From a virus, in IMG/VR virus record IMGVR_UViG_3300034406_000036, positions 4,668-68,667 of that record: a DNA stretch of 64,000 nucleotides; one strand, given 5' to 3'. Shown one piece after another: positions 1 through 64,000 of the stretch (its first letter is position 1; every line of letters starts with the position of its first letter). Position numbers and translations under genes: made by a program. The notes beneath the pieces are model-generated. The model ran no database searches and was not told where the DNA came from. It was given only the letters and a program-made list of their open reading frames with translations.

Positions 1-89
1 GATGGAGTTTATCCAATAATAGGTACATATTATAATCAGTTAGAAACTTTAATAGAGTTCATTAAAAATAAAAGATTTTGTGATAAATT

Positions 90-238
90 ATTGCAAGAGT
101 GAGGGTTCATTAACACCGCTGGTGAGTAATGAAAAGGAAGCCCGCCTGTATTTATTTAATACTGACTAGGCAAGTTATGGCTTATATGGTTTGACAGTAT
201 AAATGGTTTTCAAGAATTTGAAATGTAACTCTTGCAAT
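90..238 (+). ncRNA. Candidate structured ncRNA of unknown family, directly upstream of tRNA-Phe
   Basis: Terminal helix TTGCAAGAGT(91-100)/ACTCTTGCAA(228-237); internal hairpins TTCATTA/TAATGAA, GCCT/AGGC, TTTCAA/TTGAAA; no ORF. Confidence 0.55.
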
Positions 239-241
239 TGT

Positions 242-318
242 GCTGGGGTAGCTCAGTCTGGTAGAGTGTCTGGTTGAAGCCCACGAAGTCACAGGTTCAA
301 ATTCTGTTCCCAGCACCA
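242..318 (+). tRNA. tRNA-Phe(GAA), imperfect anticodon stem
   Basis: Cloverleaf; loop TT-GAA-GC; T-loop TTCAAAT; 3' ACCA. Confidence 0.8.
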
Positions 319-320
319 AA

Positions 321-396
321 GCCGCTATAGCTCAATTGGTAGAGCAAGCGCCTTGTAAGCGCTAGGTTAGGGGTTCGAGACCTCTTAGCGGCTCCA
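321..396 (+). tRNA. tRNA-Thr(UGU)
   Basis: AGCGC-CT-TGT-AA-GCGCT; T-loop; CCA end. Confidence 0.95.
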
Positions 397-399
397 TAA

Positions 400-473
400 T
401 GGGCGGTAGTTTAACGAAAGAACAGCAGTCTTATATACTGCAGGCAAGGGTTTGACTCCCTTTCGCCCTACCA
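400..473 (+). tRNA. tRNA-Ile(UAU)
   Basis: GCAGT-CT-TAT-AT-ACTGC; T-loop TTTGACT; ACCA end. Confidence 0.85.
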
Positions 474-475
474 AT

Positions 476-504
476 TTGATTTTTATGAAAAAATAAAATA
501 TAAT
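476..504 (+). promoter_or_regulatory. sigma70-type promoter (recurring phage promoter)
   Basis: TTGATT-17nt-TATAAT followed by AATAAT. Confidence 0.75.
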
Positions 505-538
505 AATAATATAAGAAAAACGAAGGAGGCTTAGCTTA

Positions 539-1549
539 GTGAAAGATGTAGTTTTTGCGAAGGAAAAGGAGGCCAAGGTTGCCACGATAACAGAGGCAAT
601 AGATTTCGTAAAGGATGATTTAAAGCATTATCCAGTATTTGAATCCCTTGGCAATCTATCAATAGATGATAATTATCATCTACACATGAATGGAACAGAA
701 TTAGTTCCTACGACATGGGGGTTTGATGGATTTCTGAAACAGCTTGGAATTCCTACCCGATTCGGAAGAAAGATTCCGAAGGATTTGCTGGAAGTTGTTG
801 TAAATAGGTTGAAGGCTCTTGAAGATAAAAGAGTTCAGCTTATTACACGAGATGGAGATGGAGAAGGAACCTTTACATTAGTTAATGTAGTAGGTGCTTC
901 TTATGACCCGATTCCATTGGTTCCGTTTATGGAAGAAATGAATTTGGGTAACGAGAATGCCTTTGTTCGAGTAGGAGATAGAGGATTCCTTTGGGGAGTT
1001 CAGGATAAGACAGCTCAAGCGGAACCAAAGGTAGGAGATATTGTAAAATTCGGTATCTATGTTAAAGGAAGTGAAAGCGGTGGTGTTTATCCTCAAGCCC
1101 GTTTGATGGCATATAGATTGCAATGTACTAACGGAGTAACAGTCGGAGATGATTTCGGATTTGAGCGATGGCGAAGACGTGGTGATGACAGGGATAATTT
1201 CGAAACATTTAAAGGAAAGATTCAAGGACTGTTAGATAAATGTCATATTCTTCATGACGGGGTTATGAATTTGGATAGAGATATGACTGCTGGTGAATTC
1301 AGAACTCTGTGGAGAAAGACAGCTGGAGTAACTGGTAAACCAGAAGCTGATGTTCTTTTCGGAATAAATGAGGAACAAAGAGATAATTATAAGGCTACAG
1401 GAAGAGAAACTCCTGAAAATACAATTCCTGTAAATGCCTATAACATTTATAATAATATATCAGCAAAAGCCCGAGATTTGGGATATTTGAATAGCGAACG
1501 ATTAATGAATGTGGCGGGCTTGATGATATATAATTATGAAGCGTCATAA
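539..1549 (+). CDS. DUF932/DUF945-like protein
   Basis: 336 aa; motifs GSESGG and RLQCTNG typical of the family; RBS AGGAGG. Confidence 0.55.
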   Translation: MKDVVFAKEKEAKVATITEAIDFVKDDLKHYPVFESLGNLSIDDNYHLHMNGTELVPTTWGFDGFLKQLGIPTRFGRKIPKDLLEVVVNRLKALEDKRVQLITRDGDGEGTFTLVNVVGASYDPIPLVPFMEEMNLGNENAFVRVGDRGFLWGVQDKTAQAEPKVGDIVKFGIYVKGSESGGVYPQARLMAYRLQCTNGVTVGDDFGFERWRRRGDDRDNFETFKGKIQGLLDKCHILHDGVMNLDRDMTAGEFRTLWRKTAGVTGKPEADVLFGINEEQRDNYKATGRETPENTIPVNAYNIYNNISAKARDLGYLNSERLMNVAGLMIYNYEAS

Positions 1550-1550
1550 T

Positions 1551-1626
1551 GCCTTGTTAGCTTAATTGGCAAAGCACCTGTCTCTTAAACAGAAGCATGA
1601 GAGTTCGAGTCTCTCACAAGGCACCA
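1551..1626 (+). tRNA. tRNA-Lys(CUU)
   Basis: CTGT-CT-CTT-AA-ACAG; ACCA end. Confidence 0.93.
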
Positions 1627-1644
1627 AAAAAGAATAAAGGATGT

Positions 1645-1720
1645 GGGCGGTTAGCTCAATTGGAAGAGCAGGAGTGTTACATACTCAAGGTTATAGGTTC
1701 GAGTCCTATACTGCCCACCA
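1645..1720 (+). tRNA. tRNA-Val(UAC)
   Basis: GAGT-GT-TAC-AT-ACTC; ACCA end. Confidence 0.92.
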
Positions 1721-1893
1721 TAAGAAAGGAGTAGAATGTGGTGGTTTTTAATTAGACTGTTTGTGGCTCCAGCTATTGCAATGGCAGCTTGGGGAGCATT
1801 ATGTAATATGATAGGAATAACAGAATATGCGTTTGGGTATTGGGTATTTTTTATGGCATATGTCGTAGCCCAACAATTAATAAAGGCAAGAGT

Positions 1894-2295
1894 ATGAGCG
1901 AAGAGCAGAGAATTTTAGATTTAAAACCTGGAAATGGTTTAGATAAAGAAGTCGCTATTTTAATGGGGAAACCATGGAAGAAGCCAACTCATGGAACTTG
2001 TTGTATTTGTCAAAGATGTGGATATAGTTATGATGATTGCCAATGTTATTATAGTACAGGTTTTTATGATGCTTGGAACGTAGCGCAGAAATTAATGGAG
2101 GATGGTTGAAGGTTTAGTTTAACTAGAAATCAACATCGTCCACATGGGTTACCAGAATGGAGAGCTTCCTTTTGTAAATATTATGGAAGAGCGAAAAAAG
2201 CTTTTTGTGCTACTCCAGCGGAAGCAATTTGTAAGGCAGCTTTAATCGCTAATATAAAGGAGCCAAATGTATGTAATTTACAAATACCCGATTGA
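1894..2295 (+). pseudogene. Phage ABA-sandwich (BC1872-like) gene interrupted by in-frame TGA at 2107-2109
   Basis: YSTGFYDAWNVAQKL before the stop; the same frame continues to WRASF...ATPAEAICKAAL, the family C-terminal signature. Confidence 0.65.
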
Positions 2296-2421
2296 TATTC
2301 TTGGAATCGAGAATTTTCACATATTTGAATCGGCTGGATGGGAAACAGATTTCAGAATGGTATTGCCTATATTCGAAGTAAGAGATAAAAACGAAATTAT
2401 AACATCGGAGTAGAAAGGAAT

Positions 2422-2497
2422 GGGCTCGTAGTATAATCAGGGAGTACTCTTGATTTGCACTCAAGGAATGGAGGTTCGAATCCTCTCGAGTCCACCA
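2422..2497 (+). tRNA. tRNA-Ala(UGC)
   Basis: CTTGA-TT-TGC-AC-TCAAG; G3.U70 pair; ACCA. Confidence 0.95.
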
Positions 2498-2500
2498 AAA

Positions 2501-2701
2501 ATGAGAAGTTTATTAGACTATACAAATGATAGTACTGTAAAAAAGCTTGGAGATGAAGAGATAGAATAAGCTTTAAATAATTTTAAAAAAACTTGGGATT
2601 TATTCATACATCCAGATAATGATATAATGAAAGATTCCAAATTAGCCACAGCAATAGATGTCTTAGAAAAGGAATTAGTACGTAGAAAAGAAAATATGTG
2701 A
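2501..2701 (+). pseudogene. Small hypothetical gene with in-frame TAA at 2567-2569
   Basis: Frame reads MRSLL...EEIE*ALNNFKKTW...RRKENM* with coding-like composition on both sides of the stop. Confidence 0.4.
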
Positions 2702-2776
2702 CAGCGTGGTCAAATCTGGCTAAGACGCATGGTTGCAACCCATGAAGTACGGGTTCAAATCCCGTCGCTGTTTCCA
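2700..2776 (+). tRNA. tRNA-Cys(GCA)
   Basis: CATGG-TT-GCA-AC-CCATG; U73 discriminator; CCA. Confidence 0.95.
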
Positions 2777-2779
2777 AAC

Positions 2780-2856
2780 GGTGTTGTTATCTTAATTGGT
2801 AAAGAGCTCGGTTGTGGCCCGAGTATATGCAGGTTCGAATCCTGTACAACACCCCA
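2780..2856 (+). tRNA. tRNA-His(GUG)
   Basis: CTCGG-TT-GTG-GC-CCGAG; G-1:C73; CCA. Confidence 0.93.
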
Positions 2857-2867
2857 AAAAAGAAATT

Positions 2868-3003
2868 AAAGGAGTGAGGGGCCTTGGCTCTCTGTGGGGA
2901 GAGATAAGCTCGCATACATATAATACCAACCGAAAGGTGGAAGCGACACGAATTGCGAAAGCATAGGTTTTATAAGATTGGAGGGCAATGTAGTAGCTCC
3001 TTT
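2868..3003 (+). ncRNA. Candidate multibranched ncRNA of unknown family within the tRNA array
   Basis: AAAGGAGT/GCTCCTTT closing helix; GCCTT/AGGGC, CTCTC/GAGAG, TCGC/GCGA; GAAA tetraloop hairpins CC-GAAA-GG and TGC-GAAA-GCA. Confidence 0.6.
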
Positions 3004-3012
3004 TAAAAAAAT

Positions 3013-3083
3013 CCAGTGGTAGTTCAACGGAAGAACAGCAGTCTGATACACTGCCAATGTAGGTTCGATTCCTGCTCACTGGA
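3013..3083 (+). tRNA. tRNA-Ile(GAU), CCA not encoded
   Basis: GCAGT-CT-GAT-AC-ACTGC; T-loop TTCGATT. Confidence 0.93.
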
Positions 3084-3092
3084 CTTAATTAT

Positions 3093-3164
3093 CCGTCCGT
3101 AGCTTAATGGTGAAGCAGTGGGCTTTTAACCCATGCAATGCGGGTTCGAATCCTGTCGGACGGA
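3093..3164 (+). tRNA. tRNA-Lys(UUU), CCA not encoded
   Basis: GTGGG-CT-TTT-AA-CCCAT. Confidence 0.93.
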
Positions 3165-3172
3165 CTAAAAAT

Positions 3173-3247
3173 GGCGGGTTCGTCTAATGGTTAGGACGTT
3201 ACCCTCTCAAGGTAGAAATGCAAGTTCGAATCTTGTACCCGCTACCA
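3173..3247 (+). tRNA. tRNA-Glu(CUC)
   Basis: TTACC-CT-CTC-AA-GGTAG; ACCA. Confidence 0.93.
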
Positions 3248-3248
3248 A

Positions 3249-3323
3249 GCCCTTGTAGCTCAATGGACGAGCGGCAGTTTCCTAAACTGTATGATGTGAG
3301 TTCGAATCTCATCAAGGGTTCCA
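3249..3323 (+). tRNA. tRNA-Arg(CCU)
   Basis: GCAGT-TT-CCT-AA-ACTGT; CCA. Confidence 0.92.
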
Positions 3324-3371
3324 ATAAATAATAATTTGGGTTCCAATAATTCATAATTTTGGTTCCAATAA
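3316..3371 (+). repeat. Three tandem copies of GGTTCCAATAA (tRNA-Arg 3' end reiterated)
   Basis: Copies near 3317, 3339 and 3361, period about 22 nt. Confidence 0.7.
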
Positions 3372-3373
3372 AC

Positions 3374-3499
3374 GTAGGCTGGATGTCAGAATATAGATGA
3401 AGGCTAGGGTTGAGTGAGCGGAGATTGGAGTCTGCGGGCTCAGTAACGACTATGCCCTCCAATGTCTAGGGGTGCGAGTCCTCTAGCCAGCCTACCCCA
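3374..3499 (+). ncRNA. Atypical tRNA-like RNA (126 nt) with long acceptor helix, T-arm and CCA end
   Basis: GTAGGCTGG/CCAGCCTAC + C-CCA; T-arm CTAGGGG-TGCGAGT-CCTCTAG; long central hairpin instead of an anticodon arm. Confidence 0.7.
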
Positions 3500-3508
3500 A
3501 GTGAATAT

Positions 3509-3582
3509 GGGGGCGTCATCTAAAGGCAGGATAACAGACCTTCAATCTGTCAATGCGGGTTCGAATCCCGCCGTCCCTACCA
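3509..3582 (+). tRNA. tRNA-Glu(UUC) with C33
   Basis: ACAGA-CC-TTC-AA-TCTGT; Glu-type D arm; ACCA. Confidence 0.8.
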
Positions 3583-3584
3583 AG

Positions 3585-3613
3585 TTGATTTTTTTGAAAA
3601 TCCATTATATAAT
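3585..3613 (+). promoter_or_regulatory. sigma70-type promoter
   Basis: TTGATT-17nt-TATAAT-AATAAT. Confidence 0.75.
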
Positions 3614-3633
3614 AATAATGGAGGGAAAAATAT

Positions 3634-4062
3634 ATGAGAGGACGAAAAAGGGTAGCCGAAGAGAAACCGCGTGGAAAGACTGGATACAAAGGATTCTGGA
3701 CTGACAAAGGATATTTCGTAAACGATGGATGGGTCTGGGCTATCAAGGTGGTAAAGAATGAGGCAAAGCAGTCTGTATTTCAGAATGTTTGTCTCGGTAA
3801 AGCGGAGGATGTACTGGAAGAGCATGAGCTCCAGCAGTATAATAAGCTTCGCAGGGTAGAGGAGTTTCATCAGAAGCGGGCTCAGCAGGAAGATGAGGTT
3901 CTCGAGAATGGTACTCCTACCGCAGATGAGGCGGAAGAGTATATTCAGGAGAAACCTACCTGCTATGTCTGTGAGAAGACAATTAATTGGCATGGTGAAA
4001 AGGCAACTGTTGACGGAAATAAGGTTAATATCCATAGAGGTTGTCGCAAGAAAATAAAGTAA
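3634..4062 (+). CDS. hypothetical protein with C-terminal Cys/His cluster
   Basis: 142 aa ORF, RBS GGAGG, follows promoter. Confidence 0.7.
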   Translation: MRGRKRVAEEKPRGKTGYKGFWTDKGYFVNDGWVWAIKVVKNEAKQSVFQNVCLGKAEDVLEEHELQQYNKLRRVEEFHQKRAQQEDEVLENGTPTADEAEEYIQEKPTCYVCEKTINWHGEKATVDGNKVNIHRGCRKKIK

Positions 4063-4063
4063 A

Positions 4064-4279
4064 ATGACTGACTTGTTCAGAATTACGGACGATGGCTTTA
4101 CTTGGTGGGTAAAGAATAGAAATAACCCACTAGTAAAGAATACTCCAAAGTTTCAACTACTAAATGATATTCTTTATTATAAGATTCTAACAGTAGATGA
4201 ATTCAATAAGATTTACAATGCTTGGGGAAATCCAGTATTGTTTGAACTAATGAAGGAAGATTATATAAGGTTGGTGTAG
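4064..4279 (+). CDS. hypothetical protein
   Basis: 71 aa ORF abutting the previous gene. Confidence 0.55.
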   Translation: MTDLFRITDDGFTWWVKNRNNPLVKNTPKFQLLNDILYYKILTVDEFNKIYNAWGNPVLFELMKEDYIRLV

Positions 4280-4282
4280 CGC

Positions 4283-4356
4283 AGTCCTGTGGTGTAAGGG
4301 TAGCACATTGGGCTTTGAACCCAAAAACAGAAGTTCGAATCTTCTCAGGGCTGCCA
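4283..4356 (+). tRNA. tRNA-Gln(UUG)
   Basis: TTGGG-CT-TTG-AA-CCCAA; GCCA. Confidence 0.93.
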
Positions 4357-4369
4357 AAAAGGAGATATT

Positions 4370-4579
4370 ATGACAATGACCAAATTATGTGATTATAAAG
4401 ATTGGATTTCTGAAAAGGCTGATGAAATAGCTTGTTATTTATATGATAAAGATTATTATGATTTGCCCGAAAAGCTACAATTAGAAGTTTATGCCAAGGC
4501 AGAAGAAGCTTATGTGGATGCCTATGCAAATATGATTGATACAGTTTATGAACGCAATAGATATGCGGAAGGTGTATAA
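4370..4579 (+). CDS. hypothetical protein
   Basis: 69 aa, RBS AGGAG. Confidence 0.6.
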   Translation: MTMTKLCDYKDWISEKADEIACYLYDKDYYDLPEKLQLEVYAKAEEAYVDAYANMIDTVYERNRYAEGV

Positions 4580-4714
4580 TGTTTCAAAAGATTCTTTGTT
4601 TTCTAGGTTTGCATAATTATATGTTATCTAAAGTTGAGGAACGTAGGCACGCGGTAGTTCATTTTTATCGTTGTCTTGAATGTGAGAAAATAAGGTCAAT
4701 TTGGAATAGAAAAT

Positions 4715-5059
4715 ATGCCTAAACAAGATTCTAAAATAGTTCATAGATGCGAAGGAATGGTTACAAGTCGTACTCTTTCTTATTCGAAATGTCGTAATAT
4801 AGGGACAATTTGTGAGGGTGGAAGTCATTATTGTAAGATTCATGCTCCATCGCTTGTTAAGGCAAAAAGAGAAAAAAGAAGCAAAGAAATAAACGAACAA
4901 ATACGGTGTCAAATAGAAGCTCGTAAGGAAAGAAATAAAAGAGAATCTGCGATGCAACGTGCTTGCGAAGGAATTTCAACAGAGCAATTAGAAAATATAA
5001 AAATTAAGGATTTACTAGATGAGCTTGCTGCTTGGAGGTTAGGAATAAGAAAAACATAA
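4715..5059 (+). CDS. hypothetical protein (Cys/His zinc-finger-like N-terminus)
   Basis: 114 aa, C..C..CKIH. Confidence 0.6.
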   Translation: MPKQDSKIVHRCEGMVTSRTLSYSKCRNIGTICEGGSHYCKIHAPSLVKAKREKRSKEINEQIRCQIEARKERNKRESAMQRACEGISTEQLENIKIKDLLDELAAWRLGIRKT

Positions 5060-5196
5060 ATGAGTATCAGAGTGAAAAATAAAGTTATTGATAATACTGG
5101 TTATAATAAAGTTCGTGGTAAAGGAAGAAGCACGAGCAAGAAAAATTCTGACTATAAACCCTTAATAAGAAAGATTAGAAAGGAAAAGTTTGACGA

Positions 5197-5532
5197 ATGT
5201 TCAATAGAATAACTGGGAACGAAACCCTAAAAGAAATTATCGTGATTCTTGGTGACGGGAATCCTGGTGCAATAAAGGTTCTTGCTGAGTATATAAAGCG
5301 ACATCCCGAAGCCTGTGTTTTAGGAATTTTAACCCTTGACCATAAGGAAATATATGGGCCAAGAATCTGGATGCTTTGGAAAGATGTTTGCAAAGAGGAT
5401 TCCGATGTTTTTGATTCTTGCTTAAACGATGTTCATAATAAACTTCAAGAAAGGATAGATAAAAAGATAAAGGATAGTCCGATGTTCGGCAAGGAGTGGG
5501 AATATTATGGAGATAGACAAAGAAACAGTTGA
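5197..5532 (+). CDS. hypothetical protein
   Basis: 111 aa; GNPGA and IYGPRIWMLWKDVC motifs. Confidence 0.6.
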   Translation: MFNRITGNETLKEIIVILGDGNPGAIKVLAEYIKRHPEACVLGILTLDHKEIYGPRIWMLWKDVCKEDSDVFDSCLNDVHNKLQERIDKKIKDSPMFGKEWEYYGDRQRNS

Positions 5533-5671
5533 AGATGTCCTTTTTGGAACTTCAAAGGAAATAACACAAGTTAGTATTATGCTGGATGGTATGATGCGTA
5601 GGGGTGGTGGAAAAGGAATTGTTGACCGATTTGTGGACATGATGGAAAGAATCCCAGAAGTAGAATAAAAC

Positions 5672-5746
5672 GCCCCCGTAGTCTAATGGAAAGGCACATG
5701 GTTTCTACCCATGAATATGCGGGTTCGAGTCCTGTCGGGGGTACCA
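5672..5746 (+). tRNA. tRNA-Arg(UCU)
   Basis: CATGG-TT-TCT-AC-CCATG; ACCA. Confidence 0.92.
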
Positions 5747-5756
5747 TTAAAAATTT

Positions 5757-6096
5757 AATAGATGAACTGGGTGACCGCTCCATAAATGGAGAGGAAAGTC
5801 CGAGCATCATCAAGCAATAGGCTGGATAACGTCCAGAGTTCGTAAGGGCATGGAAAGTGCAACAGAAAATATACCGCCGAGAGGTAAGGGTGAAAAGGCA
5901 GGGTAAGAGCCTACCGCTTTGATAGTAATATCAAAGGCAGTGTAAACCCCCTATGATGCGAGACCAAATAGAAGACGAGAAGAGCTTGACTTCAATGACT
6001 CTTGGGTAGGTTGCTAGAGGTGTTAAGTAATTGGCATCCCAGATAGATGGTCACCGCCCGAAAGGGTACAGAACTCGGCTTATAGGTTCATTTATT
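5757..6096 (+). ncRNA. rnpB: RNase P RNA, bacterial type A
   Basis: Conserved GAGGAAAGTCC, AGTGCAACAGAAA, GGGTGAAA..GGTAAGAGC, GTAAACCCC and ACAGAACTCGGCTTA; P1 AATAGATGAAC/GTTCATTTATT. Confidence 0.96.
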
Positions 6097-6105
6097 TCTA
6101 TACGC

Positions 6106-6181
6106 TCCCTCATAATTCAATCTGGTAGAATGGGCGGCTGTTAACCGTCAAATGTAGGTTCGAATCCTACTGAGGGAGCCA
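6106..6181 (+). tRNA. tRNA-Asn(GUU)
   Basis: GGCGG-CT-GTT-AA-CCGTC; GCCA. Confidence 0.95.
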
Positions 6182-6200
6182 AATTTTTCTGGAGGGTAAA

Positions 6201-6479
6201 ATGAAAGAAAAGATAACAGAACAAGAGTTCGATGAACTATTAAATAAATGTAAAGGAGTTTTATTTGGTTGTGAAGATTTTGGTGGTTATTTTGCTGCTC
6301 CCGATGAATATTGCGAATTTCCCGATTTAATCCTAATTTCCGATGAAACTGGTTATTACAAAGCAACAGAAGATGATTTAGTTAGAAGCAATGATGGAAT
6401 TCTTGTTTGTCAAAAAGAAAAATGGGATGGTAAAGATATTCCAAATTTCGAAGATGTTTTTGAAGTAAAGGAGATATAA
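6201..6479 (+). CDS. hypothetical protein
   Basis: 92 aa, RBS GGAGG. Confidence 0.6.
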   Translation: MKEKITEQEFDELLNKCKGVLFGCEDFGGYFAAPDEYCEFPDLILISDETGYYKATEDDLVRSNDGILVCQKEKWDGKDIPNFEDVFEVKEI

Positions 6480-7150
6480 TGGAAGAAATGAATTATCAAA
6501 GAGCTGTAGTTCTATTATCAGGTGGAATTGATTCCGCAGTAACTGCAGCTTATGCGCAGGAAATTAATGATTGTGAAGTTCATGGATTAACAATATCTTA
6601 TGGACAAAGACATGATAAGGAAATAAATTGCGCAAGAAAAGTACAGGAAGACCTTGGATTAGAATCATGGAGACTTTACGAAATGCCACGTCTCGTTGGT
6701 TCTAGTTTAACAGGAGAGGGAGATATACCTAATTATGAATCCGATGAAATACCAAATACATTTGTTCCCGCAAGAAATATCATATTTTTATCTGTGGCAA
6801 CAAATTTAGCAATGACGCTCGGAGCTCAGCATATTTATATCGGAGTAGGTGCTGTAGATTATTCAGGTTATCCAGATTGCAGACCAGAATTTATTACAGC
6901 CATGCGAAAAGCAATTAATATAGGTACAGATACAAAAATAGAAATCAGAACTCCAATTATTAATATGCCAAAGGAACAAGTCATCCGAATAGGTGAATGT
7001 TTGGGTGTTAATTTTTCTAATACTTGGAGTTGTTATAATGGCAGGGAAAAGGCTTGTGGAGTTTGTCCAAGCTGTAGAATAAGATTAAGAGCTTTCAAAG
7101 AAGCTGAATTAGTTGACCCGATTGCTTATGAAGAAGCAATTATTGCTTGA
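6479..7150 (+). CDS. queC: 7-cyano-7-deazaguanine synthase QueC
   Basis: SGGIDS, YGQRH, TFVPARN, GYPDCR, TWSCY..CGVCPSC. Confidence 0.95.
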   Translation: MEEMNYQRAVVLLSGGIDSAVTAAYAQEINDCEVHGLTISYGQRHDKEINCARKVQEDLGLESWRLYEMPRLVGSSLTGEGDIPNYESDEIPNTFVPARNIIFLSVATNLAMTLGAQHIYIGVGAVDYSGYPDCRPEFITAMRKAINIGTDTKIEIRTPIINMPKEQVIRIGECLGVNFSNTWSCYNGREKACGVCPSCRIRLRAFKEAELVDPIAYEEAIIA

Positions 7151-7175
7151 TTTTTTATAAAAAGTAAAGTATAAT
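7147..7175 (+). promoter_or_regulatory. sigma70-type promoter
   Basis: TTGATT-17nt-TATAAT-AATAAT. Confidence 0.75.
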
Positions 7176-7259
7176 AATAATAGAAGGCGTGCTAACGATA
7201 AAGCGTGATAACAACAGTCGTAATAGGAATAAGACGATATATTAGGAAAAGAAAAAGTA

Positions 7260-7574
7260 ATGGGGCAAACGTATAAAGAAGCCGAATTAGAGAGAAGGAT
7301 AATAGATTACGTAGAAAATCATCCTGGTGAAAAGCTTTATGTTTATGCAAAAATATTTGACAGAACCAGCGAAAGAATTCGGCAAATATTAAGACGAAAT
7401 AATATTTATAAGGATTATAAATATTATCGAAGAGATATAGAAAAACAATTAACTGAAAAATATAATAAAACATGTTTAACTTGTGGTAAGTCATTAGTAT
7501 TTAACATGTATTACCCGAATAAGAAATATTGCAATAAGGACTGTTTTAGAAATAGGAAAAAGAATGCGATATAA
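7260..7574 (+). CDS. putative HTH plus zinc-ribbon DNA-binding protein
   Basis: TSERIRQIL; CLTCG..YCNKDC. Confidence 0.5.
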   Translation: MGQTYKEAELERRIIDYVENHPGEKLYVYAKIFDRTSERIRQILRRNNIYKDYKYYRRDIEKQLTEKYNKTCLTCGKSLVFNMYYPNKKYCNKDCFRNRKKNAI

Positions 7575-8136
7575 CGTTTTCATTGATGGAAGCTGTAAGC
7601 CCAATCCTGGTGGAATCGCTACTTATGGGTTGGTCTTTATGACTGGATTCGCAGAAGAAGGAACAGACCCAAAGAAAATCGCACAGCGGAAGTCAAATCT
7701 GATTCTTTTTGAGGAATCGGGATTTATTGGTAAGGGCGAAGGAATGTCAAACAATGTTGGTGAGTATGTTGCCCTTATTCAAGCGTTAAAGTTATGTCAA
7801 ACTCTTTATTGGCCAAACAAGAAGTTTAGAGAATTGGTTGTAGATAGTGGTAGTATTACTTGGGTGGCTTCAACAGTAGCAACCGAGAAGGTCATAATTC
7901 ATACTGATTCATCTTTGGTCTTTATGCAAATGGAGGGTTTACAAAAGGCTCATGGAGGATTATATTATCCATATTACCTAGAAGCGAAGGAACAACTAGA
8001 ATTATGTAGGCAACTAGGATGGACAATCGAATTTTGCTGGATTAAGAGCGCAGATAATCTTGCCGATAAGCCAGCAAAACAAGCTTTAATAAAGGCAAAG
8101 AAACTTGTTAGAGAAAGAATTAAGGCTAACTCGTGA
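7564..8136 (+). CDS. ribonuclease HI-like protein
   Basis: FIDGSCKPNPG, NNVGEYVALI, HTDSSLV, NLADKPA. Confidence 0.88.
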   Translation: MRYNVFIDGSCKPNPGGIATYGLVFMTGFAEEGTDPKKIAQRKSNLILFEESGFIGKGEGMSNNVGEYVALIQALKLCQTLYWPNKKFRELVVDSGSITWVASTVATEKVIIHTDSSLVFMQMEGLQKAHGGLYYPYYLEAKEQLELCRQLGWTIEFCWIKSADNLADKPAKQALIKAKKLVRERIKANS

Positions 8137-8161
8137 CTTTTAAAATAAATGATTGTATAAT
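8133..8161 (+). promoter_or_regulatory. sigma70-type promoter
   Basis: GTGACT-17nt-TATAAT-AATAAT. Confidence 0.65.
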
Positions 8162-8179
8162 AATAATTGAGGTGAATGA

Positions 8180-8407
8180 ATGAGAAGAGCTTCTAAACTT
8201 AAATCTAGTTCAAAGGCACATGGATTACTCTATGTACCGCCAGCATTAAGTGAACAGATAAAGGAACAAGAAGCAGGAGAAAAACAAAACTTTGCCATTT
8301 CTTGTAATACATGCAGAAATCAAGCAAACGATGGACATTGTAAAATGTATTCAGCAACTTGCAGGAAAACAAAAGAGTTTTATGAAAGGAAAGTAGATGA
8401 CAGTTAA
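8180..8407 (+). CDS. hypothetical protein
   Basis: 75 aa, RBS GAGGTG. Confidence 0.55.
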   Translation: MRRASKLKSSSKAHGLLYVPPALSEQIKEQEAGEKQNFAISCNTCRNQANDGHCKMYSATCRKTKEFYERKVDDS

Positions 8408-8816
8408 GAAAGTATTGCTGTATGAGCAGCTAAATGATGAGGAAAGAAAATATGGTGCTCTCCAAAAAACAATCGGAGAGTTATCAGCGGAAAAGGATGC
8501 CTGTAGGTGTCGAATCTTTAAAATAATTGATAAACTTTCTGGAAAAGACCAACCAGGAATATTTAAATGTGATTCAGGAATGAATCTTGGTCGAGTAATG
8601 GCGAAAACTACTCGATGCAATGAAGATAAATTGGAGAAATCTATTGACCGAAAAGTTTGGCTGGATATTACGGATGTTGTACGAATGGTAAATGAAGATA
8701 AGTTCCAAGCTGCTGTGGTTAATGGAACAATCCCGAAGAGTATTCTGGAATCTGTGATGGAAACAAAATTTACTCCAAGGATTTTATATAACAAAGTTAA
8801 AGAGAATGGAAAGTAG
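8397..8816 (+). CDS. hypothetical protein
   Basis: 139 aa, overlaps neighbours. Confidence 0.6.
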   Translation: MTVKKVLLYEQLNDEERKYGALQKTIGELSAEKDACRCRIFKIIDKLSGKDQPGIFKCDSGMNLGRVMAKTTRCNEDKLEKSIDRKVWLDITDVVRMVNEDKFQAAVVNGTIPKSILESVMETKFTPRILYNKVKENGK

Positions 8817-9069
8817 AAGAAGTATAATCGAAGAAGATAAGATTTCAAGGAAAAGATATATTAGTATTTGGAATCGCCCTTTTGAATTTAGTTGGTTGTG
8901 GATGAAAGAACCATTAGTAGTAAGAGGATTGATTCTCCCGATTATAGGTGGAATTGTATCTGCGGGATTTAGTATTAAAAATGGAGACATAACTTTTTCT
9001 CCTCAACTTTTTAATTTTAAGTTTAGCTTGAAGTGGGGAAAGAGAGCGAGCGAAAGAGGATTTTATTAA
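8806..9069 (+). CDS. hypothetical protein
   Basis: 87 aa. Confidence 0.5.
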   Translation: MESRRSIIEEDKISRKRYISIWNRPFEFSWLWMKEPLVVRGLILPIIGGIVSAGFSIKNGDITFSPQLFNFKFSLKWGKRASERGFY

Positions 9070-9072
9070 TAA

Positions 9073-9149
9073 GCTGGCGTAGCCCAATTGGCAGAGGCGA
9101 TGGTCTTAGAAGCCATGCGTTGTAGGTTCGAATCCTACCGTCAGTACCA
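9073..9149 (+). tRNA. tRNA-Leu(UAG), short variable loop
   Basis: ATGGT-CT-TAG-AA-GCCAT; ACCA. Confidence 0.92.
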
Positions 9150-9196
9150 AGAAAATGTCGTGATTTTTTTAGAAAAAATCATTGATAATAATAATA

Positions 9197-10430
9197 GGGA
9201 TTGGTGAGGAGTTGTGGATAAACGGGTGCGGATGTAAAACTGAAAGGGTATCCGAGTAGCCAATCTCACAAAAAAGAAAGGAAGGTGATTACTAAGGGTA
9301 ACTAAATAATTGAGTGTGTAATTAGTAAATTGTTTATTTGTAGATTTTTGTTGATAGGTTAAAAAAATTAGGAGGTGTGTTTTCAAGAGCTAAAAAGGAT
9401 TGAGTAAGTTTGTTTGATTAGTAGTTTAAAAATTGAAAGTGGGAACCAAGCGCAAAGGTTAACAAGTGGGCTTCGGATTTACGGACTGTGGGTTCGGTTC
9501 GTCGGTGTAGATAATTTTGAAGATTTGGGTTCGAGACCCAAGCTTCCGCGCAAGGGGTTAGTTCAACGGGGAGAATAGCGAAATTATACTGAATAATCTT
9601 CGGTAGTGAAGAGACTCAGGTCTTATCATGGGCTGTCCCACAAGGGGCATTACTCAATATAACACCAGGAGTATGCCGAAGTTGGAATGGTAAGCGTATA
9701 GGAGAATGGGTCTTACCAGTACAATCGTGGGGTTCGATTGTAAGCGCGCATACGGGAAGGTGGTCACGAAAGCTGTAGTGCTGGAACCGTAGAAGGGTAC
9801 CACTGCGACGAGTTGTGATGGGTTGATTCGTTAATCGTGGAAGGTAGTGCTGGAAAGCGAAAGGGACTACCAAGTGAGTAATGTCGGGTTAAGGCTCACA
9901 ATAGGATTTAATTAATTTGGCAGGTTGTCACGCATAGGAAATACGGTTGTCAAAACTCTAGAGTGTTTGGATATTCTGAAAGAGAGGGAACCGTCACGGA
10001 TGAAGTTTGAGGGTTTACGTTCATCCAAATTATTTTAGCTGGGGCGATTACACGCCGCGTTGGGAAGTGTAATCAGGTAGACGAAGGGTGGGTACCGTCT
10101 ATCATGCCGATAATAAATGCTGGAGACATGGTAGTGTCTGGTAACAATTGTTCTGAGCCAAGGAAAGGACTCAGATAAGTTCGATTCTTATCCCTTGCAG
10201 GAATTTATTAGGACTACCATCCGAAAGATTTCTAGAACAATTGAGTAGAGGGAGAGCTGTGTTGTCGGAAGTATGGAGCTAGGTGGGGAATCTAGCCCAG
10301 CATTATTATGAATTTTGTTCTCCCTGTTGAGCTACGGGCGCGATAGGCCTCACTGTCATGGAGGTATACGGGAAAGACAACGCCAATTATATTTTATTCC
10401 TCTAGGGAGTTGTCGTGCAAGTATTGGGGT
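9197..10430 (+). ncRNA. Giant ornate non-coding RNA candidate (GOLLD/ROOL-like size and context, family unassigned)
   Basis: About 1.2 kb with no + strand ORF in a gene-dense genome; starts after a promoter-like motif (9160-9189) and ends at the next promoter; many hairpins, a repeated module, two T-loops and a candidate pseudoknot. Confidence 0.75.
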
Positions 10431-10435
10431 TTAGC

Positions 10436-10464
10436 TTGCTTTTATTTTAAATTTATGGTATAAT
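10436..10464 (+). promoter_or_regulatory. sigma70-type promoter, extended -10
   Basis: TTGCTT-17nt-TATAAT with TGn before the -10. Confidence 0.75.
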
Positions 10465-10480
10465 AATAATAGAGGTTGAT

Positions 10481-10693
10481 ATGCAGTTTAGGTACGGAAT
10501 AACAGAACCATTCGAAGCTGAAAATCGGGAAGAAGCTGAAAGGATTGTAATCGAAAGGATGGAAGCCAAGGAATATCATCCTGGTAGAACTTATTGCTAT
10601 CTTCCCTTTCTTCTGCGTTCAGAAGAAGACCCGCCTTTACGATTTCTTGAAACTCCAGAAGAAATTCAGGAGTATTTGGAGGGGAAGAATTAG
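10481..10693 (+). CDS. hypothetical protein
   Basis: 70 aa, RBS GAGG. Confidence 0.6.
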   Translation: MQFRYGITEPFEAENREEAERIVIERMEAKEYHPGRTYCYLPFLLRSEEDPPLRFLETPEEIQEYLEGKN

Positions 10694-11190
10694 TGAATAT
10701 TTATATACACGATGATACTACTTACAGTGGATTTATAAACAGAGGTTCACAGGCAGCTTATTCTTTTCATAGTCAATGGAAAAGGGGTACTGATAGCCCT
10801 ATTTGTTTGGAGTTAACTCTTGGTGATAACTATGATATTCTTGAATTAATTAATAATAAACAAGTTGACCATTTTCATTATCATCGTGGTAAAAGAGCTT
10901 ATAATCGACACAAGAAAGAAGCCATGTATTATTTCGGTTATAAGGTTCCGACTAAAAAAGAGAAACCAACAAAGAAAATTATTTATTCTGATTCAATTTA
11001 TAATCCACTCAAAATAGCGGAAATTAAAGTAAATGGAAAGTTATTGCCCAACGGGAATCATTTAAGCGGATGTAAGTACACTGATTATTCAGAAGATAAA
11101 GCAAAGCTCGTGGAAGAGTATAATAAGATTTTTACTGAATGGGAAAATAAAAGAAAAGAATTTAGAGAGAAAATATTCGAGTCGGTGTAG
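10693..11190 (+). CDS. hypothetical protein
   Basis: 165 aa; stop codon lies inside the next tRNA. Confidence 0.6.
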   Translation: MNIYIHDDTTYSGFINRGSQAAYSFHSQWKRGTDSPICLELTLGDNYDILELINNKQVDHFHYHRGKRAYNRHKKEAMYYFGYKVPTKKEKPTKKIIYSDSIYNPLKIAEIKVNGKLLPNGNHLSGCKYTDYSEDKAKLVEEYNKIFTEWENKRKEFREKIFESV

Positions 11191-11259
11191 TCCAACTTCG
11201 GTAGAGACAATAGGCTTAAACCCTATCCAGTGTGGGTTCGAATCCCACCGCCGATACCA
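11181..11259 (+). tRNA. tRNA-Leu(UAA), short variable loop
   Basis: ATAGG-CT-TAA-AC-CCTAT; ACCA. Confidence 0.92.
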
Positions 11260-11303
11260 AACAAACTAATATTAAATCTAAATGGATTTAATATTTTATA
11301 TAG

Positions 11304-11543
11304 ATGAGTAATTATCAATATATAACATGCCCATATTGCAATAGGAGGTTTCGTGCAGGTTTTCCATATAATGTTGATTTACATAGACATACTTGTTTGG
11401 CAGATTGCAAGTGGTGCGGGAAAACTTTTAAGATAATTTGGGAACATAGAGGTTTTCCGATTCAAATGATATTTAAACCAGGATATGCCAAAAATATGGT
11501 AAAAATGCCCGATGGTACTATCCGATATAGGAGAAGTTATTAA
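11304..11543 (+). CDS. small zinc-ribbon protein
   Basis: CPYC..CKWC. Confidence 0.55.
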   Translation: MSNYQYITCPYCNRRFRAGFPYNVDLHRHTCLADCKWCGKTFKIIWEHRGFPIQMIFKPGYAKNMVKMPDGTIRYRRSY

Positions 11544-11791
11544 TGCCCTACGCTGACCCAGAAAAAAGACCCGAATTAGATTTAATTGTTGAATTAATGC
11601 GTGAAAAAGATATTAAAGCAGACGGGGATTTAAATTATATTTTATTTGCTTATTGTAAAAGGTATATAAAACCAAGTTATAATAACTATAAAAATTATTG
11701 TGGAGAATTGAGGCAATGTGCGACGGAGATTGAGAGAAGATTGCTCGGGCCTTATGAAGATTTAAAAATAAAGGAAAACGGTGATGTTTGA
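11543..11791 (+). CDS. conserved phage hypothetical protein
   Basis: MPY..GDLNY..ERRLLGPYEDLKIKENGDV. Confidence 0.65.
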   Translation: MPYADPEKRPELDLIVELMREKDIKADGDLNYILFAYCKRYIKPSYNNYKNYCGELRQCATEIERRLLGPYEDLKIKENGDV

Positions 11792-12182
11792 TAATAGAAG
11801 ACCTTTAGTTTTCGGGCCAGGAAGTGGCCATGAGATGCATTGTGAATTTTGTGGTTATTGGGGTAATAGTTATTATCATAGACATTGTTCTGGTGGAACT
11901 TGTCATGTTTGTAAGTGGGCTCATTCCCATGATAAATGTTATCAATGTGACCGAATAATATGCGATGAATGCTCTTTATTCGAGCCAATTTTGGACGAGA
12001 CACTATGCCCAAATTGTTCTGCAGTATATAGGGGACAAGAAATCCCAAAATCAAAGAAACGAAAATGTGATTGTTGGGATTGCGAACGTAAAAGGGAAAA
12101 GGAAAGAGAACTTAAAAAAATTCAAGATAAAACCCAACGTTTTCTAAAGCGTATGGGATGGGATTTATTAATCAAAGGTTAA
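11781..12182 (+). CDS. Cys-rich hypothetical protein
   Basis: Multiple CxxC pairs. Confidence 0.55.
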   Translation: MMFDNRRPLVFGPGSGHEMHCEFCGYWGNSYYHRHCSGGTCHVCKWAHSHDKCYQCDRIICDECSLFEPILDETLCPNCSAVYRGQEIPKSKKRKCDCWDCERKREKERELKKIQDKTQRFLKRMGWDLLIKG

Positions 12183-12258
12183 CAAAGTTAAGCAGTCCTT
12201 AGTGGTAGGAGGATACTGCTGTGAAAATAAGCTTTGTTCAACCTTGCTAGGAGCATAA

Positions 12259-12462
12259 ATGGCAGTGGATGTAATTCAATATTTAGGTGAAAAATCTGGG
12301 GTTGAGGAAGCACAAGGATGGAATGGTGCTGGATGGTATTTCTGGGATGAGACTTGGGGGTATTGCCACGGGCCCGAACCAACATTTCTAGAAGCCCATA
12401 AACAACTTCAAGAATATATAAAATGGTTAAATAGCGCCGAACATCCAGGCAAGGTGAAATAA
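12259..12462 (+). CDS. hypothetical protein
   Basis: 67 aa, GWYFWDETW..HGP; RBS AGGAG. Confidence 0.6.
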   Translation: MAVDVIQYLGEKSGVEEAQGWNGAGWYFWDETWGYCHGPEPTFLEAHKQLQEYIKWLNSAEHPGKVK

Positions 12463-12559
12463 AAATGAAGTTATTACGTGGGGTTGGATAGCATTAGTTG
12501 GTTCTCTAGTATGTTTTGGAGTAGATAACATATTAGATGCCATTAATAAGGATAAATAA

Positions 12560-13324
12560 ATGGAAAGATTATTAGTAGCATCAGAATATACTGAACCTGC
12601 ATTTTATGTAGATAAAGTAAATAAAAATTTAGATAAAGAACTAGAGAAACATAAATGCGGTCTTTTATTAATAACTAAAGATATTGAAAACAGTACTCCA
12701 ATTTATGAACACGCTCTTGCTTGTGGTGTTCCTTGCGTTGTTCATATTACAGTCACTGGATTAAGTTTAACAAAGATAGAACCTAATACGCCAGCTTGGG
12801 AAGATGTAATTACTGGAGACATACCACGATTTCTAGAAAAGGTTGGCAATAAGGAAAATGTAGTAATTAGAATAGACCCATTAGTTCCCGATGTCACAGA
12901 TTGGAGATTTATCGAAGAGATTTTAAAACATGCAGGACATTATGGAATAACTAGATGCAGGACTTCAATCGTTGATTATTATCCATTTGTAAGAGAAAAA
13001 TTTAATAAAGTAGGAGCTAAAACGTTTGGAGATGATTTTATAGCTCCGTTACCTTACAGAATGGAAATGTTAACTCGAATATGTAGAATGGCCAAAAAGT
13101 ATGAAATTGAAGTTGAATCCTGTGCGGAGAATATTGAAATAGAAGAATTAAAGAAGGTAGGTTGTGCTGATAGAAAGGAATGGCAAGCACTAGGACTAGA
13201 TGCTCAACCAGGAATGGCTAGAAGGACAACTTGCTTTTGTAATTTAAATAAATTTGATTTATTAAATAGAGAAAAAGAATGCCCGTTCAATTGTTTATAT
13301 TGTTATTGGGGCAAAGAACGGTAG
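12560..13324 (+). CDS. DUF1848-like (radical SAM / photoproduct lyase-like fold) protein
   Basis: ITVTG..IEPN, VIRIDPL, SCAE, C-terminal CFC..CPFNCLYCYW. Confidence 0.7.
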   Translation: MERLLVASEYTEPAFYVDKVNKNLDKELEKHKCGLLLITKDIENSTPIYEHALACGVPCVVHITVTGLSLTKIEPNTPAWEDVITGDIPRFLEKVGNKENVVIRIDPLVPDVTDWRFIEEILKHAGHYGITRCRTSIVDYYPFVREKFNKVGAKTFGDDFIAPLPYRMEMLTRICRMAKKYEIEVESCAENIEIEELKKVGCADRKEWQALGLDAQPGMARRTTCFCNLNKFDLLNREKECPFNCLYCYWGKER

Positions 13325-13414
13325 TGTCTTTTTAGAAAAAAGATGTTATAATAAAATACTAGATTGAAATGTTTTTTCCTAAAATTTTGGTTTTATCAAA
13401 ATATGTGATATAAT
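13324..13414 (+). promoter_or_regulatory. Two tandem sigma70-type promoters upstream of the Ro60 gene
   Basis: GTGTCT-17nt-TATAAT (13324-13352) and TTGGTT-16nt-TATAAT (13387-13414), both with TGn before the -10. Confidence 0.6.
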
Positions 13415-13466
13415 AAAATTAGGAAAATCAGTAAAGCAAAGCGGCAATTATAGGAGGTAAAATTTT

Positions 13467-15032
13467 ATGCAAAGAAACAAAGTATCTGAGCTGTATGGAA
13501 GTAGAAATCCATATTCCGAAACAAAGAAAAGAAACTACGAAGGAGCTCCAACGTTCGCATCAACACCAGAGGAACAACTTTTGTGTGTTTTGATGACAGG
13601 AACAATGGAGGACACATTTTATGTTAGCCAAAAGGAATTAGCAGAGGATGCTATCACTCTGTTCAAGTACTTTGCAGTAGCTGACCCAGAGTTTCTTGCA
13701 AAGGCAATCGTTTATGCAAGAAATGATGGATTTATGAGATTCTCTCCAATTAGTGCGTTGGTAGTATTATCAACTGCAACAAACAAGGAGTACTTTAAGC
13801 AAGCATTCCCAAGGACAATCCGAACTCCTGGTGACCTACAAGATTTTGTAGCAATCGTGAGAACAGGCAAGATTCGGGGTATGGGAAGAGTAATCAAGGA
13901 AGCTGTAAATGATTGGCTGGCAAACCTTTCAGAATATCATATCATCAAGTATGGTTCTGGAAATCAAGCTATGTCTTTGCGAGATATCTATAGGATGACT
14001 CGACCAAAGCCAATGGACAATCTACAACTTGCAAAGGCAAAGTATATTGTAAATGGTGAACTTGCTGGTGAGGGGTTAGAACAACTAGCAACTTATGAAA
14101 GATTTAAGAAGGAAGGAAGGGACGAAAAGAATGCCATCACTTTGATTAGGGAAGGTAGACTTCCTTATGAGGTAGTAACTGCAATCGCTCCTTCAACTGA
14201 AGCTGTATGGGCAGAATTGCTTCGACAAGCACCATATATGAATCTAATCCGAAATCTAAATAACTTTGATAAGTATGACGTATTTAAGGATAGCGAAGCT
14301 GTTGAATATGCAGTAAATGTTATTGCTGATGAAAATAGAGTAAAGAATTCAATGCAATTCCCATTTAGATTCTTTGCTGCTGCGCAGGAATTTGGTGGAA
14401 AGAATCAAAAGATTACTGAGGCTTTGCATGAGGCTTTGGAAATCTCATTGGGCAATATCCCAGACCTTGGAAATAGTACACTAGCTTCAAACGATATTTC
14501 TGGTTCAATGAGCCAAAATATTTCACCAAGGTCAAAGGTTACTGCAGCAAACATTGCTGGAATCTTTGCAGCTGCTGTTTTCAAGAAGGCAAAGGACGGA
14601 AGAATCATTTCATTCGAAGCGAAAGCTCATCGAAGAAATGTTTCAACAAGGGATAGTATGCTTTCAATTGCAAAGGCAGTTGGGACAGCAAGTTATGGAG
14701 CTACCGCAGCTTCTGCACCAATTCTTCAACTATGTGATAGGAAGGAATTCGTTGATACAATCATAATGATGACGGACAGCGAATCATGGGCTGATAGATG
14801 GGTTGGAGATTCACCAGGAACTGTTGGTGCTCTTAGAAAGTATAAGGCAGAGATAAATCCTGAAGTAAAGACTTTCCTTATTCAATTAATGCCTTATGGT
14901 CATAGATTGGTTGAGGAGTCAGAACCAAACTGTAATTACATTTATGGTTGGTCACCTGATGTAGTAAGATATATTGGGTATCAGGTGGAAAGTCAAACCC
15001 AACTTGAAAAAGTAAAAGCAATAGAATTATAG
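13467..15032 (+). CDS. Ro60/Rsr-like TROVE + vWA RNA-binding protein
   Basis: 521 aa; N-terminal NYEGAPTF, TFY, YARNDGFMR, LIRNLNN, FPFRF; vWA MIDAS DISGSM and TDSESW, IYGWS. Confidence 0.92.
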   Translation: MQRNKVSELYGSRNPYSETKKRNYEGAPTFASTPEEQLLCVLMTGTMEDTFYVSQKELAEDAITLFKYFAVADPEFLAKAIVYARNDGFMRFSPISALVVLSTATNKEYFKQAFPRTIRTPGDLQDFVAIVRTGKIRGMGRVIKEAVNDWLANLSEYHIIKYGSGNQAMSLRDIYRMTRPKPMDNLQLAKAKYIVNGELAGEGLEQLATYERFKKEGRDEKNAITLIREGRLPYEVVTAIAPSTEAVWAELLRQAPYMNLIRNLNNFDKYDVFKDSEAVEYAVNVIADENRVKNSMQFPFRFFAAAQEFGGKNQKITEALHEALEISLGNIPDLGNSTLASNDISGSMSQNISPRSKVTAANIAGIFAAAVFKKAKDGRIISFEAKAHRRNVSTRDSMLSIAKAVGTASYGATAASAPILQLCDRKEFVDTIIMMTDSESWADRWVGDSPGTVGALRKYKAEINPEVKTFLIQLMPYGHRLVEESEPNCNYIYGWSPDVVRYIGYQVESQTQLEKVKAIEL

Positions 15033-15041
15033 ATAATAAAT

Positions 15042-15096
15042 AGAGGTGTAGATAGGGATACTTCGTGCTGTGAAAGGCCTTATCAACCCTTCCTCT
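15042..15096 (+). ncRNA. Y-RNA-like unit 1 (minimal scaffold)
   Basis: AGAGG/CCTCT, GATAGGG/CCTTATC, ATACTTCG. Confidence 0.75.
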
Positions 15097-15115
15097 TTTT
15101 AAAATTGAATAATAT

Positions 15116-15193
15116 AGAGGTGACAGTAGGGATACTTCGTTGCAGAAACAAAACTCTAACACAGTTTTAGGTGCCTTACTAATTACTTCCTCT
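15116..15193 (+). ncRNA. Y-RNA-like unit 2
   Basis: AGAGG/CCTCT, AGTAGGG/CCTTACT, ATACTTCG; variable hairpin AAAACT/AGTTTT. Confidence 0.75.
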
Positions 15194-15210
15194 TAAAAAA
15201 AAGAATAGTC

Positions 15211-15279
15211 AGGGGTGCTGGTATGGGTTACTTCGTTTTAACTATTGGAAACTTTTTGTGCCTAACCGAACTTTCCTCT
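15211..15279 (+). ncRNA. Y-RNA-like unit 3
   Basis: AGGGG/CCTCT, GGTATGGGT/GCCTAACC, TTACTTCG. Confidence 0.72.
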
Positions 15280-15296
15280 CAATTAAGGAATCTACT

Positions 15297-15423
15297 TGGG
15301 GTGTCTGGTAGAGTTACTTCGCCTTGAAATGCGCGTGGTCGGGTTCGAATCCTGAATCCCCTATTTAAAGGGGATGAGCTCGTGGTTGAGCACGTACTGT
15401 TTTCTTTATCAACCTTTTCCCCA
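15297..15423 (+). ncRNA. YrlA-type Y RNA with permuted tRNA-like domain (unit 4)
   Basis: TGGGG/CCCCA, GGTAGAG/CTTTATC, TTACTTCG; T-arm TCGGG-TTCGAAT-CCTGA, closed acceptor ATCCCCT/AGGGGAT, D-arm GCTC-GTGGTT-GAGC. Confidence 0.88.
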
Positions 15424-15435
15424 TAAATAAACAAA

Positions 15436-15520
15436 AAAGATTTAATGAATTTCTTTTAAAAAATCCTCTGAGTTACGGGGCTATAAGCGGCGCGAAAGCA
15501 AAGAAATTCATTAAATCTTT
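15436..15520. repeat. Perfect 21-bp inverted repeat enclosing a 43-nt insert inside the Y-RNA array
   Basis: AAAGATTTAATGAATTTCTTT(15436-15456)/AAAGAAATTCATTAAATCTTT(15500-15520). Confidence 0.9.
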
Positions 15521-15521
15521 A

Positions 15522-15633
15522 TTGAGGTGTCTGTGGAGATACTTCGACCACCAAAATCGGTTAACGTTGGACGAGCTTTCTGCGAATGCGGTAAGTACCA
15601 ACGATAATAGTGCTTCACAAAAGCTTTCCTCAA
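15522..15633 (+). ncRNA. Y-RNA-like unit 5
   Basis: TTGAGG/CCTCAA, TGTGGAG/CTTCACA, ATACTTCG; variable domain CGTTGG/CCAACG enclosing CTGC-GAAT-GCGG. Confidence 0.75.
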
Positions 15634-15648
15634 AAAAGAAAACTAAAT

Positions 15649-15784
15649 ATGAGGTGTAGGTAGAGTTACTTCGGTACATTCAATGAGAAACACATTGCTA
15701 TCAGGTTCAAATCCTGAAAAAGAAACCAACGCATTAATTCATAGAGAATTATGGTTTCAGTAAACTTTATCGATTCTTCCTCAT
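15649..15784 (+). ncRNA. Y-RNA-like unit 6 with degenerate tRNA-like domain
   Basis: ATGAGG/CCTCAT, GGTAGAGTT/AACTTTATC, TTACTTCG; T-arm TCAGG-TTCAAAT-CCTGA. Confidence 0.78.
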
Positions 15785-15824
15785 TAAGAAAAGCAAGGAG
15801 CCCAAGAAGTGATGAGAGTAAAAT

Positions 15825-17081
15825 GTGCCACAATCTAGAGATGAAGTAGAAAGAGCTGTAATATCTTTAATTGAATTTTATGAAGACATAGCAAAATTAA
15901 GAGCAATAAATGTATCACCAAAAAGTTTTATAGTTTATCCAAAAATTTATGAGTTTATTTTAAATTATACAAAGCAATACGAAGGAAAAATCCCACCAAG
16001 GGAAGTTATCCTCACAGAATTCCCCGAATTCGAGTTTATTGATGTACCACAAGATTCAAAAGATTACTATTTTTCTACCTTACAAGAGCTAAATTATCAA
16101 TCTTCCGTAGTTAATGTTTTTGAATTTGCCACAGATTTCATCGAAAAGGGACAAGTTAAAGAAGCTGTAAATTATACTACTAAAGCTCTGTCTAAATTAA
16201 ATAAGCCAATTAAAGTTTCTCAAGAAAAGACTGACAAAGAAAGTCTTAATAGATTTGAGGAATATAAAGAAAAAAGAGCCCTGATTAATCAAGGAACTCG
16301 TATTGGGGTTAAGACGGGTCTATTTTTATTTGATGACCAATTAATGGGTTGGCAACCAGGATGGTTAGTAGGTTTGGTGGGTAGGTATGAAGTAGGAAAA
16401 TCATGGTTATTGGTTTATACCTGTTGTAATGCCTACGATGATGGATATAGAATTTTATACATCTCGCCAGAGATGGTTAGAAGTGAATTAGCTCTAAGAT
16501 TTGATGTTACTCTAGCCCGATTATGGGGTTATGAATTTTCACATACTTGTTTATCATATGGACAAAGAGTTAATGAAGCTAAATATAGAGAATTTTTAGA
16601 GAAAGTTTCCCAAAATGATAGGTGGTTAACTGCCGATTCAAATGATGGAAAAGTTTTTACAGTAGAAGGAATTGCCGATATTGCCGATAATTTTAAACCA
16701 GATATTATTGCAATTGATGGTTTACCATTATTAACAGAAGTAGGACAAGAGTCAGACCAAAGCTGGCAAAAGATTTTCAATCTATCCACTGGATTGAAAA
16801 ACCTAGCTGTTACTACAAATTCAACAATTCTTTGTGTTATGCAAGCCAATCGCGATGCTGCTGGAAGAACTGATTCCATGCCTAGAAAACAAGATATTAG
16901 TTATGGGGATGCATTTGGGCAAGCGTGTGATATTTTAATTATGATGGGTTCAGATGCTAAAGATGAAAGTATTCGAAAACTTAAATTAGAGAAAAAACGT
17001 GGTGGTAGGGCTGATAGAAAGACATATAATATTTCATTTAATGTAGATACTGGAGATATCGGAAGGAGAATAACAAAATAA
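15825..17081 (+). CDS. DnaB-like replicative helicase
   Basis: GRYEVGKS Walker A, ISPEM, IAIDGL, QANR, ISYGDAFGQACD. Confidence 0.9.
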   Translation: MPQSRDEVERAVISLIEFYEDIAKLRAINVSPKSFIVYPKIYEFILNYTKQYEGKIPPREVILTEFPEFEFIDVPQDSKDYYFSTLQELNYQSSVVNVFEFATDFIEKGQVKEAVNYTTKALSKLNKPIKVSQEKTDKESLNRFEEYKEKRALINQGTRIGVKTGLFLFDDQLMGWQPGWLVGLVGRYEVGKSWLLVYTCCNAYDDGYRILYISPEMVRSELALRFDVTLARLWGYEFSHTCLSYGQRVNEAKYREFLEKVSQNDRWLTADSNDGKVFTVEGIADIADNFKPDIIAIDGLPLLTEVGQESDQSWQKIFNLSTGLKNLAVTTNSTILCVMQANRDAAGRTDSMPRKQDISYGDAFGQACDILIMMGSDAKDESIRKLKLEKKRGGRADRKTYNISFNVDTGDIGRRITK

Positions 17082-17668
17082 TGGATGACATAAAAGCAAC
17101 AGCATTAATAACTGAAAGACAAATTTTGAGAGACCAAAGGATAGTTGTTCTTGCCAAAGAATTTGAAATTGGTGATGGTTCTTCAATGGAAACCGATTTT
17201 ATTACTGATATGATTTTATTAAGTAATGATGGGTCAAAAGAACCAATAACAATTATTCTTGCATCAAATGGCGGTGAAGTTGATGCTGGAAATGCCTGCA
17301 TTCGAGCTATTCGAATTGTACAATCTAAGGGAATTAAAGTAATTGGACAAGTCCATGGACATTGTATGTCTATGGCTTTCTTTTTACTTCAAACTTGTGA
17401 TGAAAGAATAATGGGCAGTGGTGATATTTTAATGATACATGGTATTTCAACATATCTTCGTGGGGATATGAAAAATATCGAAGCTGAAAAAAAATTGTTA
17501 GAATGGTTTCAAAAATATTTTTCAAAACTTATTGCTACAAGAAGTTCAAAAGTTAATCCTAAATTAAATGAAAATTATTGGGCAAAAAGGTTAATGAGTA
17601 ATGTTCCTTCTTTCTATAATAGTGAAGAAAGTCTGAAAATGGGCTTGATTGATAAGGTGGAGGATTAA
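17081..17668 (+). CDS. ClpP-like serine protease
   Basis: SNGGEV, CMSMA (catalytic Ser), MIHG, MGLIDKV. Confidence 0.85.
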   Translation: MDDIKATALITERQILRDQRIVVLAKEFEIGDGSSMETDFITDMILLSNDGSKEPITIILASNGGEVDAGNACIRAIRIVQSKGIKVIGQVHGHCMSMAFFLLQTCDERIMGSGDILMIHGISTYLRGDMKNIEAEKKLLEWFQKYFSKLIATRSSKVNPKLNENYWAKRLMSNVPSFYNSEESLKMGLIDKVED

Positions 17669-17671
17669 TGA

Positions 17672-18028
17672 ATGGAAACGTTATTTGATGAAAATGAAAA
17701 TTGCGAAGCCTGTGCTGTAACACAAGTACCTATAGATTTGGAAACTAGGTTTTCACAAATTTTATGTAATGAGATAAGTGAAATCTTCAAGGTTCCTTTT
17801 CCATATCGTTATCTAGTTTCTAATCTATTACAATCTGTTCTAAACAATCGGGGGTTTGACCAATTGATTAGAAGTTATCTTCATGCAAATTTATCTGTTA
17901 TCTCCGATAAATTAAATCAAGAATTCGATATTAAAGAAGAACCAGTATATTGGTATGCTCCGCATGCTAAGTTAGATAATCATATAAATGCAATAAAGGC
18001 GAAGATGACTGTGAAAGATGAGAAATGA
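17672..18028 (+). CDS. hypothetical protein
   Basis: 118 aa within the replication operon. Confidence 0.6.
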   Translation: METLFDENENCEACAVTQVPIDLETRFSQILCNEISEIFKVPFPYRYLVSNLLQSVLNNRGFDQLIRSYLHANLSVISDKLNQEFDIKEEPVYWYAPHAKLDNHINAIKAKMTVKDEK

Positions 18029-18912
18029 ATGTTCTGTCTATTTTAGAGCAATTAGGAATTGAAGTTGTAGGAAATAATAAAGGTGAATTATCGTGTCGAT
18101 GTCCTTGGCACGATGACAAAGCTCCGTCATTATTTATCAGAGAGGATGACGGTTTAGTTAATTGTTTCGCAGGTTGTGTTAAAGGTACAATAGTAGATTT
18201 AGTTGCAAAATCTAAGGGAATTAATAGAGACCAAGCAGTAGCAGAGTTGGTTGAAATGAAAGTTGGTGATATCGCTTCCATAAAAAAGAGATTGGGGGAG
18301 CGAAAAGAAGAAGATAAAAAACCAATTGTATATGATGAAGCTTTTTTCAAGGAACATGATATAGTTCCTGCAAGGGACAATGAGTATTTATTAAATAGAG
18401 GTTTTACCAATGAAATAATTGAAGAATGGGGCTTGATGCAGGGTACCCATGGATTAACGATTCTTATTCCATATATGTTTGAGGGAAAACAAGTAGGAAT
18501 GATTTTTAATCATACATTAAAAGACGTTCCTAAATATGAAATAACTCCATTTTTTAAAGCGAGTGATTATCTATTCGGATATGATAAGCTACAAGTAGAA
18601 GAAGATATGATTATTCTAGTGGAAGGTTTGTTTGATTGTATTTGGGCTCATCAAGCTGGGATTCATAATGTACTTGCTTTAGGTGGAAGTAATTTAACAA
18701 CAGGGCAAGAAAAGATTTTATTGAAGAAATGCTGGAGAATCGGATTATGTTTAGATAACGATGAACCAGGAAGAAGAGCACATAAGTTAATAAGGAGGAG
18801 GTTGATAAATCTAGGATTTATTGTAAAGGATATAAAGTTACCAGATGGAGTAAAAGATATACAAGAGCTCGATTTGGAAACAGTAAATAAATTATTAAAA
18901 TTGAAGATTTAA
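18025..18912 (+). CDS. DNA primase (CHC2 zinc finger + TOPRIM)
   Basis: CPWHDDKAPS..CFAGC; VEGLFD; LDNDEPG. Confidence 0.92.
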   Translation: MNVLSILEQLGIEVVGNNKGELSCRCPWHDDKAPSLFIREDDGLVNCFAGCVKGTIVDLVAKSKGINRDQAVAELVEMKVGDIASIKKRLGERKEEDKKPIVYDEAFFKEHDIVPARDNEYLLNRGFTNEIIEEWGLMQGTHGLTILIPYMFEGKQVGMIFNHTLKDVPKYEITPFFKASDYLFGYDKLQVEEDMIILVEGLFDCIWAHQAGIHNVLALGGSNLTTGQEKILLKKCWRIGLCLDNDEPGRRAHKLIRRRLINLGFIVKDIKLPDGVKDIQELDLETVNKLLKLKI

Positions 18913-19108
18913 AATGAAGTTTAATAAGTGGAAAGAAAAAGGTTATATTTGCATTAGTGATGAACAAAATGAATTTATAGGTGCTGGTAAAACAGAAGAT
19001 GAGGCTTGGCTGAATCTTCACGAAAATATCAGCGAATATATATTAGAAGAAAATTTAGTCGAACCATATTTATTAAAACTTGAACAATTAATTAGGAGGG
19101 AAAAAATA

Positions 19109-19966
19109 ATGGTTATGAAAGGTTTACAAAACTATAATAAAAGAATGAAGGAGCAAGATGAACAAAGAGATAAGCAACAATCTGATTTTGGAATGTTTTT
19201 AAATTTAAAAGCTGGAGACATTGCATCAATAAGAATTTTGTCTGAAATGGACAAAGTTGGTTGGGGAAAATTCCATGGCATTGCCGATGTTTCAAGCAGT
19301 GGAAAGCAATTTTTCCGAAAAGTTCAATGCGAACGAGAGTATGATGAGGAGGGGATTCCAACAACTCCACCAAGTTCTTGCAAGTATTGCAGTGCTGGGG
19401 GTCAAGAGGGTTATGCTGGTGACCTATTCTTCTTATACGTACATGTTTATTATATTCTACATGCTGAACAAAATTCCGATGAGTCTAATCCATGGGAAAG
19501 AGTAAAGCGTGGAGAAAATCATTATTATAAAGAACAGGTAAACAGAATTAAAGTCCTGCGAACAGGGCCAGGAAAGGGTCGTGGAGTAGTAAATAAGCTT
19601 ACTACCTATTTCAATAAGTATCAAACTCTTTGCGACCGAGATTATGATTGGGAGAGAACAGGAACAACAAAGGATAATACCATTTATGAATTGATTGCTG
19701 ATGACCCAAGTAAACTTGAAAAGTATATAACCGATGAATTCAAGAAAGTACCTGATATCAGCGGAATTGTCAGTGGAGAAGTAACTAGTTTAGTTCCTGA
19801 TGAAAGAGAGGATGCTCCCGATGTTGAGAAACGGGAAACTCCAAAATTGACAAATAAGAAAGAAAAGAAAACTTCTAAGAAAGAGGAAAAAGTAGAAGAA
19901 GAAGCTCCAGTGGAAGAATCTTCTAATAATGAAGAAGAAGACTTAGAAGGTGAGGACTTGTTTTAA
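19109..19966 (+). CDS. single-stranded DNA-binding protein (gp32-like); ORF is open from 18914
   Basis: RBS AGGAGG before ATG 19109; Zn ligands H..C..CKYC; very acidic C-tail ending DLF. Confidence 0.65.
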   Translation: MVMKGLQNYNKRMKEQDEQRDKQQSDFGMFLNLKAGDIASIRILSEMDKVGWGKFHGIADVSSSGKQFFRKVQCEREYDEEGIPTTPPSSCKYCSAGGQEGYAGDLFFLYVHVYYILHAEQNSDESNPWERVKRGENHYYKEQVNRIKVLRTGPGKGRGVVNKLTTYFNKYQTLCDRDYDWERTGTTKDNTIYELIADDPSKLEKYITDEFKKVPDISGIVSGEVTSLVPDEREDAPDVEKRETPKLTNKKEKKTSKKEEKVEEEAPVEESSNNEEEDLEGEDLF

Positions 19967-20295
19967 TGCCGAAAGAAAGTCCTAAAATAAGTGCAAGTTT
20001 GGGATTAACGTGGCAAGTGGGCGATAAAGATTCGCGAAATTTTATTCGCCCATTTGTCGAATTTACTGATATTGATGTCGATGGTAATGTCGATGCCCAG
20101 ATAAAAAAGCAAAAAGCTGCACTTGTTAAAGTATGGAATGCCTTAACTGAAGAACTGGAAGTTAGAATTACCGACCTTATTAATGAGGATATAATGCTTC
20201 AACCTAGCTTTGGTGAGATATTAGAAGAGTTTAAAGAGAGACTTGATTCTCTTGAAAATGCTCTTTCTAAGCCTCAAATAAAGGGCAAAAAATAA
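19966..20295 (+). CDS. hypothetical protein
   Basis: 109 aa, translationally coupled. Confidence 0.6.
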   Translation: MPKESPKISASLGLTWQVGDKDSRNFIRPFVEFTDIDVDGNVDAQIKKQKAALVKVWNALTEELEVRITDLINEDIMLQPSFGEILEEFKERLDSLENALSKPQIKGKK

Positions 20296-20515
20296 GAATA
20301 ATCACTAGGTAAAGGTAATCAAAAGGGGGTTATTTTAAGTTATGCAAACAATTATTTTGAGGTTTTTGACCCATGGATAATAAAGATTGGGTAAAGGAAT
20401 TTAGAAAAGTTCTTACTAAGAAATTGGTTGGAGTAAGTCAAAGTTTCGATAATGATACACTTGAACTTATTTTTGAAGGGGATTTAATAGTTAAAATAAA
20501 CGTAAAGGACGTAAA

Positions 20516-20902
20516 ATGTATGACATATCAATAAAAAGTCATTTTGATGCTGCTCATCAACTTCGTGGGTATGAAGGTAAATGCGCAAATGAACATGGAC
20601 ATCGTTGGGAGTATATGATTGCATTAGAATCGAAGGAACTGGATAATTTAGGAATGTTGGTAGATTTTACAATAGTAAAAGAATGGATGAAAGAACTTGA
20701 AGAGATTCTTGACCATAGAAACATTAATAAAGATGTTCCTGTATTTGCCAAGATGAATCCAACTGCAGAAAATTTGAGCAAGTTTATCTTTGATTTTATA
20801 AAGGATGAATTAGAAATATATGACCAAGACGAAACTATACGATTGGTAGCTATTAGAGTTTGGGAATCTCCCGAATGTTCGGCTACTTACTTCGGAGATT
20901 AG
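20516..20902 (+). CDS. queD: 6-carboxytetrahydropterin synthase QueD
   Basis: FDAAHQL..GKCANEHGH, LDH, PTAEN, VWESP. Confidence 0.95.
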   Translation: MYDISIKSHFDAAHQLRGYEGKCANEHGHRWEYMIALESKELDNLGMLVDFTIVKEWMKELEEILDHRNINKDVPVFAKMNPTAENLSKFIFDFIKDELEIYDQDETIRLVAIRVWESPECSATYFGD

Positions 20903-20903
20903 T

Positions 20904-21560
20904 ATGTTAAATGTAGTAAATATTGAAGCCAGAGACTTGCAGGAAGCTTGGTGGCTAAGTCTTCGAAAAATATTTTCCGATGGTTATGAATATATAATTG
21001 ATAAGGGTAGTTACGAAGGAAGCAGAAGAAAAGAGATGGATTTCGTAACAATTCAAATCTGGAATCCAGCAATGAGACCTTTAGTTCCTGATGTACCCGA
21101 AGGAATACCTGCTCCAACTTCTATCGAATATGTGGAGCAACAATATTTACCTTATCTGTTAACTTCTACCAAAGAAAATGAAAAGGAACAATATACTTAT
21201 GGCGAAGATTTAGAATCACAAATTCCCAAGGTAATTGAAATGTATAGGAAAGGTGGTTTTAATTGCAATCAAGCTTATATGGCGGTCGGAGATAAAAATT
21301 CAATTAATTTGTCTGACCCACAATGCTTGAGAGGAATTGATACCAGAATAAGATATGGAGCTCTGCATTTTATGGTTTACTTTAGAAGCTGGGATTTGTG
21401 GGCAGGCTTTCCCTCAAATCTTGCAGGAATTCAATTAATGAAGGAAATGATGGCCAATGAACTAGGAGTAGAAGATGGAGAACTTATAGCTTGTAGTAAA
21501 GGATTACATTTATATGATTACGCTTGGGATTGGGCCAAAGCATGCGGGAGGTTGGAATGA
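20904..21560 (+). CDS. thyA: thymidylate synthase (short, archaeal-like type)
   Basis: YTYG, PQCL, FRSWDLWAGFPSN, LHLY. Confidence 0.85.
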   Translation: MLNVVNIEARDLQEAWWLSLRKIFSDGYEYIIDKGSYEGSRRKEMDFVTIQIWNPAMRPLVPDVPEGIPAPTSIEYVEQQYLPYLLTSTKENEKEQYTYGEDLESQIPKVIEMYRKGGFNCNQAYMAVGDKNSINLSDPQCLRGIDTRIRYGALHFMVYFRSWDLWAGFPSNLAGIQLMKEMMANELGVEDGELIACSKGLHLYDYAWDWAKACGRLE

Positions 21561-21708
21561 CTTCAATAACGATAATTTGTCTTGCCATTGCTTTATTTTT
21601 AGTAACGATTCTTTTTATCGTTACATCCATAGCGAGAATAAGAATGGAAAAAAGATTAAAAAGGTTAGAAAACAAACACGCTTTATATAAAAGATAGAAA
21701 GGAGAATC

Positions 21709-22260
21709 GTGGGAAATACAGATTATTTAAAAACGCGATTGTGTGAGGAAATTTTAAAAATTAAAGATGAGTCTTTAAAGTTTATTGTACAAAAATCTCT
21801 AGATAGAATACCGCCTTATTTCTGGACAATGAGTTCAAGTTCTACAGGAAAACATCACCCAAAGGATGAATTTGCAGAAGCAGGTGAAATTTTACATACT
21901 CTTCGAGTTTGTAAGATTGCAGATTTAATAATGGAAAGTCATCCTCAATTTATAAATCAAGATATTGTGAAAGCTGCTTGTATTTTACACGATGGAGCAA
22001 GATTAGGGTTAGATTGGAATGAACCAGCTGACCATACGGTAGATGAGCATCCAATGCTTATGGCTGATTTGTTTTATATTGTTGCGGAAGAAGTTGGTTA
22101 TACCTTTGCAGAAGATGTTAGACACGCAATTGAAGCTCATACAGGAAAATGGGGAGATATTCAACCTCATAGTCTTGAAGCTATGGTAGTGCATTTTGCT
22201 GATAGCATTGCGGCTAAGTATTACATGAATGAGTTGGAGGAAATAGATGAAAATAAATGA
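21709..22260 (+). CDS. HD-domain phosphohydrolase
   Basis: SSTGKHHP, HT, LHD, HTGKW, HFAD. Confidence 0.85.
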   Translation: MGNTDYLKTRLCEEILKIKDESLKFIVQKSLDRIPPYFWTMSSSSTGKHHPKDEFAEAGEILHTLRVCKIADLIMESHPQFINQDIVKAACILHDGARLGLDWNEPADHTVDEHPMLMADLFYIVAEEVGYTFAEDVRHAIEAHTGKWGDIQPHSLEAMVVHFADSIAAKYYMNELEEIDENK

Positions 22261-22906
22261 AATGTTCTATTCAATATCTGGGGAAGGAAATAGTGCTGGA
22301 GAACCAACATTATTTATTCGCATGCAAGGATGCAATCTATTTGAGCATGGAGGATGTTCTTGGTGCGATACCAAATATGCCCAAGATGAATCTGAAGGTT
22401 CCAAGGATTTAAATTTATCTCAGATATTGCAATTTATAATACAATATCCGCAATGTGATAATATTATAATTACTGGCGGAGAGCCTCTTGTTCAAAAAGA
22501 AGATTTAATTGAATTAGTAACTTGGTTAAGAGAGCATGGATATGATATTGAAGTAGAAACTAATGGCAGTATTGAAATTCCAAAAGAAATTTTATATGAA
22601 TGTAATTGGACTGTTGATATAAAATGTCCAAGTTCTGCGATGGAAGAGCATAACAATTTTAATATTCTAGAACGATTGGACGATTGTGACCAAGTAAAAT
22701 TCGTGATTGCTGACAGGATAGATTTTGAATATGCTTTAAATATATTAAATAGTTATGAAACTAATGCTTCCGTAGTTTTTAGTCCTGCGTGGGATATAAT
22801 GGATTTTGGAACTTTAGTAAACTGGATTAAATATGAATATCCAGATGGAATTATAAGTATTCAATTACATAAGGTAATTTGGGGGCCAGATAAGAAAGGC
22901 GTATAA
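22247..22906 (+). CDS. queE: 7-carboxy-7-deazaguanine synthase QueE (radical SAM)
   Basis: FYSISGEG, GCNL..CSWCDTKY, TGGEP, ETNGS, QLHK. Confidence 0.93.
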   Translation: MKINEMFYSISGEGNSAGEPTLFIRMQGCNLFEHGGCSWCDTKYAQDESEGSKDLNLSQILQFIIQYPQCDNIIITGGEPLVQKEDLIELVTWLREHGYDIEVETNGSIEIPKEILYECNWTVDIKCPSSAMEEHNNFNILERLDDCDQVKFVIADRIDFEYALNILNSYETNASVVFSPAWDIMDFGTLVNWIKYEYPDGIISIQLHKVIWGPDKKGV

Positions 22907-23850
22907 TGAAATATTTGTGCTTTGCCACACCATTAGATAATATTCTCTTAAAGATGTTAGAAGAAGAGAATGTAAATGCTGTATTAGCTTCTTATTATTA
23001 TTTACATGATAATAATAGAGCTATTAATAAAGTGCTCGAATTTGTTGATAAAACGAAAGCGAAGGTTTATATCGATAGTGGTATTTACTCTTTGAAAGGT
23101 AAATTAGGAATTACAGTCAGTAAACCTATTTGGCAATTTACCGAACAAGACCGAGCTGACATGTTGAAAAAGAGTAGAGAAAAAGGTAAGGATTATGATA
23201 CTTTTTTTGAAGCTTATATGAAGTTTATGCAAAAGTATTATGATAATTTTGACCATTTCTTTAATTTCGACGTCGAAGAATTTCTTGGTTTTGATTACGT
23301 AGATAAATATACCGACATTCAGTTAGAAGCTTTTCCAGAGAAAGCTATTGTGGTATGGCATCAGGTTAGAGGTTGGCAGGCATGGAAGGATATGTGTCAG
23401 AAATATGATTACTTGTCAGTTTGTGGCGGTTATGAGCTCAGATACAATGTACCTTTCTATAGGGCATTATTAAAGGAAGTTCAAGGGAAATGTCATGCTC
23501 TTGCTTTATCATCACCTTATTATGTTACTCGAATAGATTGTGATTCTTGTGACAGTACTTCCTGGTTGATGGGTGGTAAATATGCTGATGTTTATACTCC
23601 ACTAGGAATGAAGAAGGTGAATTTCGGAAAGAAACAAATGCCAGACAGTTTTAATTGTCAAAGCGAATTGGTAAAGAAGGAATTAGCAGAATATTTCAAA
23701 TCAATAGGATTTACGATTGATGATTTATATGAAGGATATAAAAGTAGAATTCGTGCAAATATAATATTTTTTAAGGATTTAGAAAAACGATGGAATGAAC
23801 AAGAAGCTCATTCTTATCACCAGCAATCAATGGAGGACTTATGGATATAG
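22906..23850 (+). CDS. TGT-fold transglycosylase, putative DpdA-like DNA 7-deazaguanine inserter
   Basis: IDSGIYS, NFDV, VWH, HALA, DSTSW motifs; sits between queE and folE. Confidence 0.7.
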   Translation: MKYLCFATPLDNILLKMLEEENVNAVLASYYYLHDNNRAINKVLEFVDKTKAKVYIDSGIYSLKGKLGITVSKPIWQFTEQDRADMLKKSREKGKDYDTFFEAYMKFMQKYYDNFDHFFNFDVEEFLGFDYVDKYTDIQLEAFPEKAIVVWHQVRGWQAWKDMCQKYDYLSVCGGYELRYNVPFYRALLKEVQGKCHALALSSPYYVTRIDCDSCDSTSWLMGGKYADVYTPLGMKKVNFGKKQMPDSFNCQSELVKKELAEYFKSIGFTIDDLYEGYKSRIRANIIFFKDLEKRWNEQEAHSYHQQSMEDLWI

Positions 23851-24359
23851 AAGAATTTTTAAGTAATTTGCCTGTAGGTGATGAAGTATCAGAAAATACA
23901 CCTATAAGATGGGCGAAAGCTCTAAAAGAATTAACTCAAGGATATGAAATGTCTATCGACTTTAAAACTTTTCCATTTGAAGGTGACCAAATGATTGTCA
24001 TCAAAGACATTCCATATGTGTCTTTATGCGAACATCATATATTACCTTTTTCTGGAGTTGTACATATCGGATATATTCCGACTGGAAGAGTAATGGGGCT
24101 TTCAAAGTTTCCACGACTAGTAAGAGCCTTTAGCCGTCGATTGCAGATTCAAGAAAGGATGACCGCGGAGATAGCTGATTGCATCTTAAATTCAGAATTA
24201 AAGCCCGATGGTGTTATGGTAATTATATCTGGAGAACATTCTTGTTGTTCTGCGAGAGGGGCGGAATCTCCAACAACTTTTGTAACGTCTGCTATTCGTG
24301 GGAAGTTTGAAAAACCAGAAGTAAGAGAGGAGTTTATGGCATTATGTGGTTTATTGTAA
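23841..24359 (+). CDS. folE: GTP cyclohydrolase I
   Basis: SLCEHHILPF, GLSKFPR, RRLQIQERMT, HSCCSARG. Confidence 0.95.
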   Translation: MDIEEFLSNLPVGDEVSENTPIRWAKALKELTQGYEMSIDFKTFPFEGDQMIVIKDIPYVSLCEHHILPFSGVVHIGYIPTGRVMGLSKFPRLVRAFSRRLQIQERMTAEIADCILNSELKPDGVMVIISGEHSCCSARGAESPTTFVTSAIRGKFEKPEVREEFMALCGLL

Positions 24360-25420
24360 ACACAAGGGAGTTTAAATCTAAATTAAATACGCTAGGAAAG
24401 TTATTAAGTGGCGACTGGCCTTCAGTTGCTAGTTCTATTTTATTAGAAACAGAACCAGAGTATTTAAGTATGACTGTAACAAATTTAGATACTAGTGCAA
24501 AGACAGCAATTTTTGAAGAGAATGGTGGTATTAAGATAGAAGATGATTCGAATGCCATTATCGTTCCCAAAACTTTAGCTAGTGCTATTGCTTATTTTGA
24601 TGATGATTCAGAAATTGAAATGTCAATAACGGACAATAATAAATTGCAGATTAAGAATGGAAAGAATAAATTATCTTTAAGTTCTCTTGATGCTAGTAAG
24701 TTTCCAGAATTAAAATTTGATTATGATAAATATTGTGAGTTTCCTAAAGAGTTGATAACAGATTATCTTCCAACCGTAATGTCTGCTTCTTCATTGCTTT
24801 TACTTCAACCAATTTTAACTGGAATTCGTTTTTACCAATCTGATGGAGTTTTGAGTTTGCAAGGAGCTGACGGTTTTAGAATGGCATTCACCGAAATGAA
24901 AATTGATTCCGAAGATTTTGATGTTACGATTCCTAGAAATAGTTTAACCATGTTACCGACAATTACAGAGGATTCGATTGGTTTTGGATTTCATGGTAAC
25001 AAGGTTGTTTTTGAGGTTGGTGATTTTATTTTCCAATTACCTACATTGGGTGGTATTTATCCTAATTTTATGAGTAAGGTAACTCGTAAATATAAAATTG
25101 TATTAAAGTTAGATTTTGAATGGTTACGAAAAGCAATTAACCTTTGTAGTTTGGTTGGAGAAAATGGTATTCTTGAAGCTGATGGTTCTAAACTTTATAT
25201 TAGAACCGAGAGTCAAGCTGGAAGTCATGTTTCTAGTTTGGATTATGAATGTGAGCCCTTTAAGGTAGCTTTGAAATTACCTTACTTGAAAGATTTAGTT
25301 TCAACAGCGAAAGAAGATATTGCCAAGATAGGAATTAATTCTTCTACTGACCCTGTTGCTTTTATTTCAGGAAAAGAAGTTAAATCGGTTTATATAATTT
25401 TACCTTTATTGGAGCGATAA
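24344..25420 (+). CDS. dnaN: DNA polymerase sliding clamp (beta subunit-like)
   Basis: 358 aa; TNLD, KFP, PILTG, ADGFRMA, GIYPN, C-terminal IILPL. Confidence 0.8.
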   Translation: MWFIVNTREFKSKLNTLGKLLSGDWPSVASSILLETEPEYLSMTVTNLDTSAKTAIFEENGGIKIEDDSNAIIVPKTLASAIAYFDDDSEIEMSITDNNKLQIKNGKNKLSLSSLDASKFPELKFDYDKYCEFPKELITDYLPTVMSASSLLLLQPILTGIRFYQSDGVLSLQGADGFRMAFTEMKIDSEDFDVTIPRNSLTMLPTITEDSIGFGFHGNKVVFEVGDFIFQLPTLGGIYPNFMSKVTRKYKIVLKLDFEWLRKAINLCSLVGENGILEADGSKLYIRTESQAGSHVSSLDYECEPFKVALKLPYLKDLVSTAKEDIAKIGINSSTDPVAFISGKEVKSVYIILPLLER

Positions 25421-27154
25421 GTGCTTAAACAAGCAAGATTTGATTTAAACAATTCACCAACGGTTGAATTGGATAGTTTGGAGAGAAAACTTTTAGATTC
25501 TAAATTTGTTGCAATTGATACGGAAACAACAGGTTTAGATTGGATGCGAGAAAAGGTATTTGGTGTTAGTCTTGCTTGCGATGAGAATGGTGTTTTTCTC
25601 CGAACTAATGATTATGATATTGATAAATTATCTGCTTTATTGGCGAACCTATATAGAGATAGTAAGGTTCGAAAGTTCTTTCACAATGCAAAATTTGATT
25701 TGCATCATATAAGAGAAACATTTGGAATTTCTCCAGATAATCCTAGTATAGAAGATACTATGATTATGTGTCGTTTGGTTTATGATGATACGCCAAAGGG
25801 ACAAATGGGATTGAAATCATTGGCCGAACGATATCTAGCGGTTGAACGCGGAAATATGAAAAGCGTATTCAACCAATATATTAAAAAGAACAACCTAGAT
25901 TCTTGGCAAGAAATCCCATCTGAGATTTTTGATGTATATGCAATTAATGATGCTGTAGATACTTATAAATTGGCAAGTTTATGGGATGGGGAAATTGCAG
26001 ATAAACTTGCTGAATTATATCAAATAGAAAAAGAATTGACTTTAGTTCTTCTGGATATGGAGAAAGAAGGAATTCTTGTTAATCAGGATATATTAAAGGA
26101 TTATGGAGAACAGCTTTCTACAAGATTAGAGAAAGGTTTAAAAATGATAGAAAAGAAAGCTGGTCGTGATATTAATCCTCTTTCTGAACCAGATGTAAAA
26201 AAACTTTTCTACGAAGAATTAGGTTTCGAACCACCTAATAAAGTTAAACCACAAGTTGATGATAAAACATTAAAACAATTTAACCATCCACTGGTGCCTC
26301 TGATTCTTCAATATAGAAAATTAGCAAAGTTAAATTCTACTTATGCGACTGGTATTTTGGAGGCTTTAGGCCCTGATGGTAGATTGCATACCACTTATAA
26401 TCAAGCAGGGGCAAGGACAGGAAGATTATCGTCTAGTGAACCAAACCTACAAAACATTGTAGATGATAAAATTATTAGGAGCGCTTTTATTACTGATTCG
26501 TCTTTAACCTTTTTTGATTATGGACAGATTGAATATAGATTATTTGCACATTATGCCGATGACCCAGTAATGATTGAAGCTTTTATTCAAGGGGAAGATT
26601 TTCATAGATGGACTGCTTCAAAAGCATTTAGAGTTCCTCTCGAAGAAGTAACACCTGAATTGAGAAAAAAAGGAAAAAGTCTTAATTTTGGTCTCATTTA
26701 CGGTATGGGCATAAATACATTAGCCCAGACACTAGGGATTACTAAAACTGAAGCAAAGCAATTTTTGAATGATTATTATAATACTTATAAAAGACTTGGG
26801 CCTTACACGGAAGAATTAAAGAAGCAATTAGTTGATATAGGATATATAGAGAGCTTATATGGTAGAAGAAGACATTTACCAGAAGAACATTCATATCAAG
26901 TTTTAAATTCTTTAATTCAGGGAACAGCAGCAGATGTTTTAAAGATAGCAATGAATAAAATCGGGAAGCATTTAAAAGGAACGGATTCAAAATTAATTTT
27001 AACTATTCATGATGAAATTTGTATTGAAAATCTTCCAGAAAGTGAAATTCCAAAAATATTGGAATTAATGACAACTGGATTTGATTATATAAGTGTACCA
27101 CTAATGGTAGATATGCAAAGGGTTACCGATAGTTGGGCAAGCGTGGAGAAGTAA
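25421..27154 (+). CDS. polA: family A DNA polymerase with 3'-5' exonuclease
   Basis: DTETTG, HNAKFD, TGRLSSSEPNLQN, DYGQIEYR, KSLNFGLIYG, IQGTAAD, IHDE. Confidence 0.96.
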   Translation: MLKQARFDLNNSPTVELDSLERKLLDSKFVAIDTETTGLDWMREKVFGVSLACDENGVFLRTNDYDIDKLSALLANLYRDSKVRKFFHNAKFDLHHIRETFGISPDNPSIEDTMIMCRLVYDDTPKGQMGLKSLAERYLAVERGNMKSVFNQYIKKNNLDSWQEIPSEIFDVYAINDAVDTYKLASLWDGEIADKLAELYQIEKELTLVLLDMEKEGILVNQDILKDYGEQLSTRLEKGLKMIEKKAGRDINPLSEPDVKKLFYEELGFEPPNKVKPQVDDKTLKQFNHPLVPLILQYRKLAKLNSTYATGILEALGPDGRLHTTYNQAGARTGRLSSSEPNLQNIVDDKIIRSAFITDSSLTFFDYGQIEYRLFAHYADDPVMIEAFIQGEDFHRWTASKAFRVPLEEVTPELRKKGKSLNFGLIYGMGINTLAQTLGITKTEAKQFLNDYYNTYKRLGPYTEELKKQLVDIGYIESLYGRRRHLPEEHSYQVLNSLIQGTAADVLKIAMNKIGKHLKGTDSKLILTIHDEICIENLPESEIPKILELMTTGFDYISVPLMVDMQRVTDSWASVEK

Positions 27155-27442
27155 ATGACAAAATATGACCATAACCAAATATGTACAACAAATAATGAAA
27201 TTGAAGTAGGCGAAACTTACTGTTATAAAGAAGATTCTTTCATTGCTCAAGTTAAAGTACTTGATGATAATACTAAACCAAATGGAATCGGATTTGAACT
27301 TGAAGTTATTAAGAGTTATCTTAATTTGATGAAGGCAGGGGATATTTTTTCGGTTTGGGCAGCTGATGGAAAATATGGATATAGTGGTATGTGGAGATTG
27401 TATGATAAAGGAACTTATATAGCAGGAGGGGAGGAATATTAA
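27155..27442 (+). CDS. hypothetical protein
   Basis: 95 aa. Confidence 0.55.
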   Translation: MTKYDHNQICTTNNEIEVGETYCYKEDSFIAQVKVLDDNTKPNGIGFELEVIKSYLNLMKAGDIFSVWAADGKYGYSGMWRLYDKGTYIAGGEEY

Positions 27443-27900
27443 TGAGAGACATTAAATTTAGAGTATGGCTAGTTGAAGATAAGAAGATGATTAACTTCTG
27501 TAGAGGAGAAGGACGATATGATTATGCTCTTATTTGGCATGAACCAGTAAAAGTTGATAGACCTGCTTTGTATAGGAATAGCTGCTTAGTACAAGACCAA
27601 GAATACATGGTTATGGAATATACAGGTCTCAAGGATAAAGATGGTAAGGAAATCTATGAAGGTGATATAATACAATACAATTTTCCTCAAGGAGCATATG
27701 CAGAAGTAAAGTTTGGAGCATGGGATAATAACTTAATGTGGGATGAACATGAATTTGGTTATGGATGGTATGTAGAAGGTAATAATCTACGACCTACATA
27801 TTTAGATGACAGACCTCTTTATTATGATAAAAAAGAACTTTCAATTACTGTTATAGGTAATAAATATGAACAACCAAAATTAATGGGGGCTCGATTATGA
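27442..27900 (+). CDS. YopX family protein
   Basis: MRDIKFRVW..YTGLKDKDGKEIYEGDI..VIGN. Confidence 0.9.
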   Translation: MRDIKFRVWLVEDKKMINFCRGEGRYDYALIWHEPVKVDRPALYRNSCLVQDQEYMVMEYTGLKDKDGKEIYEGDIIQYNFPQGAYAEVKFGAWDNNLMWDEHEFGYGWYVEGNNLRPTYLDDRPLYYDKKELSITVIGNKYEQPKLMGARL

Positions 27901-28469
27901 TTTTAGTTTTAACAACGGAGTCAATAGTTTTTGGATTAATTTGCTTAGGATTTTTTTATTGGTGCAATTGTAGGACAGCGTAGTGTTTGGGGGTATTTAA
28001 GAGATATGAAATCAGTTTTTATGGATGGTTGGAAATATACAGCAACGGAGGTAAAAGATGAAGGAATATCAGATTTATAAGAGAGATGGTTCTCATCAAT
28101 ATTCAGAAGGAACAACAGTAAATAATCTAGAAGACCTTGCAAAGTATGTTAAAGGCTTCTTCAAAAAGGGTTCTGTTGGAAACGAATTAATAATTACACT
28201 AGCCAAAGAAACAAAACGTGTGAGGAAATCCAATGTTTCCTCATGATACAGACCCTCTTGGCGGATTTAGTACTTTGCATACTTATAGCAGGCATGCAAA
28301 AATGTAAAGGTTGTGGACACATTTATGAGGTTATGATAAAAGCTGGTTGTTTCGGACAAACTGAATATCCATGGAGTTGCCCAAAGTGCAGTTGCCCAGA
28401 TAGGGAATTTGCATGGACAAGTATACCAATTTTTGAAAGTGATAAAAAGAAAAAGGAGGAGAAGGAATA

Positions 28470-28823
28470 ATGTTGAGAGATGCTTATATTAAAATGGTAA
28501 ATGGAATAAATAAGAGAAGGCTTAATTTAACCATTTCAAAGGGACATGATTATGCAGATGATACTGACCATCTATTGAATTTTAAACAAGTACAACAACT
28601 TTGCAAATTATTAGATATTGACCCGCGAAGAAGTCCTGGTGACGTTGCCAGATTTAATGTTGTTCATAAGATGCAAAGATGGAGTAATTTAATGGCAGGT
28701 GGTAAGAAACCCAAGCACGAATCCATAATGGATACAATAGAAGATTTGCATAATTATGTTGACCTTGCTGTTGGCTGTGACGTGGACGACGGAAGGATTG
28801 ATTACAGAGATGACGAAAACTGA
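28470..28823 (+). CDS. DUF1599-like / nucleotide-modification-associated helical domain protein
   Basis: KGHDYA..NF..K.QR..ESIMDTIEDLHNY. Confidence 0.55.
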   Translation: MLRDAYIKMVNGINKRRLNLTISKGHDYADDTDHLLNFKQVQQLCKLLDIDPRRSPGDVARFNVVHKMQRWSNLMAGGKKPKHESIMDTIEDLHNYVDLAVGCDVDDGRIDYRDDEN

Positions 28824-29850
28824 TGAACTTTTAAAACATTTACGGAAAGAATTAAAACTAGAAGATGATTCCTTGGCTTTAACAAGCGGGGATAATGTAG
28901 ATTTACAGATTGAAAGAATTCCTCTGGGCATTCCGAGTTTGGACGCTATCCTTGGTGGAGGACTGCCTAGAGGAAGAATGATTAATGTTGTTGGTCTTGA
29001 AAGTGTAGGCAAAACGCTGCTTGCTCAAAAAGCGATAGCTGCCGTTCAAAGAGAGGGTGGAAATACTGCATTGGTAGATGTAGAAAAAACTTTTGACCCA
29101 GAATGGGCAACAGTAACTGGAATAAATGTAAAAGATTTAATTATATCTCAACCTGATAGTGGGGAACAAGCACTAGATATTGTTGTTGCTTTGATTAAAG
29201 CTGGAATTGATTTAGTTATTCTAGACAGTGTTGCTACTTTATGTCCGATGGCAGAAGAAGAAGCAGATATGGAAAATGCTGGTGTTGGACTTCAACCAAG
29301 GTTATATAATCGTGGGTTGAGAAAGATAACTGCTGTTAACAAAAAATCTGTTTTCATTGCTATTAATCAATGGAGAATGAAAATTGGTGGTTATGGTGAC
29401 CCACGAACGATGCCTGGAGGGAGAGCTCAATATCATTTAGCTTCAATGAATCTGGTTATAAGCAGACGGGGTTGGAAAGAAGAGAATGTTAAGGTCGGTG
29501 GGAAATCGGTAAAGAAAAAGGTAGGATTTAATATCGAAGTTTATACCGAAAAGAATAAAACATTTACTCCCTACTTAACAGCTGAAATTCCATTTTTATT
29601 TACTGGTGTTATTGATACCATTGCAGGATTAATAACCTTGGCATTGGATTGTAAGATTATAACCCAAAATGGGCCTTATTATACCTATCATTCTGATGGC
29701 AAGGAAGAAGTAAAAATTCTGGGCAGGGAAGGTGTAATTAAATATTTGAATGATAATCCTAGCGAAGTAGAATTTATTAAAAGTAAGATTGAGATGGAGA
29801 GTGATGTTGATGAAACCGATTCCAACGAAAGCCCAGTTGAAAGTAGCTAG
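28810..29850 (+). CDS. recA: RecA recombinase
   Basis: LGGGLPRGR, GLESVGKT, QPDSGEQ, LDSVA, INQWR, PGGRA, KNK. Confidence 0.93.
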   Translation: MTKTDELLKHLRKELKLEDDSLALTSGDNVDLQIERIPLGIPSLDAILGGGLPRGRMINVVGLESVGKTLLAQKAIAAVQREGGNTALVDVEKTFDPEWATVTGINVKDLIISQPDSGEQALDIVVALIKAGIDLVILDSVATLCPMAEEEADMENAGVGLQPRLYNRGLRKITAVNKKSVFIAINQWRMKIGGYGDPRTMPGGRAQYHLASMNLVISRRGWKEENVKVGGKSVKKKVGFNIEVYTEKNKTFTPYLTAEIPFLFTGVIDTIAGLITLALDCKIITQNGPYYTYHSDGKEEVKILGREGVIKYLNDNPSEVEFIKSKIEMESDVDETDSNESPVESS

Positions 29851-30160
29851 TATAATAAATGATTTAGGATTTGAAGTCACTGAAGAAAAAGAATGTTCAC
29901 CCTATTTTGTTGATATCTATATTCCAGAAATTAATTTGGGAGTAGAAGTCGATGGAAAAGGATGGCATATTTCAAAGAAAATGGATAAGAAACGGGATTT
30001 ATATATTTATGAAAATTATGGAATCCCAATTATTAGAGTACAGGTAGGGCAGAAAAAGGAAGAAATAGAAAAGAAGATTATGGAATTTGTAGAAACCAAA
30101 TATAAACATTTAACAGAACAAAATATAGATTCTTATGAAAATCAGCAAAGCAAGTATTAA
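29810..30160 (+). CDS. DUF559/Vsr-like endonuclease
   Basis: YFVDIY..VEVDGKGWH..DKKRD. Confidence 0.75.
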   Translation: MKPIPTKAQLKVASIINDLGFEVTEEKECSPYFVDIYIPEINLGVEVDGKGWHISKKMDKKRDLYIYENYGIPIIRVQVGQKKEEIEKKIMEFVETKYKHLTEQNIDSYENQQSKY

Positions 30161-30180
30161 GAAGACATTATGGATAAGGA

Positions 30181-30918
30181 ATGCAATTAAAGAATAAAAG
30201 GAAACAAAGTTCTCTTGGTAAATTATTATCTAAAATGGTTGAAGGCCACTGGTTAGAAACTGCGGTAGATTATTATTTAGAACACAATCAAGATTTAGTA
30301 GAAAAACCAAAAGATTATTTTAGACCTTCTGGAGCTGCGGCATCGGAAAGGGAGCTCTATCTAGCCCGAGTTGGGTTTACCAGAGCCCAAAAGCGTCCTG
30401 CTCAATTAATGAGAATTTTTAATAATGGTGATGCCGTTCATAACCGTTTATATGATTATTTCGATAGAATGGGAATCTTAATTAGAAAAGAATTTCCAAT
30501 TGAAATCAGAAATGAAGATTTCTGGATGAAAGGGAGGGCGGATGTTGAACTAAGAGCTATTGATGGTAATCCAGAAATATATGATGTAAAGTCTGCGAAT
30601 GAAAGAAATTATGAAATATTTGCTTCGGGGAAATTGGATTTTAGTCATATAGTTCAATGGCATATGTATGCGGTCGCCACTGAAAATCACAGAGGCGGAT
30701 TAATAATAGAGAATAAAAATACCCAAGCTTTGAAAGTAATTTCTATTGATTATGACCAAGCTTTAGTAGATACCATTTTTGATAAGTTTAGAAAAGTGGA
30801 ACAATATGTTCAAGCAAGAACTTTTCCACCAGCCTGTACTAATTGTAGAGGACAAAGATGCGATGTTTTTCATATATGCAGCCAATGGGATGAAAAGTTT
30901 CAGAATGGAGGAGAGTAA
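30181..30918 (+). CDS. Cas4-like PD-(D/E)XK exonuclease
   Basis: FRPSG, GDAVH, GRAD, YDVKS, QWHMY, C-terminal Cys cluster; no CRISPR array in window. Confidence 0.75.
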   Translation: MQLKNKRKQSSLGKLLSKMVEGHWLETAVDYYLEHNQDLVEKPKDYFRPSGAAASERELYLARVGFTRAQKRPAQLMRIFNNGDAVHNRLYDYFDRMGILIRKEFPIEIRNEDFWMKGRADVELRAIDGNPEIYDVKSANERNYEIFASGKLDFSHIVQWHMYAVATENHRGGLIIENKNTQALKVISIDYDQALVDTIFDKFRKVEQYVQARTFPPACTNCRGQRCDVFHICSQWDEKFQNGGE

Positions 30919-31562
30919 TGACAACAGAAAATGAGGTACTTCAATTTAAAGACCCATCAGGTTTGTTTTGGAGAGTAGCATTAGAAGACGATACTGCTTT
31001 ATATGAATATGTTTCAAAGAATATGAAAGATGGTGAAGTCTTAGAAGTTCCTTATGAAATCATTTTTGGGCAACCCAAAGGTGGATGGGATTGGCAAAAG
31101 GCAATTAAGAAGATTCAGAAAGAATTACCATTTCCATTAAATGATGAACCACCAAAAACTGCATTAGAATCATTGCCCGAAGACATTACTCAAATATCCT
31201 TCCAAGATTTAGGTATGTGGATGGGACGGTTAGAGGCTTGGAGAAGTTTTGTTGCTTCGCAATTAACCTATATTGAGATTGAAAGAGATGTTATGGCCGA
31301 TGCCTTTGAAGTTGGTCTTGGTAAGCAAATTTATAAATTAGAAAGAATGAGTGATAAAAAGAAATTAAAGGATGGTTTAATTGGATATATCATTGCCAAT
31401 GATAAAGTGTTGAAAAAGGTAAAAACCCTTTTAATTGAAATCAATGCAAAATGCAATGCTTATAGGAGAGCTGAGCTTCTATATACAAATCAAATAGCGA
31501 CGATGTCAAGAGAAATATCTCGAAGACAGTCTGAAATGCGCGGAACAAAATATGATGCATAG
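30918..31562 (+). CDS. hypothetical coiled-coil protein (possible recombination mediator)
   Basis: 214 aa helical; ends SREISRR; recombination cluster context. Confidence 0.45.
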   Translation: MTTENEVLQFKDPSGLFWRVALEDDTALYEYVSKNMKDGEVLEVPYEIIFGQPKGGWDWQKAIKKIQKELPFPLNDEPPKTALESLPEDITQISFQDLGMWMGRLEAWRSFVASQLTYIEIERDVMADAFEVGLGKQIYKLERMSDKKKLKDGLIGYIIANDKVLKKVKTLLIEINAKCNAYRRAELLYTNQIATMSREISRRQSEMRGTKYDA

Positions 31563-31625
31563 CAGGATACATAATAATGAAATTAAACCTTAAAATTTCA
31601 AGAATTAGCGCGGATAAGGAGAAGT

Positions 31626-31964
31626 ATGGAAGAAGAGTATGGTGTAACTGATTTATGTAGAAGAGCATTAAATCTTTGGGGGCCTCAAGCTCAATGTATG
31701 ATGCTTTTTGAGGAGATGGCCGAATTAACACAAGCTATTAATCATCTCTTAAGAGTGAATTGTGAGGAAAATGAAACGGACTTAATTGGGGAGATTGCTG
31801 ATGTTGAAATAATGCTTGAACAAATTAAATATATGTTTAACATTGATGAAAATGATATAAATGATTTTAAAAAGTATAAGTGGATAAGATTATTGAACAG
31901 GATAAGACGAGATGAAGATTATGCCTATCATGAAAAATTGGCAAATAAGGAGGTAGAGCGGTGA
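31626..31964 (+). CDS. MazG-like NTP pyrophosphohydrolase
   Basis: EEMAEL..GEIADVEIM. Confidence 0.75.
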   Translation: MEEEYGVTDLCRRALNLWGPQAQCMMLFEEMAELTQAINHLLRVNCEENETDLIGEIADVEIMLEQIKYMFNIDENDINDFKKYKWIRLLNRIRRDEDYAYHEKLANKEVER

Positions 31965-32209
31965 CTCAGAAACAACAACAGTATAAGATTTGTGTAGTTC
32001 CTGGTTGTGAACAAAAAGTATATCCTCATACAGATAATCCTGCTGGATTATGTCATAAATGCATGCCGATTGCAAGAATTGTTGTATGGATAATGAATAG
32101 TGTAGAACAAGAAAAGGCAAAGAACAAAAATGTTGAAAAGAAAACGGCATCTGGTTTAATCGTTCCAAAAGGAGTGTCTGTACCAGAAAGCGGATTAAAG
32201 GAGAAATAA

Positions 32210-32881
32210 ATGGATTGGGAAGATTATTGGTTTAATATGTGCAAAACAGTGGCAAGCAATTCAAAATGCTTGTCTCGAAAAATTGGGGCTGTAATTGTCA
32301 AAGACAAGAAGTACTTTGTTTCGGCTGGGTATAATGGGCCTACTTCTGGAAGTGCCCATTGTGATGAATTATTATACAGGGAAAACTTATTTGGATTATA
32401 TACAAAGGATACAGGCAAAGACGTAAATGAAGAAGCTCTTAGAACAATTGATACTTGTCCTAGAAGATTTATGGGATTTCCACCTTTATCAGGAGCAGGT
32501 TATATTTATTGTCAAGCAGCTCATGCCGAAAGAAATGCAGTAGATATGGCAGCTAGATTAGGACACGCAACTGATGGTTGTATGATGTATATGGATTGTG
32601 GAATTCCTTGTTTAGAATGTGCTAAGAGTGTTATAAATGCTGGAGTAAAAGCAATTGTAGTTACGGAAATGAAGAATTATGCAAATTATGGTTTGACTGG
32701 GGAAGATTTGTTTAGAGCTGCAGGAGTTAAGATAAGACCTTATAATACTGAATTTTGTGATAATTGTGACGGAATTGGTTTTATACCAATATTAGATATT
32801 ATGCACGATGGTGCAGTAGCGAAATCAACATGTCCTCTTTGTTTGGGCAAAGGATATATAGATGAAAGTTTTGGGGATTGA
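32210..32881 (+). CDS. dCMP deaminase
   Basis: SKCLSRKIGAVIV, GYNG, HAERNA, PCLEC. Confidence 0.92.
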   Translation: MDWEDYWFNMCKTVASNSKCLSRKIGAVIVKDKKYFVSAGYNGPTSGSAHCDELLYRENLFGLYTKDTGKDVNEEALRTIDTCPRRFMGFPPLSGAGYIYCQAAHAERNAVDMAARLGHATDGCMMYMDCGIPCLECAKSVINAGVKAIVVTEMKNYANYGLTGEDLFRAAGVKIRPYNTEFCDNCDGIGFIPILDIMHDGAVAKSTCPLCLGKGYIDESFGD

Positions 32882-33350
32882 TTCAGATTCAAAACAAATA
32901 ACTGCAGTTCTCATTGAAGGAGAAAATGAGCAATTTATATCCAGTTTTAATATCTTTTCCAAGAATGCGAATTGGGAAGATAGATTTTCTGAATTAGATT
33001 ATGCTTTTAAAAGATTTCTTCAAGATTTACCAGACGTAGATTTGGTATGTGTTGAAGAAGCCATTTATAGAGAGAATCCCAAAACTACAATCAGATTATC
33101 TCATATCGTTGGAATGATACATTCGGTTTGTGTTTCTCGTGGATTTGAATGCAAGACTGTCGCTCCAACAGAGTGGAAGAGCGTTGTTCTAGGAAAAGGT
33201 CTTGGCAAAGCAACGAAAGAACAAGTAAGGGATATTGTATTAATAAAATATCCAGATTTAGATAAAGATAAAGAAACCCATTTCTACGATGCATTATGTA
33301 TCGCAATTTGGGGGATAAGGACATTAGTTGAAAAAGGAAATACTGAATGA
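32862..33350 (+). CDS. ruvC: RuvC-like Holliday junction resolvase
   Basis: VLGID, VEE, PTEWK..GKATKEQV, DALCIA. Confidence 0.88.
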   Translation: MKVLGIDSDSKQITAVLIEGENEQFISSFNIFSKNANWEDRFSELDYAFKRFLQDLPDVDLVCVEEAIYRENPKTTIRLSHIVGMIHSVCVSRGFECKTVAPTEWKSVVLGKGLGKATKEQVRDIVLIKYPDLDKDKETHFYDALCIAIWGIRTLVEKGNTE

Positions 33351-33555
33351 CGAACAATCAAATTCTTGTATTAAATCCAAGAAGAGAAGATTGGGATAGT
33401 TCATGGATTCAAAGTATAGATAATCCTCAATTTAGAGAACAAGTCGAATGGGAGATTTATGCACTAACAAAGTAGATGTTGTTTGTAATTATTTTGGTAT
33501 TGAGCAGGTATCTGGAATACCTGAATTTATAGAAAAGATAAGGGAGGCAAGATGA
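33347..33555 (+). pseudogene. Internally deleted or frameshifted nucleoside 2-deoxyribosyltransferase-like gene
   Basis: LNPRREDWDSSW..NPQFREQVEWE then stop; a second frame gives VDVVCNYFGIEQV, resembling the family C-terminus. Confidence 0.55.
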
Positions 33556-34028
33556 AATTATATTTAGCACATTCTTGGCAATCTCGAAACATGGTTAGGG
33601 AGAAGGAATTTGAACTTGAAAAGAAATTAGGTATTGAATTGATTAACCCTTTCTATGATATTGAGAATCCTGGTCAAGAAGTTCTTGAAGGTGGAACTAC
33701 TGGAAAAGAGTGGATGACTGATATGCCATTTATGGAATTAGTAGAAGGAGACCTGAAAGCTATTCTTTCAGCTGATGGTCTTTTGGCTTTTATGTCCAAA
33801 GAATATCCTATGATTGGAACAGTTTGTGAAACATGGGAAACTGCAAGGCATTTCGTTAGGCCAGTATTTATCGTAACTCCAGATGGATATAAACATCCAT
33901 GGCTAAAATTCCTAGAGGCGACAACTTTAACTAAAATTTATACCAGTTTTGATGAATTTGAAGAAAAGTTTAGTGAAGTAGAAGAACAAGTTAATTGGGC
34001 TAAGGGATTTTCATGGGTAGGAAATTAG
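33552..34028 (+). CDS. nucleoside 2-deoxyribosyltransferase-like protein
   Basis: KLYLAH, INPF, DLKAILSAD, GTVCE. Confidence 0.7.
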   Translation: MKLYLAHSWQSRNMVREKEFELEKKLGIELINPFYDIENPGQEVLEGGTTGKEWMTDMPFMELVEGDLKAILSADGLLAFMSKEYPMIGTVCETWETARHFVRPVFIVTPDGYKHPWLKFLEATTLTKIYTSFDEFEEKFSEVEEQVNWAKGFSWVGN

Positions 34029-34555
34029 AAGAAATTATATTAAGTGTTCCTGACCTCTGGCTTAAAGGAGAATTTAAAGTATCGTCTGGAGAGATTGCGG
34101 ATGAATATTTTGATTTATGGGTTCTTACAACACAGGAAGGATATAATGAAGACCTTGCTCTTAGAATCAGAGATGTGACGGAAGATTGGTATTGTAATTG
34201 TGCTGCTGGTCTTGAATTAGCTTCTTTGCCAATTATGATGGGATTATTGAATATTGGTGAGATTGATTCAGTTTTCTTGGTAAGAAAGCAACAAAAATTA
34301 TGGGGAACCCAAAAGCTAATTGAAGGGCGTCCTTTAGATTCAAACGATAGAGTTTTAGTTGTTGAAGATGTCATTAGTTCTGGAAAAAGTGTCATGAAAG
34401 CAGTTAACGCTGTAAGGGATACTGGGGCTATTGTAAAAGGTGTAGTAACCATAATCGACAGAGAAGAAGGTGGCAGAGAGTTATTAGAAGAGAATGGTGT
34501 AATGATGCGAAGTTTAACAACGATGAGTAGAATCAGGAGGTGTATTGATGGCTGA
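34013..34555 (+). CDS. pyrE: orotate phosphoribosyltransferase-like PRTase
   Basis: GEFKVSSG..YFD, VRK, IEG, VVEDVISSGKS, IDREEG. Confidence 0.8.
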   Translation: MGRKLEEIILSVPDLWLKGEFKVSSGEIADEYFDLWVLTTQEGYNEDLALRIRDVTEDWYCNCAAGLELASLPIMMGLLNIGEIDSVFLVRKQQKLWGTQKLIEGRPLDSNDRVLVVEDVISSGKSVMKAVNAVRDTGAIVKGVVTIIDREEGGRELLEENGVMMRSLTTMSRIRRCIDG

Positions 34556-36152
34556 ATGGACAACAAATGCAGAAACCATTTTATCGGCCAGATATCTCAA
34601 AAAAGATAAAATAGGTAAGGTAATAGAAACTCCCGATGAGATGATTGACAGGGTAGCTCGACATGTCTCTCTTGCGGAAAAATCTAATCCGAAGAAAAAG
34701 AAATGGTATGGTGAGTTTCTTGATATTATGGATTCATTAGAATTTCTACCAAATAGTCCAACTTTAATGAACGCGGGAAAGGAATTGGGTCAGTTATCTG
34801 CTTGCTTTGTTTTGCCGATTGAAGATGATTTAAGTTCTATTTTTGAAACAGTAAAGAAAGTAGCTCTAATTCATAAAACTGGTGGTGGTACTGGAATATC
34901 ATTATCAAAATTAAGGCCCGCAAATTCTATTGTAGATTCAACAAAAGGGGTTGCTAGTGGCCCTATTTCATTTTTGAGGGTATTTGATGTAGCTACTGAT
35001 GTAATTAAACAAGGTGGAGTTCGTAGAGGGGCAAATATGGGGATTCTAAAGGTTGACCACCCTGATATTTTTGACTTTGTTACCTGTAAAGAAGATGGTA
35101 AGAGTTTCCAAAATTTCAATCTTTCAGTTGCTGTTACTGATAAATTTTTAAGAGCTGCGAAGGAAGATAAACAATTTCCTCTTGTTGACCCATTAACTAA
35201 GAATCGACGTTTAATTCCAGCAAAAGATTTATTTGACTTAATTTGTTATGGTGCTTGGAGAACTGGTGAGCCAGGAGTTATTTTTATTGATGAGATTAAT
35301 CGTAAAAACCCAACTCCTTGGTTAGGAAGAATGGAGTGTACAAATCCTTGCGGAGAGCAACCACTTCTATGGTATGAGTCTTGTAATCTAGGTTCAATTA
35401 ATCTGGATAAGTTTATAAAGAATGGTAAAATCGATTATCAAAGACTTGAGGAAGTAGTAAAAATTGCTGTTAGATTTTTAGATAATATTATTGATATTAA
35501 TAAATATCCAAGTATTAGAATCGCAAATAAAACTAAAATGACGAGAAAGATTGGTCTTGGAGTTATGGGCTGGGCGGATGCTTTAATAAAATTAGGAATT
35601 CCGTATGATAGTGAAGAAGCATTAGAATTAGCGAATGAATTAATGACATTTATTAACGAAAAAGCCAAAGAAGCTTCTGTAGAATTGGCAGAGGAAAAAG
35701 GTTCTTATGTCGATAAAGCAAAGATTAGAAATGCAACCAGAACTACTATTGCTCCAACAGGAACATTATCAGTATTGGCTAATTGTTCTTCTGGGATTGA
35801 ACCCGTTTTTTCAAAGGATTTTACAAAAAGGGTTTTGGGGGATATAGATTTAGATTTAGGAAGTAAGTATAAGAAGGTTCCAGATAAGTTAATGAGAACT
35901 GCTTTATTGATAACTCCAGAAGCTCATATTAAGATGCAAGCTACTTTTCAAAAGCATTGTGATAATGCTGTATCAAAAACAATTAATTTGCCCGATGAAG
36001 CTTCAATTGAGGATGTAAAAAGTGCCGTTTGGCTAGCTTGGGATTTAAAGTGTAAGGGATTAACTGTTTATCGTCATGGAACTAGAGAAGGGCCTTTGGA
36101 GATAAGTACTGAAGGTCTTTCAGAATGTGATACTGGAAAATGTGAGATTTAA
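34545..36152 (+). CDS. nrdJ: class II (B12-dependent) ribonucleotide reductase
   Basis: FLPNSPTLMNAG, LSACFV, RRGANM, TNPCGEQ, SCNLGS, IAPTGT, C-terminal Cys pair; no beta subunit nearby. Confidence 0.9.
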   Translation: MMAEWTTNAETILSARYLKKDKIGKVIETPDEMIDRVARHVSLAEKSNPKKKKWYGEFLDIMDSLEFLPNSPTLMNAGKELGQLSACFVLPIEDDLSSIFETVKKVALIHKTGGGTGISLSKLRPANSIVDSTKGVASGPISFLRVFDVATDVIKQGGVRRGANMGILKVDHPDIFDFVTCKEDGKSFQNFNLSVAVTDKFLRAAKEDKQFPLVDPLTKNRRLIPAKDLFDLICYGAWRTGEPGVIFIDEINRKNPTPWLGRMECTNPCGEQPLLWYESCNLGSINLDKFIKNGKIDYQRLEEVVKIAVRFLDNIIDINKYPSIRIANKTKMTRKIGLGVMGWADALIKLGIPYDSEEALELANELMTFINEKAKEASVELAEEKGSYVDKAKIRNATRTTIAPTGTLSVLANCSSGIEPVFSKDFTKRVLGDIDLDLGSKYKKVPDKLMRTALLITPEAHIKMQATFQKHCDNAVSKTINLPDEASIEDVKSAVWLAWDLKCKGLTVYRHGTREGPLEISTEGLSECDTGKCEI

Positions 36153-36464
36153 ATGCCAAACTTCAAATCAGGAACTAGGCTCGAAAAAGAATGCATCGAA
36201 ATTGCTCATATGATTCAAGAAATGGAGCCTTGGTTAAAAGAAATAGATGAACATAGTCGTGGCGCGATGGGTTTACGTTTGCTTGTAGATGAGTTATATA
36301 GAAATGTTAAGATGTGGCATACTTATAGAAAATATAGAAAAGATGGTGGTAAGAAATATAAATTGAAACAATGGTTTGGCAAGGGGGTTTTAAAGGCTAG
36401 TATTACTAATGTCGGACAAATAGATTTAGAATTCGAAAGGAGTCAAGATGAAGGTAAGGGATAA
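36153..36464 (+). CDS. hypothetical protein
   Basis: 103 aa. Confidence 0.55.
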   Translation: MPNFKSGTRLEKECIEIAHMIQEMEPWLKEIDEHSRGAMGLRLLVDELYRNVKMWHTYRKYRKDGGKKYKLKQWFGKGVLKASITNVGQIDLEFERSQDEGKG

Positions 36465-36634
36465 AGTACGTACGAAGAATACAGAAACTTTACCACGTCT
36501 AGCAAAACGTGAAATTAAAGATGGAGATATTGGAGTAATAGAGGAAGTAATTCATTATATTCATCCTTTATATTTAAGGGTAAAATTTGGTGAAAATCTT
36601 GTTTTGATTCCCGCAGAATTAGTGGAGGTTATAG

Positions 36635-37117
36635 ATGAGAATACTATGTAAAAATTATTCATGTCCATATAATACAAAGATTAAACCAGAACCTGCTATT
36701 AGAAGAAAATATCATTATGTTCCTTTCGATGATGATTTATATAAGGGAGAATGTTCGGTTCCAGAGAAGGTTGTCTTTGAAGATGCGAGTCAGGAATCTA
36801 GAGATTCTATTTTTAGAATAGCTGAATGTGTTGGAGTAGAAGGAGACGCAGGAGTTTTTATTTGTAAGAAAGTGGATTGTGCCAGTAATACCAATGGTTG
36901 TTGTATTAAAGAACAGGTTCATGTAGATAAAGTGGCTTCTCCAAAAGATGATGGAGTTCGGCAAAAGAGAGATTATTGGGGATGTACAAATTATAATCAA
37001 TCTAAAGTTAACGGTCATATTGATTTGATGAGTACTTCTCGTGTAAAGACTGATTGGATTACTGGAACGCCAACACCTCAAGGCGGACAAATACAAGAAA
37101 ATTTAAAGGAGATATAG
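36635..37117 (+). CDS. Cys-rich hypothetical protein
   Basis: Two C-x4-C-x2-N repeats (DUF1540-like). Confidence 0.5.
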   Translation: MRILCKNYSCPYNTKIKPEPAIRRKYHYVPFDDDLYKGECSVPEKVVFEDASQESRDSIFRIAECVGVEGDAGVFICKKVDCASNTNGCCIKEQVHVDKVASPKDDGVRQKRDYWGCTNYNQSKVNGHIDLMSTSRVKTDWITGTPTPQGGQIQENLKEI

Positions 37118-37320
37118 AATGTTTCAGGTAATGCCATTAACTTGTGATAGATGTGACCATGAATTTAATGAAGGAGATATTGTTTATTCTCTTGAGATAA
37201 GAGAAATGATATCCGATGGTCTTGGTGCCAAGTTTAAAGATTATGATGATGCTCAAAGAATTTCATTGTGTAAAGTATGTTTTCTGTTTTATTTTCCAAA
37301 TCAACCACAAAAAGTGAAGT

Positions 37321-37791
37321 ATGAAAAGACAGGGCAAGATGGATAACACAAGAATATATATTAAGCAGTGCGAAAAGGCAAAGGAGATACAACAGTACTT
37401 TGAGGATAAGCCTATAGAACAGGATGACATTATTTTTTCCTATAACAATAAAAGGGGTTATAGAAGACAGCATCTTGCCCAAATGATTAATGGCGAATGG
37501 TTTGTGCAAGCCGAAGTAGAAGATTCTTTAATTTGGTTACCCCGCCAAGACCAGTTACAAGAAATGGTTTCTGATATTGCAAATCATATTCACCCATCAT
37601 TGCCTAGTTCTTTTATTCATGTCTTTACTCTAGAAGTTGCAAGTAATACTAGTAGGGTAAAGAAAAGTTATGATAAATGTAAATCAATGGAACAATTATG
37701 GCTTGTTTTTGTTATGTGGCAAAAATATAGAAAGATATGGGATGGGGAAGATTGGTTAACGGACGATTTTAAATGGGATGAAAGAGGATAA
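37321..37791 (+). CDS. conserved phage hypothetical protein
   Basis: IWLPRQDQLQEM..SMEQLWL.FVM..WDGEDW. Confidence 0.6.
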   Translation: MKRQGKMDNTRIYIKQCEKAKEIQQYFEDKPIEQDDIIFSYNNKRGYRRQHLAQMINGEWFVQAEVEDSLIWLPRQDQLQEMVSDIANHIHPSLPSSFIHVFTLEVASNTSRVKKSYDKCKSMEQLWLVFVMWQKYRKIWDGEDWLTDDFKWDERG

Positions 37792-38098
37792 TATGAAAAT
37801 TCATGAATGGGCAACGCGTATAGCTAAGTGGAGAGAAGGAAAAGGATTTACAACAAATTGGGAAAATATACCAACAAAATTAATGTTGGTTGTAACTGAA
37901 TTAGCAGAAGCTATGGAGGATTGGCGTAATAATGATAAAGACCATTTTAGAGAGGAAATAGCAGACACTTTTATTAGACTTTTCGATATCTGTGGTTCTT
38001 TGAACATGGAAGATATTGAATATGATATTGAAAAGAAAATGAGAATTAACGAAAATAGACCGTATATGCATGGGAAAGCGCATAAAGGTTTAGAATAA
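37778..38098 (+). CDS. MazG-like NTP pyrophosphohydrolase
   Basis: TELAEAME..EEIADTFIRLFD..N.NRPYMHGK. Confidence 0.8.
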   Translation: MKEDNMKIHEWATRIAKWREGKGFTTNWENIPTKLMLVVTELAEAMEDWRNNDKDHFREEIADTFIRLFDICGSLNMEDIEYDIEKKMRINENRPYMHGKAHKGLE

Positions 38099-38131
38099 TT
38101 TTGATTAATACGTAAAATACGGTATAATAAA

Positions 38132-38362
38132 ATGGGAGATTATAATAAGGATTTAGGGGATATCTGTATCGAATTTATCGGAAAGATATTTCGACAAGCA
38201 GCTCAAGATATAAGATATGGAAATGAAGAAGTAAAACAAGACGCTTTAGATTTTCTAGATTCAGATTATTTTGAAATACTATGTTCGTGGATTCCTGCTA
38301 ATCCTAGTAGAGTTCGGACTATGATATTAAATATGGATAATAGTATAACAGGAAGGTCATAA
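38132..38362 (+). CDS. hypothetical protein, probably leaderless
   Basis: TTGATT-16nt-TATAAT at 38101-38128 directly before the ATG. Confidence 0.55.
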   Translation: MGDYNKDLGDICIEFIGKIFRQAAQDIRYGNEEVKQDALDFLDSDYFEILCSWIPANPSRVRTMILNMDNSITGRS

Positions 38363-38853
38363 TGAAAGGCAAGAAATTGTTTGGCCCAGCAGGGGTTCAA
38401 CAAGCTTATTTATTATATTTACAAGGTATTCCAGATAAAGTAATTGAAGAAACCGTACCTGTTTCTCATGCTACATTATCTAAATGGAAAAAAGAAGGGA
38501 ATTGGGAAGCGAAGAGACAAGAATTAATAACTAATATTGCAAAGACCGAAATACAAGGTATGTTTGAAAGCATTAAGCAAGGTACAGAAGATGCTATTGA
38601 CGGTTTGCAAAGTATTAAAGCAAAGGCAAGAGAGGCAATTGAACGAGAACAAGGAGGGTTGGAGCCTCATAAATTTTCAGAAGCAACTCAAAGTTATTTC
38701 AATGCCGTAGAATTAGAACAAAAATTAAAAGTCCGTGGTTTGCAATTTGTTTTTATTGGTGAAGTTGCCAGAATTCTTCAAGAAGAGATTGAAGATAAAC
38801 AATTATTGCACCAAATTGGACTGAAGTTGAGGAAATTAGTTGAGGCGGAGTAA
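38362..38853 (+). CDS. putative terminase small subunit
   Basis: N-terminal HTH (TLSKWKKEGNW), helical body, immediately upstream of TerL. Confidence 0.65.
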   Translation: MKGKKLFGPAGVQQAYLLYLQGIPDKVIEETVPVSHATLSKWKKEGNWEAKRQELITNIAKTEIQGMFESIKQGTEDAIDGLQSIKAKAREAIEREQGGLEPHKFSEATQSYFNAVELEQKLKVRGLQFVFIGEVARILQEEIEDKQLLHQIGLKLRKLVEAE

Positions 38854-40500
38854 TTGTCTGATAAAACAGATTATAATATCAAGGAAGGTTTATTTGAATT
38901 AAGTAAAATATTATCTAAAGCTGAACCTGAAGAACAATTAGGGTTAAGTTTATCCTCTTTTGATGCCTTTATCCAAAACATATTTGCCCAAAGTTATCCT
39001 CAATATTCTTTCGATGCTTGGCATATACGAAAAGCATGCCAGCTTGTAGATAAGAGCAAGGAAGAAGAAAAAGAATTCGCATTTGTATTTCCTAGGTATC
39101 ATTTAAAATCAACACTGATGCATGGATATACAATTTATAGAATGTTAACAGCTGAATATAGTGGATTTGGTTTATATCTAAGTTATAAAGATTCTTTGGC
39201 ATTAATGCACACATTGATGATTAAAGATGCCATAAAGAATAATCCGCTTTTAAATAAAATAATGATAGATATGAGCAAATCTGAATCTGGTCTGAACTAT
39301 ATGGTCGGTGGAAAGAAGATGAAAGTTTATACAGGTGGTATGTTTGGAATGAAAAGAGGTCTTCACACCGATTTGTTTTGTATTTTGGACGACATTTTAG
39401 CAGACCCAGCTAATCCATTGGCATTTACTGAATTGGAGAAAATTGAAAGATTTTTTAATGCGGAAATTATGAACATTCCAAATAAGGGTTGTCCGATGGG
39501 AGTTGTAGGAACAGTTCAAGATGAATCTGACTTACTTTTTAAGTTAAGAGATAATGATAAATTTAATTATTTATTCTTGCCCGCGGAACATCCAGATACA
39601 GTTAATCATCCAGATAAAGAAGTTCTTTGGGAAGACCAATGGCCAATAGAACGATTAAAAGACCAAAAAGAAAAAATTGGAAGTAAAGCATATGCCAGTG
39701 AGTTCTTATTAGCTCCAGTTCGTTCAACCGAAGCTTTTATTAAACCTGATGAGCTAGAACCTGTGATTAATAAAGATTTAAAATGTTATTCTATTAGTAA
39801 ACCTTATCCTTATAAGGGAGAGAATATTGTTGTTGCAGGGGTTGATATAGGTAAAAGACGTCACCCTTCTCATATATCTATTTTTGAATATAGAAAGAAT
39901 GGGGATGCACCAGGAAAATTAGTAATGCTTCATCAGGATTTCTGGGACGGAATGGAATATAATGACCAAGTGGCTAATATAAAAAGGGCAAGAGAAACGT
40001 TTGGAATTGATAAAATAAGAATTGATAATACTCGTGGAGAAATGGATGAAAGAAACTTACCTAAACGTGGTGTTGAATTGGTGAGTATGAATCCTAAAGC
40101 AAAATATAACAAAGCTTTCGATTTTGTAAGAAGAATTGAATCTGAAACCATTGAATTGCTGCATGATGATAGATTTGAAAGACAAATTACTTGTGTTGCA
40201 AATGATTTAACTGCTCCAGATACACCTGAAGGCCACGGAGATTCTTTTGAGTCTGTTAGCATGGCAGTTAATTTATTCGAAGAGACTTGGGGAGAGAAGA
40301 GCGGGCAAACAAAAGAAGTTGCTAATCTACAAGATACATTAGCAGGAACTGAAAGACCTGTATCATCAGACCAGAAGTTTGCCGCTCCTAGTACACAAAA
40401 ATTAGATGGAAGAATATGCTTGTTTTGTTCAATAAGAGGATTTGTAAAAGTATTAGAGGATGGGAAACATAAATGTGGTGCATGTTTTACCACTTGGTAA
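38854..40500 (+). CDS. terL: terminase large subunit
   Basis: PRYHLKST Walker A, KRGLH, ILDD, VVGT; nuclease AGVDIG..HGD; C-terminal zinc ribbon. Confidence 0.88.
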   Translation: MSDKTDYNIKEGLFELSKILSKAEPEEQLGLSLSSFDAFIQNIFAQSYPQYSFDAWHIRKACQLVDKSKEEEKEFAFVFPRYHLKSTLMHGYTIYRMLTAEYSGFGLYLSYKDSLALMHTLMIKDAIKNNPLLNKIMIDMSKSESGLNYMVGGKKMKVYTGGMFGMKRGLHTDLFCILDDILADPANPLAFTELEKIERFFNAEIMNIPNKGCPMGVVGTVQDESDLLFKLRDNDKFNYLFLPAEHPDTVNHPDKEVLWEDQWPIERLKDQKEKIGSKAYASEFLLAPVRSTEAFIKPDELEPVINKDLKCYSISKPYPYKGENIVVAGVDIGKRRHPSHISIFEYRKNGDAPGKLVMLHQDFWDGMEYNDQVANIKRARETFGIDKIRIDNTRGEMDERNLPKRGVELVSMNPKAKYNKAFDFVRRIESETIELLHDDRFERQITCVANDLTAPDTPEGHGDSFESVSMAVNLFEETWGEKSGQTKEVANLQDTLAGTERPVSSDQKFAAPSTQKLDGRICLFCSIRGFVKVLEDGKHKCGACFTTW

Positions 40501-40514
40501 AGGAGGGAAAATAA

Positions 40515-40880
40515 ATGACAATGAGAGAAATGGTGCCAAACAGATACGTAGTATCTTATGATAATACTACTAAAACATATCGAATTTTCGATGCTTGGCA
40601 TGAAAGTTATGAAAATGTAGATTTTGAACCAGATATGGAAATTTCTGATGATTCACCAGCTGTTACTTTATTAACAGATGGAGAGGCATACGCTTTAATA
40701 GACCATATAAAATTAATCGGAAAATTACCAAGTTCAGGGTCTGTAAATAATATTAATACAGCTAAGAAAGAAGTAAAATCAGTGAGTGAGGGCACTTTAT
40801 TGAAAGAACATGCTATTGATAAAATAGCTCAGATTGCTGGAATGGGTGCGATTGAAGAGTTGGGCAAGAAAAAGAAATAA
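40515..40880 (+). CDS. hypothetical protein
   Basis: 121 aa between TerL and portal. Confidence 0.6.
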   Translation: MTMREMVPNRYVVSYDNTTKTYRIFDAWHESYENVDFEPDMEISDDSPAVTLLTDGEAYALIDHIKLIGKLPSSGSVNNINTAKKEVKSVSEGTLLKEHAIDKIAQIAGMGAIEELGKKKK

Positions 40881-40911
40881 TTTCTTGGGGGTGACTAGGG
40901 ATTAAAAGACA

Positions 40912-42732
40912 ATGAAATTAAAGGATTATGTGCCAGTAGTTGAAAAAATGAATGAAGGTTTGCTGTCTTTGAGTGATATGATAGGTCAAGGCAACGAGCT
41001 TATTAAATCTGGAACTCGTATTAAAGCTGCAAGAGAAGGAATCGAAATGCTTTATATCGATTTCTTGAGACAGGCTTATGCATATCGTAGGCAAATGCTT
41101 CAAGATTTATATTTGATTGCTTTTGATAATACAGAAATTCGAACCGCTGTTATGCACGTAACTAATGAGGTTTTTAGAAAAGGTTTTGATGAATGGGCTC
41201 CTAAATTTGCATCTAAGTGTCCAAAATGTGGAAAAGAATTTGATGAATTGACTGAATATTGCGATGATTGTTTTGAATATGATACTAAATATGCTATGAG
41301 AACTAAACGTGTTACTGACCCTAATACAGGAGTAACAAAATTAGTTAAAGTTCCTAAAAAACGAAAAGTAATCAAGAGGGATGAAGATGGTAAAAAGATT
41401 GGTGTAAAAACGATTGAACCAAACCCAGCTCAATATGAAGCTTTTGATGATTGGCGAAAACAAGCCAATACTTTTCATCAAAGTTTAGAAGAAGTTTTGA
41501 GGGCATCCCACTTCGATTTAAATATTGCGGATGATTTATTTATTTGGTTGAATAAAGAATATCTTGTTCAAGATAGTGGAGATGTTAGGGAACGAGTAGT
41601 AGAAGCAAGAAGAATTCATCCAGCAGTTATTGAATTTGATTTAAACAAAGAAGGATTACCAGAAGCAAATCACTGGATTTGTATAAATCATAGAGATACT
41701 CCATATGATGAAGGTGGAGTTTGCCATGTACAAGACCCGAAAACTGGGGAAGAATGTGGTTTGGAATTACAACCTGTAATGTATGTTTGGAATCACAGAG
41801 GTAAGAAACTTTATTTGTTGGAGACGGAAATTATCCATATCAGCAAATTTAGTCCAAGTGAAACATATGGTTATTCTCCTCTATTAACTATTCTTCAAAA
41901 GGTATTAACATTATCTGGAATGGACAGATTCTTATATAGATATTTCTTTGAAAGAAAAGCTCCTGCAGGTATGATTTTAACTTATACCGATGACCCAGAA
42001 TCTCTTGAAGATGAAAGGGTTAGAGTTGAAGCAAAAACTCAAGAAGACCCAACATATATGCCATGGGTTGCTGTATCTACTAAATCAGGCAGAGGCAGAA
42101 CTGACTTTGTAAGATTGTTTCATACATTACAAGAAATGGATTATCTTCCAGTTCGAAATGAGATTCGAGAAAGAATTTCAGCTCTTTATGGAGTTTCTCC
42201 AATTTGGATGGGAGCTCCAGAAGAGATGGGTGGAATTTCAACACAAACTCAACAGTTGGTTGTTACAAGCAGAACTGTAGAATCTGACCAAAGATTATAT
42301 AATGAGAAAATTCTTCCAAAGATTCTTGAAGCTTTTGGAATTACTGATTGGGGATTGAATCTAGAACAACCTGAAGAAAAGGTTGAAGCTGTGGTTGTAC
42401 AACAAGCACAAGGAAAGGTTCAATTAGCTGGTATGATGGCGCAAATGGGATTTAAGGTTGAATTGAAGCCTGGTTGTGAAGATATTGATACATTAGATTT
42501 CCAATTTAGTGGTGAAGCAATGAACATGCAGGATATGATGGGTGGAATGGGTGGAATGATGGGCGGAGCTAGCATGGGAAGTTCACCAGTAGGAATGAGT
42601 GCGGATAATGCAGGAGAAGAGAAGTTGCCAGGAGAGGAAGCTTCTTTTAAGAATTACGATTTAGATACAAGTTTAGCTCCGAAAGCGGAAGAGAAAGTTC
42701 ACGGGATGCAAAAAAGATTACCAGGAATATAA
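40912..42732 (+). CDS. portal protein with zinc-ribbon insertions
   Basis: EIIH..YGYSPL, YF..AP.GM, ISALYGVSPIWMG; position after TerL. Confidence 0.85.
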   Translation: MKLKDYVPVVEKMNEGLLSLSDMIGQGNELIKSGTRIKAAREGIEMLYIDFLRQAYAYRRQMLQDLYLIAFDNTEIRTAVMHVTNEVFRKGFDEWAPKFASKCPKCGKEFDELTEYCDDCFEYDTKYAMRTKRVTDPNTGVTKLVKVPKKRKVIKRDEDGKKIGVKTIEPNPAQYEAFDDWRKQANTFHQSLEEVLRASHFDLNIADDLFIWLNKEYLVQDSGDVRERVVEARRIHPAVIEFDLNKEGLPEANHWICINHRDTPYDEGGVCHVQDPKTGEECGLELQPVMYVWNHRGKKLYLLETEIIHISKFSPSETYGYSPLLTILQKVLTLSGMDRFLYRYFFERKAPAGMILTYTDDPESLEDERVRVEAKTQEDPTYMPWVAVSTKSGRGRTDFVRLFHTLQEMDYLPVRNEIRERISALYGVSPIWMGAPEEMGGISTQTQQLVVTSRTVESDQRLYNEKILPKILEAFGITDWGLNLEQPEEKVEAVVVQQAQGKVQLAGMMAQMGFKVELKPGCEDIDTLDFQFSGEAMNMQDMMGGMGGMMGGASMGSSPVGMSADNAGEEKLPGEEASFKNYDLDTSLAPKAEEKVHGMQKRLPGI

Positions 42733-42931
42733 AAATGTCTAAAGATATTACCATTCAAATCGGTGAAAGAAAAGGAGTTGTTTTCCTTATCTTGGGAGAA
42801 GCTCCTAATGAGATATTTTTTGTAAAAGATATGAGTCATAATTATGTTAGAGTTAGTGAAAGTCATTTCAGAAATATATCTAAAAGGACTAAGTTTGATG
42901 AATTTAAATTTTAAAAGGGAGGTAAAGTATT

Positions 42932-43996
42932 TTGGCAAGAGTAGGTAAAATTTCCGAAGGAGAATTTATTCAACTTTGGAACGACTCAACCAAGACGGTT
43001 ATGGAAATAATGCTTACTTGTGGTTTTAGGACTAGAAGTACTGTTTATGACAAAGCCGCCATGCTGGGATTAGAAAAAATTGATAGGAAAGAAAATAAAT
43101 TAAGAGCATTAAGAGGAAATAATATATATGATTTATTTGTAGATGAAAATTCGTTATTAGAAGAACCAAATTATGAAGAACTAATAGATTTATCAGTTAA
43201 ACAAAGTGAGATATTTAAAAAGCTTGTACAAACAAAATTAGAATTAGATGTATATGTTGATACCAATGCTCCGATTATCCTTGTATTTAGTGCGGATTGG
43301 CATTTAGGTGGAGAAGGAGTTGATTATGTATCGTTTAATGATGATATTCAATTCATAAAAATGACACCTAATTTGCTTGTTTATCTTGGCGGAGACGCCA
43401 CTGATAATTTCGTACAACCTTCAAAACTTGGAGGTGTGCTTGCGCAGGAGCCTATTATTAGACAGCGGGCTTTATGCAAAGCAGCAATTGAAGAAATAAA
43501 AAATAAAATTGCTTGTATAGGAACAGGAAATCATGATTGGTGGACAAATCAAGTAGCTGGTGTGGACATTACATCGGAATTAGCTAAAGATTTGAACATT
43601 CTATATACTGGATTGGGTGGTTATTTGAATTTAACAGTAGGAGATATAACTTATGTTATATTCAGAACACATAAAATGAAATTTAATAGTTTATCTAATC
43701 CAACGCATGGAGTAAAGCAAACTTGGCGAACTGGAATCAAGGATTTTGATATTGGAGTCGGAGAGCATGGACATGTTTCGGCGATAGAACCTTTTAAGGG
43801 ACATGGACGAGAAAAGATTGCTATTAAAACAGGAACATATAAGACTTGGGATAGTTATGCCATGGGAAATGGATTCTGGGGTGTAAATATAAATTCTCCA
43901 GCTGTTATTTTGTATCCGAACGAATTTAAAATGATTCCTTTTGCTGATATGAGATTGGCGGCCGAGTTGCTAAATAAGGAAGATGAAAAGTGTTAA
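42932..43996 (+). CDS. calcineurin-like metallophosphoesterase with N-terminal HTH
   Basis: DWHLG, GGD..D, GNHD, TH, HGH. Confidence 0.85.
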   Translation: MARVGKISEGEFIQLWNDSTKTVMEIMLTCGFRTRSTVYDKAAMLGLEKIDRKENKLRALRGNNIYDLFVDENSLLEEPNYEELIDLSVKQSEIFKKLVQTKLELDVYVDTNAPIILVFSADWHLGGEGVDYVSFNDDIQFIKMTPNLLVYLGGDATDNFVQPSKLGGVLAQEPIIRQRALCKAAIEEIKNKIACIGTGNHDWWTNQVAGVDITSELAKDLNILYTGLGGYLNLTVGDITYVIFRTHKMKFNSLSNPTHGVKQTWRTGIKDFDIGVGEHGHVSAIEPFKGHGREKIAIKTGTYKTWDSYAMGNGFWGVNINSPAVILYPNEFKMIPFADMRLAAELLNKEDEKC

Positions 43997-44350
43997 AACT
44001 TGTTTTAAGTGCATAAAGCAGTGGAGAGGTAATATATATCATCCGCGATTGTTTGAAGAAGGAACACGAATATATTGTCTATATTGTGGTTATGAACACG
44101 TAGAAATGTCACCAACACTAGAGGAGGATTTAGAATGCCAGAAGGAGATTCAAGAAGTATTAAACGGAGAATAGAAAAAAAGATTGAAGAAATTGAAGTA
44201 ATTGATGATGGAAAGGCTTGTGGTATGATTGCAGCATCGTCAGGTTGTCGTTTATGCTTAGTTAAGCATGCCCTACAATGGGCACTTGGTAAGCGTGAAA
44301 GAATCAGCGATGTTGATTTTGATATTATGCCATAATCCTTTATAATAAAA

Positions 44351-44821
44351 ATGGATATACAAACCAGGGCAAAACTTAAAAAAGCAATAAAAGATGCTGT
44401 TGAAGAAACATCTTACACAATTCTTGAACGAGCACAAGCTGGTTGTCCAGTAAGAACTGGAGAATTATTACGAAGTGGAAAAGTTCGAGACGCTGGTTCT
44501 GGTTTTGAAATAGTATTTACAGCTCCCCACGCAAGAGTGGTCGGAGAAGGAATTCCAAAAGATGTTCCTATCAGAGGGGTTCAAACTGTTTATGTTAAAC
44601 CTCATATGAGGAAAAGCAGAAGTGGAAAACCAACTATGGTTACTGGTCATACTGCTAGATATGTTAATAAAAGAGTAATCCCGATAGACGGTTCTTTCAG
44701 GGTTATTGATAAGATAAAGAAAAGACCAGCGGTACCATATTTGAAAGATGCCGTAGAAGTCAGTATTGAAGACTTAATAGGCAACATAGAAAAAAATGTT
44801 AAATCAGCATTTAAAGCATAG
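44351..44821 (+). CDS. HK97 gp10-like neck/tail-completion protein
   Basis: CPVRTGELLRS..APHA..PYLKDA. Confidence 0.65.
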   Translation: MDIQTRAKLKKAIKDAVEETSYTILERAQAGCPVRTGELLRSGKVRDAGSGFEIVFTAPHARVVGEGIPKDVPIRGVQTVYVKPHMRKSRSGKPTMVTGHTARYVNKRVIPIDGSFRVIDKIKKRPAVPYLKDAVEVSIEDLIGNIEKNVKSAFKA

Positions 44822-44832
44822 GAGGTGTCAAG

Positions 44833-45174
44833 TTGACAGAAGAGATTACAAAAGACGATTTAATTGAGGAATTGGAAAAACGATTAGTCAGTTTAATAAC
44901 AGTTCCGTTGGTGGAAGAAGATAGAAGAGAAGCTGCAACGTCATTAGTGAATAGACATATGCAGGTTTTTAATGAGGGGTTATCGGCTATTAAGCCTGAT
45001 GATAAAACAGAGGACGAAATTAATAAAGTCGTTTCTCATTTAGTAGGAAAAATTCTTGCTATTTTAGAGAGTCTAGGATTGGAAGATAAGGCATATCGAA
45101 GTTCAAGAAAACTTATTTGCGCTGAGATATATGGATTTAGAGATGAAATTCTCTTGAAGGACGGGGAAGCATAG
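44833..45174 (+). CDS. hypothetical protein
   Basis: 113 aa, RBS GGAGGTG. Confidence 0.6.
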   Translation: MTEEITKDDLIEELEKRLVSLITVPLVEEDRREAATSLVNRHMQVFNEGLSAIKPDDKTEDEINKVVSHLVGKILAILESLGLEDKAYRSSRKLICAEIYGFRDEILLKDGEA

Positions 45175-45199
45175 GACTTAAAGGGAGGTTGTATGATTA

Positions 45200-46321
45200 A
45201 TGGTACAAAAGTCAAAAGAGGTTCAAAAGGCTGAAAAGAGCGTCTTGAAATCTATCGATACTGCCCTTGAAAAAGGCGAAGCCGTTACTAAAATCTTAGG
45301 GGCAGTGACTGGTGGAGTTGGTGGTTATGTCGGTGGTAAGAAAGGTTCAGCCGCTGGTGTTCGAGAAGCATTTCAAGAAAGAGGAATGGCTACTACGAAA
45401 CAAGAAGAAGATGATGAACCTGTTGAAAAGATTTGGCCTGCTGTAGCAGGGGTGGCTTCTAAAGTTGTTCCAGCAGCAACTGGTTATGTTGCTGGTGGAC
45501 AAGCAGCAAAGAAAAAAATCAAGAAAGCTCAAGCCGTTGTTGAAGGTATAGATGCTTTAGTTAATAAGCAAGACGAAATCGAAGAAGAGCAAGTTCCAGT
45601 CGAAGAAACTAATGAGCCTGTCGAAAAAATTGGGCCGTTAGCTGCTGGATTATTGGGCGGTGGTGCTGCCATGGTTGGCAGTAAGGTTTTAGGAATGCAA
45701 GATGAAGATGATGAAACTGGTAGTGAAGATGTACAAATTGGTGCTGGTTTGCTTGCTACTCCTGCTCTGATGAGAGCTGCTCAACAAATGCCTGAAGAAG
45801 ATTTACAAAAAAGCGAAGTTATGCAAAAATTCTTAGGGCCAGGTCTTGCTGGTGGTGGAGCAAGTTATATTTCTTCAAAGAAAGCTGCGAAAGCAGAAAC
45901 AGGTAGATTGTTAGACCAAACTGGTGGTCAACCAATGGCTCAACAAGAAGATGATGAACAAGAAGGGGAACCAGTTGAGAAGCTTGGCCCTCTTGCCGCA
46001 GGTTTGTTAGGCGGAGGAGCCGCATTGCTTGGTAGTAAGGTACTTGGTATGATGGAGAAAATGGAAAATGATGAATTTGATTCGCAAGAGGATTTGGAAG
46101 AAAAGTTAGGAGAAAAAGTTTTGCAGGTTCTAGGAGCTACTGTAAGGGAATTAGAATCAAGTGGTAAATATGATGAACTGATGCAAAGCATTGCTACCAA
46201 CAGCGAACATACTGCAAAAATGGTTGACCCAAAAGGGGAAAAGGGCGAAGCTGATATCGAAAGCGGAACTGGTGTAAATCCAGAGTCTTTGGAACCAAGA
46301 GAAACAACAGAAACGTTATAA
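45200..46321 (+). CDS. Repetitive polyprotein-like virion protein (acidic spacers + Gly/Ala-rich hydrophobic peptides)
   Basis: EPVEK occurs three times, each followed by a hydrophobic Gly/Ala-rich peptide; located in the head module. Confidence 0.6.
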   Translation: MVQKSKEVQKAEKSVLKSIDTALEKGEAVTKILGAVTGGVGGYVGGKKGSAAGVREAFQERGMATTKQEEDDEPVEKIWPAVAGVASKVVPAATGYVAGGQAAKKKIKKAQAVVEGIDALVNKQDEIEEEQVPVEETNEPVEKIGPLAAGLLGGGAAMVGSKVLGMQDEDDETGSEDVQIGAGLLATPALMRAAQQMPEEDLQKSEVMQKFLGPGLAGGGASYISSKKAAKAETGRLLDQTGGQPMAQQEDDEQEGEPVEKLGPLAAGLLGGGAALLGSKVLGMMEKMENDEFDSQEDLEEKLGEKVLQVLGATVRELESSGKYDELMQSIATNSEHTAKMVDPKGEKGEADIESGTGVNPESLEPRETTETL

Positions 46322-46364
46322 TAGGGAGGATAGCAGATGAACTTCTAAGTTCTCTCTATAAAAA

Positions 46365-47072
46365 ATGAAAACAGCTGAAAAAAGAATCAAATTACCAAAA
46401 CCACCTAAAATGAATACCGCTGTACAGCAACGAGTTTTAGGTGATGTTGAAGAATTTGACAAAGAAGATTTTATTCCTGGCAATATGGGAGAAGCTTTAC
46501 CTGCTTCTTCAGATGATTTGGGGGAATCAAGACCTGATGCCAGTAAGGATATTCAGGAAGACCCAAAACCAAAAGAAGTCGAGAGTAAAAAAAGAAAATA
46601 TAGAGTACAATTACCTATTTCAGTTCGGAAAGCCGATGAAGTTGAGAGGGTAATTGTTGCGCATTTTGAGGCGGATGAACATTCAGTTGACCTACAATTA
46701 CTAAACGGCGAATATAAGGTAGTGGTTGATGGAGTGATTCATCCGTTTTATAATGTAACCGATGCTTTGGAGAAGTATTATAAAGAAATACAAAGAATTA
46801 TGGACGAAACCAAAGATGATGTTGGAATGTCCGAAGACCTTACTGCTTTCAGAGACAAGGTAGTTGACCAAAATGCTGTTATTATGCCTTTGCTGGATTC
46901 ATTAGGAAGACAACATGATGTGGAGGCATTAAAAGCAATAAATAAGGATTTAGATACTTTTTTAAAATCACGAATTTATGTAAAACCAAATGAAAAGACT
47001 CCACAAGGAGTTCAAGTAGTTGAAGAAAACGAACCTATTGAGAAAACCAAGGTTTATTTACACCAAAGGTAA
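46365..47072 (+). CDS. putative internal head protein
   Basis: LDTFLK-SRIYVKPNEKTPQG module shared with neighbours. Confidence 0.55.
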   Translation: MKTAEKRIKLPKPPKMNTAVQQRVLGDVEEFDKEDFIPGNMGEALPASSDDLGESRPDASKDIQEDPKPKEVESKKRKYRVQLPISVRKADEVERVIVAHFEADEHSVDLQLLNGEYKVVVDGVIHPFYNVTDALEKYYKEIQRIMDETKDDVGMSEDLTAFRDKVVDQNAVIMPLLDSLGRQHDVEALKAINKDLDTFLKSRIYVKPNEKTPQGVQVVEENEPIEKTKVYLHQR

Positions 47073-47080
47073 CAATCCCG

Positions 47081-47764
47081 ATGTTGATTGGGGAGATGAA
47101 AAAAGTTCAGTTTAATAAAGAAGAAGGACTTCATGTTTATGTTCAACAAAATGAAAATGCCCAAAAGATGGCAAGGTTATTTGATATGGGGCAGGAGAAA
47201 ATGGCCAAGTTTGCTGAAGATTTTGGTATCGATGTTAGTGGTAAGGACGAGTTTTCTTTACCAGGGTTACATGTTCATATTAATAGATATTTACAAAAGA
47301 TGTTATTTGAAAAAGCAAAGACATATTTGAAACCAGGAGAGAAAGCACCAGAAGGAGTTACTGTTCAAACGGGGCCTCTTGGTGGTAGATTTTATATTCC
47401 ACCTTATCTAACGCCTGCGGAGAGAGGAAAGAGAGGTGGAATAGCCACTGCTAGTAAATATGGTAGAGAGCATATGCAAAAGATTGGCAAAAAAGGTTAT
47501 GCAGCAACTGTAGATAGAATTCATGACATGATGATAAATCCAGATAAGTATCCAGATTTGGATGACGATGATGTTATAAATATTGCGAGATTTTTAAAAT
47601 GGAGGTTGAGAACCGCAACAGATACATATAGAAATCAATTCCGAAGAGAATGGAGAAAAAGAATAAAAGAGCTTCCAGATGAAGCTCAACAACAATTCTC
47701 TCCAGAAAGAAAGAAAGTTTTCCAAGAAGTATCTGAAGCGTTATTTGGCAATGGTAAAGATTAA
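47081..47764 (+). CDS. putative internal head protein with KGG-like motif
   Basis: AKTYLKPGEKAPEG..GPLGGRFY; GKRGG..HMQKIGKKG. Confidence 0.55.
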   Translation: MLIGEMKKVQFNKEEGLHVYVQQNENAQKMARLFDMGQEKMAKFAEDFGIDVSGKDEFSLPGLHVHINRYLQKMLFEKAKTYLKPGEKAPEGVTVQTGPLGGRFYIPPYLTPAERGKRGGIATASKYGREHMQKIGKKGYAATVDRIHDMMINPDKYPDLDDDDVINIARFLKWRLRTATDTYRNQFRREWRKRIKELPDEAQQQFSPERKKVFQEVSEALFGNGKD

Positions 47765-49556
47765 TAAGAGTATTACCAAATTAATAGCACAACGGAATCG
47801 TGGGGATAAATTAAAGCCTGATGAGCTTGATTTGCTTGTAGATATTAATGAATATATAGATGCAGTTCTTGAGAATAAATCTTTGCAGAAACTTGACCCA
47901 CCAAATCATGTATTTAGTATAATTCCAACATCTTCAAATGAAATGAATCAAGGAACAGATATAAGGGTTGGTAAAGATGTGGATGCCAAGAGAAGACTAC
48001 CGCACATGCCATGGTTAAAACCAGTAAAGCAAGATAGAAATGCTGATTTAAGGGTAGGTTCTGAAATATTAGACCAACATGGAGATTTCTTCTTAGGAGA
48101 AACATATTCAACCGAAGACCAGTTACCAGAAGAATTAAAAACTGAAGTTGAAAGAATTGACCCAGAAGAAGTATCTGATTCAGATAAACATGTAAGAACT
48201 CCGATTTATACACAAGGAAGTCCTGGTGCTCCATTCTGGGAATCTGATGATTTGGAGAAAGGTGGAAAGGGCAGTGGTAGAAGTAAAAAGGAATGTCCAC
48301 CAGGATATCATCGGCATGAAGGAGCTGAATATTGCCATCCTGAAAACCAAAAACATCGAGAAGGAATGAAGATGCCAAAGTTGGGAGCCAAGACAGCTGA
48401 AGAAGATTCAGCGATGTATGGGCCTAGAGAGGAACCGTGGCATGAAGTTCTAGGGGTAAAGAGAATTGAATTGGGTGGAGATAATGAAAGATATCAACGT
48501 GGAAATATTATATATGATTTAATTGAACTCGCAGACGGAAGATGGATGGTTAGAACTGCAAATAAAAAGTTAGCATTTTCAAAAGACAGAGATGCGAGAA
48601 CTTATATTCAACAACAATTTGAAAATCATCTTCAAAAATCAAGAGTTAAAGATACTTGGGAAGGTGTCGAAAATAAGGATGCCGAAGAAAGAATGGGCAT
48701 CAAAAAATCATTGGATAAACTCCGAATTAAAAGATTTCTAAAAGGTTATGAAAAGCTTGCTTTGCAAGGTTTGAGTTTTAGTGATAAAGAACTTGAAAAG
48801 CTTCACAATCTGGTACCTGAATATCTAAGAAAAGATACTTCCGATAGATTGGCCAAAGTTCTAAATATTGACCGATATGCTCATATTCTTCACCAAGAAA
48901 GAATATATCCAATTCTTGATGAATTGGCAGCGAAGACAAAAGACATTGAAACAACTCGTGGGGATAGATTAATTTTACTTCAAGACCCAAGTGCTCAAGA
49001 AAAATTAGTTGAGTTACACGGTGGGATTGAAATATTATCAAAAGCTGAGTTGAGAAGAGACTTTGTGATTGCTGGGTATGCAAGTGTTGAGGTAATCGAT
49101 AAGGAAGGGCATAAGATTACAGTCGATGCTTTGAGAGAAGCGGTACCCCGATTTATGGCAAATCCACAATATAGAAACGTAAACGTATTTCATTCGGATG
49201 TACAAGTTGGAGTGGTACTTCCTTATTGGAAGAACCCAGAGAATGGTAAAGTACATAGAACAAGAGTTAATGATAAAGGATGGTTTGTAGTTTGTAAATT
49301 AAGGGATGACTTGGAGATTGCGGATAAGGTAAAGGATGAAATTATTAGAGGTAATATTAGGTCTTTTAGTATTGCTGGAAATGCACGAGATAAGCATTTA
49401 GTATATGAAGATGGTAAAAGTTTTTATAAGATTGATTTACTTGACCTTTACGAAGTTACCCTTTGTGAATCTCCTGTTAATCAAGAAAGTAGATTTGAAG
49501 TTCTTTATAAGATGCGGACAAACAAGAAATATAAGTTACCAAAAGTTAGGAGGTAA
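47751..49556 (+). CDS. prohead maturation protease (HK97-type C-terminal domain) with long N-terminal extension
   Basis: IAGYASVEVIDKEG, FHS, SFSIAG, LYEVTLCESPVN. Confidence 0.82.
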   Translation: MVKINKSITKLIAQRNRGDKLKPDELDLLVDINEYIDAVLENKSLQKLDPPNHVFSIIPTSSNEMNQGTDIRVGKDVDAKRRLPHMPWLKPVKQDRNADLRVGSEILDQHGDFFLGETYSTEDQLPEELKTEVERIDPEEVSDSDKHVRTPIYTQGSPGAPFWESDDLEKGGKGSGRSKKECPPGYHRHEGAEYCHPENQKHREGMKMPKLGAKTAEEDSAMYGPREEPWHEVLGVKRIELGGDNERYQRGNIIYDLIELADGRWMVRTANKKLAFSKDRDARTYIQQQFENHLQKSRVKDTWEGVENKDAEERMGIKKSLDKLRIKRFLKGYEKLALQGLSFSDKELEKLHNLVPEYLRKDTSDRLAKVLNIDRYAHILHQERIYPILDELAAKTKDIETTRGDRLILLQDPSAQEKLVELHGGIEILSKAELRRDFVIAGYASVEVIDKEGHKITVDALREAVPRFMANPQYRNVNVFHSDVQVGVVLPYWKNPENGKVHRTRVNDKGWFVVCKLRDDLEIADKVKDEIIRGNIRSFSIAGNARDKHLVYEDGKSFYKIDLLDLYEVTLCESPVNQESRFEVLYKMRTNKKYKLPKVRR

Positions 49557-49818
49557 TTATGTTGTCTAATGATGATGATTTACATGAAGTTAGATTTTTA
49601 GGATTTACTTATGATTCAAGCTTAAACACCGTAGTGCTCATGTTTGACACTGGTGCTATTGCTATGCCTTTAGAATTATTTAGAAATTTTATTTTTCAAG
49701 CTTACATATTTGATATGAATTTACAAAAATTATTAATACGAAAAGCACGAGAGGAGGAAGCAATTCAAAAAGAAACAGCTAGTGATGCTGAAAAGTTTTT
49801 AGAAAATAAACGGAAGTA

Positions 49819-51348
49819 ATGGACGTTATAACTCAAATTGACAGTTTCATAAAGGCAAGAATTTACGTAAAAGACCCTAATGCTATTCCCAAGGGAGCTA
49901 AACTTATCCATGGAAAGCATGGTGGTATGTATTATGAAACTAAGAAGAGAGGCCCAAAGAAAGAAAAACCAATAGCTCCAAACGCACCCCATTTTCCAGA
50001 TATGGATTGGCCTTGTGGTAGAGGGGATAGAGTTATAATGGATTGTGGTAATCTACCACCTTATTATGTTCGCGGTGTTGTAAAAGATTTTGTTGAAACA
50101 AAATGGCCAGATAAAGAAGGTAACGAAGTTATTGTACCAGCCCTTAAATTAAAAGAATGGGGCCCTTATGGGGAAGAATATACTATTCCAGCCCAATATT
50201 TTAAGGAAGTTGTGAAAAAGAAAGAACCTATAATGACCTTTAGTCTTCTTACTAATAAATTTGCTGAACGAACTGGGGCTTCTCCCGCATTGGTAAAATG
50301 GTATGCTAATGAATGCATTAAAAATAAACCGAATTCTTATCAAGCTTGGAATGCTTTTTATGGTTGTATGAAGGATGAAAAAAGAAAGCACGACCCCGAT
50401 ATTGATAAATATTCTAGAAGTCCTCGTGTTCCATATTATAATAGAGAATATAAGGCTTTTTTGGCGCAATATAAGCGAGCTCATCCAGATAGGTATCCAC
50501 GGAAGAAACATCGAAAACGAAGCCTTAACCCAATCCCAGAATTAGCAAATGTAAATCTTGGTACCTTTAAGAGGGTTCAAAAAGGATTAGATACTGATGT
50601 TTATGAAAATAAACATAATAAAATAAGGGTAACTGTAGATAAAAGAGAATTACAAGAAAAGATGCATTACTATAATATTCATCGAACCTTTCAAGTTTTA
50701 GATAAGTTTCCTGCTTATTCAGTATCTGGGTTGAATGTTAATATTCGGTCAAGAAGGTCTGCGAAGAAATTTTTTGGTAGAAGAGCAGGAAGAATTGCAG
50801 AATCAACCTTGGCAAATTATGACCATGGAACTATTAATATATTTCCAACTTGGAGAGATAGTCAGATTTCTCGTTCAAATGAAGGAATTAGATTTCCAAT
50901 GCACAGATATGATGAAATCTTGATTCACGAAGTTGGGCATCATATTTATCATAAATTGGGTTATGAATATCATAGTGCAGAAGAAGCCCAAAAGAAAGCT
51001 TCGCCGTTGGCTTTTTGGAGGGATATTCATGATAAGTATAAAAATACTTCTCCTACAAGCTATGCGCGACAGAATCTTGGTGAAGATTTTGCTGAATCCT
51101 TTGTGGCTTATTGTACCCAATCGAGAATTCAAGAAGCTCAATACCCAACACATGCAAGAAAGGGAAAATTATTTTTAGATAAACCTAGAAGAGATTTTTT
51201 TGATAAATATCTCGCTGAATTTAAAGGATGTCAAAAACAAAGTCAGGTAAAGGCTAGAACAACCGAAAGCGGAAAGCAAATGTTAGCACGAAAGAAACAA
51301 GCGAAAGAATATGAAATTAAGACAGGGAGAAAGGCACATTTTATTTAA
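49819..51348 (+). CDS. zincin metallopeptidase-domain protein, putative virion-delivered
   Basis: HEVGH; SYARQNLGEDFAESF; N-terminal IDSFIK-ARIYVK module. Confidence 0.7.
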   Translation: MDVITQIDSFIKARIYVKDPNAIPKGAKLIHGKHGGMYYETKKRGPKKEKPIAPNAPHFPDMDWPCGRGDRVIMDCGNLPPYYVRGVVKDFVETKWPDKEGNEVIVPALKLKEWGPYGEEYTIPAQYFKEVVKKKEPIMTFSLLTNKFAERTGASPALVKWYANECIKNKPNSYQAWNAFYGCMKDEKRKHDPDIDKYSRSPRVPYYNREYKAFLAQYKRAHPDRYPRKKHRKRSLNPIPELANVNLGTFKRVQKGLDTDVYENKHNKIRVTVDKRELQEKMHYYNIHRTFQVLDKFPAYSVSGLNVNIRSRRSAKKFFGRRAGRIAESTLANYDHGTINIFPTWRDSQISRSNEGIRFPMHRYDEILIHEVGHHIYHKLGYEYHSAEEAQKKASPLAFWRDIHDKYKNTSPTSYARQNLGEDFAESFVAYCTQSRIQEAQYPTHARKGKLFLDKPRRDFFDKYLAEFKGCQKQSQVKARTTESGKQMLARKKQAKEYEIKTGRKAHFI

Positions 51349-52098
51349 ATGAAAGATACATTACTTATTAAACAAATAGATGATTTCTTATGGAAGGCAT
51401 CTACCCAAACAAATATTAGAAAATTAAGAGATACTCAACGAAGTATTAGATTATCTATGCAAGATTATTTTAGTAAACAAAATACTTCATTTATGAGAGA
51501 TAATACTTGGAAAGGATTTCTTCCCAAAGGTAAAAGAATGAGATTATATACGTGGCAGGATGATTTTGCTAAAGCCCTTGAACCAAATTTAAGAAGGGTT
51601 ATGAAAGCAAGTGCAGATATGGTTCAAAATCAACTTCCTCAAGCTATTCCAACTATTGATTGGGATAGTATGGAAATGAAAGGATATGTAAGAGAATATG
51701 CCAGAAATCTTGCCAAGGAAATTAATAATACAACAAATATGAGAATAAGAAAGAGTTTACGAAAAGGATTGGCGGCTGGAGAAAATGAAACTCAATTAAA
51801 ACAAAGGGTTCATGATATTATGAAAAGTGCTTATGATTCAAGAGCAAATATTATTGCCCGAACTGAATTGAGAAAAGCACATACAGCTGCTGCTATTCAA
51901 ATGTACAGAAAAGCTGGATTAGATAAGAAAAGATGGTTAGCTAATTATACCGCATGTTCTACCTGTAAAGCCCTTGATGGTAGGTCTGTTTTATTAGACA
52001 CTGATTTCGCTCCAGATGTATTTGGGCCACCCCTACATCCAGCTTGCCGATGTGTTATTACTCCAGTCAAATATGTTGGCTGGGCTCATGGAGCTTAA
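51349..52098 (+). CDS. MuF / SPP1 gp7-like minor head protein
   Basis: RANIIARTE, KRW, CSTC..LDG, PPLHPACRC. Confidence 0.88.
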   Translation: MKDTLLIKQIDDFLWKASTQTNIRKLRDTQRSIRLSMQDYFSKQNTSFMRDNTWKGFLPKGKRMRLYTWQDDFAKALEPNLRRVMKASADMVQNQLPQAIPTIDWDSMEMKGYVREYARNLAKEINNTTNMRIRKSLRKGLAAGENETQLKQRVHDIMKSAYDSRANIIARTELRKAHTAAAIQMYRKAGLDKKRWLANYTACSTCKALDGRSVLLDTDFAPDVFGPPLHPACRCVITPVKYVGWAHGA

Positions 52099-52227
52099 TA
52101 TGGCAGTTCGCTGGTTATGCGCCAGATGCGGAAAGAAATGGAAGCCAGAGGGTAATCCACCAATTTGTTCCAAATGTAAAAAATTGTCTTATCCTTTCGT
52201 TAAAAAGCGAAGACGGATATATAAGTC

Positions 52228-52256
52228 TTGATTTTTAGGAAAAAGTGTAATATAAT
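52228..52256 (+). promoter_or_regulatory. sigma70-type promoter
   Basis: TTGATT-17nt-TATAAT. Confidence 0.7.
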
Positions 52257-52559
52257 AGAATCAGAGGACAAGATGATAAAGATTATAAATGTTATTAAAC
52301 AATCCTTGCGAGATGCCCGATTTGGTTATGGTTATGAGGCAATGTGGGGAAATGGAATATATGGGTGGTATATAAAACATTTCTGGGTACTGGATTGGAC
52401 ATTTCAGCAAATAGATTACGGAATCAGACGATTAATTTGCAAGGTTAAGGGTTGTAATATCGTTGATGAAAGTTATGGTACACCCGAAAGAGGTGCAATG
52501 GCAGGACATTGTGAGCGCTGTGGCTGGGGCTTTCATCATATATTATATTAGGAGGCAAA

Positions 52560-52931
52560 ATGTTTAAAGTAGAATGGGATAATCCCACAGAAGATTTTTT
52601 TAGAGCTACAATAAAGCCATTTAAAGGATATGGTGGGATTGAAGTATGGAAACGAAAAGGTGGAGACATCGAAATTTATTGGAAGACGATAGGCTTTGCA
52701 TCTCCGAAAATGGCAACCAGATTTGCAAAGGCGCTTGATTTCGCAACTCAACTTGCCGAAAGGGTAAAAGATAAACTTTATCGATATGAAATAAATTATA
52801 CCCATAATGGGGGAGAATTTGTTGATGATTGTATTGCAAATGACATTACCCAAGTCAGAGATTTAATCAGTTCAGAAATGGTTGAAGCGAAAGTAATAAG
52901 GTCTATTGTAAGAAAGGAAAGGGTTGCTTAG
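52560..52931 (+). CDS. hypothetical protein
   Basis: 123 aa, RBS AGGAGG. Confidence 0.6.
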   Translation: MFKVEWDNPTEDFFRATIKPFKGYGGIEVWKRKGGDIEIYWKTIGFASPKMATRFAKALDFATQLAERVKDKLYRYEINYTHNGGEFVDDCIANDITQVRDLISSEMVEAKVIRSIVRKERVA

Positions 52932-53427
52932 ATGGGGAAGTTCTTTAAATGGACTTTTGGACTAGGATTTATGTTTGTCGGTGGAGTAATGCTTCCTTTT
53001 AGTATTATCGCTGGCGGAATATTTATCCTAATCGGTGTTTTGATAGTAAAATGAGAAAATGGCGAAAAATTCATCTTGATGGTAAAGAGTGGAAATGGTT
53101 TGTAGGGGATTGGTATATTATAATTTATTCTCCTTGGGGTGAAAAAATTACCTTATCATTACCACAATTTACTGGATGGACACCCGATACAATTGAACGA
53201 GCTAAATGGAAAGAATATTTTAGTATCAAACCAAGTGATGTTCGAGATTATATTATGGAGAATTTAATATAATATGACAGAGTATAAATTTCAACGTCGA
53301 GCAAAAAAAGAGAATAGTAGAAAACGACAAATGCCCAAACATGGTAAGGGCATGATGGAAAAGCTAGTAGTAAATCCTACTAGCAAAAGGGACAGGGTGA
53401 GGGAGGCGCGTAGGAGGAAGAGACAAA

Positions 53428-53805
53428 ATGACGGACGAACTTCTTGACAGACTAGATGCCTTTCTAATAGGGAAAGGTACTACACCAAAACCGAAAAAAG
53501 CCAAGCAGGCTATTCAGAAGCAAGCTGAGCCCAAATGGCAGGATGTTGTTAAAAGTTCCATTACTGTTAGAACGAACGAAATGAGTGGATTGGAATTTGT
53601 TTGCATAACACCAGAGCAGTTCTATAAATTGGTTAAGGCATATTATCCCGAAGACCCTGAATATTTTCATAAAACACTGAATTTGGTGGCAAAAGCAACA
53701 GGGAACGAGATATTTAAAATTTCATTAGTAGATAACGATGGATTAACAATAGCGGAAAAGGATTTTAGAAATTTAATGGACGGTGCTCTTGGAAAAGGAG
53801 AGTAA
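53428..53805 (+). CDS. hypothetical protein with N-terminal LDAFLIGK motif
   Basis: 125 aa. Confidence 0.6.
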   Translation: MTDELLDRLDAFLIGKGTTPKPKKAKQAIQKQAEPKWQDVVKSSITVRTNEMSGLEFVCITPEQFYKLVKAYYPEDPEYFHKTLNLVAKATGNEIFKISLVDNDGLTIAEKDFRNLMDGALGKGE

Positions 53806-53807
53806 AT

Positions 53808-53914
53808 GCGGGTGGTGCGTACAGAATAAAGGTTGGTGATTGCCGCACCAAATCCTTCAATTGCTCAGATGGTTTTAGGGGTATAACTTACATATCTCGC
53901 CACCACCCGCACCA
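53808..53914 (+). ncRNA. Candidate 107-nt ncRNA with GC-rich terminal helix and 3' ACCA
   Basis: GCGGGTGGTG/CACCACCCGC + ACCA; internal TTGGTG/CACCAA; no D/T cloverleaf. Confidence 0.65.
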
Positions 53915-53930
53915 ATAAGAAAGGATTAGA

Positions 53931-54575
53931 ATGTTAAAGAAAATTATTTCAGGAGGACAAACAGGAGCAGACCAAGGTGGATTAGTTGCTGGCCTTGCGA
54001 TGGGTTTGCTTACTGGTGGAACAGCTCCACCAAGATTTATAACTGAAGTTGGGCCAAGTCCTGATTTACTAAAATATTTTGGGCTTAAAGAAGGAATACC
54101 TGATTCTTCAACATATGTTAAAAGAACAATTCAAAATGTTTATGATAGCAACGGAACAGCGTGGTTTGGAGATGTAGCAACTCCTGGTGGGAAATTAACG
54201 ATTAATACTGCAAAAAGATTAGGAAGACCCATATGTATAAATGCATCAGCGAAAGAATTAGCTAAATGGATTAAAGATAATGATATTGAAGTTTTGAATG
54301 TAGCTGGAAATCGAGAATCTAAAAATGAAGGAATTGGAAACGTTACTTGTGAATTACTTATGAAAGCTGGTGGGTTGCTACATCTCATTGAATGCCCGCA
54401 TTATAAAAATAATGGAAACGAAAGAACTGATATTCCAATTTGTGTTTTGACAGATAAGAGTTGTTTACTTCAATTTAATTCTGGTTGTGATGCCTATGAG
54501 GCGGCAGTAAATGATTTGATAGAAGAATGGGTTAATGGAGAAGCAGCTGACATTGAACTTTTATTTGAATTGTGA
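53931..54575 (+). CDS. SLOG-superfamily protein (putative molybdenum-carrier-like)
   Basis: KIISGGQTGADQGGL, RT..NV.DS.GT, LNVAGNRES. Confidence 0.8.
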   Translation: MLKKIISGGQTGADQGGLVAGLAMGLLTGGTAPPRFITEVGPSPDLLKYFGLKEGIPDSSTYVKRTIQNVYDSNGTAWFGDVATPGGKLTINTAKRLGRPICINASAKELAKWIKDNDIEVLNVAGNRESKNEGIGNVTCELLMKAGGLLHLIECPHYKNNGNERTDIPICVLTDKSCLLQFNSGCDAYEAAVNDLIEEWVNGEAADIELLFEL

Positions 54576-54581
54576 AAAAGT

Positions 54582-54610
54582 TTGACTTTTTAAAAAAAGT
54601 GTGATATAAT
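54582..54610 (+). promoter_or_regulatory. sigma70-type promoter, extended -10
   Basis: TTGACT-17nt-TATAAT with TGn. Confidence 0.78.
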
Positions 54611-54741
54611 AAATAATAGGAAGAAATAATGACATATTGTCCAGATTGTAAATTTTTCGATTATGATTGTCATCCAGACCCAGAGAATTATCATTATGGA
54701 TGCCATCGTTTTGAATACTGGGAAGAAGATGAAGAAGATGA

Positions 54742-54817
54742 GCGGGGGTAACTCAATTGGTAGAGTGCCTGCCTTCCAAGCAGAGAGTTGAGAGTTCGAG
54801 CCTCTTTCCCCGCTCCA
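54742..54817 (+). tRNA. tRNA-Gly(UCC)
   Basis: CTGC-CT-TCC-AA-GCAG; TCCA. Confidence 0.93.
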
Positions 54818-54822
54818 AATAA

Positions 54823-54897
54823 GGCGAGATGACGGAATTAGGCATACGTATGCGTCTCAAAAACGTAGTTTTGAGGGTTCGAATCCCTCTCTCGCTA
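54823..54897 (+). tRNA. tRNA-Leu(CAA), short variable loop, CCA not encoded
   Basis: TGCGT-CT-CAA-AA-ACGTA. Confidence 0.9.
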
Positions 54898-55026
54898 CAG
54901 AGGTTTAACAATGTATATAACTTGTAATCATTGTAATCATAGAGGACATATAAGTACGTTTGACCGAGTAGGAATAAAAACGTTTGTATGCCCAAATTGT
55001 GGTGGAAAGGTAATAGTGCAAATTTA

Positions 55027-55518
55027 ATGCGACAAGAAGAGAAAAGAGTCATTGCGACGGTAAACCGAAGAGCTTGGGATAGAATGCTTCGGCTTTCTGG
55101 AGAATTGGATTTAAACAAGGGTGGGTATTATGATGGTCGTTCTGGTTGCATTAACTTATGGTGTGGCCCAGAAGATAAACCCGAAAGCTGGAAAGATATT
55201 GATATAACAAAAGGAGCATTGAATTTTCCTAGGTCATATATCGGTTGTATTGATGCCGAATTCATAAATGATGATACTATTGAAATTCAGGTTAGTGTAA
55301 TACCGTATGAACGAGCGGAAGAAGAAGTAGCACAGCATTATTATGGGATGACTAGAATCGAAGCAATATTAGCTAAAAAGCATATTTTGTTTAACGGAAG
55401 AAAAGAAGAATTTATGACTCCATTACCAGATGAATGGGAATGGGTTGAAAATAAAGCCCGTGAATTGGTTGCTAAATGCAATTATATAATGGAAGGCGGA
55501 AAATTAAATAAAGGATAG
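55027..55518 (+). CDS. hypothetical protein
   Basis: About 163 aa; stop codon overlaps the tRNA-Ser 5' end. Confidence 0.55.
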   Translation: MRQEEKRVIATVNRRAWDRMLRLSGELDLNKGGYYDGRSGCINLWCGPEDKPESWKDIDITKGALNFPRSYIGCIDAEFINDDTIEIQVSVIPYERAEEEVAQHYYGMTRIEAILAKKHILFNGRKEEFMTPLPDEWEWVENKARELVAKCNYIMEGGKLNKG

Positions 55519-55600
55519 TTGGCCGAGAGGTTTATGGCGCTGGTTTGCTAAACCAGTACACCGAAAGGTGTCACAGGTTCGAATCCTGTACTATCCGCCA
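55513..55600 (+). tRNA. tRNA-Ser(GCU)
   Basis: CTGGT-TT-GCT-AA-ACCAG; long variable arm ACACC-GAAA-GGTGT; GCCA. Confidence 0.96.
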
Positions 55601-55604
55601 AAAA

Positions 55605-55679
55605 GGCTCGGTGGTGCAAAGGTTAGCATACCATCCTGTCAAGGTGGAGATGCGAGTTCGATTCTCGTCCGAGCCGCCA
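55605..55679 (+). tRNA. tRNA-Asp(GUC)
   Basis: CCATC-CT-GTC-AA-GGTGG; GCCA. Confidence 0.95.
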
Positions 55680-55927
55680 TAAATAAAAGGAGATTTATAT
55701 ATGAGCGCGGAATTATGCCCAGTTTGTTGTGGTACAGGTAAGTATGGAAGCAAGGAATGTCATGGATGTAATGGAAAGGGTTGGGTGGAAACAACAGATA
55801 TTTATTCACCAAGAAAACCATTGGTAGAACCTCATATTACAATTACATGGCAGGGACAGGCAGAAACTTTAACAGACGATGATATAGTTAGTCTTGTTGA
55901 AGGTATATATAGTTATATGAATAAGAG

Positions 55928-56308
55928 GTGAATGAATCTGTGGATGATGTTGTAGGTCAGATTGATGGTTATATAAAGAAACAAATAAGAACTGGTTTAG
56001 TACCTAAAAAGGTACAAGTTACCCGAAAAGATGGTACAACTTATATGCAAACAAGGTGGATGAGGCCAACTGAATTGTCAATGGAGAATGCTATTAATAT
56101 TTCTTATAAACCTGAATTGTTAGCTTCAAAATTGAAAAAACTGGATAAGAAAGCTTTAATTCATTTGAAAGTTAAATTAAGTTCTGAGCTATATGAAGCA
56201 AGACATCCAATTAGAGGAAAGGTAAATCCAAAGACTGTTGATATAGTTTTACGAACTTATGATAAAGTAAATGAGGAATGTTCCCGAAGGGGTTACGTAT
56301 TTCATTAA
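55928..56308 (+). CDS. putative virion-associated protein
   Basis: IDGYIK then GLVPKKVQVTRKDGTTYMQTRW. Confidence 0.55.
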   Translation: MNESVDDVVGQIDGYIKKQIRTGLVPKKVQVTRKDGTTYMQTRWMRPTELSMENAINISYKPELLASKLKKLDKKALIHLKVKLSSELYEARHPIRGKVNPKTVDIVLRTYDKVNEECSRRGYVFH

Positions 56309-56310
56309 AA

Positions 56311-56387
56311 CGCGGGGTGGACTGGAAAGGTGCCAGCGCTGTCTCATAAGCAGTACGATGCGGGTTCGAATCCCGCCTCCGCTACCA
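56311..56387 (+). tRNA. tRNA-Met(CAU), initiator-like acceptor
   Basis: GCTGT-CT-CAT-AA-GCAGT; C1/U72 mismatch; ACCA. Confidence 0.88.
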
Positions 56388-56954
56388 AGAAATTAAATTA
56401 GTTTATATATATTCGTTGAAGGAAAGAAAGGAGATTGATGAAAAGAATAACAGCAAAGTACAAAGACGACAGTAATAACATAATTCGCTTGGGCGAAGAA
56501 ATAACTATCTTAAATGGAGGGCCTGCTGGTGTTATCAGTGTATGTATTGACGGGAGCCTCTATTTTTATCCCGCAACAAATCCTGCAAATCCTTTGTTAG
56601 AAGTTGTGGTTGAAGATTATACAGAGGAAGATAAGAATAGGGATTTGTTTATTGACACCCTGAAGGAAGGTACTCGTTATGGGTAGTTATATCCTTGAAT
56701 ACAAACAACCTTATGAAATAGATGAGGATAGTCCGTCTGGTATAGGTGACCATTCAATTAAGTATAAGGTTTGTAAAACGGAACCTTTTATTGCGGATGA
56801 TGATAAAGCCGCCATTGATAAAGTTCTAGAATTTTTACATCAAGGAAGTGTTTTCTTCAATCATTACTTGGATGGTGATGGTAAGATTTATAAAAGAGAA
56901 CCTATTAAATTAATAAAAATAATTGAACTCCAAACGGAGTGAAAGGAGGTTTGA

Positions 56955-58580
56955 ATGCCTTGGGTTTTACTAATCATAGGTATTCTATTCACTATTATAG
57001 GCATAGCATGTTTGTTTAGTGCTTCGACAAGAAAGGAGAAGTATGTTGGTTCAGGACTAGCAGTTTCTGGACTAGCAATGTGGGGCGTAGGTTCCTACTT
57101 GTGTTTACCAATATTCAGATGGTTATGGGTTAATATCTTTTTCATGCAACCAGCTTTTTGGATAATATTGGTAAGTATAATTGGTGCTGGGATTTTATTA
57201 TTAATTTTGAGTAGGTTTCTTGCAGCAGGTAATAAAAAGAAACTCGAAAAGGCAATGGATAAAATTGCAGCCTGTGCAGATGTATTATTAATTGTTTTCA
57301 TTGTTTTCAGTTTGATTTTCTTTCCAATAATGGGTGGAGCGTATACAAAATCTGCTGTATATAATGAAATTAATACTCAAGCAGTTGAAATTGATTCTTT
57401 ACCAGATACGACTTCGGTTAGATATTTACCGATGGAAGTGGCTGAATATTACGCGGATAACCAATTAAGTCGTTCAGAGGTAAAGATATGGGATATTCAA
57501 CCAATCATTATGAATGATTCGGTTGTTTGGAGCAGTGCCCTATCACCAGATGGTAGTATTAGAAAACTTACTCGTGCGGTAGAAGGGGTGGCAATTGTAA
57601 AAGATGACGGAAAATTGGTCTTTTATAATAATGATTGGTGGACTGGGCCAGGAATGTATATTCAAGATAACATAGCTTGGAAATTATATATGGAAGAGTA
57701 TTGGTGTTCTTTCGATAACCCATATTATCTACAGGATGGGGATGAATGGGTATTGGTAGTACCATTTGTTTCATATAGATTTGAATGGCCAGTACAAGTT
57801 CCTTATTGGGGTGGAGTTGCAATTGCGAGAGCGAATGGAGAATTAAATATTTATACCCCAGAGGAAGCCATGGCATTGGACTTTACTCAAGGACATAGAT
57901 TGTTCCCTGAAAAATTAGCCTTAACATACGCAGATTCCTACGCATATAGTGGTGGTATTGGTAATAAATTCTTTATACACCAAGACCAGATTCAGATTCC
58001 CAAAATTTCTAATTCTTCAAATCAAATGCCTTATTTGATTCCGACGGATGAGGGGCCACAATGGTTGATTACCGCAGAACCTCATGGTGAAGCATATGCT
58101 ATTTATAAAGTATTTCTGATTGATGCTCATTCAGGTCAAATAAAGGTTTATAATGTACCCGAAGGTTCTACATTAATTGGGCCTAATAGAGTGCTAGAAT
58201 ACATAAAACAAGCCTATCCAGAGTATAAATGGGGTTCTATTGTAGCAGTTGAACCACGGCCTGTTGTAAAGGATGGTCATCTATATTGGATGATGACTAT
58301 TACTACCCAAAAACATGGTGGTGTGGTATTGACGGTTCTGGTGGATGCGGAAAATCCAGAAGTGACATATGGATTCGAAACAAAAGATGGAGTAATGAAA
58401 TTTATTTCCGATGGTTATGTACCTGAAAAGGAACAACCCATAATTCCAGTAACAAATATTTCGTCGGATGATGAAAGAATTCAATATATAATGGAATTAT
58501 TGAATTCAATAAATCTAACCGATGAATTGCAAATTATTGATGAGATAAATCAGGAAATAGAGAAGTTAAAGGTAAAATAA
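56955..58580 (+). CDS. membrane protein with about four N-terminal TM helices and a large soluble domain
   Basis: 541 aa; hydrophobic N-terminal segments; RBS AGGAGG. Confidence 0.7.
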   Translation: MPWVLLIIGILFTIIGIACLFSASTRKEKYVGSGLAVSGLAMWGVGSYLCLPIFRWLWVNIFFMQPAFWIILVSIIGAGILLLILSRFLAAGNKKKLEKAMDKIAACADVLLIVFIVFSLIFFPIMGGAYTKSAVYNEINTQAVEIDSLPDTTSVRYLPMEVAEYYADNQLSRSEVKIWDIQPIIMNDSVVWSSALSPDGSIRKLTRAVEGVAIVKDDGKLVFYNNDWWTGPGMYIQDNIAWKLYMEEYWCSFDNPYYLQDGDEWVLVVPFVSYRFEWPVQVPYWGGVAIARANGELNIYTPEEAMALDFTQGHRLFPEKLALTYADSYAYSGGIGNKFFIHQDQIQIPKISNSSNQMPYLIPTDEGPQWLITAEPHGEAYAIYKVFLIDAHSGQIKVYNVPEGSTLIGPNRVLEYIKQAYPEYKWGSIVAVEPRPVVKDGHLYWMMTITTQKHGGVVLTVLVDAENPEVTYGFETKDGVMKFISDGYVPEKEQPIIPVTNISSDDERIQYIMELLNSINLTDELQIIDEINQEIEKLKVK

Positions 58581-59273
58581 ATAATGACAAGTATAACTGA
58601 ACAACGTAGGGTTCATCCAAGTATTTGGGTTCGCTTCAAACAATGGCTTCGAGACCATGGTTTATTAGTATCAAATTGGTTGGACGATGTATCAGATTGG
58701 GCACCAGATTTGCCAGAGAAGGATAAACATTGGTGAAAAGCTATGAATTGGCTTGAAAATAATATAGAGGAACCCATTCGTGATACAGTTAAATTATTAC
58801 GAGATAATGGTTTTAATACAGAGTGCTCATGTGGACATAACATGACAGTTCAATGCAATTATTTAGCTGATGGTGAAATCCAAAGGCTACATTGTTTGCT
58901 TGCTAGTAATGGTTATCGAAATTATTCATTGATAGTACATTTAGAGGTACGTCGGGGCTTTATTGGCGGAGTTGGATAGATATAGAAATAGAACAGGAAA
59001 GCTGAATGCTTGAATTAACAATAGAAGAACTAAAACCAATTCTTTATAAGTTCCGACCTGATTATTGTAACTGGTTTAAAGAGGCAGAGCCATTTGCGGT
59101 ATGCAGGGAACAGGTTGATAAGATGCTAGATTTAGGTTTTCGACGAATCCCGAAGCAGGATAAAATTTATAAGAAAATAAGACAGATATCAGGCATAACA
59201 GAAGAAGATGCGAGTAGAGTTTCAGAAGTATTACATGAATGGTTAATGACTCTTAAATCATAAAGGAGGAAAA

Positions 59274-59687
59274 ATGAATATCTGGAAAAAATTAAAATCT
59301 ATAAAAATAGACATGACTGGGATGTATAATATCATAAAACATCCAAATACTCCCATAGTGGAATTGAAAGATTCAATACGTCCTGCTGTATATGATATCG
59401 AAGATTTAGTAAATATCTCGCAAGGACTTCATGGAGAAAGTAAGGCAGAGCTTATGAATTATTATAAGAGAGAAGCCTTAATAGATGATAGTGAAACCGC
59501 AGTAAAGCAATATGAAAAAATGATTGACATGGGATATAGATTAATTCCAGATAATGAAGAACTAGATGATATTGCAAAAGAGGTAATTAAAACTTTTAAT
59601 GAGTCTGGGCAATCTACTTTTACTGGCAGAGCGATGAGTTTAGCAGTAAAATTATATTGTAATCATTTAAGGAATAGGGGATATTAA
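59274..59687 (+). CDS. hypothetical protein
   Basis: 137 aa, RBS AGGAGG; shares MLDLGFRRIP/MIDMGYRLIP motif with 59006-59263. Confidence 0.6.
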   Translation: MNIWKKLKSIKIDMTGMYNIIKHPNTPIVELKDSIRPAVYDIEDLVNISQGLHGESKAELMNYYKREALIDDSETAVKQYEKMIDMGYRLIPDNEELDDIAKEVIKTFNESGQSTFTGRAMSLAVKLYCNHLRNRGY

Positions 59688-60521
59688 TGAATATCAAGAA
59701 ATTAATTTGCAAATTAGTTGACCATGATTGGGCCTTGAGAAGAGATGGATGGCCAACTGGTCATTGGCACAAGGTATGCCAACGATGTGGGAAGACAATT
59801 AGGTTAACAGCATGAAACAAATATTTTGTAGAAAATGCCATGTGTGATTGTATTCTTCATCCCGACCCAATAATAAGTATTCTTACTAGGATTGAGAATT
59901 TGGAGAAAGATAATCTGGAACTGAAAGAAGAAATTAGAAAACTGAAGAACCGAATGCCTTTACCTAGAATGGAAGATTGTACAGTGGAGTAAATAATGGC
60001 ACATCTATGTCATAATTGTGGAAAATTAGTAGCGGACGGTGAATCTTGTAATTGTACAGGAACAGTATCGAATGATGTAATTCGGCGAAGGCTTACAGAC
60101 TTGGAAGAATCAAATGAAAAGCTGTGGATTATGATTGAAGAATTGGTAAGTCGGGTCAAGACTCTCGAAGAAAAATAGTTTGCTTTTTGATAAAAAATAG
60201 GTATAATATAATTAGGTGAATGAAAATGTTGAAAAAGATATTAAGGAAACTTCGCTATTTAAGTGAAGGAAGATTTTATGAGTGGAGGGAGATAAAATGA
60301 ACTTTGCAAGAGATTTACCAGCAATTAAAATGCCCAATTTTGGTGATTGGGGTAGTTATGGTTTGTGGCCAAAAGAAGATACAGGATGGGTATTTTAATG
60401 CCTACTAATCCATGGCGGAGAATGCGTCCGTGTCCTGTTCCATTATATGATACTGCGGGCGCTCCATTTAAAATTTATCCAGACCCGAGAGGATGGTAAT
60501 AATGTGTGGAAAGCATTGGTA

Positions 60522-60732
60522 GAACTAACTCTCCAAGCGAGCCCTAAGTCATTAGCCGATAAGTATTCTGCGGTAAAGAAAGGATGTGCGTCTGAAGGTT
60601 CTTAACCGTGACCAGTAGCCAGTGAAAGCTAAATTCGGAATTAGTTACTTGATACTTGTTCAGGTTCCGATGGGGTAAATGGAATGTTGATTTTAGAAAG
60701 TGAGAGGGGTAGTCAGTTCCAGGGGTTAGTTC
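60522..60732 (+). ncRNA. Candidate rod-like ncRNA of about 210 nt
   Basis: GAACTAACTCT/GGGGTTAGTTC closing helix; GATAAGTAT/ATACTTGTT inner helix; no ORF. Confidence 0.5.
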
Positions 60733-61323
60733 ATAATTTTGGAGGAAGTTATGATAGAAATAGAGGATATATCCTTTGTTCTCGATGAATTAAATAATAA
60801 ACCTGAAAAGATAAGGATAGAATATAAGGATTGTGATACTCAATTAAGGGGTAAAATCTCTTTAATGGCGCCAAATTTTGACGATATTAGTGCTGAATTG
60901 ATTGCTGAATATAGTTCACTAGTTGTCGACCAAATAAGAGAAAATATGAAGAGTTTATTATTCTCGGAAGATTTGGCAAGAACCCAAAGAAAGTAATTTG
61001 CTAACGCCTTAAAGAAATCAATCATGGAAGCATTAAATGAAGAAGATAATTAAAAGAATTAAAAAATGGTGGTATGATAATACCCATATCGTAACTTGGG
61101 AAGAAGTAAAGTTTATGATAATGGAAGAACTCGGTCTTGATGAGAAAGGAGCAGAATCTTTACACAAAGGAATGCAGCAAGCCGCCAGAGGAGAGACCGT
61201 TACTCGCAACTCATTTTCCCAATTCGTAAATGATAATAATTCTGATACAGAAAATGTTTGCAACGAAGAAAATAAGGAGTAATTTTAGGTATCCGTACAG
61301 AGACACAATTTGAAAGGAAAAGA

Positions 61324-61644
61324 ATGGATAAGAGAATAAAAATATTTATTGGAGTTGTTCTTGTATTATATGTAGCATGTTCTCCAATAATTTCTCCAGA
61401 TGTAGTTATTATGGCTGGTGTTTTTGGACTTGCTGCTGCTTTACTACCCTCAATTTTTACCCAACAAAAACCAGCAAGGGAAACATGTGTCCTATCTACT
61501 GCTATTTTAATAGCCATCGCAACAGCTTTTGGCATGGTAGGTTTGTGGTTATCTTGTACCGCTGAAATTGTATCAGCAATATTATGGTTTGTTTTATTAA
61601 TACAACCGAGAAGACCACAAATACATGAAATGGATACTTTATAG
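61324..61644 (+). CDS. small membrane protein
   Basis: 3-4 hydrophobic segments. Confidence 0.6.
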   Translation: MDKRIKIFIGVVLVLYVACSPIISPDVVIMAGVFGLAAALLPSIFTQQKPARETCVLSTAILIAIATAFGMVGLWLSCTAEIVSAILWFVLLIQPRRPQIHEMDTL

Positions 61645-61770
61645 CAGTATCCATATATCATGAGCGAAGGAGAATTGGGAGAATTAACTCAGAGGAAATG
61701 TAAAAGAGAAGAATCGAAAAAAACAGAAATGGCCAATGTTTATGATTTATGTCCATAGAAAGGAAAATTT

Positions 61771-62120
61771 ATGACCATTAAAATAAAAAGTATGTCGTGG
61801 GATGGTCAACCAATGACTCCTGACAAAGCATTTTTCTAGATAGAACAGTACCAGGATTCAATATTAAATATTATGATGAAGAGAATGACATAGCAGGTGA
61901 GATTAGTGTGGATGAACCTAATTTTGCCAAAGGGAATATTAATGATATTTTAGCAAAATATTCTTTTAAAATAGCAAAATTAATTGAAAAGGATATTGAG
62001 ATAAAGAAGAAAAATCAAGGCCCACAAAGTAGAAGAAATCTTTTCTTTGACAGAATTGGTGATGAAGTTGAAAAAGCTTTAAAATTAGGGAAATATGGTA
62101 GAATGGGAGATGGTCGTTAA
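61771..62120 (+). pseudogene. Hypothetical gene apparently frameshifted at a T5 run (61831-61835)
   Basis: RBS plus ATG at 61771 stops at 61837-61839; another frame stays open into the 61908-62120 ORF. Confidence 0.45.
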
Positions 62121-62314
62121 ATGAAAATTGAGTTACAAATAATATGGTTTATGATATTTAATTTTTGTGCCCTTGGACTTGCAGTAATGGCAATCGCAGA
62201 TGCTCATGGACATGGTGTAGGCACTGTATCTATAATAGGTTTAATTCCATTTTTCTGTTTTTCTATGAGATTGGCTCTTAACATGTTAACAGAACAAGCT
62301 ATTGAGAGGGAAGA

Positions 62315-62755
62315 ATGACAGACCAACCCCACATATATTTTTACGGTAAAGGAAATCCAGATTATCAATTTTTATCTAACTTTTGGTGGGGGTTTTTTTA
62401 CTATAATCATAAAATTTATAGAAGTGTAGAGCATTTCTATCAAGCAAGCAAAGCTACAAATAATAAAGACCATGAAATTATAAGAACTGCACTAACACCA
62501 GCAACCGCAAAGAGACTGGGTAGAGAAATTGATATAAGGGATGACTGGGAAGACATAAAGGTTTCAATTATGTTAACTGGTTTAAGGCTTAAATTTGAAG
62601 ATAAGGTTTTGAAAAGAAAATTATTAGATACCAAAGATGCAATATTACATGAAAATTCTCCCAATGATTATTTTTGGGGAGTAAAAGGAAAAGATATGTT
62701 AGGAAAACTTTTAATGAAAGTTAGAGATGAGATAAGACAAGAGGAGGTACAATGA
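62315..62755 (+). CDS. NADAR/YbiA family N-glycosidase
   Basis: FLSNF, SVEHFYQA.K, AKRLGR, DW..K..IM..GLR.KF, ENSPNDYFWG..G...LGKLLM.VR. Confidence 0.93.
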   Translation: MTDQPHIYFYGKGNPDYQFLSNFWWGFFYYNHKIYRSVEHFYQASKATNNKDHEIIRTALTPATAKRLGREIDIRDDWEDIKVSIMLTGLRLKFEDKVLKRKLLDTKDAILHENSPNDYFWGVKGKDMLGKLLMKVRDEIRQEEVQ

Positions 62756-62955
62756 CGACAAAACATTACGTAGAGTTTTGGCAACAAAAGATTTAATGAG
62801 GAAGTCCAAGGGAATATAATATGTGTGGGTATAATGAAACCATGTTCCATTTGTGGTGAATTAACCAGTTATATCGAAATAAATTATGGTGATTATTATT
62901 GCAGCGATGAGTGTGTAAAAAGAGAAGACGAAGGATTTTTTGAGGCATTAAATAA

Positions 62956-63330
62956 ATGAAAAAATTACTAAAAAAGATATTAAATTTTATAGGCAATTGG
63001 ATTAGTGAAGTTCAACAGGAGGCAGAAGATTATATTTATATCACTCCTTTTGGGGAGGCTAGACCTATAATATTTAAAGAAGCCCCGAGAGAAGATGTAG
63101 ATTATCAAGAAGAGATGGAACAAGTAGAAGTTAAAGTTTCTCCGAACCTAAAATATATTGTTCAATTTCCGATTTCAAGGGAACAATGGAGAAATTTATA
63201 TGAGTTGGCGAAAGAATGTAATATGAAACCCAATGAATATGTAAAAACTCAATTACTAAATTTTATTGATAATTGGGTATTAATGAAACAAGGGCGAAAA
63301 TGGCCTTTTGAAGAGAAGGATAAGAAGTAA
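62956..63330 (+). CDS. hypothetical protein with ribbon-helix-helix-like C-terminus
   Basis: 124 aa. Confidence 0.45.
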   Translation: MKKLLKKILNFIGNWISEVQQEAEDYIYITPFGEARPIIFKEAPREDVDYQEEMEQVEVKVSPNLKYIVQFPISREQWRNLYELAKECNMKPNEYVKTQLLNFIDNWVLMKQGRKWPFEEKDKK

Positions 63331-64000
63331 ATCGGAGGGACAAATGTTAATAAAAGCTGAATTATTGGAAAATGAATATTCAAAACAATCTGAAGAATGG
63401 AGAGTTGATTGGAAGTTTACCTGCGACGAACTTCCAGAATGGGAAAAGGGTTATACTACTGTTGTAAATATAGAAGATGATGATACTGCTGAAACCGTCA
63501 TTTCACGAACTAAAGTTCAATTAGATGTGGCGATGAAAGATGAATTGGAAGTTTTAATTAGTGATAAAGAAGCTAAGCAATTCGTGGAAGATGTAGAAAA
63601 AGCTTTTGATAAAATAGGTGAAATCACATTAGACGAAAAAGATTTAGAAAAGATATAGAAAGGAGAGCATAAATGAATTTATTTAGTTGGTTAATAAAAC
63701 CCGATGAACCGATAGAAGAAAAAGATGATGGTAGAGGATTAAGAATCGTTGTTAAGGTTACCCGTGCTTATTTTGATAATGAACTCAGAATAGTTAGATA
63801 TCCTGATGATAAGGAGGAGTTGCAATCACGAGCTTTACCAACAGAATGGGTAATTAGATTTGAATGGATGACTTTTACCACAAATTTAAAGTTAGTAGAA
63901 AGATTTGTACGGTATGCCAATAAAGATTCTTTCAATTTTAAAGGCAACCAAGATGATAAACCAGAAGCAATTAAAAATAAATTCAAGAAGGAGATATATA

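What the first reader, a model, noticed from the sequence alone, without database searches (positions are those of the whole stretch)
9197..10430. Ornate non-coding RNA candidate of about 1.2 kb with a thrice-repeated module and a candidate pseudoknot
Seen in sequence: this is the longest stretch without a + strand ORF, bracketed by promoter motifs. It has many helices: GGTAAG/CTTACC, ACAATCG/CGATTGT, GTGAG/CTCAC, ACGGTT/AACCGT, GGATGAA/TTCATCC, GATTACAC/GTGTAATC, GTAGACG/CGTCTAT, AGGGAGAGC/GTTCTCCCT, GCTAG/CTAGC. Many hairpin loops carry a GGG run. A module GTAGTG(T)CTGG(A/T)A...G(G/T)ACYAC recurs three times (about 9775-9806, 9843-9871, 10128-10220). CAATTGTTCT (10145-10154) is the perfect complement of AGAACAATTG (10234-10243) and crosses the third module helix. 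Established: phages encode large ornate RNAs (GOLLD, ROOL) next to tRNA clusters. Inference: this is a divergent member or a new class of giant RNA, or several RNAs in one transcript. I cannot assign a family by eye.
Basis: partly seen in the sequence, partly recalled or inferred. Interest (0 to 1): 0.85.

Follow-up and report, generated by a model that had tools for sequence, protein, structure and literature searches.

The report
Large unclassified structured phage RNA candidate
A 1.25-kb gene-free, GC-rich stretch of a tRNA-rich phage genome looks like a large folded non-coding RNA of no known family, but no relatives could be found, so its structure and role remain unproven.

Summary
Window 9197-10450 is the longest ORF-free gap and the longest GC-rich island (0.45-0.50 against 0.355) of a 68.7-kb phage record. 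That record also carries 28 tRNAs, a bacterial-type RNase P RNA, Ro60 and six Y-RNA-like genes. A phage-type promoter precedes the stretch; a hairpin plus T-tract and the next promoter follow it; no internal promoter was found. A 20-bp long-range helix (0 of 200 shuffles reach its score) closes a ~800-nt core. Hairpins with GGG in the loop number 10, against 1.8 in shuffles (0 of 300), 0-2 in coding controls and 2 in another ORF-poor gap. No Rfam family matches at E<=10: GOLLD, ROOL, YrlA, introns and tmRNA are all absent. No short ORF matches Pfam or PHROGs. The weak point is that every search for homologues failed, so there is no covariation, and no expression data were available. MFE z-scores and raw hairpin counts do not separate it from coding DNA. 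The repeated module and the pseudoknot are each only marginal (p about 0.06-0.07). Best reading: one independently transcribed, highly structured ncRNA of a new class, analogous to but not a member of GOLLD/ROOL. The mechanism is inferred only.

The parts
9158..9199 (+). Phage-type promoter (-35 GTGATTTTTTT with a palindromic A/T element, extended -10 GATAATAATAATAG) directly upstream of the candidate
   Evidence: Motif search and listing. Held-out profile hit at 9158-9197, E 0.022, rank 8 in the genome. Generic sigma-70 scan hit at 9168-9195.
9197..9267 (+). 5' terminal hairpin (GGGAUUGGU / GCCAAUCUC closing stem)
   Evidence: Pair probability 0.95 in the partition function. Folded alone: -19.5 kcal/mol, z -1.70, 11 of 200 shuffles fold as well.
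9268..9518 (+). Leader with weak structure. It is AT-rich to about 9440 (GC 0.28-0.37 in 150-nt windows); the GC-rich island begins at about 9434.
   Evidence: Composition. MFE helices here have pair probabilities of only 0.35-0.81.
9519..9546 (+). T-arm-like hairpin (UUGGG-UUCGAGA-CCCAA) just before the closing helix
   Evidence: Pair probability 0.97-0.98. GTTCGA occurs 3 times against 0.34 expected (3 of 1000 shuffles). The relaxed ARAGORN cloverleaf around it is poor.
9547..9585 (+). 5' strand of the long-range closing helix (CGCGC, then 20 uninterrupted pairs 9559-9578, then further pairs)
   Evidence: Pair probability 0.98-0.99. The 20-bp run scores 43 against shuffles 28.3+-3.1, maximum 41, 0 of 200; six coding controls score 23-32. 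4 of the 20 pairs are G-U.
9547..10342 (+). Closed, multi-branched core domain of 796 nt
   Evidence: MFE -260.1 kcal/mol, z -5.40, 0 of 20 shuffles. GC 0.45-0.50. Longest GC island of the genome.
9688..9742 (+). Two adjacent G-loop hairpins (UGGUAAG..CUUACCA with loop ..AAUGGGU; UACAAUCG-UGGGGUU-CGAUUGUA)
   Evidence: Pair probabilities 0.98-0.99; hairpin list.
9773..9807 (+). Module copy 1 (GUAGUG-CUGGAA...GAAGGG..-CACUGC)
   Evidence: Exact 12-mer at 9775-9786. Low pair probability in the ensemble, 0.27-0.82.
9843..9871 (+). Module copy 2 (GGUAGU-GCUGGAAAGCGAAAGGG-ACUACC)
   Evidence: Exact 12-mer at 9844-9855. Pair probability 0.97.
9874..9899 (+). G-loop hairpin GUGAGU-AAUGUCGGGUUAAG-GCUCAC
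   Evidence: Hairpin list. An alternative pairing is used in the MFE.
9998..10103 (+). Three consecutive G-loop hairpins (GGAUGAA.., GAUUACAC.., GGUAGACG..)
   Evidence: Pair probabilities 0.84, 0.96 and 0.96. Hairpin list. Used for covariance model R1.
10127..10220 (+). Module copy 3: 8-bp helix AUGGUAGU/ACUACCAU around a ~78-nt insert that holds a T-arm-like hairpin
   Evidence: Variant motif GTAGTGTCTGGTA at 10131. GGACTACCA is repeated at 9864 and 10211. This helix is not in the MFE.
10145..10154 (+). 5' arm of the candidate pseudoknot helix (CAAUUGUUCU)
   Evidence: Perfect 10-nt complement of 10234-10243. Pair probability 0.51. Chance: 36 of 500 shuffles.
10174..10192 (+). T-arm-like hairpin GAUAAG-UUCGAUU-CUUAUC
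   Evidence: Hairpin list. Pair probability only 0.15 in the global ensemble. The relaxed ARAGORN cloverleaf around it is poor.
10234..10243 (+). 3' arm of the candidate pseudoknot helix (AGAACAAUUG)
10278..10296 (+). G-loop hairpin GCUAGGU-GGGGA-AUCUAGC
   Evidence: Pair probability 0.99.
10311..10342 (+). 3' strand of the long-range closing helix
10417..10450 (+). Terminator-like hairpin GCAAGU-AUUGGGGUUUA-GCUUGC followed by UUUUAUUUUA
   Evidence: Hairpin list and sequence. The generic terminator scan did not call it, because its loop exceeds 8 nt. The terminator role is an inference.
10428..10475 (+). Next phage promoter, for the 70-aa ORF at 10481; it bounds the unit on the 3' side
   Evidence: Profile hit E 1.7e-8.

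Best explanation
Window ~9200-10450 (+ strand) is most likely one independently transcribed, non-coding, highly structured RNA gene of a family not yet described.

Shown or directly read from the sequence:
- It has no credible ORF.
- It carries a phage-type sigma-70-like promoter at its 5' edge.
- A hairpin plus T-tract and the next promoter lie at its 3' edge.
- No internal promoter of that type is present.
- Its GC content matches the tRNAs and RNase P RNA of the same genome.
- A 20-bp long-range helix closes a ~800-nt multi-branched core.
- From that core at least ten stable hairpins project loops that contain GGG, often GGGUU.
- Two hairpins have canonical T-loop sequences.

Inferred:
- The RNA acts as an architectural or scaffold RNA.
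- Its many exposed G-rich loops and T-loops make higher-order contacts: within the molecule, between copies, or with a C-rich RNA or a protein partner.
- That is the way GOLLD and ROOL use loops and A-minor contacts to build multimers.
- It works in the early, RNA-centred programme of this phage, alongside the tRNAs, RNase P RNA, QueC, Ro60 and Y RNAs.
- The specific partner and the biological role are unknown.
For: - No + strand ORF above 54 aa. None of 7 short ORFs on either strand matches PHROGs or Pfam convincingly; the best is E 0.034.
- Longest ORF-free gap of 11 in the genome and longest GC island (~1 kb at >=0.44, against a genome mean of 0.355, sd 0.045). The other islands are mostly tRNA clusters and the RNase P RNA; several short ones and one ~1-kb run lie in coding sequence.
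- Promoter at 9158-9197 recovered by a held-out profile (E 0.022). The next promoter is at 10428-10475. No hit inside at E<=50.
- Long-range helix of 20 uninterrupted pairs: score 43 against shuffles 28.3+-3.1, 0 of 200; coding controls 23-32. Pair probability 0.98. Its 4 G-U pairs would be A-C mismatches on the - strand.
- Core MFE z -5.40, 0 of 20 shuffles.
- Hairpins with stem >=6: 19 against 9.4+-3.1 (0 of 300). With GGG in the loop: 10 against 1.8+-1.3 (0 of 300). The GGG count itself is unremarkable.
- GGG-loop hairpins number 0-2 in 11 coding controls and 2 (shuffles 1.9) in the other long ORF-poor gap.
- GGGTT 8 against 2.8 (1 of 1000); GTTCGA 3 against 0.34 (3 of 1000).
- Context matches what Kretsch et al. 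and Weinberg et al. describe for GOLLD/ROOL: phage-encoded and near tRNA islands (passages read). tRNA-Leu genes flank the unit.
Against: - No homologue by any route, so there is no covariation.
  - Sequence searches found nothing: blastn against 50,697 phage records and a module pattern scan of viral contigs (0 hits).
  - Three single-protein anchor scans of viral contigs found no relatives, and a fourth with the A4 alignment found none either.
  - The loci that could be fetched hold nothing similar: 20 viral Ro60 loci plus 10 whole viral records, 8 DUF1848-anchored loci and 40 cellular Ro60 loci.
  - A covariance model of a sub-domain, run over 1,037,218 bases, gave only the self hit.
  - The tools may leave out the window's own record and very near ones, so part of this blank may be by design.
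- No expression evidence could be obtained.
- The MFE z-score is not specific. One of 6 coding controls reaches -5.14. 150-nt sliding z-scores are weak, though they are also weak for the bona fide RNase P RNA.
- The raw hairpin count lies within the coding range of 8-27.
- The z-score is equal on both strands. The strand therefore rests on the promoter, gene orientation and G-U pairs.
- The promoter match is the weakest of the seven (11.6 bits against 24.8-37.1).
- The module repeat and the pseudoknot arms are individually marginal (28 and 36 of 500 shuffles).
Confidence: 0.45

Rival explanations
1. Multivalent decoy or sponge. The RNA's job is to present a dozen G-rich (GGG/GGA) hairpin loops that titrate a host factor. 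That factor could be the CCUCC anti-Shine-Dalgarno end of 16S rRNA (30S subunits) or a loop-binding regulator of the CsrA type. It would work like CsrB/RsmZ, but in the service of phage take-over.
For: GGG sits in hairpin loops far more often than chance allows (10 against 1.8, 0 of 300). GGAA occurs 14 times against 7.6 expected (6 of 500 shuffles). Some loops contain AGGAG or AAGGA (sequence). The promoter is of the same type as those in the tRNA-rich region. GOLLD is reported to pull down ribosomes (passage in Kretsch et al.).
Against: The GGG contexts show no single extended loop motif. No CsrB/Rsm-type Rfam family matches at E<=10. The phage record holds no CsrA gene (the record is 67% complete). 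The host is unknown. A sponge does not need an 800-nt domain closed by a 20-bp helix.
Confidence: 0.15
2. Precursor of several smaller RNAs. One primary transcript is cut at tRNA-like T-arm hairpins by RNase P (the phage encodes its own RNase P RNA) or RNase Z/E. The cuts yield separate sRNAs, for example the 5' hairpin, the modules and the 3' domain.
For: There are two canonical T-loop hairpins and GTTCGA enrichment. At a relaxed threshold, ARAGORN places tRNA-like elements around both. A phage-encoded RNase P RNA scoring 279 bits lies 3 kb upstream. The 5' hairpin 9197-9267 looks self-contained. The same genome expresses other small RNAs as a tandem array.
Against: Both relaxed cloverleaves have 2-3 acceptor-stem mismatches and fail default ARAGORN and the Rfam tRNA model at E<=10. 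The strongest feature is a long-range helix joining positions ~780 nt apart, which argues for one folded unit. There are no internal promoters.
Confidence: 0.12
3. Not an RNA gene. This is an intergenic stretch without RNA function: a decayed gene remnant, or a DNA-level element such as a replication origin or packaging site. Its hairpins would matter, if at all, in DNA.
For: It is a singleton with no conservation evidence. The MFE z-score is identical on both strands. One coding control is equally 'structured'. The raw hairpin count is ordinary for this genome.
Against: In an AT-rich genome, a decaying or origin region should be AT-rich, not the longest GC island. The other long ORF-poor gap shows none of the features. 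A dedicated promoter is present. The closing helix depends on 4 G-U pairs, which exist only in + strand RNA. No tandem iterons were found. Cumulative GC skew does not turn here.
Confidence: 0.18
4. Ro60-linked RNA. This would be a giant Y-RNA-like partner, or a dedicated substrate, of the phage Ro60 protein encoded 3 kb downstream. The three modules would serve as Ro60 sites.
For: It lies within 4 kb of Ro60 on the same strand, which is the placement rule Chen et al. 2014 found for Y RNAs (passages; coordinates). It shares a 10-mer, GTGTCTGGTA, with Y-like unit 4.
Against: The phage already has six Y-RNA-like units directly downstream of Ro60. A profile of their conserved 5' motif does not hit the candidate even at E<=100. 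By my estimate, sharing one 10-mer between regions of these sizes is about what chance gives. Y RNAs are 80-130 nt. The Rfam YrlA hit (17.4 bits, E 2.3) overlaps the real tRNA-Leu, not the candidate.
Confidence: 0.05
5. A very divergent member of a known large RNA family: GOLLD, ROOL, OLE, HEARO, a group I or II intron, or tmRNA.
For: Only the context and size resemble GOLLD/ROOL.
Against: No family hit at E<=10 in 8900-10700 with permissive filters. GOLLD RF02032 and ROOL RF03087 have no hit at E<=10 in the whole genome. Group-II-D1D4-1 has no hit. There is no reverse transcriptase. ARAGORN finds no tmRNA at default settings, and only sub-threshold permuted calls with implausible tags at relaxed settings.
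Confidence: 0.03

Closest known systems
GOLLD RNA (Rfam RF02032)
   Same: Encoded by phages and prophages, often next to tRNA islands. About 800 nt or more, with many multi-stem junctions. No associated protein is known, and the function is unknown (passages in Kretsch et al., bioRxiv 10.1101/2024.12.08.627333; Weinberg et al. 2017). The candidate is phage-encoded, flanked by tRNA-Leu genes, and has a ~800-nt closed core.
   Different: The Rfam model, which covers the conserved region (416 positions), gives no match at E<=10. There is no evidence of multimerisation here. The recurring G-loop hairpins are a feature of this sequence and are not something I could tie to GOLLD.
ROOL RNA (Rfam RF03087)
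   Same: A large structured RNA (average 581 nt) of phages and prophages near tRNAs. Function unknown. It forms RNA-only cages through loop-loop and A-minor contacts.
   Different: No match at E<=10. Note that the model rang in none of the 14 control genomes, so that call alone is weak; one search covers the same family. The candidate is longer, and no shared motifs were detected.
CsrB/RsmZ-type sponge RNAs
   Same: Many hairpins present a short G-rich motif in their loops. The candidate has 10 strong hairpins with GGG in the loop, and several contain GGA.
   Different: The description of CsrB/RsmZ is recalled, not taken from a call. No Rfam family of this type matched. The candidate is three times larger and closed by a long-range helix. 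The loop motif is GGG(U/A) rather than a defined A(N)GGA. No CsrA gene is in the phage record.
Bacterial and phage Y RNAs (YrlA, Rfam RF02553)
   Same: They lie on the same strand within 4 kb of a Ro60 gene and contain T-arm-like elements (Chen et al. 2014, passages).
   Different: Y RNAs are 80-130 nt with a terminal stem made of both ends. The candidate is ~1250 nt and lacks the Y 5' motif of this phage. The real Y-like RNAs of this phage are the six units at 15041-15790.

Membership tests
GOLLD (RF02032) | Significant match to the family covariance model (conserved 3' region) | tested here: not met
   No hit at E<=10 in 8900-10700. No hit at E<=10 in the whole 68.7-kb genome; 6 candidates were scored.
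GOLLD (RF02032) | Phage or prophage location near tRNA genes; length around 800 nt or more | tested here: met
   Phage record with 28 tRNAs. tRNA-Leu lies at 9073-9149 and 11181-11259. The core is 796 nt and the whole unit about 1250 nt.
GOLLD / ROOL | RNA-only homo-oligomeric assembly (14-mer or 8-mer cage) | not testable with these tools
   This needs native gels, mass photometry or cryo-EM of the transcript.
ROOL (RF03087) | Significant match to the family covariance model | tested here: not met
   No hit at E<=10. In one search the model rang in no control genome either.
Y RNA / YrlA (RF02553) | 80-130 nt RNA whose 5' and 3' ends form the Ro60-binding stem; conserved 5' motif | tested here: not met
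   The unit is ~1250 nt. The only YrlA hit (17.4 bits, E 2.3) overlaps tRNA-Leu at 9114-9186. The profile of this phage's Y 5' motif has no hit in the candidate at E<=100.
Y RNA / YrlA (RF02553) | Encoded within 4 kb of Ro60 on the same strand | tested here: met
   The candidate ends at ~10450 and Ro60 starts at 13467, both on the + strand. The rule comes from Chen et al. 2014.
tRNA / tmRNA | Cloverleaf or tmRNA architecture detected by ARAGORN or Rfam | tested here: not met
   Nothing at default settings. At relaxed thresholds only two poor cloverleaves and permuted-tmRNA calls with implausible tags appear.
Group I / group II introns | Match to intron covariance models; an intron-encoded protein for group II | tested here: not met
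   No Rfam hit at E<=10. Group-II-D1D4-1 has no hit. No RVT_1 domain is in the genome.
CsrB/RsmZ-type sponge | Many hairpin loops carrying the protein-binding G-rich motif | tested here: inconclusive
   GGG-loop hairpins number 10 against 1.8 expected, but there is no defined A(N)GGA consensus and no Rfam match.
CsrB/RsmZ-type sponge | A cognate CsrA/RsmA protein in the phage or host | tested here: inconclusive
   No CsrA in the phage record, which is 67% complete. The host is unknown.

The most novel reading that the evidence does not exclude
This is the founding member of a new class of giant phage RNAs. The ~800-nt core, closed by a 20-bp helix, would use its dozen G-rich loops and T-loops to assemble into an RNA-only multimer or to dock tRNA-like partners, as GOLLD and ROOL do. 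The phage would bring its own RNA-processing and quality-control kit: RNase P RNA, Ro60 and six Y RNAs.
Probability: 0.12. Interest if true: 0.85.

Novelty: new variant of a known kind. Interest (0 to 1): 0.55.

Why it matters
Only a handful of bacterial or phage RNAs larger than about 500 nt are known outside rRNA and introns. Two of them, GOLLD and ROOL, were recently shown to form RNA-only cages of unknown function. Both are phage-linked and sit beside tRNA genes.

A third, unrelated RNA with the same genomic habit would suggest that large architectural RNAs are a recurrent phage strategy. It would also give a new object for cryo-EM.

The genome context is unusually rich: 28 tRNAs, a full-length RNase P RNA, and Ro60 with a six-unit Y-RNA array. 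This makes the phage a compact system in which to ask what such RNAs do.

As it stands the case rests on one sequence. Its value is as a well-defined, cheaply testable candidate, not as an established class.

Tried and rejected
Known families. Rfam at gathering thresholds over the window gave only tRNAs and RNase P. At E<=10 over 8900-10700 it gave only the tRNA and three chance-level hits. GOLLD, ROOL and group-II-D1D4-1 over the genome gave nothing. RF01998 was my mistaken recall of the GOLLD accession.

Homologue hunts, all blank for the RNA:
- blastn 'distant' against phages: no match. At E<=10, 3 hits of 24-26 nt, each E=3.
- Exact-peptide scans of viral contigs with the 165-aa ORF, Ro60 and the DNA polymerase: none.
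- Ro60 alignment A1 in viral contigs: 20 loci. blastn/nhmmer of the candidate against them: best a 61-nt, 70% match in the AT-rich leader, E 0.011, and no nhmmer hit.
- Whole records G001-G010: best E 0.012 over 20 nt.
- Metagenome scan with Ro60: none.
- DUF1848 alignment A2: 1 viral and 7 metagenome loci, none in genome contigs. No RNA similarity; best E 0.85.
- Module pattern in viral contigs: 0.
The 5-sequence A4 found none.
- A1 in genome contigs: 40 loci, mostly Chloroflexota and CPR MAGs. blastn best E 0.24; nhmmer none.
- Covariance model R1 (9995-10106) over 70 sources: self hit only.

Several tools state that the window's own record and very near ones may be left out.

Relatedness of other phages. 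G001 shares 8 of our + strand ORFs at 28-49% identity, and G005 shares 2. Neither has an analogue. G005's 976-nt gap holds small ORFs and no Rfam hit.

Sequencing runs. None was listed, and no RNA holder was listed; read laying was therefore not used.

Folding statistics that do not discriminate. These are the 150-nt sliding z-scores, the global z against coding controls and the raw hairpin counts.

Link to the Y-like units. Rejected by the profile search.

Neighbouring proteins. The 165-aa protein folds confidently (pLDDT 93.5) but has no PDB match (best E 0.88). NCBIfam gave nothing for 9 neighbours. The family has 19 members at E<=0.001 among 1.84 billion representatives.

Other exclusions. 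No RT and no CsrA in the record.

Literature. Searches were seen as listings only. I read passages of 10.1101/2024.12.08.627333, PMC5737381 and PMC4201824. No supplements were seen; the supplementary tables of Chen et al. 2014 listing phage Y RNAs may bear on the Y-array note.
Full report
WHAT THE WINDOW IS. The window is bases 4668-68667 of a single 68,667-bp virus record. The record is 35.5% G+C and no terminal repeat was found. CheckV-type completeness is 67% and the ends are classed as linear. Nearly all long ORFs are on the + strand. Identifiable genes include:
- DnaB-like helicase;
- family-A DNA polymerase, UvsX-like recombinase, ribonucleotide reductase, terminase, portal and protease;
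- QueC, an RNase H-like protein, a DUF1848 protein and a Ro60/TROVE+vWA protein at 13467-15032.

The record has 23 tRNAs in the window, or 28 in the genome. It also has a full-length bacterial class A RNase P RNA at 5759-6098 (279 bits, model positions 1-367). The phage is far from anything in the reference collections: the portal's best tblastn identity is 25%, to haloviruses, and the best Ro60 relatives are 48-50% identical.

CHECK OF THE OBSERVATION. The longest + strand ORF between 9207 and 10481 is 54 aa. The longest antisense ORFs are 81 and 85 aa. None of 7 short ORFs has a convincing PHROGs or Pfam match; the best is E 0.034. After masking every stop-free frame of >=100 codons on either strand, the gap that holds the finding (window 9070-10650, 1581 nt) is the longest of 11 gaps >=450 nt.

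G+C rises to 0.45-0.50 over 9450-10350, against 0.29-0.40 in the flanks. This is the longest stretch of the genome at >=0.44. The other islands are mostly tRNA clusters and the RNase P RNA; several short islands and one run of about 1 kb lie in coding sequence.

Eight appear in the MFE or in my hairpin list. The ninth competes with a stronger long-range helix.

TRANSCRIPTION SIGNALS. A motif of the form TTGATTTTTT - spacer - TATAATAATAATAGAGG occurs seven times on the + strand. One copy lies at the very start of the record and the rest lie within the first 10.5 kb of the window. The short core pattern gives 6 hits against 0.22 expected (0 of 100 shuffles). Five of the six copies in the window lie just upstream of ORF starts; the sixth lies at the 5' edge of the candidate.

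A profile built from five copies, leaving out the candidate's own, recovers 9158-9197 at E 0.022 (11.6 bits, rank 8 in the genome). The other six copies score 24.8-37.1 bits. The next copy, 10428-10475, scores E 1.7e-8. Nothing inside 9200-10427 scores at E<=50.

Just before the downstream promoter lies the hairpin GCAAGU-AUUGGGGUUUA-GCUUGC followed by UUUUAUUUUA. I read this as a terminator by inference; the generic scan did not call it.

The stretch therefore has the layout of one transcription unit of about 1250 nt without a reading frame.

STRUCTURE BEYOND CHANCE, AND ITS LIMITS.
- Long-range helix. The partition function for 9197-10450 puts a helix at 9547-9585 / 10311-10342 with pair probability 0.98-0.99. 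Its central run of 20 uninterrupted pairs (9559-9578 / 10315-10334) scores 43. Dinucleotide shuffles give 28.3+-3.1 with a maximum of 41 (0 of 200), and six coding segments of equal length give 23-32. Four of the 20 pairs are G-U and would be A-C mismatches on the - strand.
- Core fold. The helix closes a 796-nt core that folds at -260.1 kcal/mol, z -5.40, 0 of 20 shuffles. The - strand has the same z (-5.47) at -191.6 kcal/mol, so energy alone does not fix the strand.
- Coding controls. Six coding controls gave z of -1.42, -1.32, -5.14, +0.92, -0.09 and +0.65. The z-score supports the reading but is not specific.
- Sliding windows. 150-nt windows are uninformative; even the RNase P RNA reaches only about -1.7.
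- Hairpin count. There are 19 local hairpins with stem >=6 bp, at most one G-U and a loop of 4-20 nt, against 9.4+-3.1 in shuffles (0 of 300). Eleven coding controls have 8-27, so the count alone is ordinary for this genome.
- GGG in loops. This is not ordinary. Ten of the 19 loops contain GGG, against 1.8+-1.3 in shuffles (0 of 300). The total number of GGG is as expected, 34 against 33.5. Coding controls have 0-2 such hairpins. The genome's other long ORF-poor gap (59688-61199) has 2, with shuffles at 1.9, and no hairpin excess at all, 20 against 18.5.
- Short motifs. GGGTT occurs 8 times against 2.8 (1 of 1000). The T-loop core GTTCGA occurs 3 times against 0.34 (3 of 1000). Two hairpins, 9524-9542 and 10174-10192, have canonical T-arm sequences. 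The cloverleaves that relaxed ARAGORN builds around them are poor.

THE MODULE AND THE PSEUDOKNOT. GTAGTGCTGGAA is exact at 9775 and 9844, and a one-base-longer variant lies at 10131. GGACTACCA recurs at 9864 and 10211.

Read together, these are three hairpins with the same 5' strand. Each loop opens with (U)CUGG(A/U)A and closes with a G-rich AGG or GGG. The third hairpin carries a ~78-nt insert. An exact direct repeat of >=12 nt arises in 28 of 500 shuffles, so the repeat is suggestive and no more.

The arms 10145-10154 and 10234-10243 are perfectly complementary. They cross the 8-bp helix 10127-10134/10213-10220, so a pseudoknot is geometrically possible. However, a perfect 10-mer within 100 nt arises in 36 of 500 shuffles. 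Six of the ten bases are the palindrome CAATTG. The MFE uses the 10-bp helix (probability 0.51) and not the module helix.

WHAT IT IS NOT.
- No Rfam family matches at E<=10 in 8900-10700 apart from the real tRNA-Leu.
- GOLLD (RF02032) and ROOL (RF03087) have no hit at E<=10 in the genome.
- There is no group II signature and no reverse transcriptase.
- There is no tmRNA.
- It is also not the Ro60 partner, as the next section shows.

THE RO60 PARTNERS LIE ELSEWHERE. The 790-nt gap directly downstream of Ro60 holds six tandem units, with motif starts at 15044, 15118, 15214, 15300, 15525 and 15652. Each has an AT-rich promoter-like lead, a conserved 5' motif GAGGUGU..GGUAG(A/G)G(A/U)UACUUCG, a variable body and a 3' end UUCCUC(U). 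The two ends pair as AGAGG/CCUCU, with compensatory variants UGGGG/CCCCA, UGAGG/CCUCA and AUGAGG/CCUCAU.

The core of that motif recurs beside Ro60 in 8 other viral loci (10 rows, two of them re-fetched copies of L001 and L007). It also recurs beside Ro60 in 7 of 40 cellular Ro60 loci, all Chloroflexota-type MAGs. A profile of the motif finds all six units (E 1.8e-6 to 4.6e-4) and nothing in the candidate at E<=100. By my estimate, the 10-mer shared between module 3 and unit 4 is what chance would give for regions of these sizes.

SEARCH FOR RELATIVES. Every route failed; the calls are listed under Tried and rejected. In short:
- no blastn similarity in 50,697 phage records;
- none in 20 viral Ro60 loci and 10 whole viral records;
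- none in 8 DUF1848-anchored loci;
- none in 40 cellular Ro60 loci;
- no pattern hit in the viral collection;
- only the self hit for a covariance model of 9995-10106 over 1.04 Mb.

The nearest phage found, G001, shares only 8 ORFs at 28-49% identity. The blank therefore shows that no distant relative is detectable. It does not show that the RNA is unique. No sequencing run was listed, so expression is untested.

INTERPRETATION. The composition, the lack of coding capacity, the dedicated promoter, the significant closing helix and the non-random placement of GGG in hairpin loops together make a functional, folded + strand RNA the best explanation. I put that at roughly 0.7 summed over all RNA readings. 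Of this, 0.45 goes to a single architectural RNA of a new class.

How it works is inference. The many exposed G-rich loops and T-loops are the kind of elements that large RNAs use for tertiary and quaternary contacts. The genomic habit matches GOLLD and ROOL: phage-encoded, beside tRNAs, 0.8 kb or more, and no partner protein (passages).

Rivals are a G-loop sponge for 30S subunits or a CsrA-like protein, a precursor cut into several sRNAs, a non-functional or DNA-level element, a Ro60-linked RNA, and a divergent known family. Each is given with its evidence in the structured fields.

VERDICT. This is a real and well-delimited candidate, correctly spotted. It is not a member of any known family. 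It resembles GOLLD/ROOL in context and scale only. The claim of a new class of giant RNA cannot be established from one sequence. Interest is 0.55.

Noticed in passing
window 15041-15790: Six tandem Y-RNA-like genes lie directly downstream of the Ro60 gene. Each has a conserved 5' motif (GAGGUGU..GGUAGRGWUACUUCG) and a terminal stem made of the 5' and 3' ends, with compensatory variants between units. Units 4 and 6 contain T-arm-like GGUUCGAAUCC and GGUUCAAAUCC. Rfam YrlA does not detect them at E<=10. The motif TRGRGWTACTTCG recurs beside Ro60 in 8 other viral loci and in 7 of 40 cellular, Chloroflexota-type Ro60 loci. This looks like a Y-RNA variant that the current model does not cover, in an unusually large array.
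   Followed up: partly
window 5759-6098: A full-length bacterial class A RNase P RNA (279 bits, model positions 1-367 of 367) is encoded by the phage between tRNA genes. A literature search listing showed no paper obviously describing phage-encoded RNase P RNA. I did not read further, so I make no claim of novelty.
   Followed up: partly
genome position 1-41; window 465-515, 3575-3624, 7139-7186, 8124-8172, 9158-9197, 10428-10475: A phage-specific promoter consensus: TTGATTTTTT with a palindromic A/T element, then TATAATAATAATAGAGG. It is confined to the tRNA-rich left part of the genome. Weaker profile hits lie upstream of Ro60 (13324-13354) and of the second tRNA cluster (54579-54617).
   Followed up: partly
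window 15430-15524: A long, nearly perfect AT-rich hairpin of about 25 bp lies between Y-like units 4 and 5. Rfam picked it up only as chance miRNA-precursor hits on both strands.
   Followed up: no
window 10693-11190: The 165-aa protein directly downstream of the candidate belongs to a small family: 19 proteins at E<=0.001 among 1.84 billion representatives. The family has an invariant W..RH signature. Its predicted fold is confident (pLDDT 93.5) but has no PDB match (best E 0.88).
   Followed up: partly
window 25500-26295: A coding segment inside the DNA polymerase gene has an MFE z-score of -5.14 (10 shuffles) and the highest hairpin count of the controls (27). This may be chance or a structured mRNA region. 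It shows that global z-scores do not discriminate in this genome.
   Followed up: no
window 59688-61199: This is the second-longest ORF-poor gap (1512 nt, GC 0.365), with a small GC island at 60359-60683 and a weak promoter-profile hit at 60177-60208. It shows no hairpin or G-loop excess and no Rfam hit better than E 0.18 within 59600-60800. Its content is unexplained.
   Followed up: partly
window 12560-13324 and loci L033-L040: The DUF1848 protein between the candidate and Ro60 has a family of 40-52% identical relatives. The nearest of these in the viral collection (L033) also shares two other proteins with this phage at 55-61% identity. That makes it the closest relative seen, although only a 22.8-kb fragment.
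   Followed up: partly
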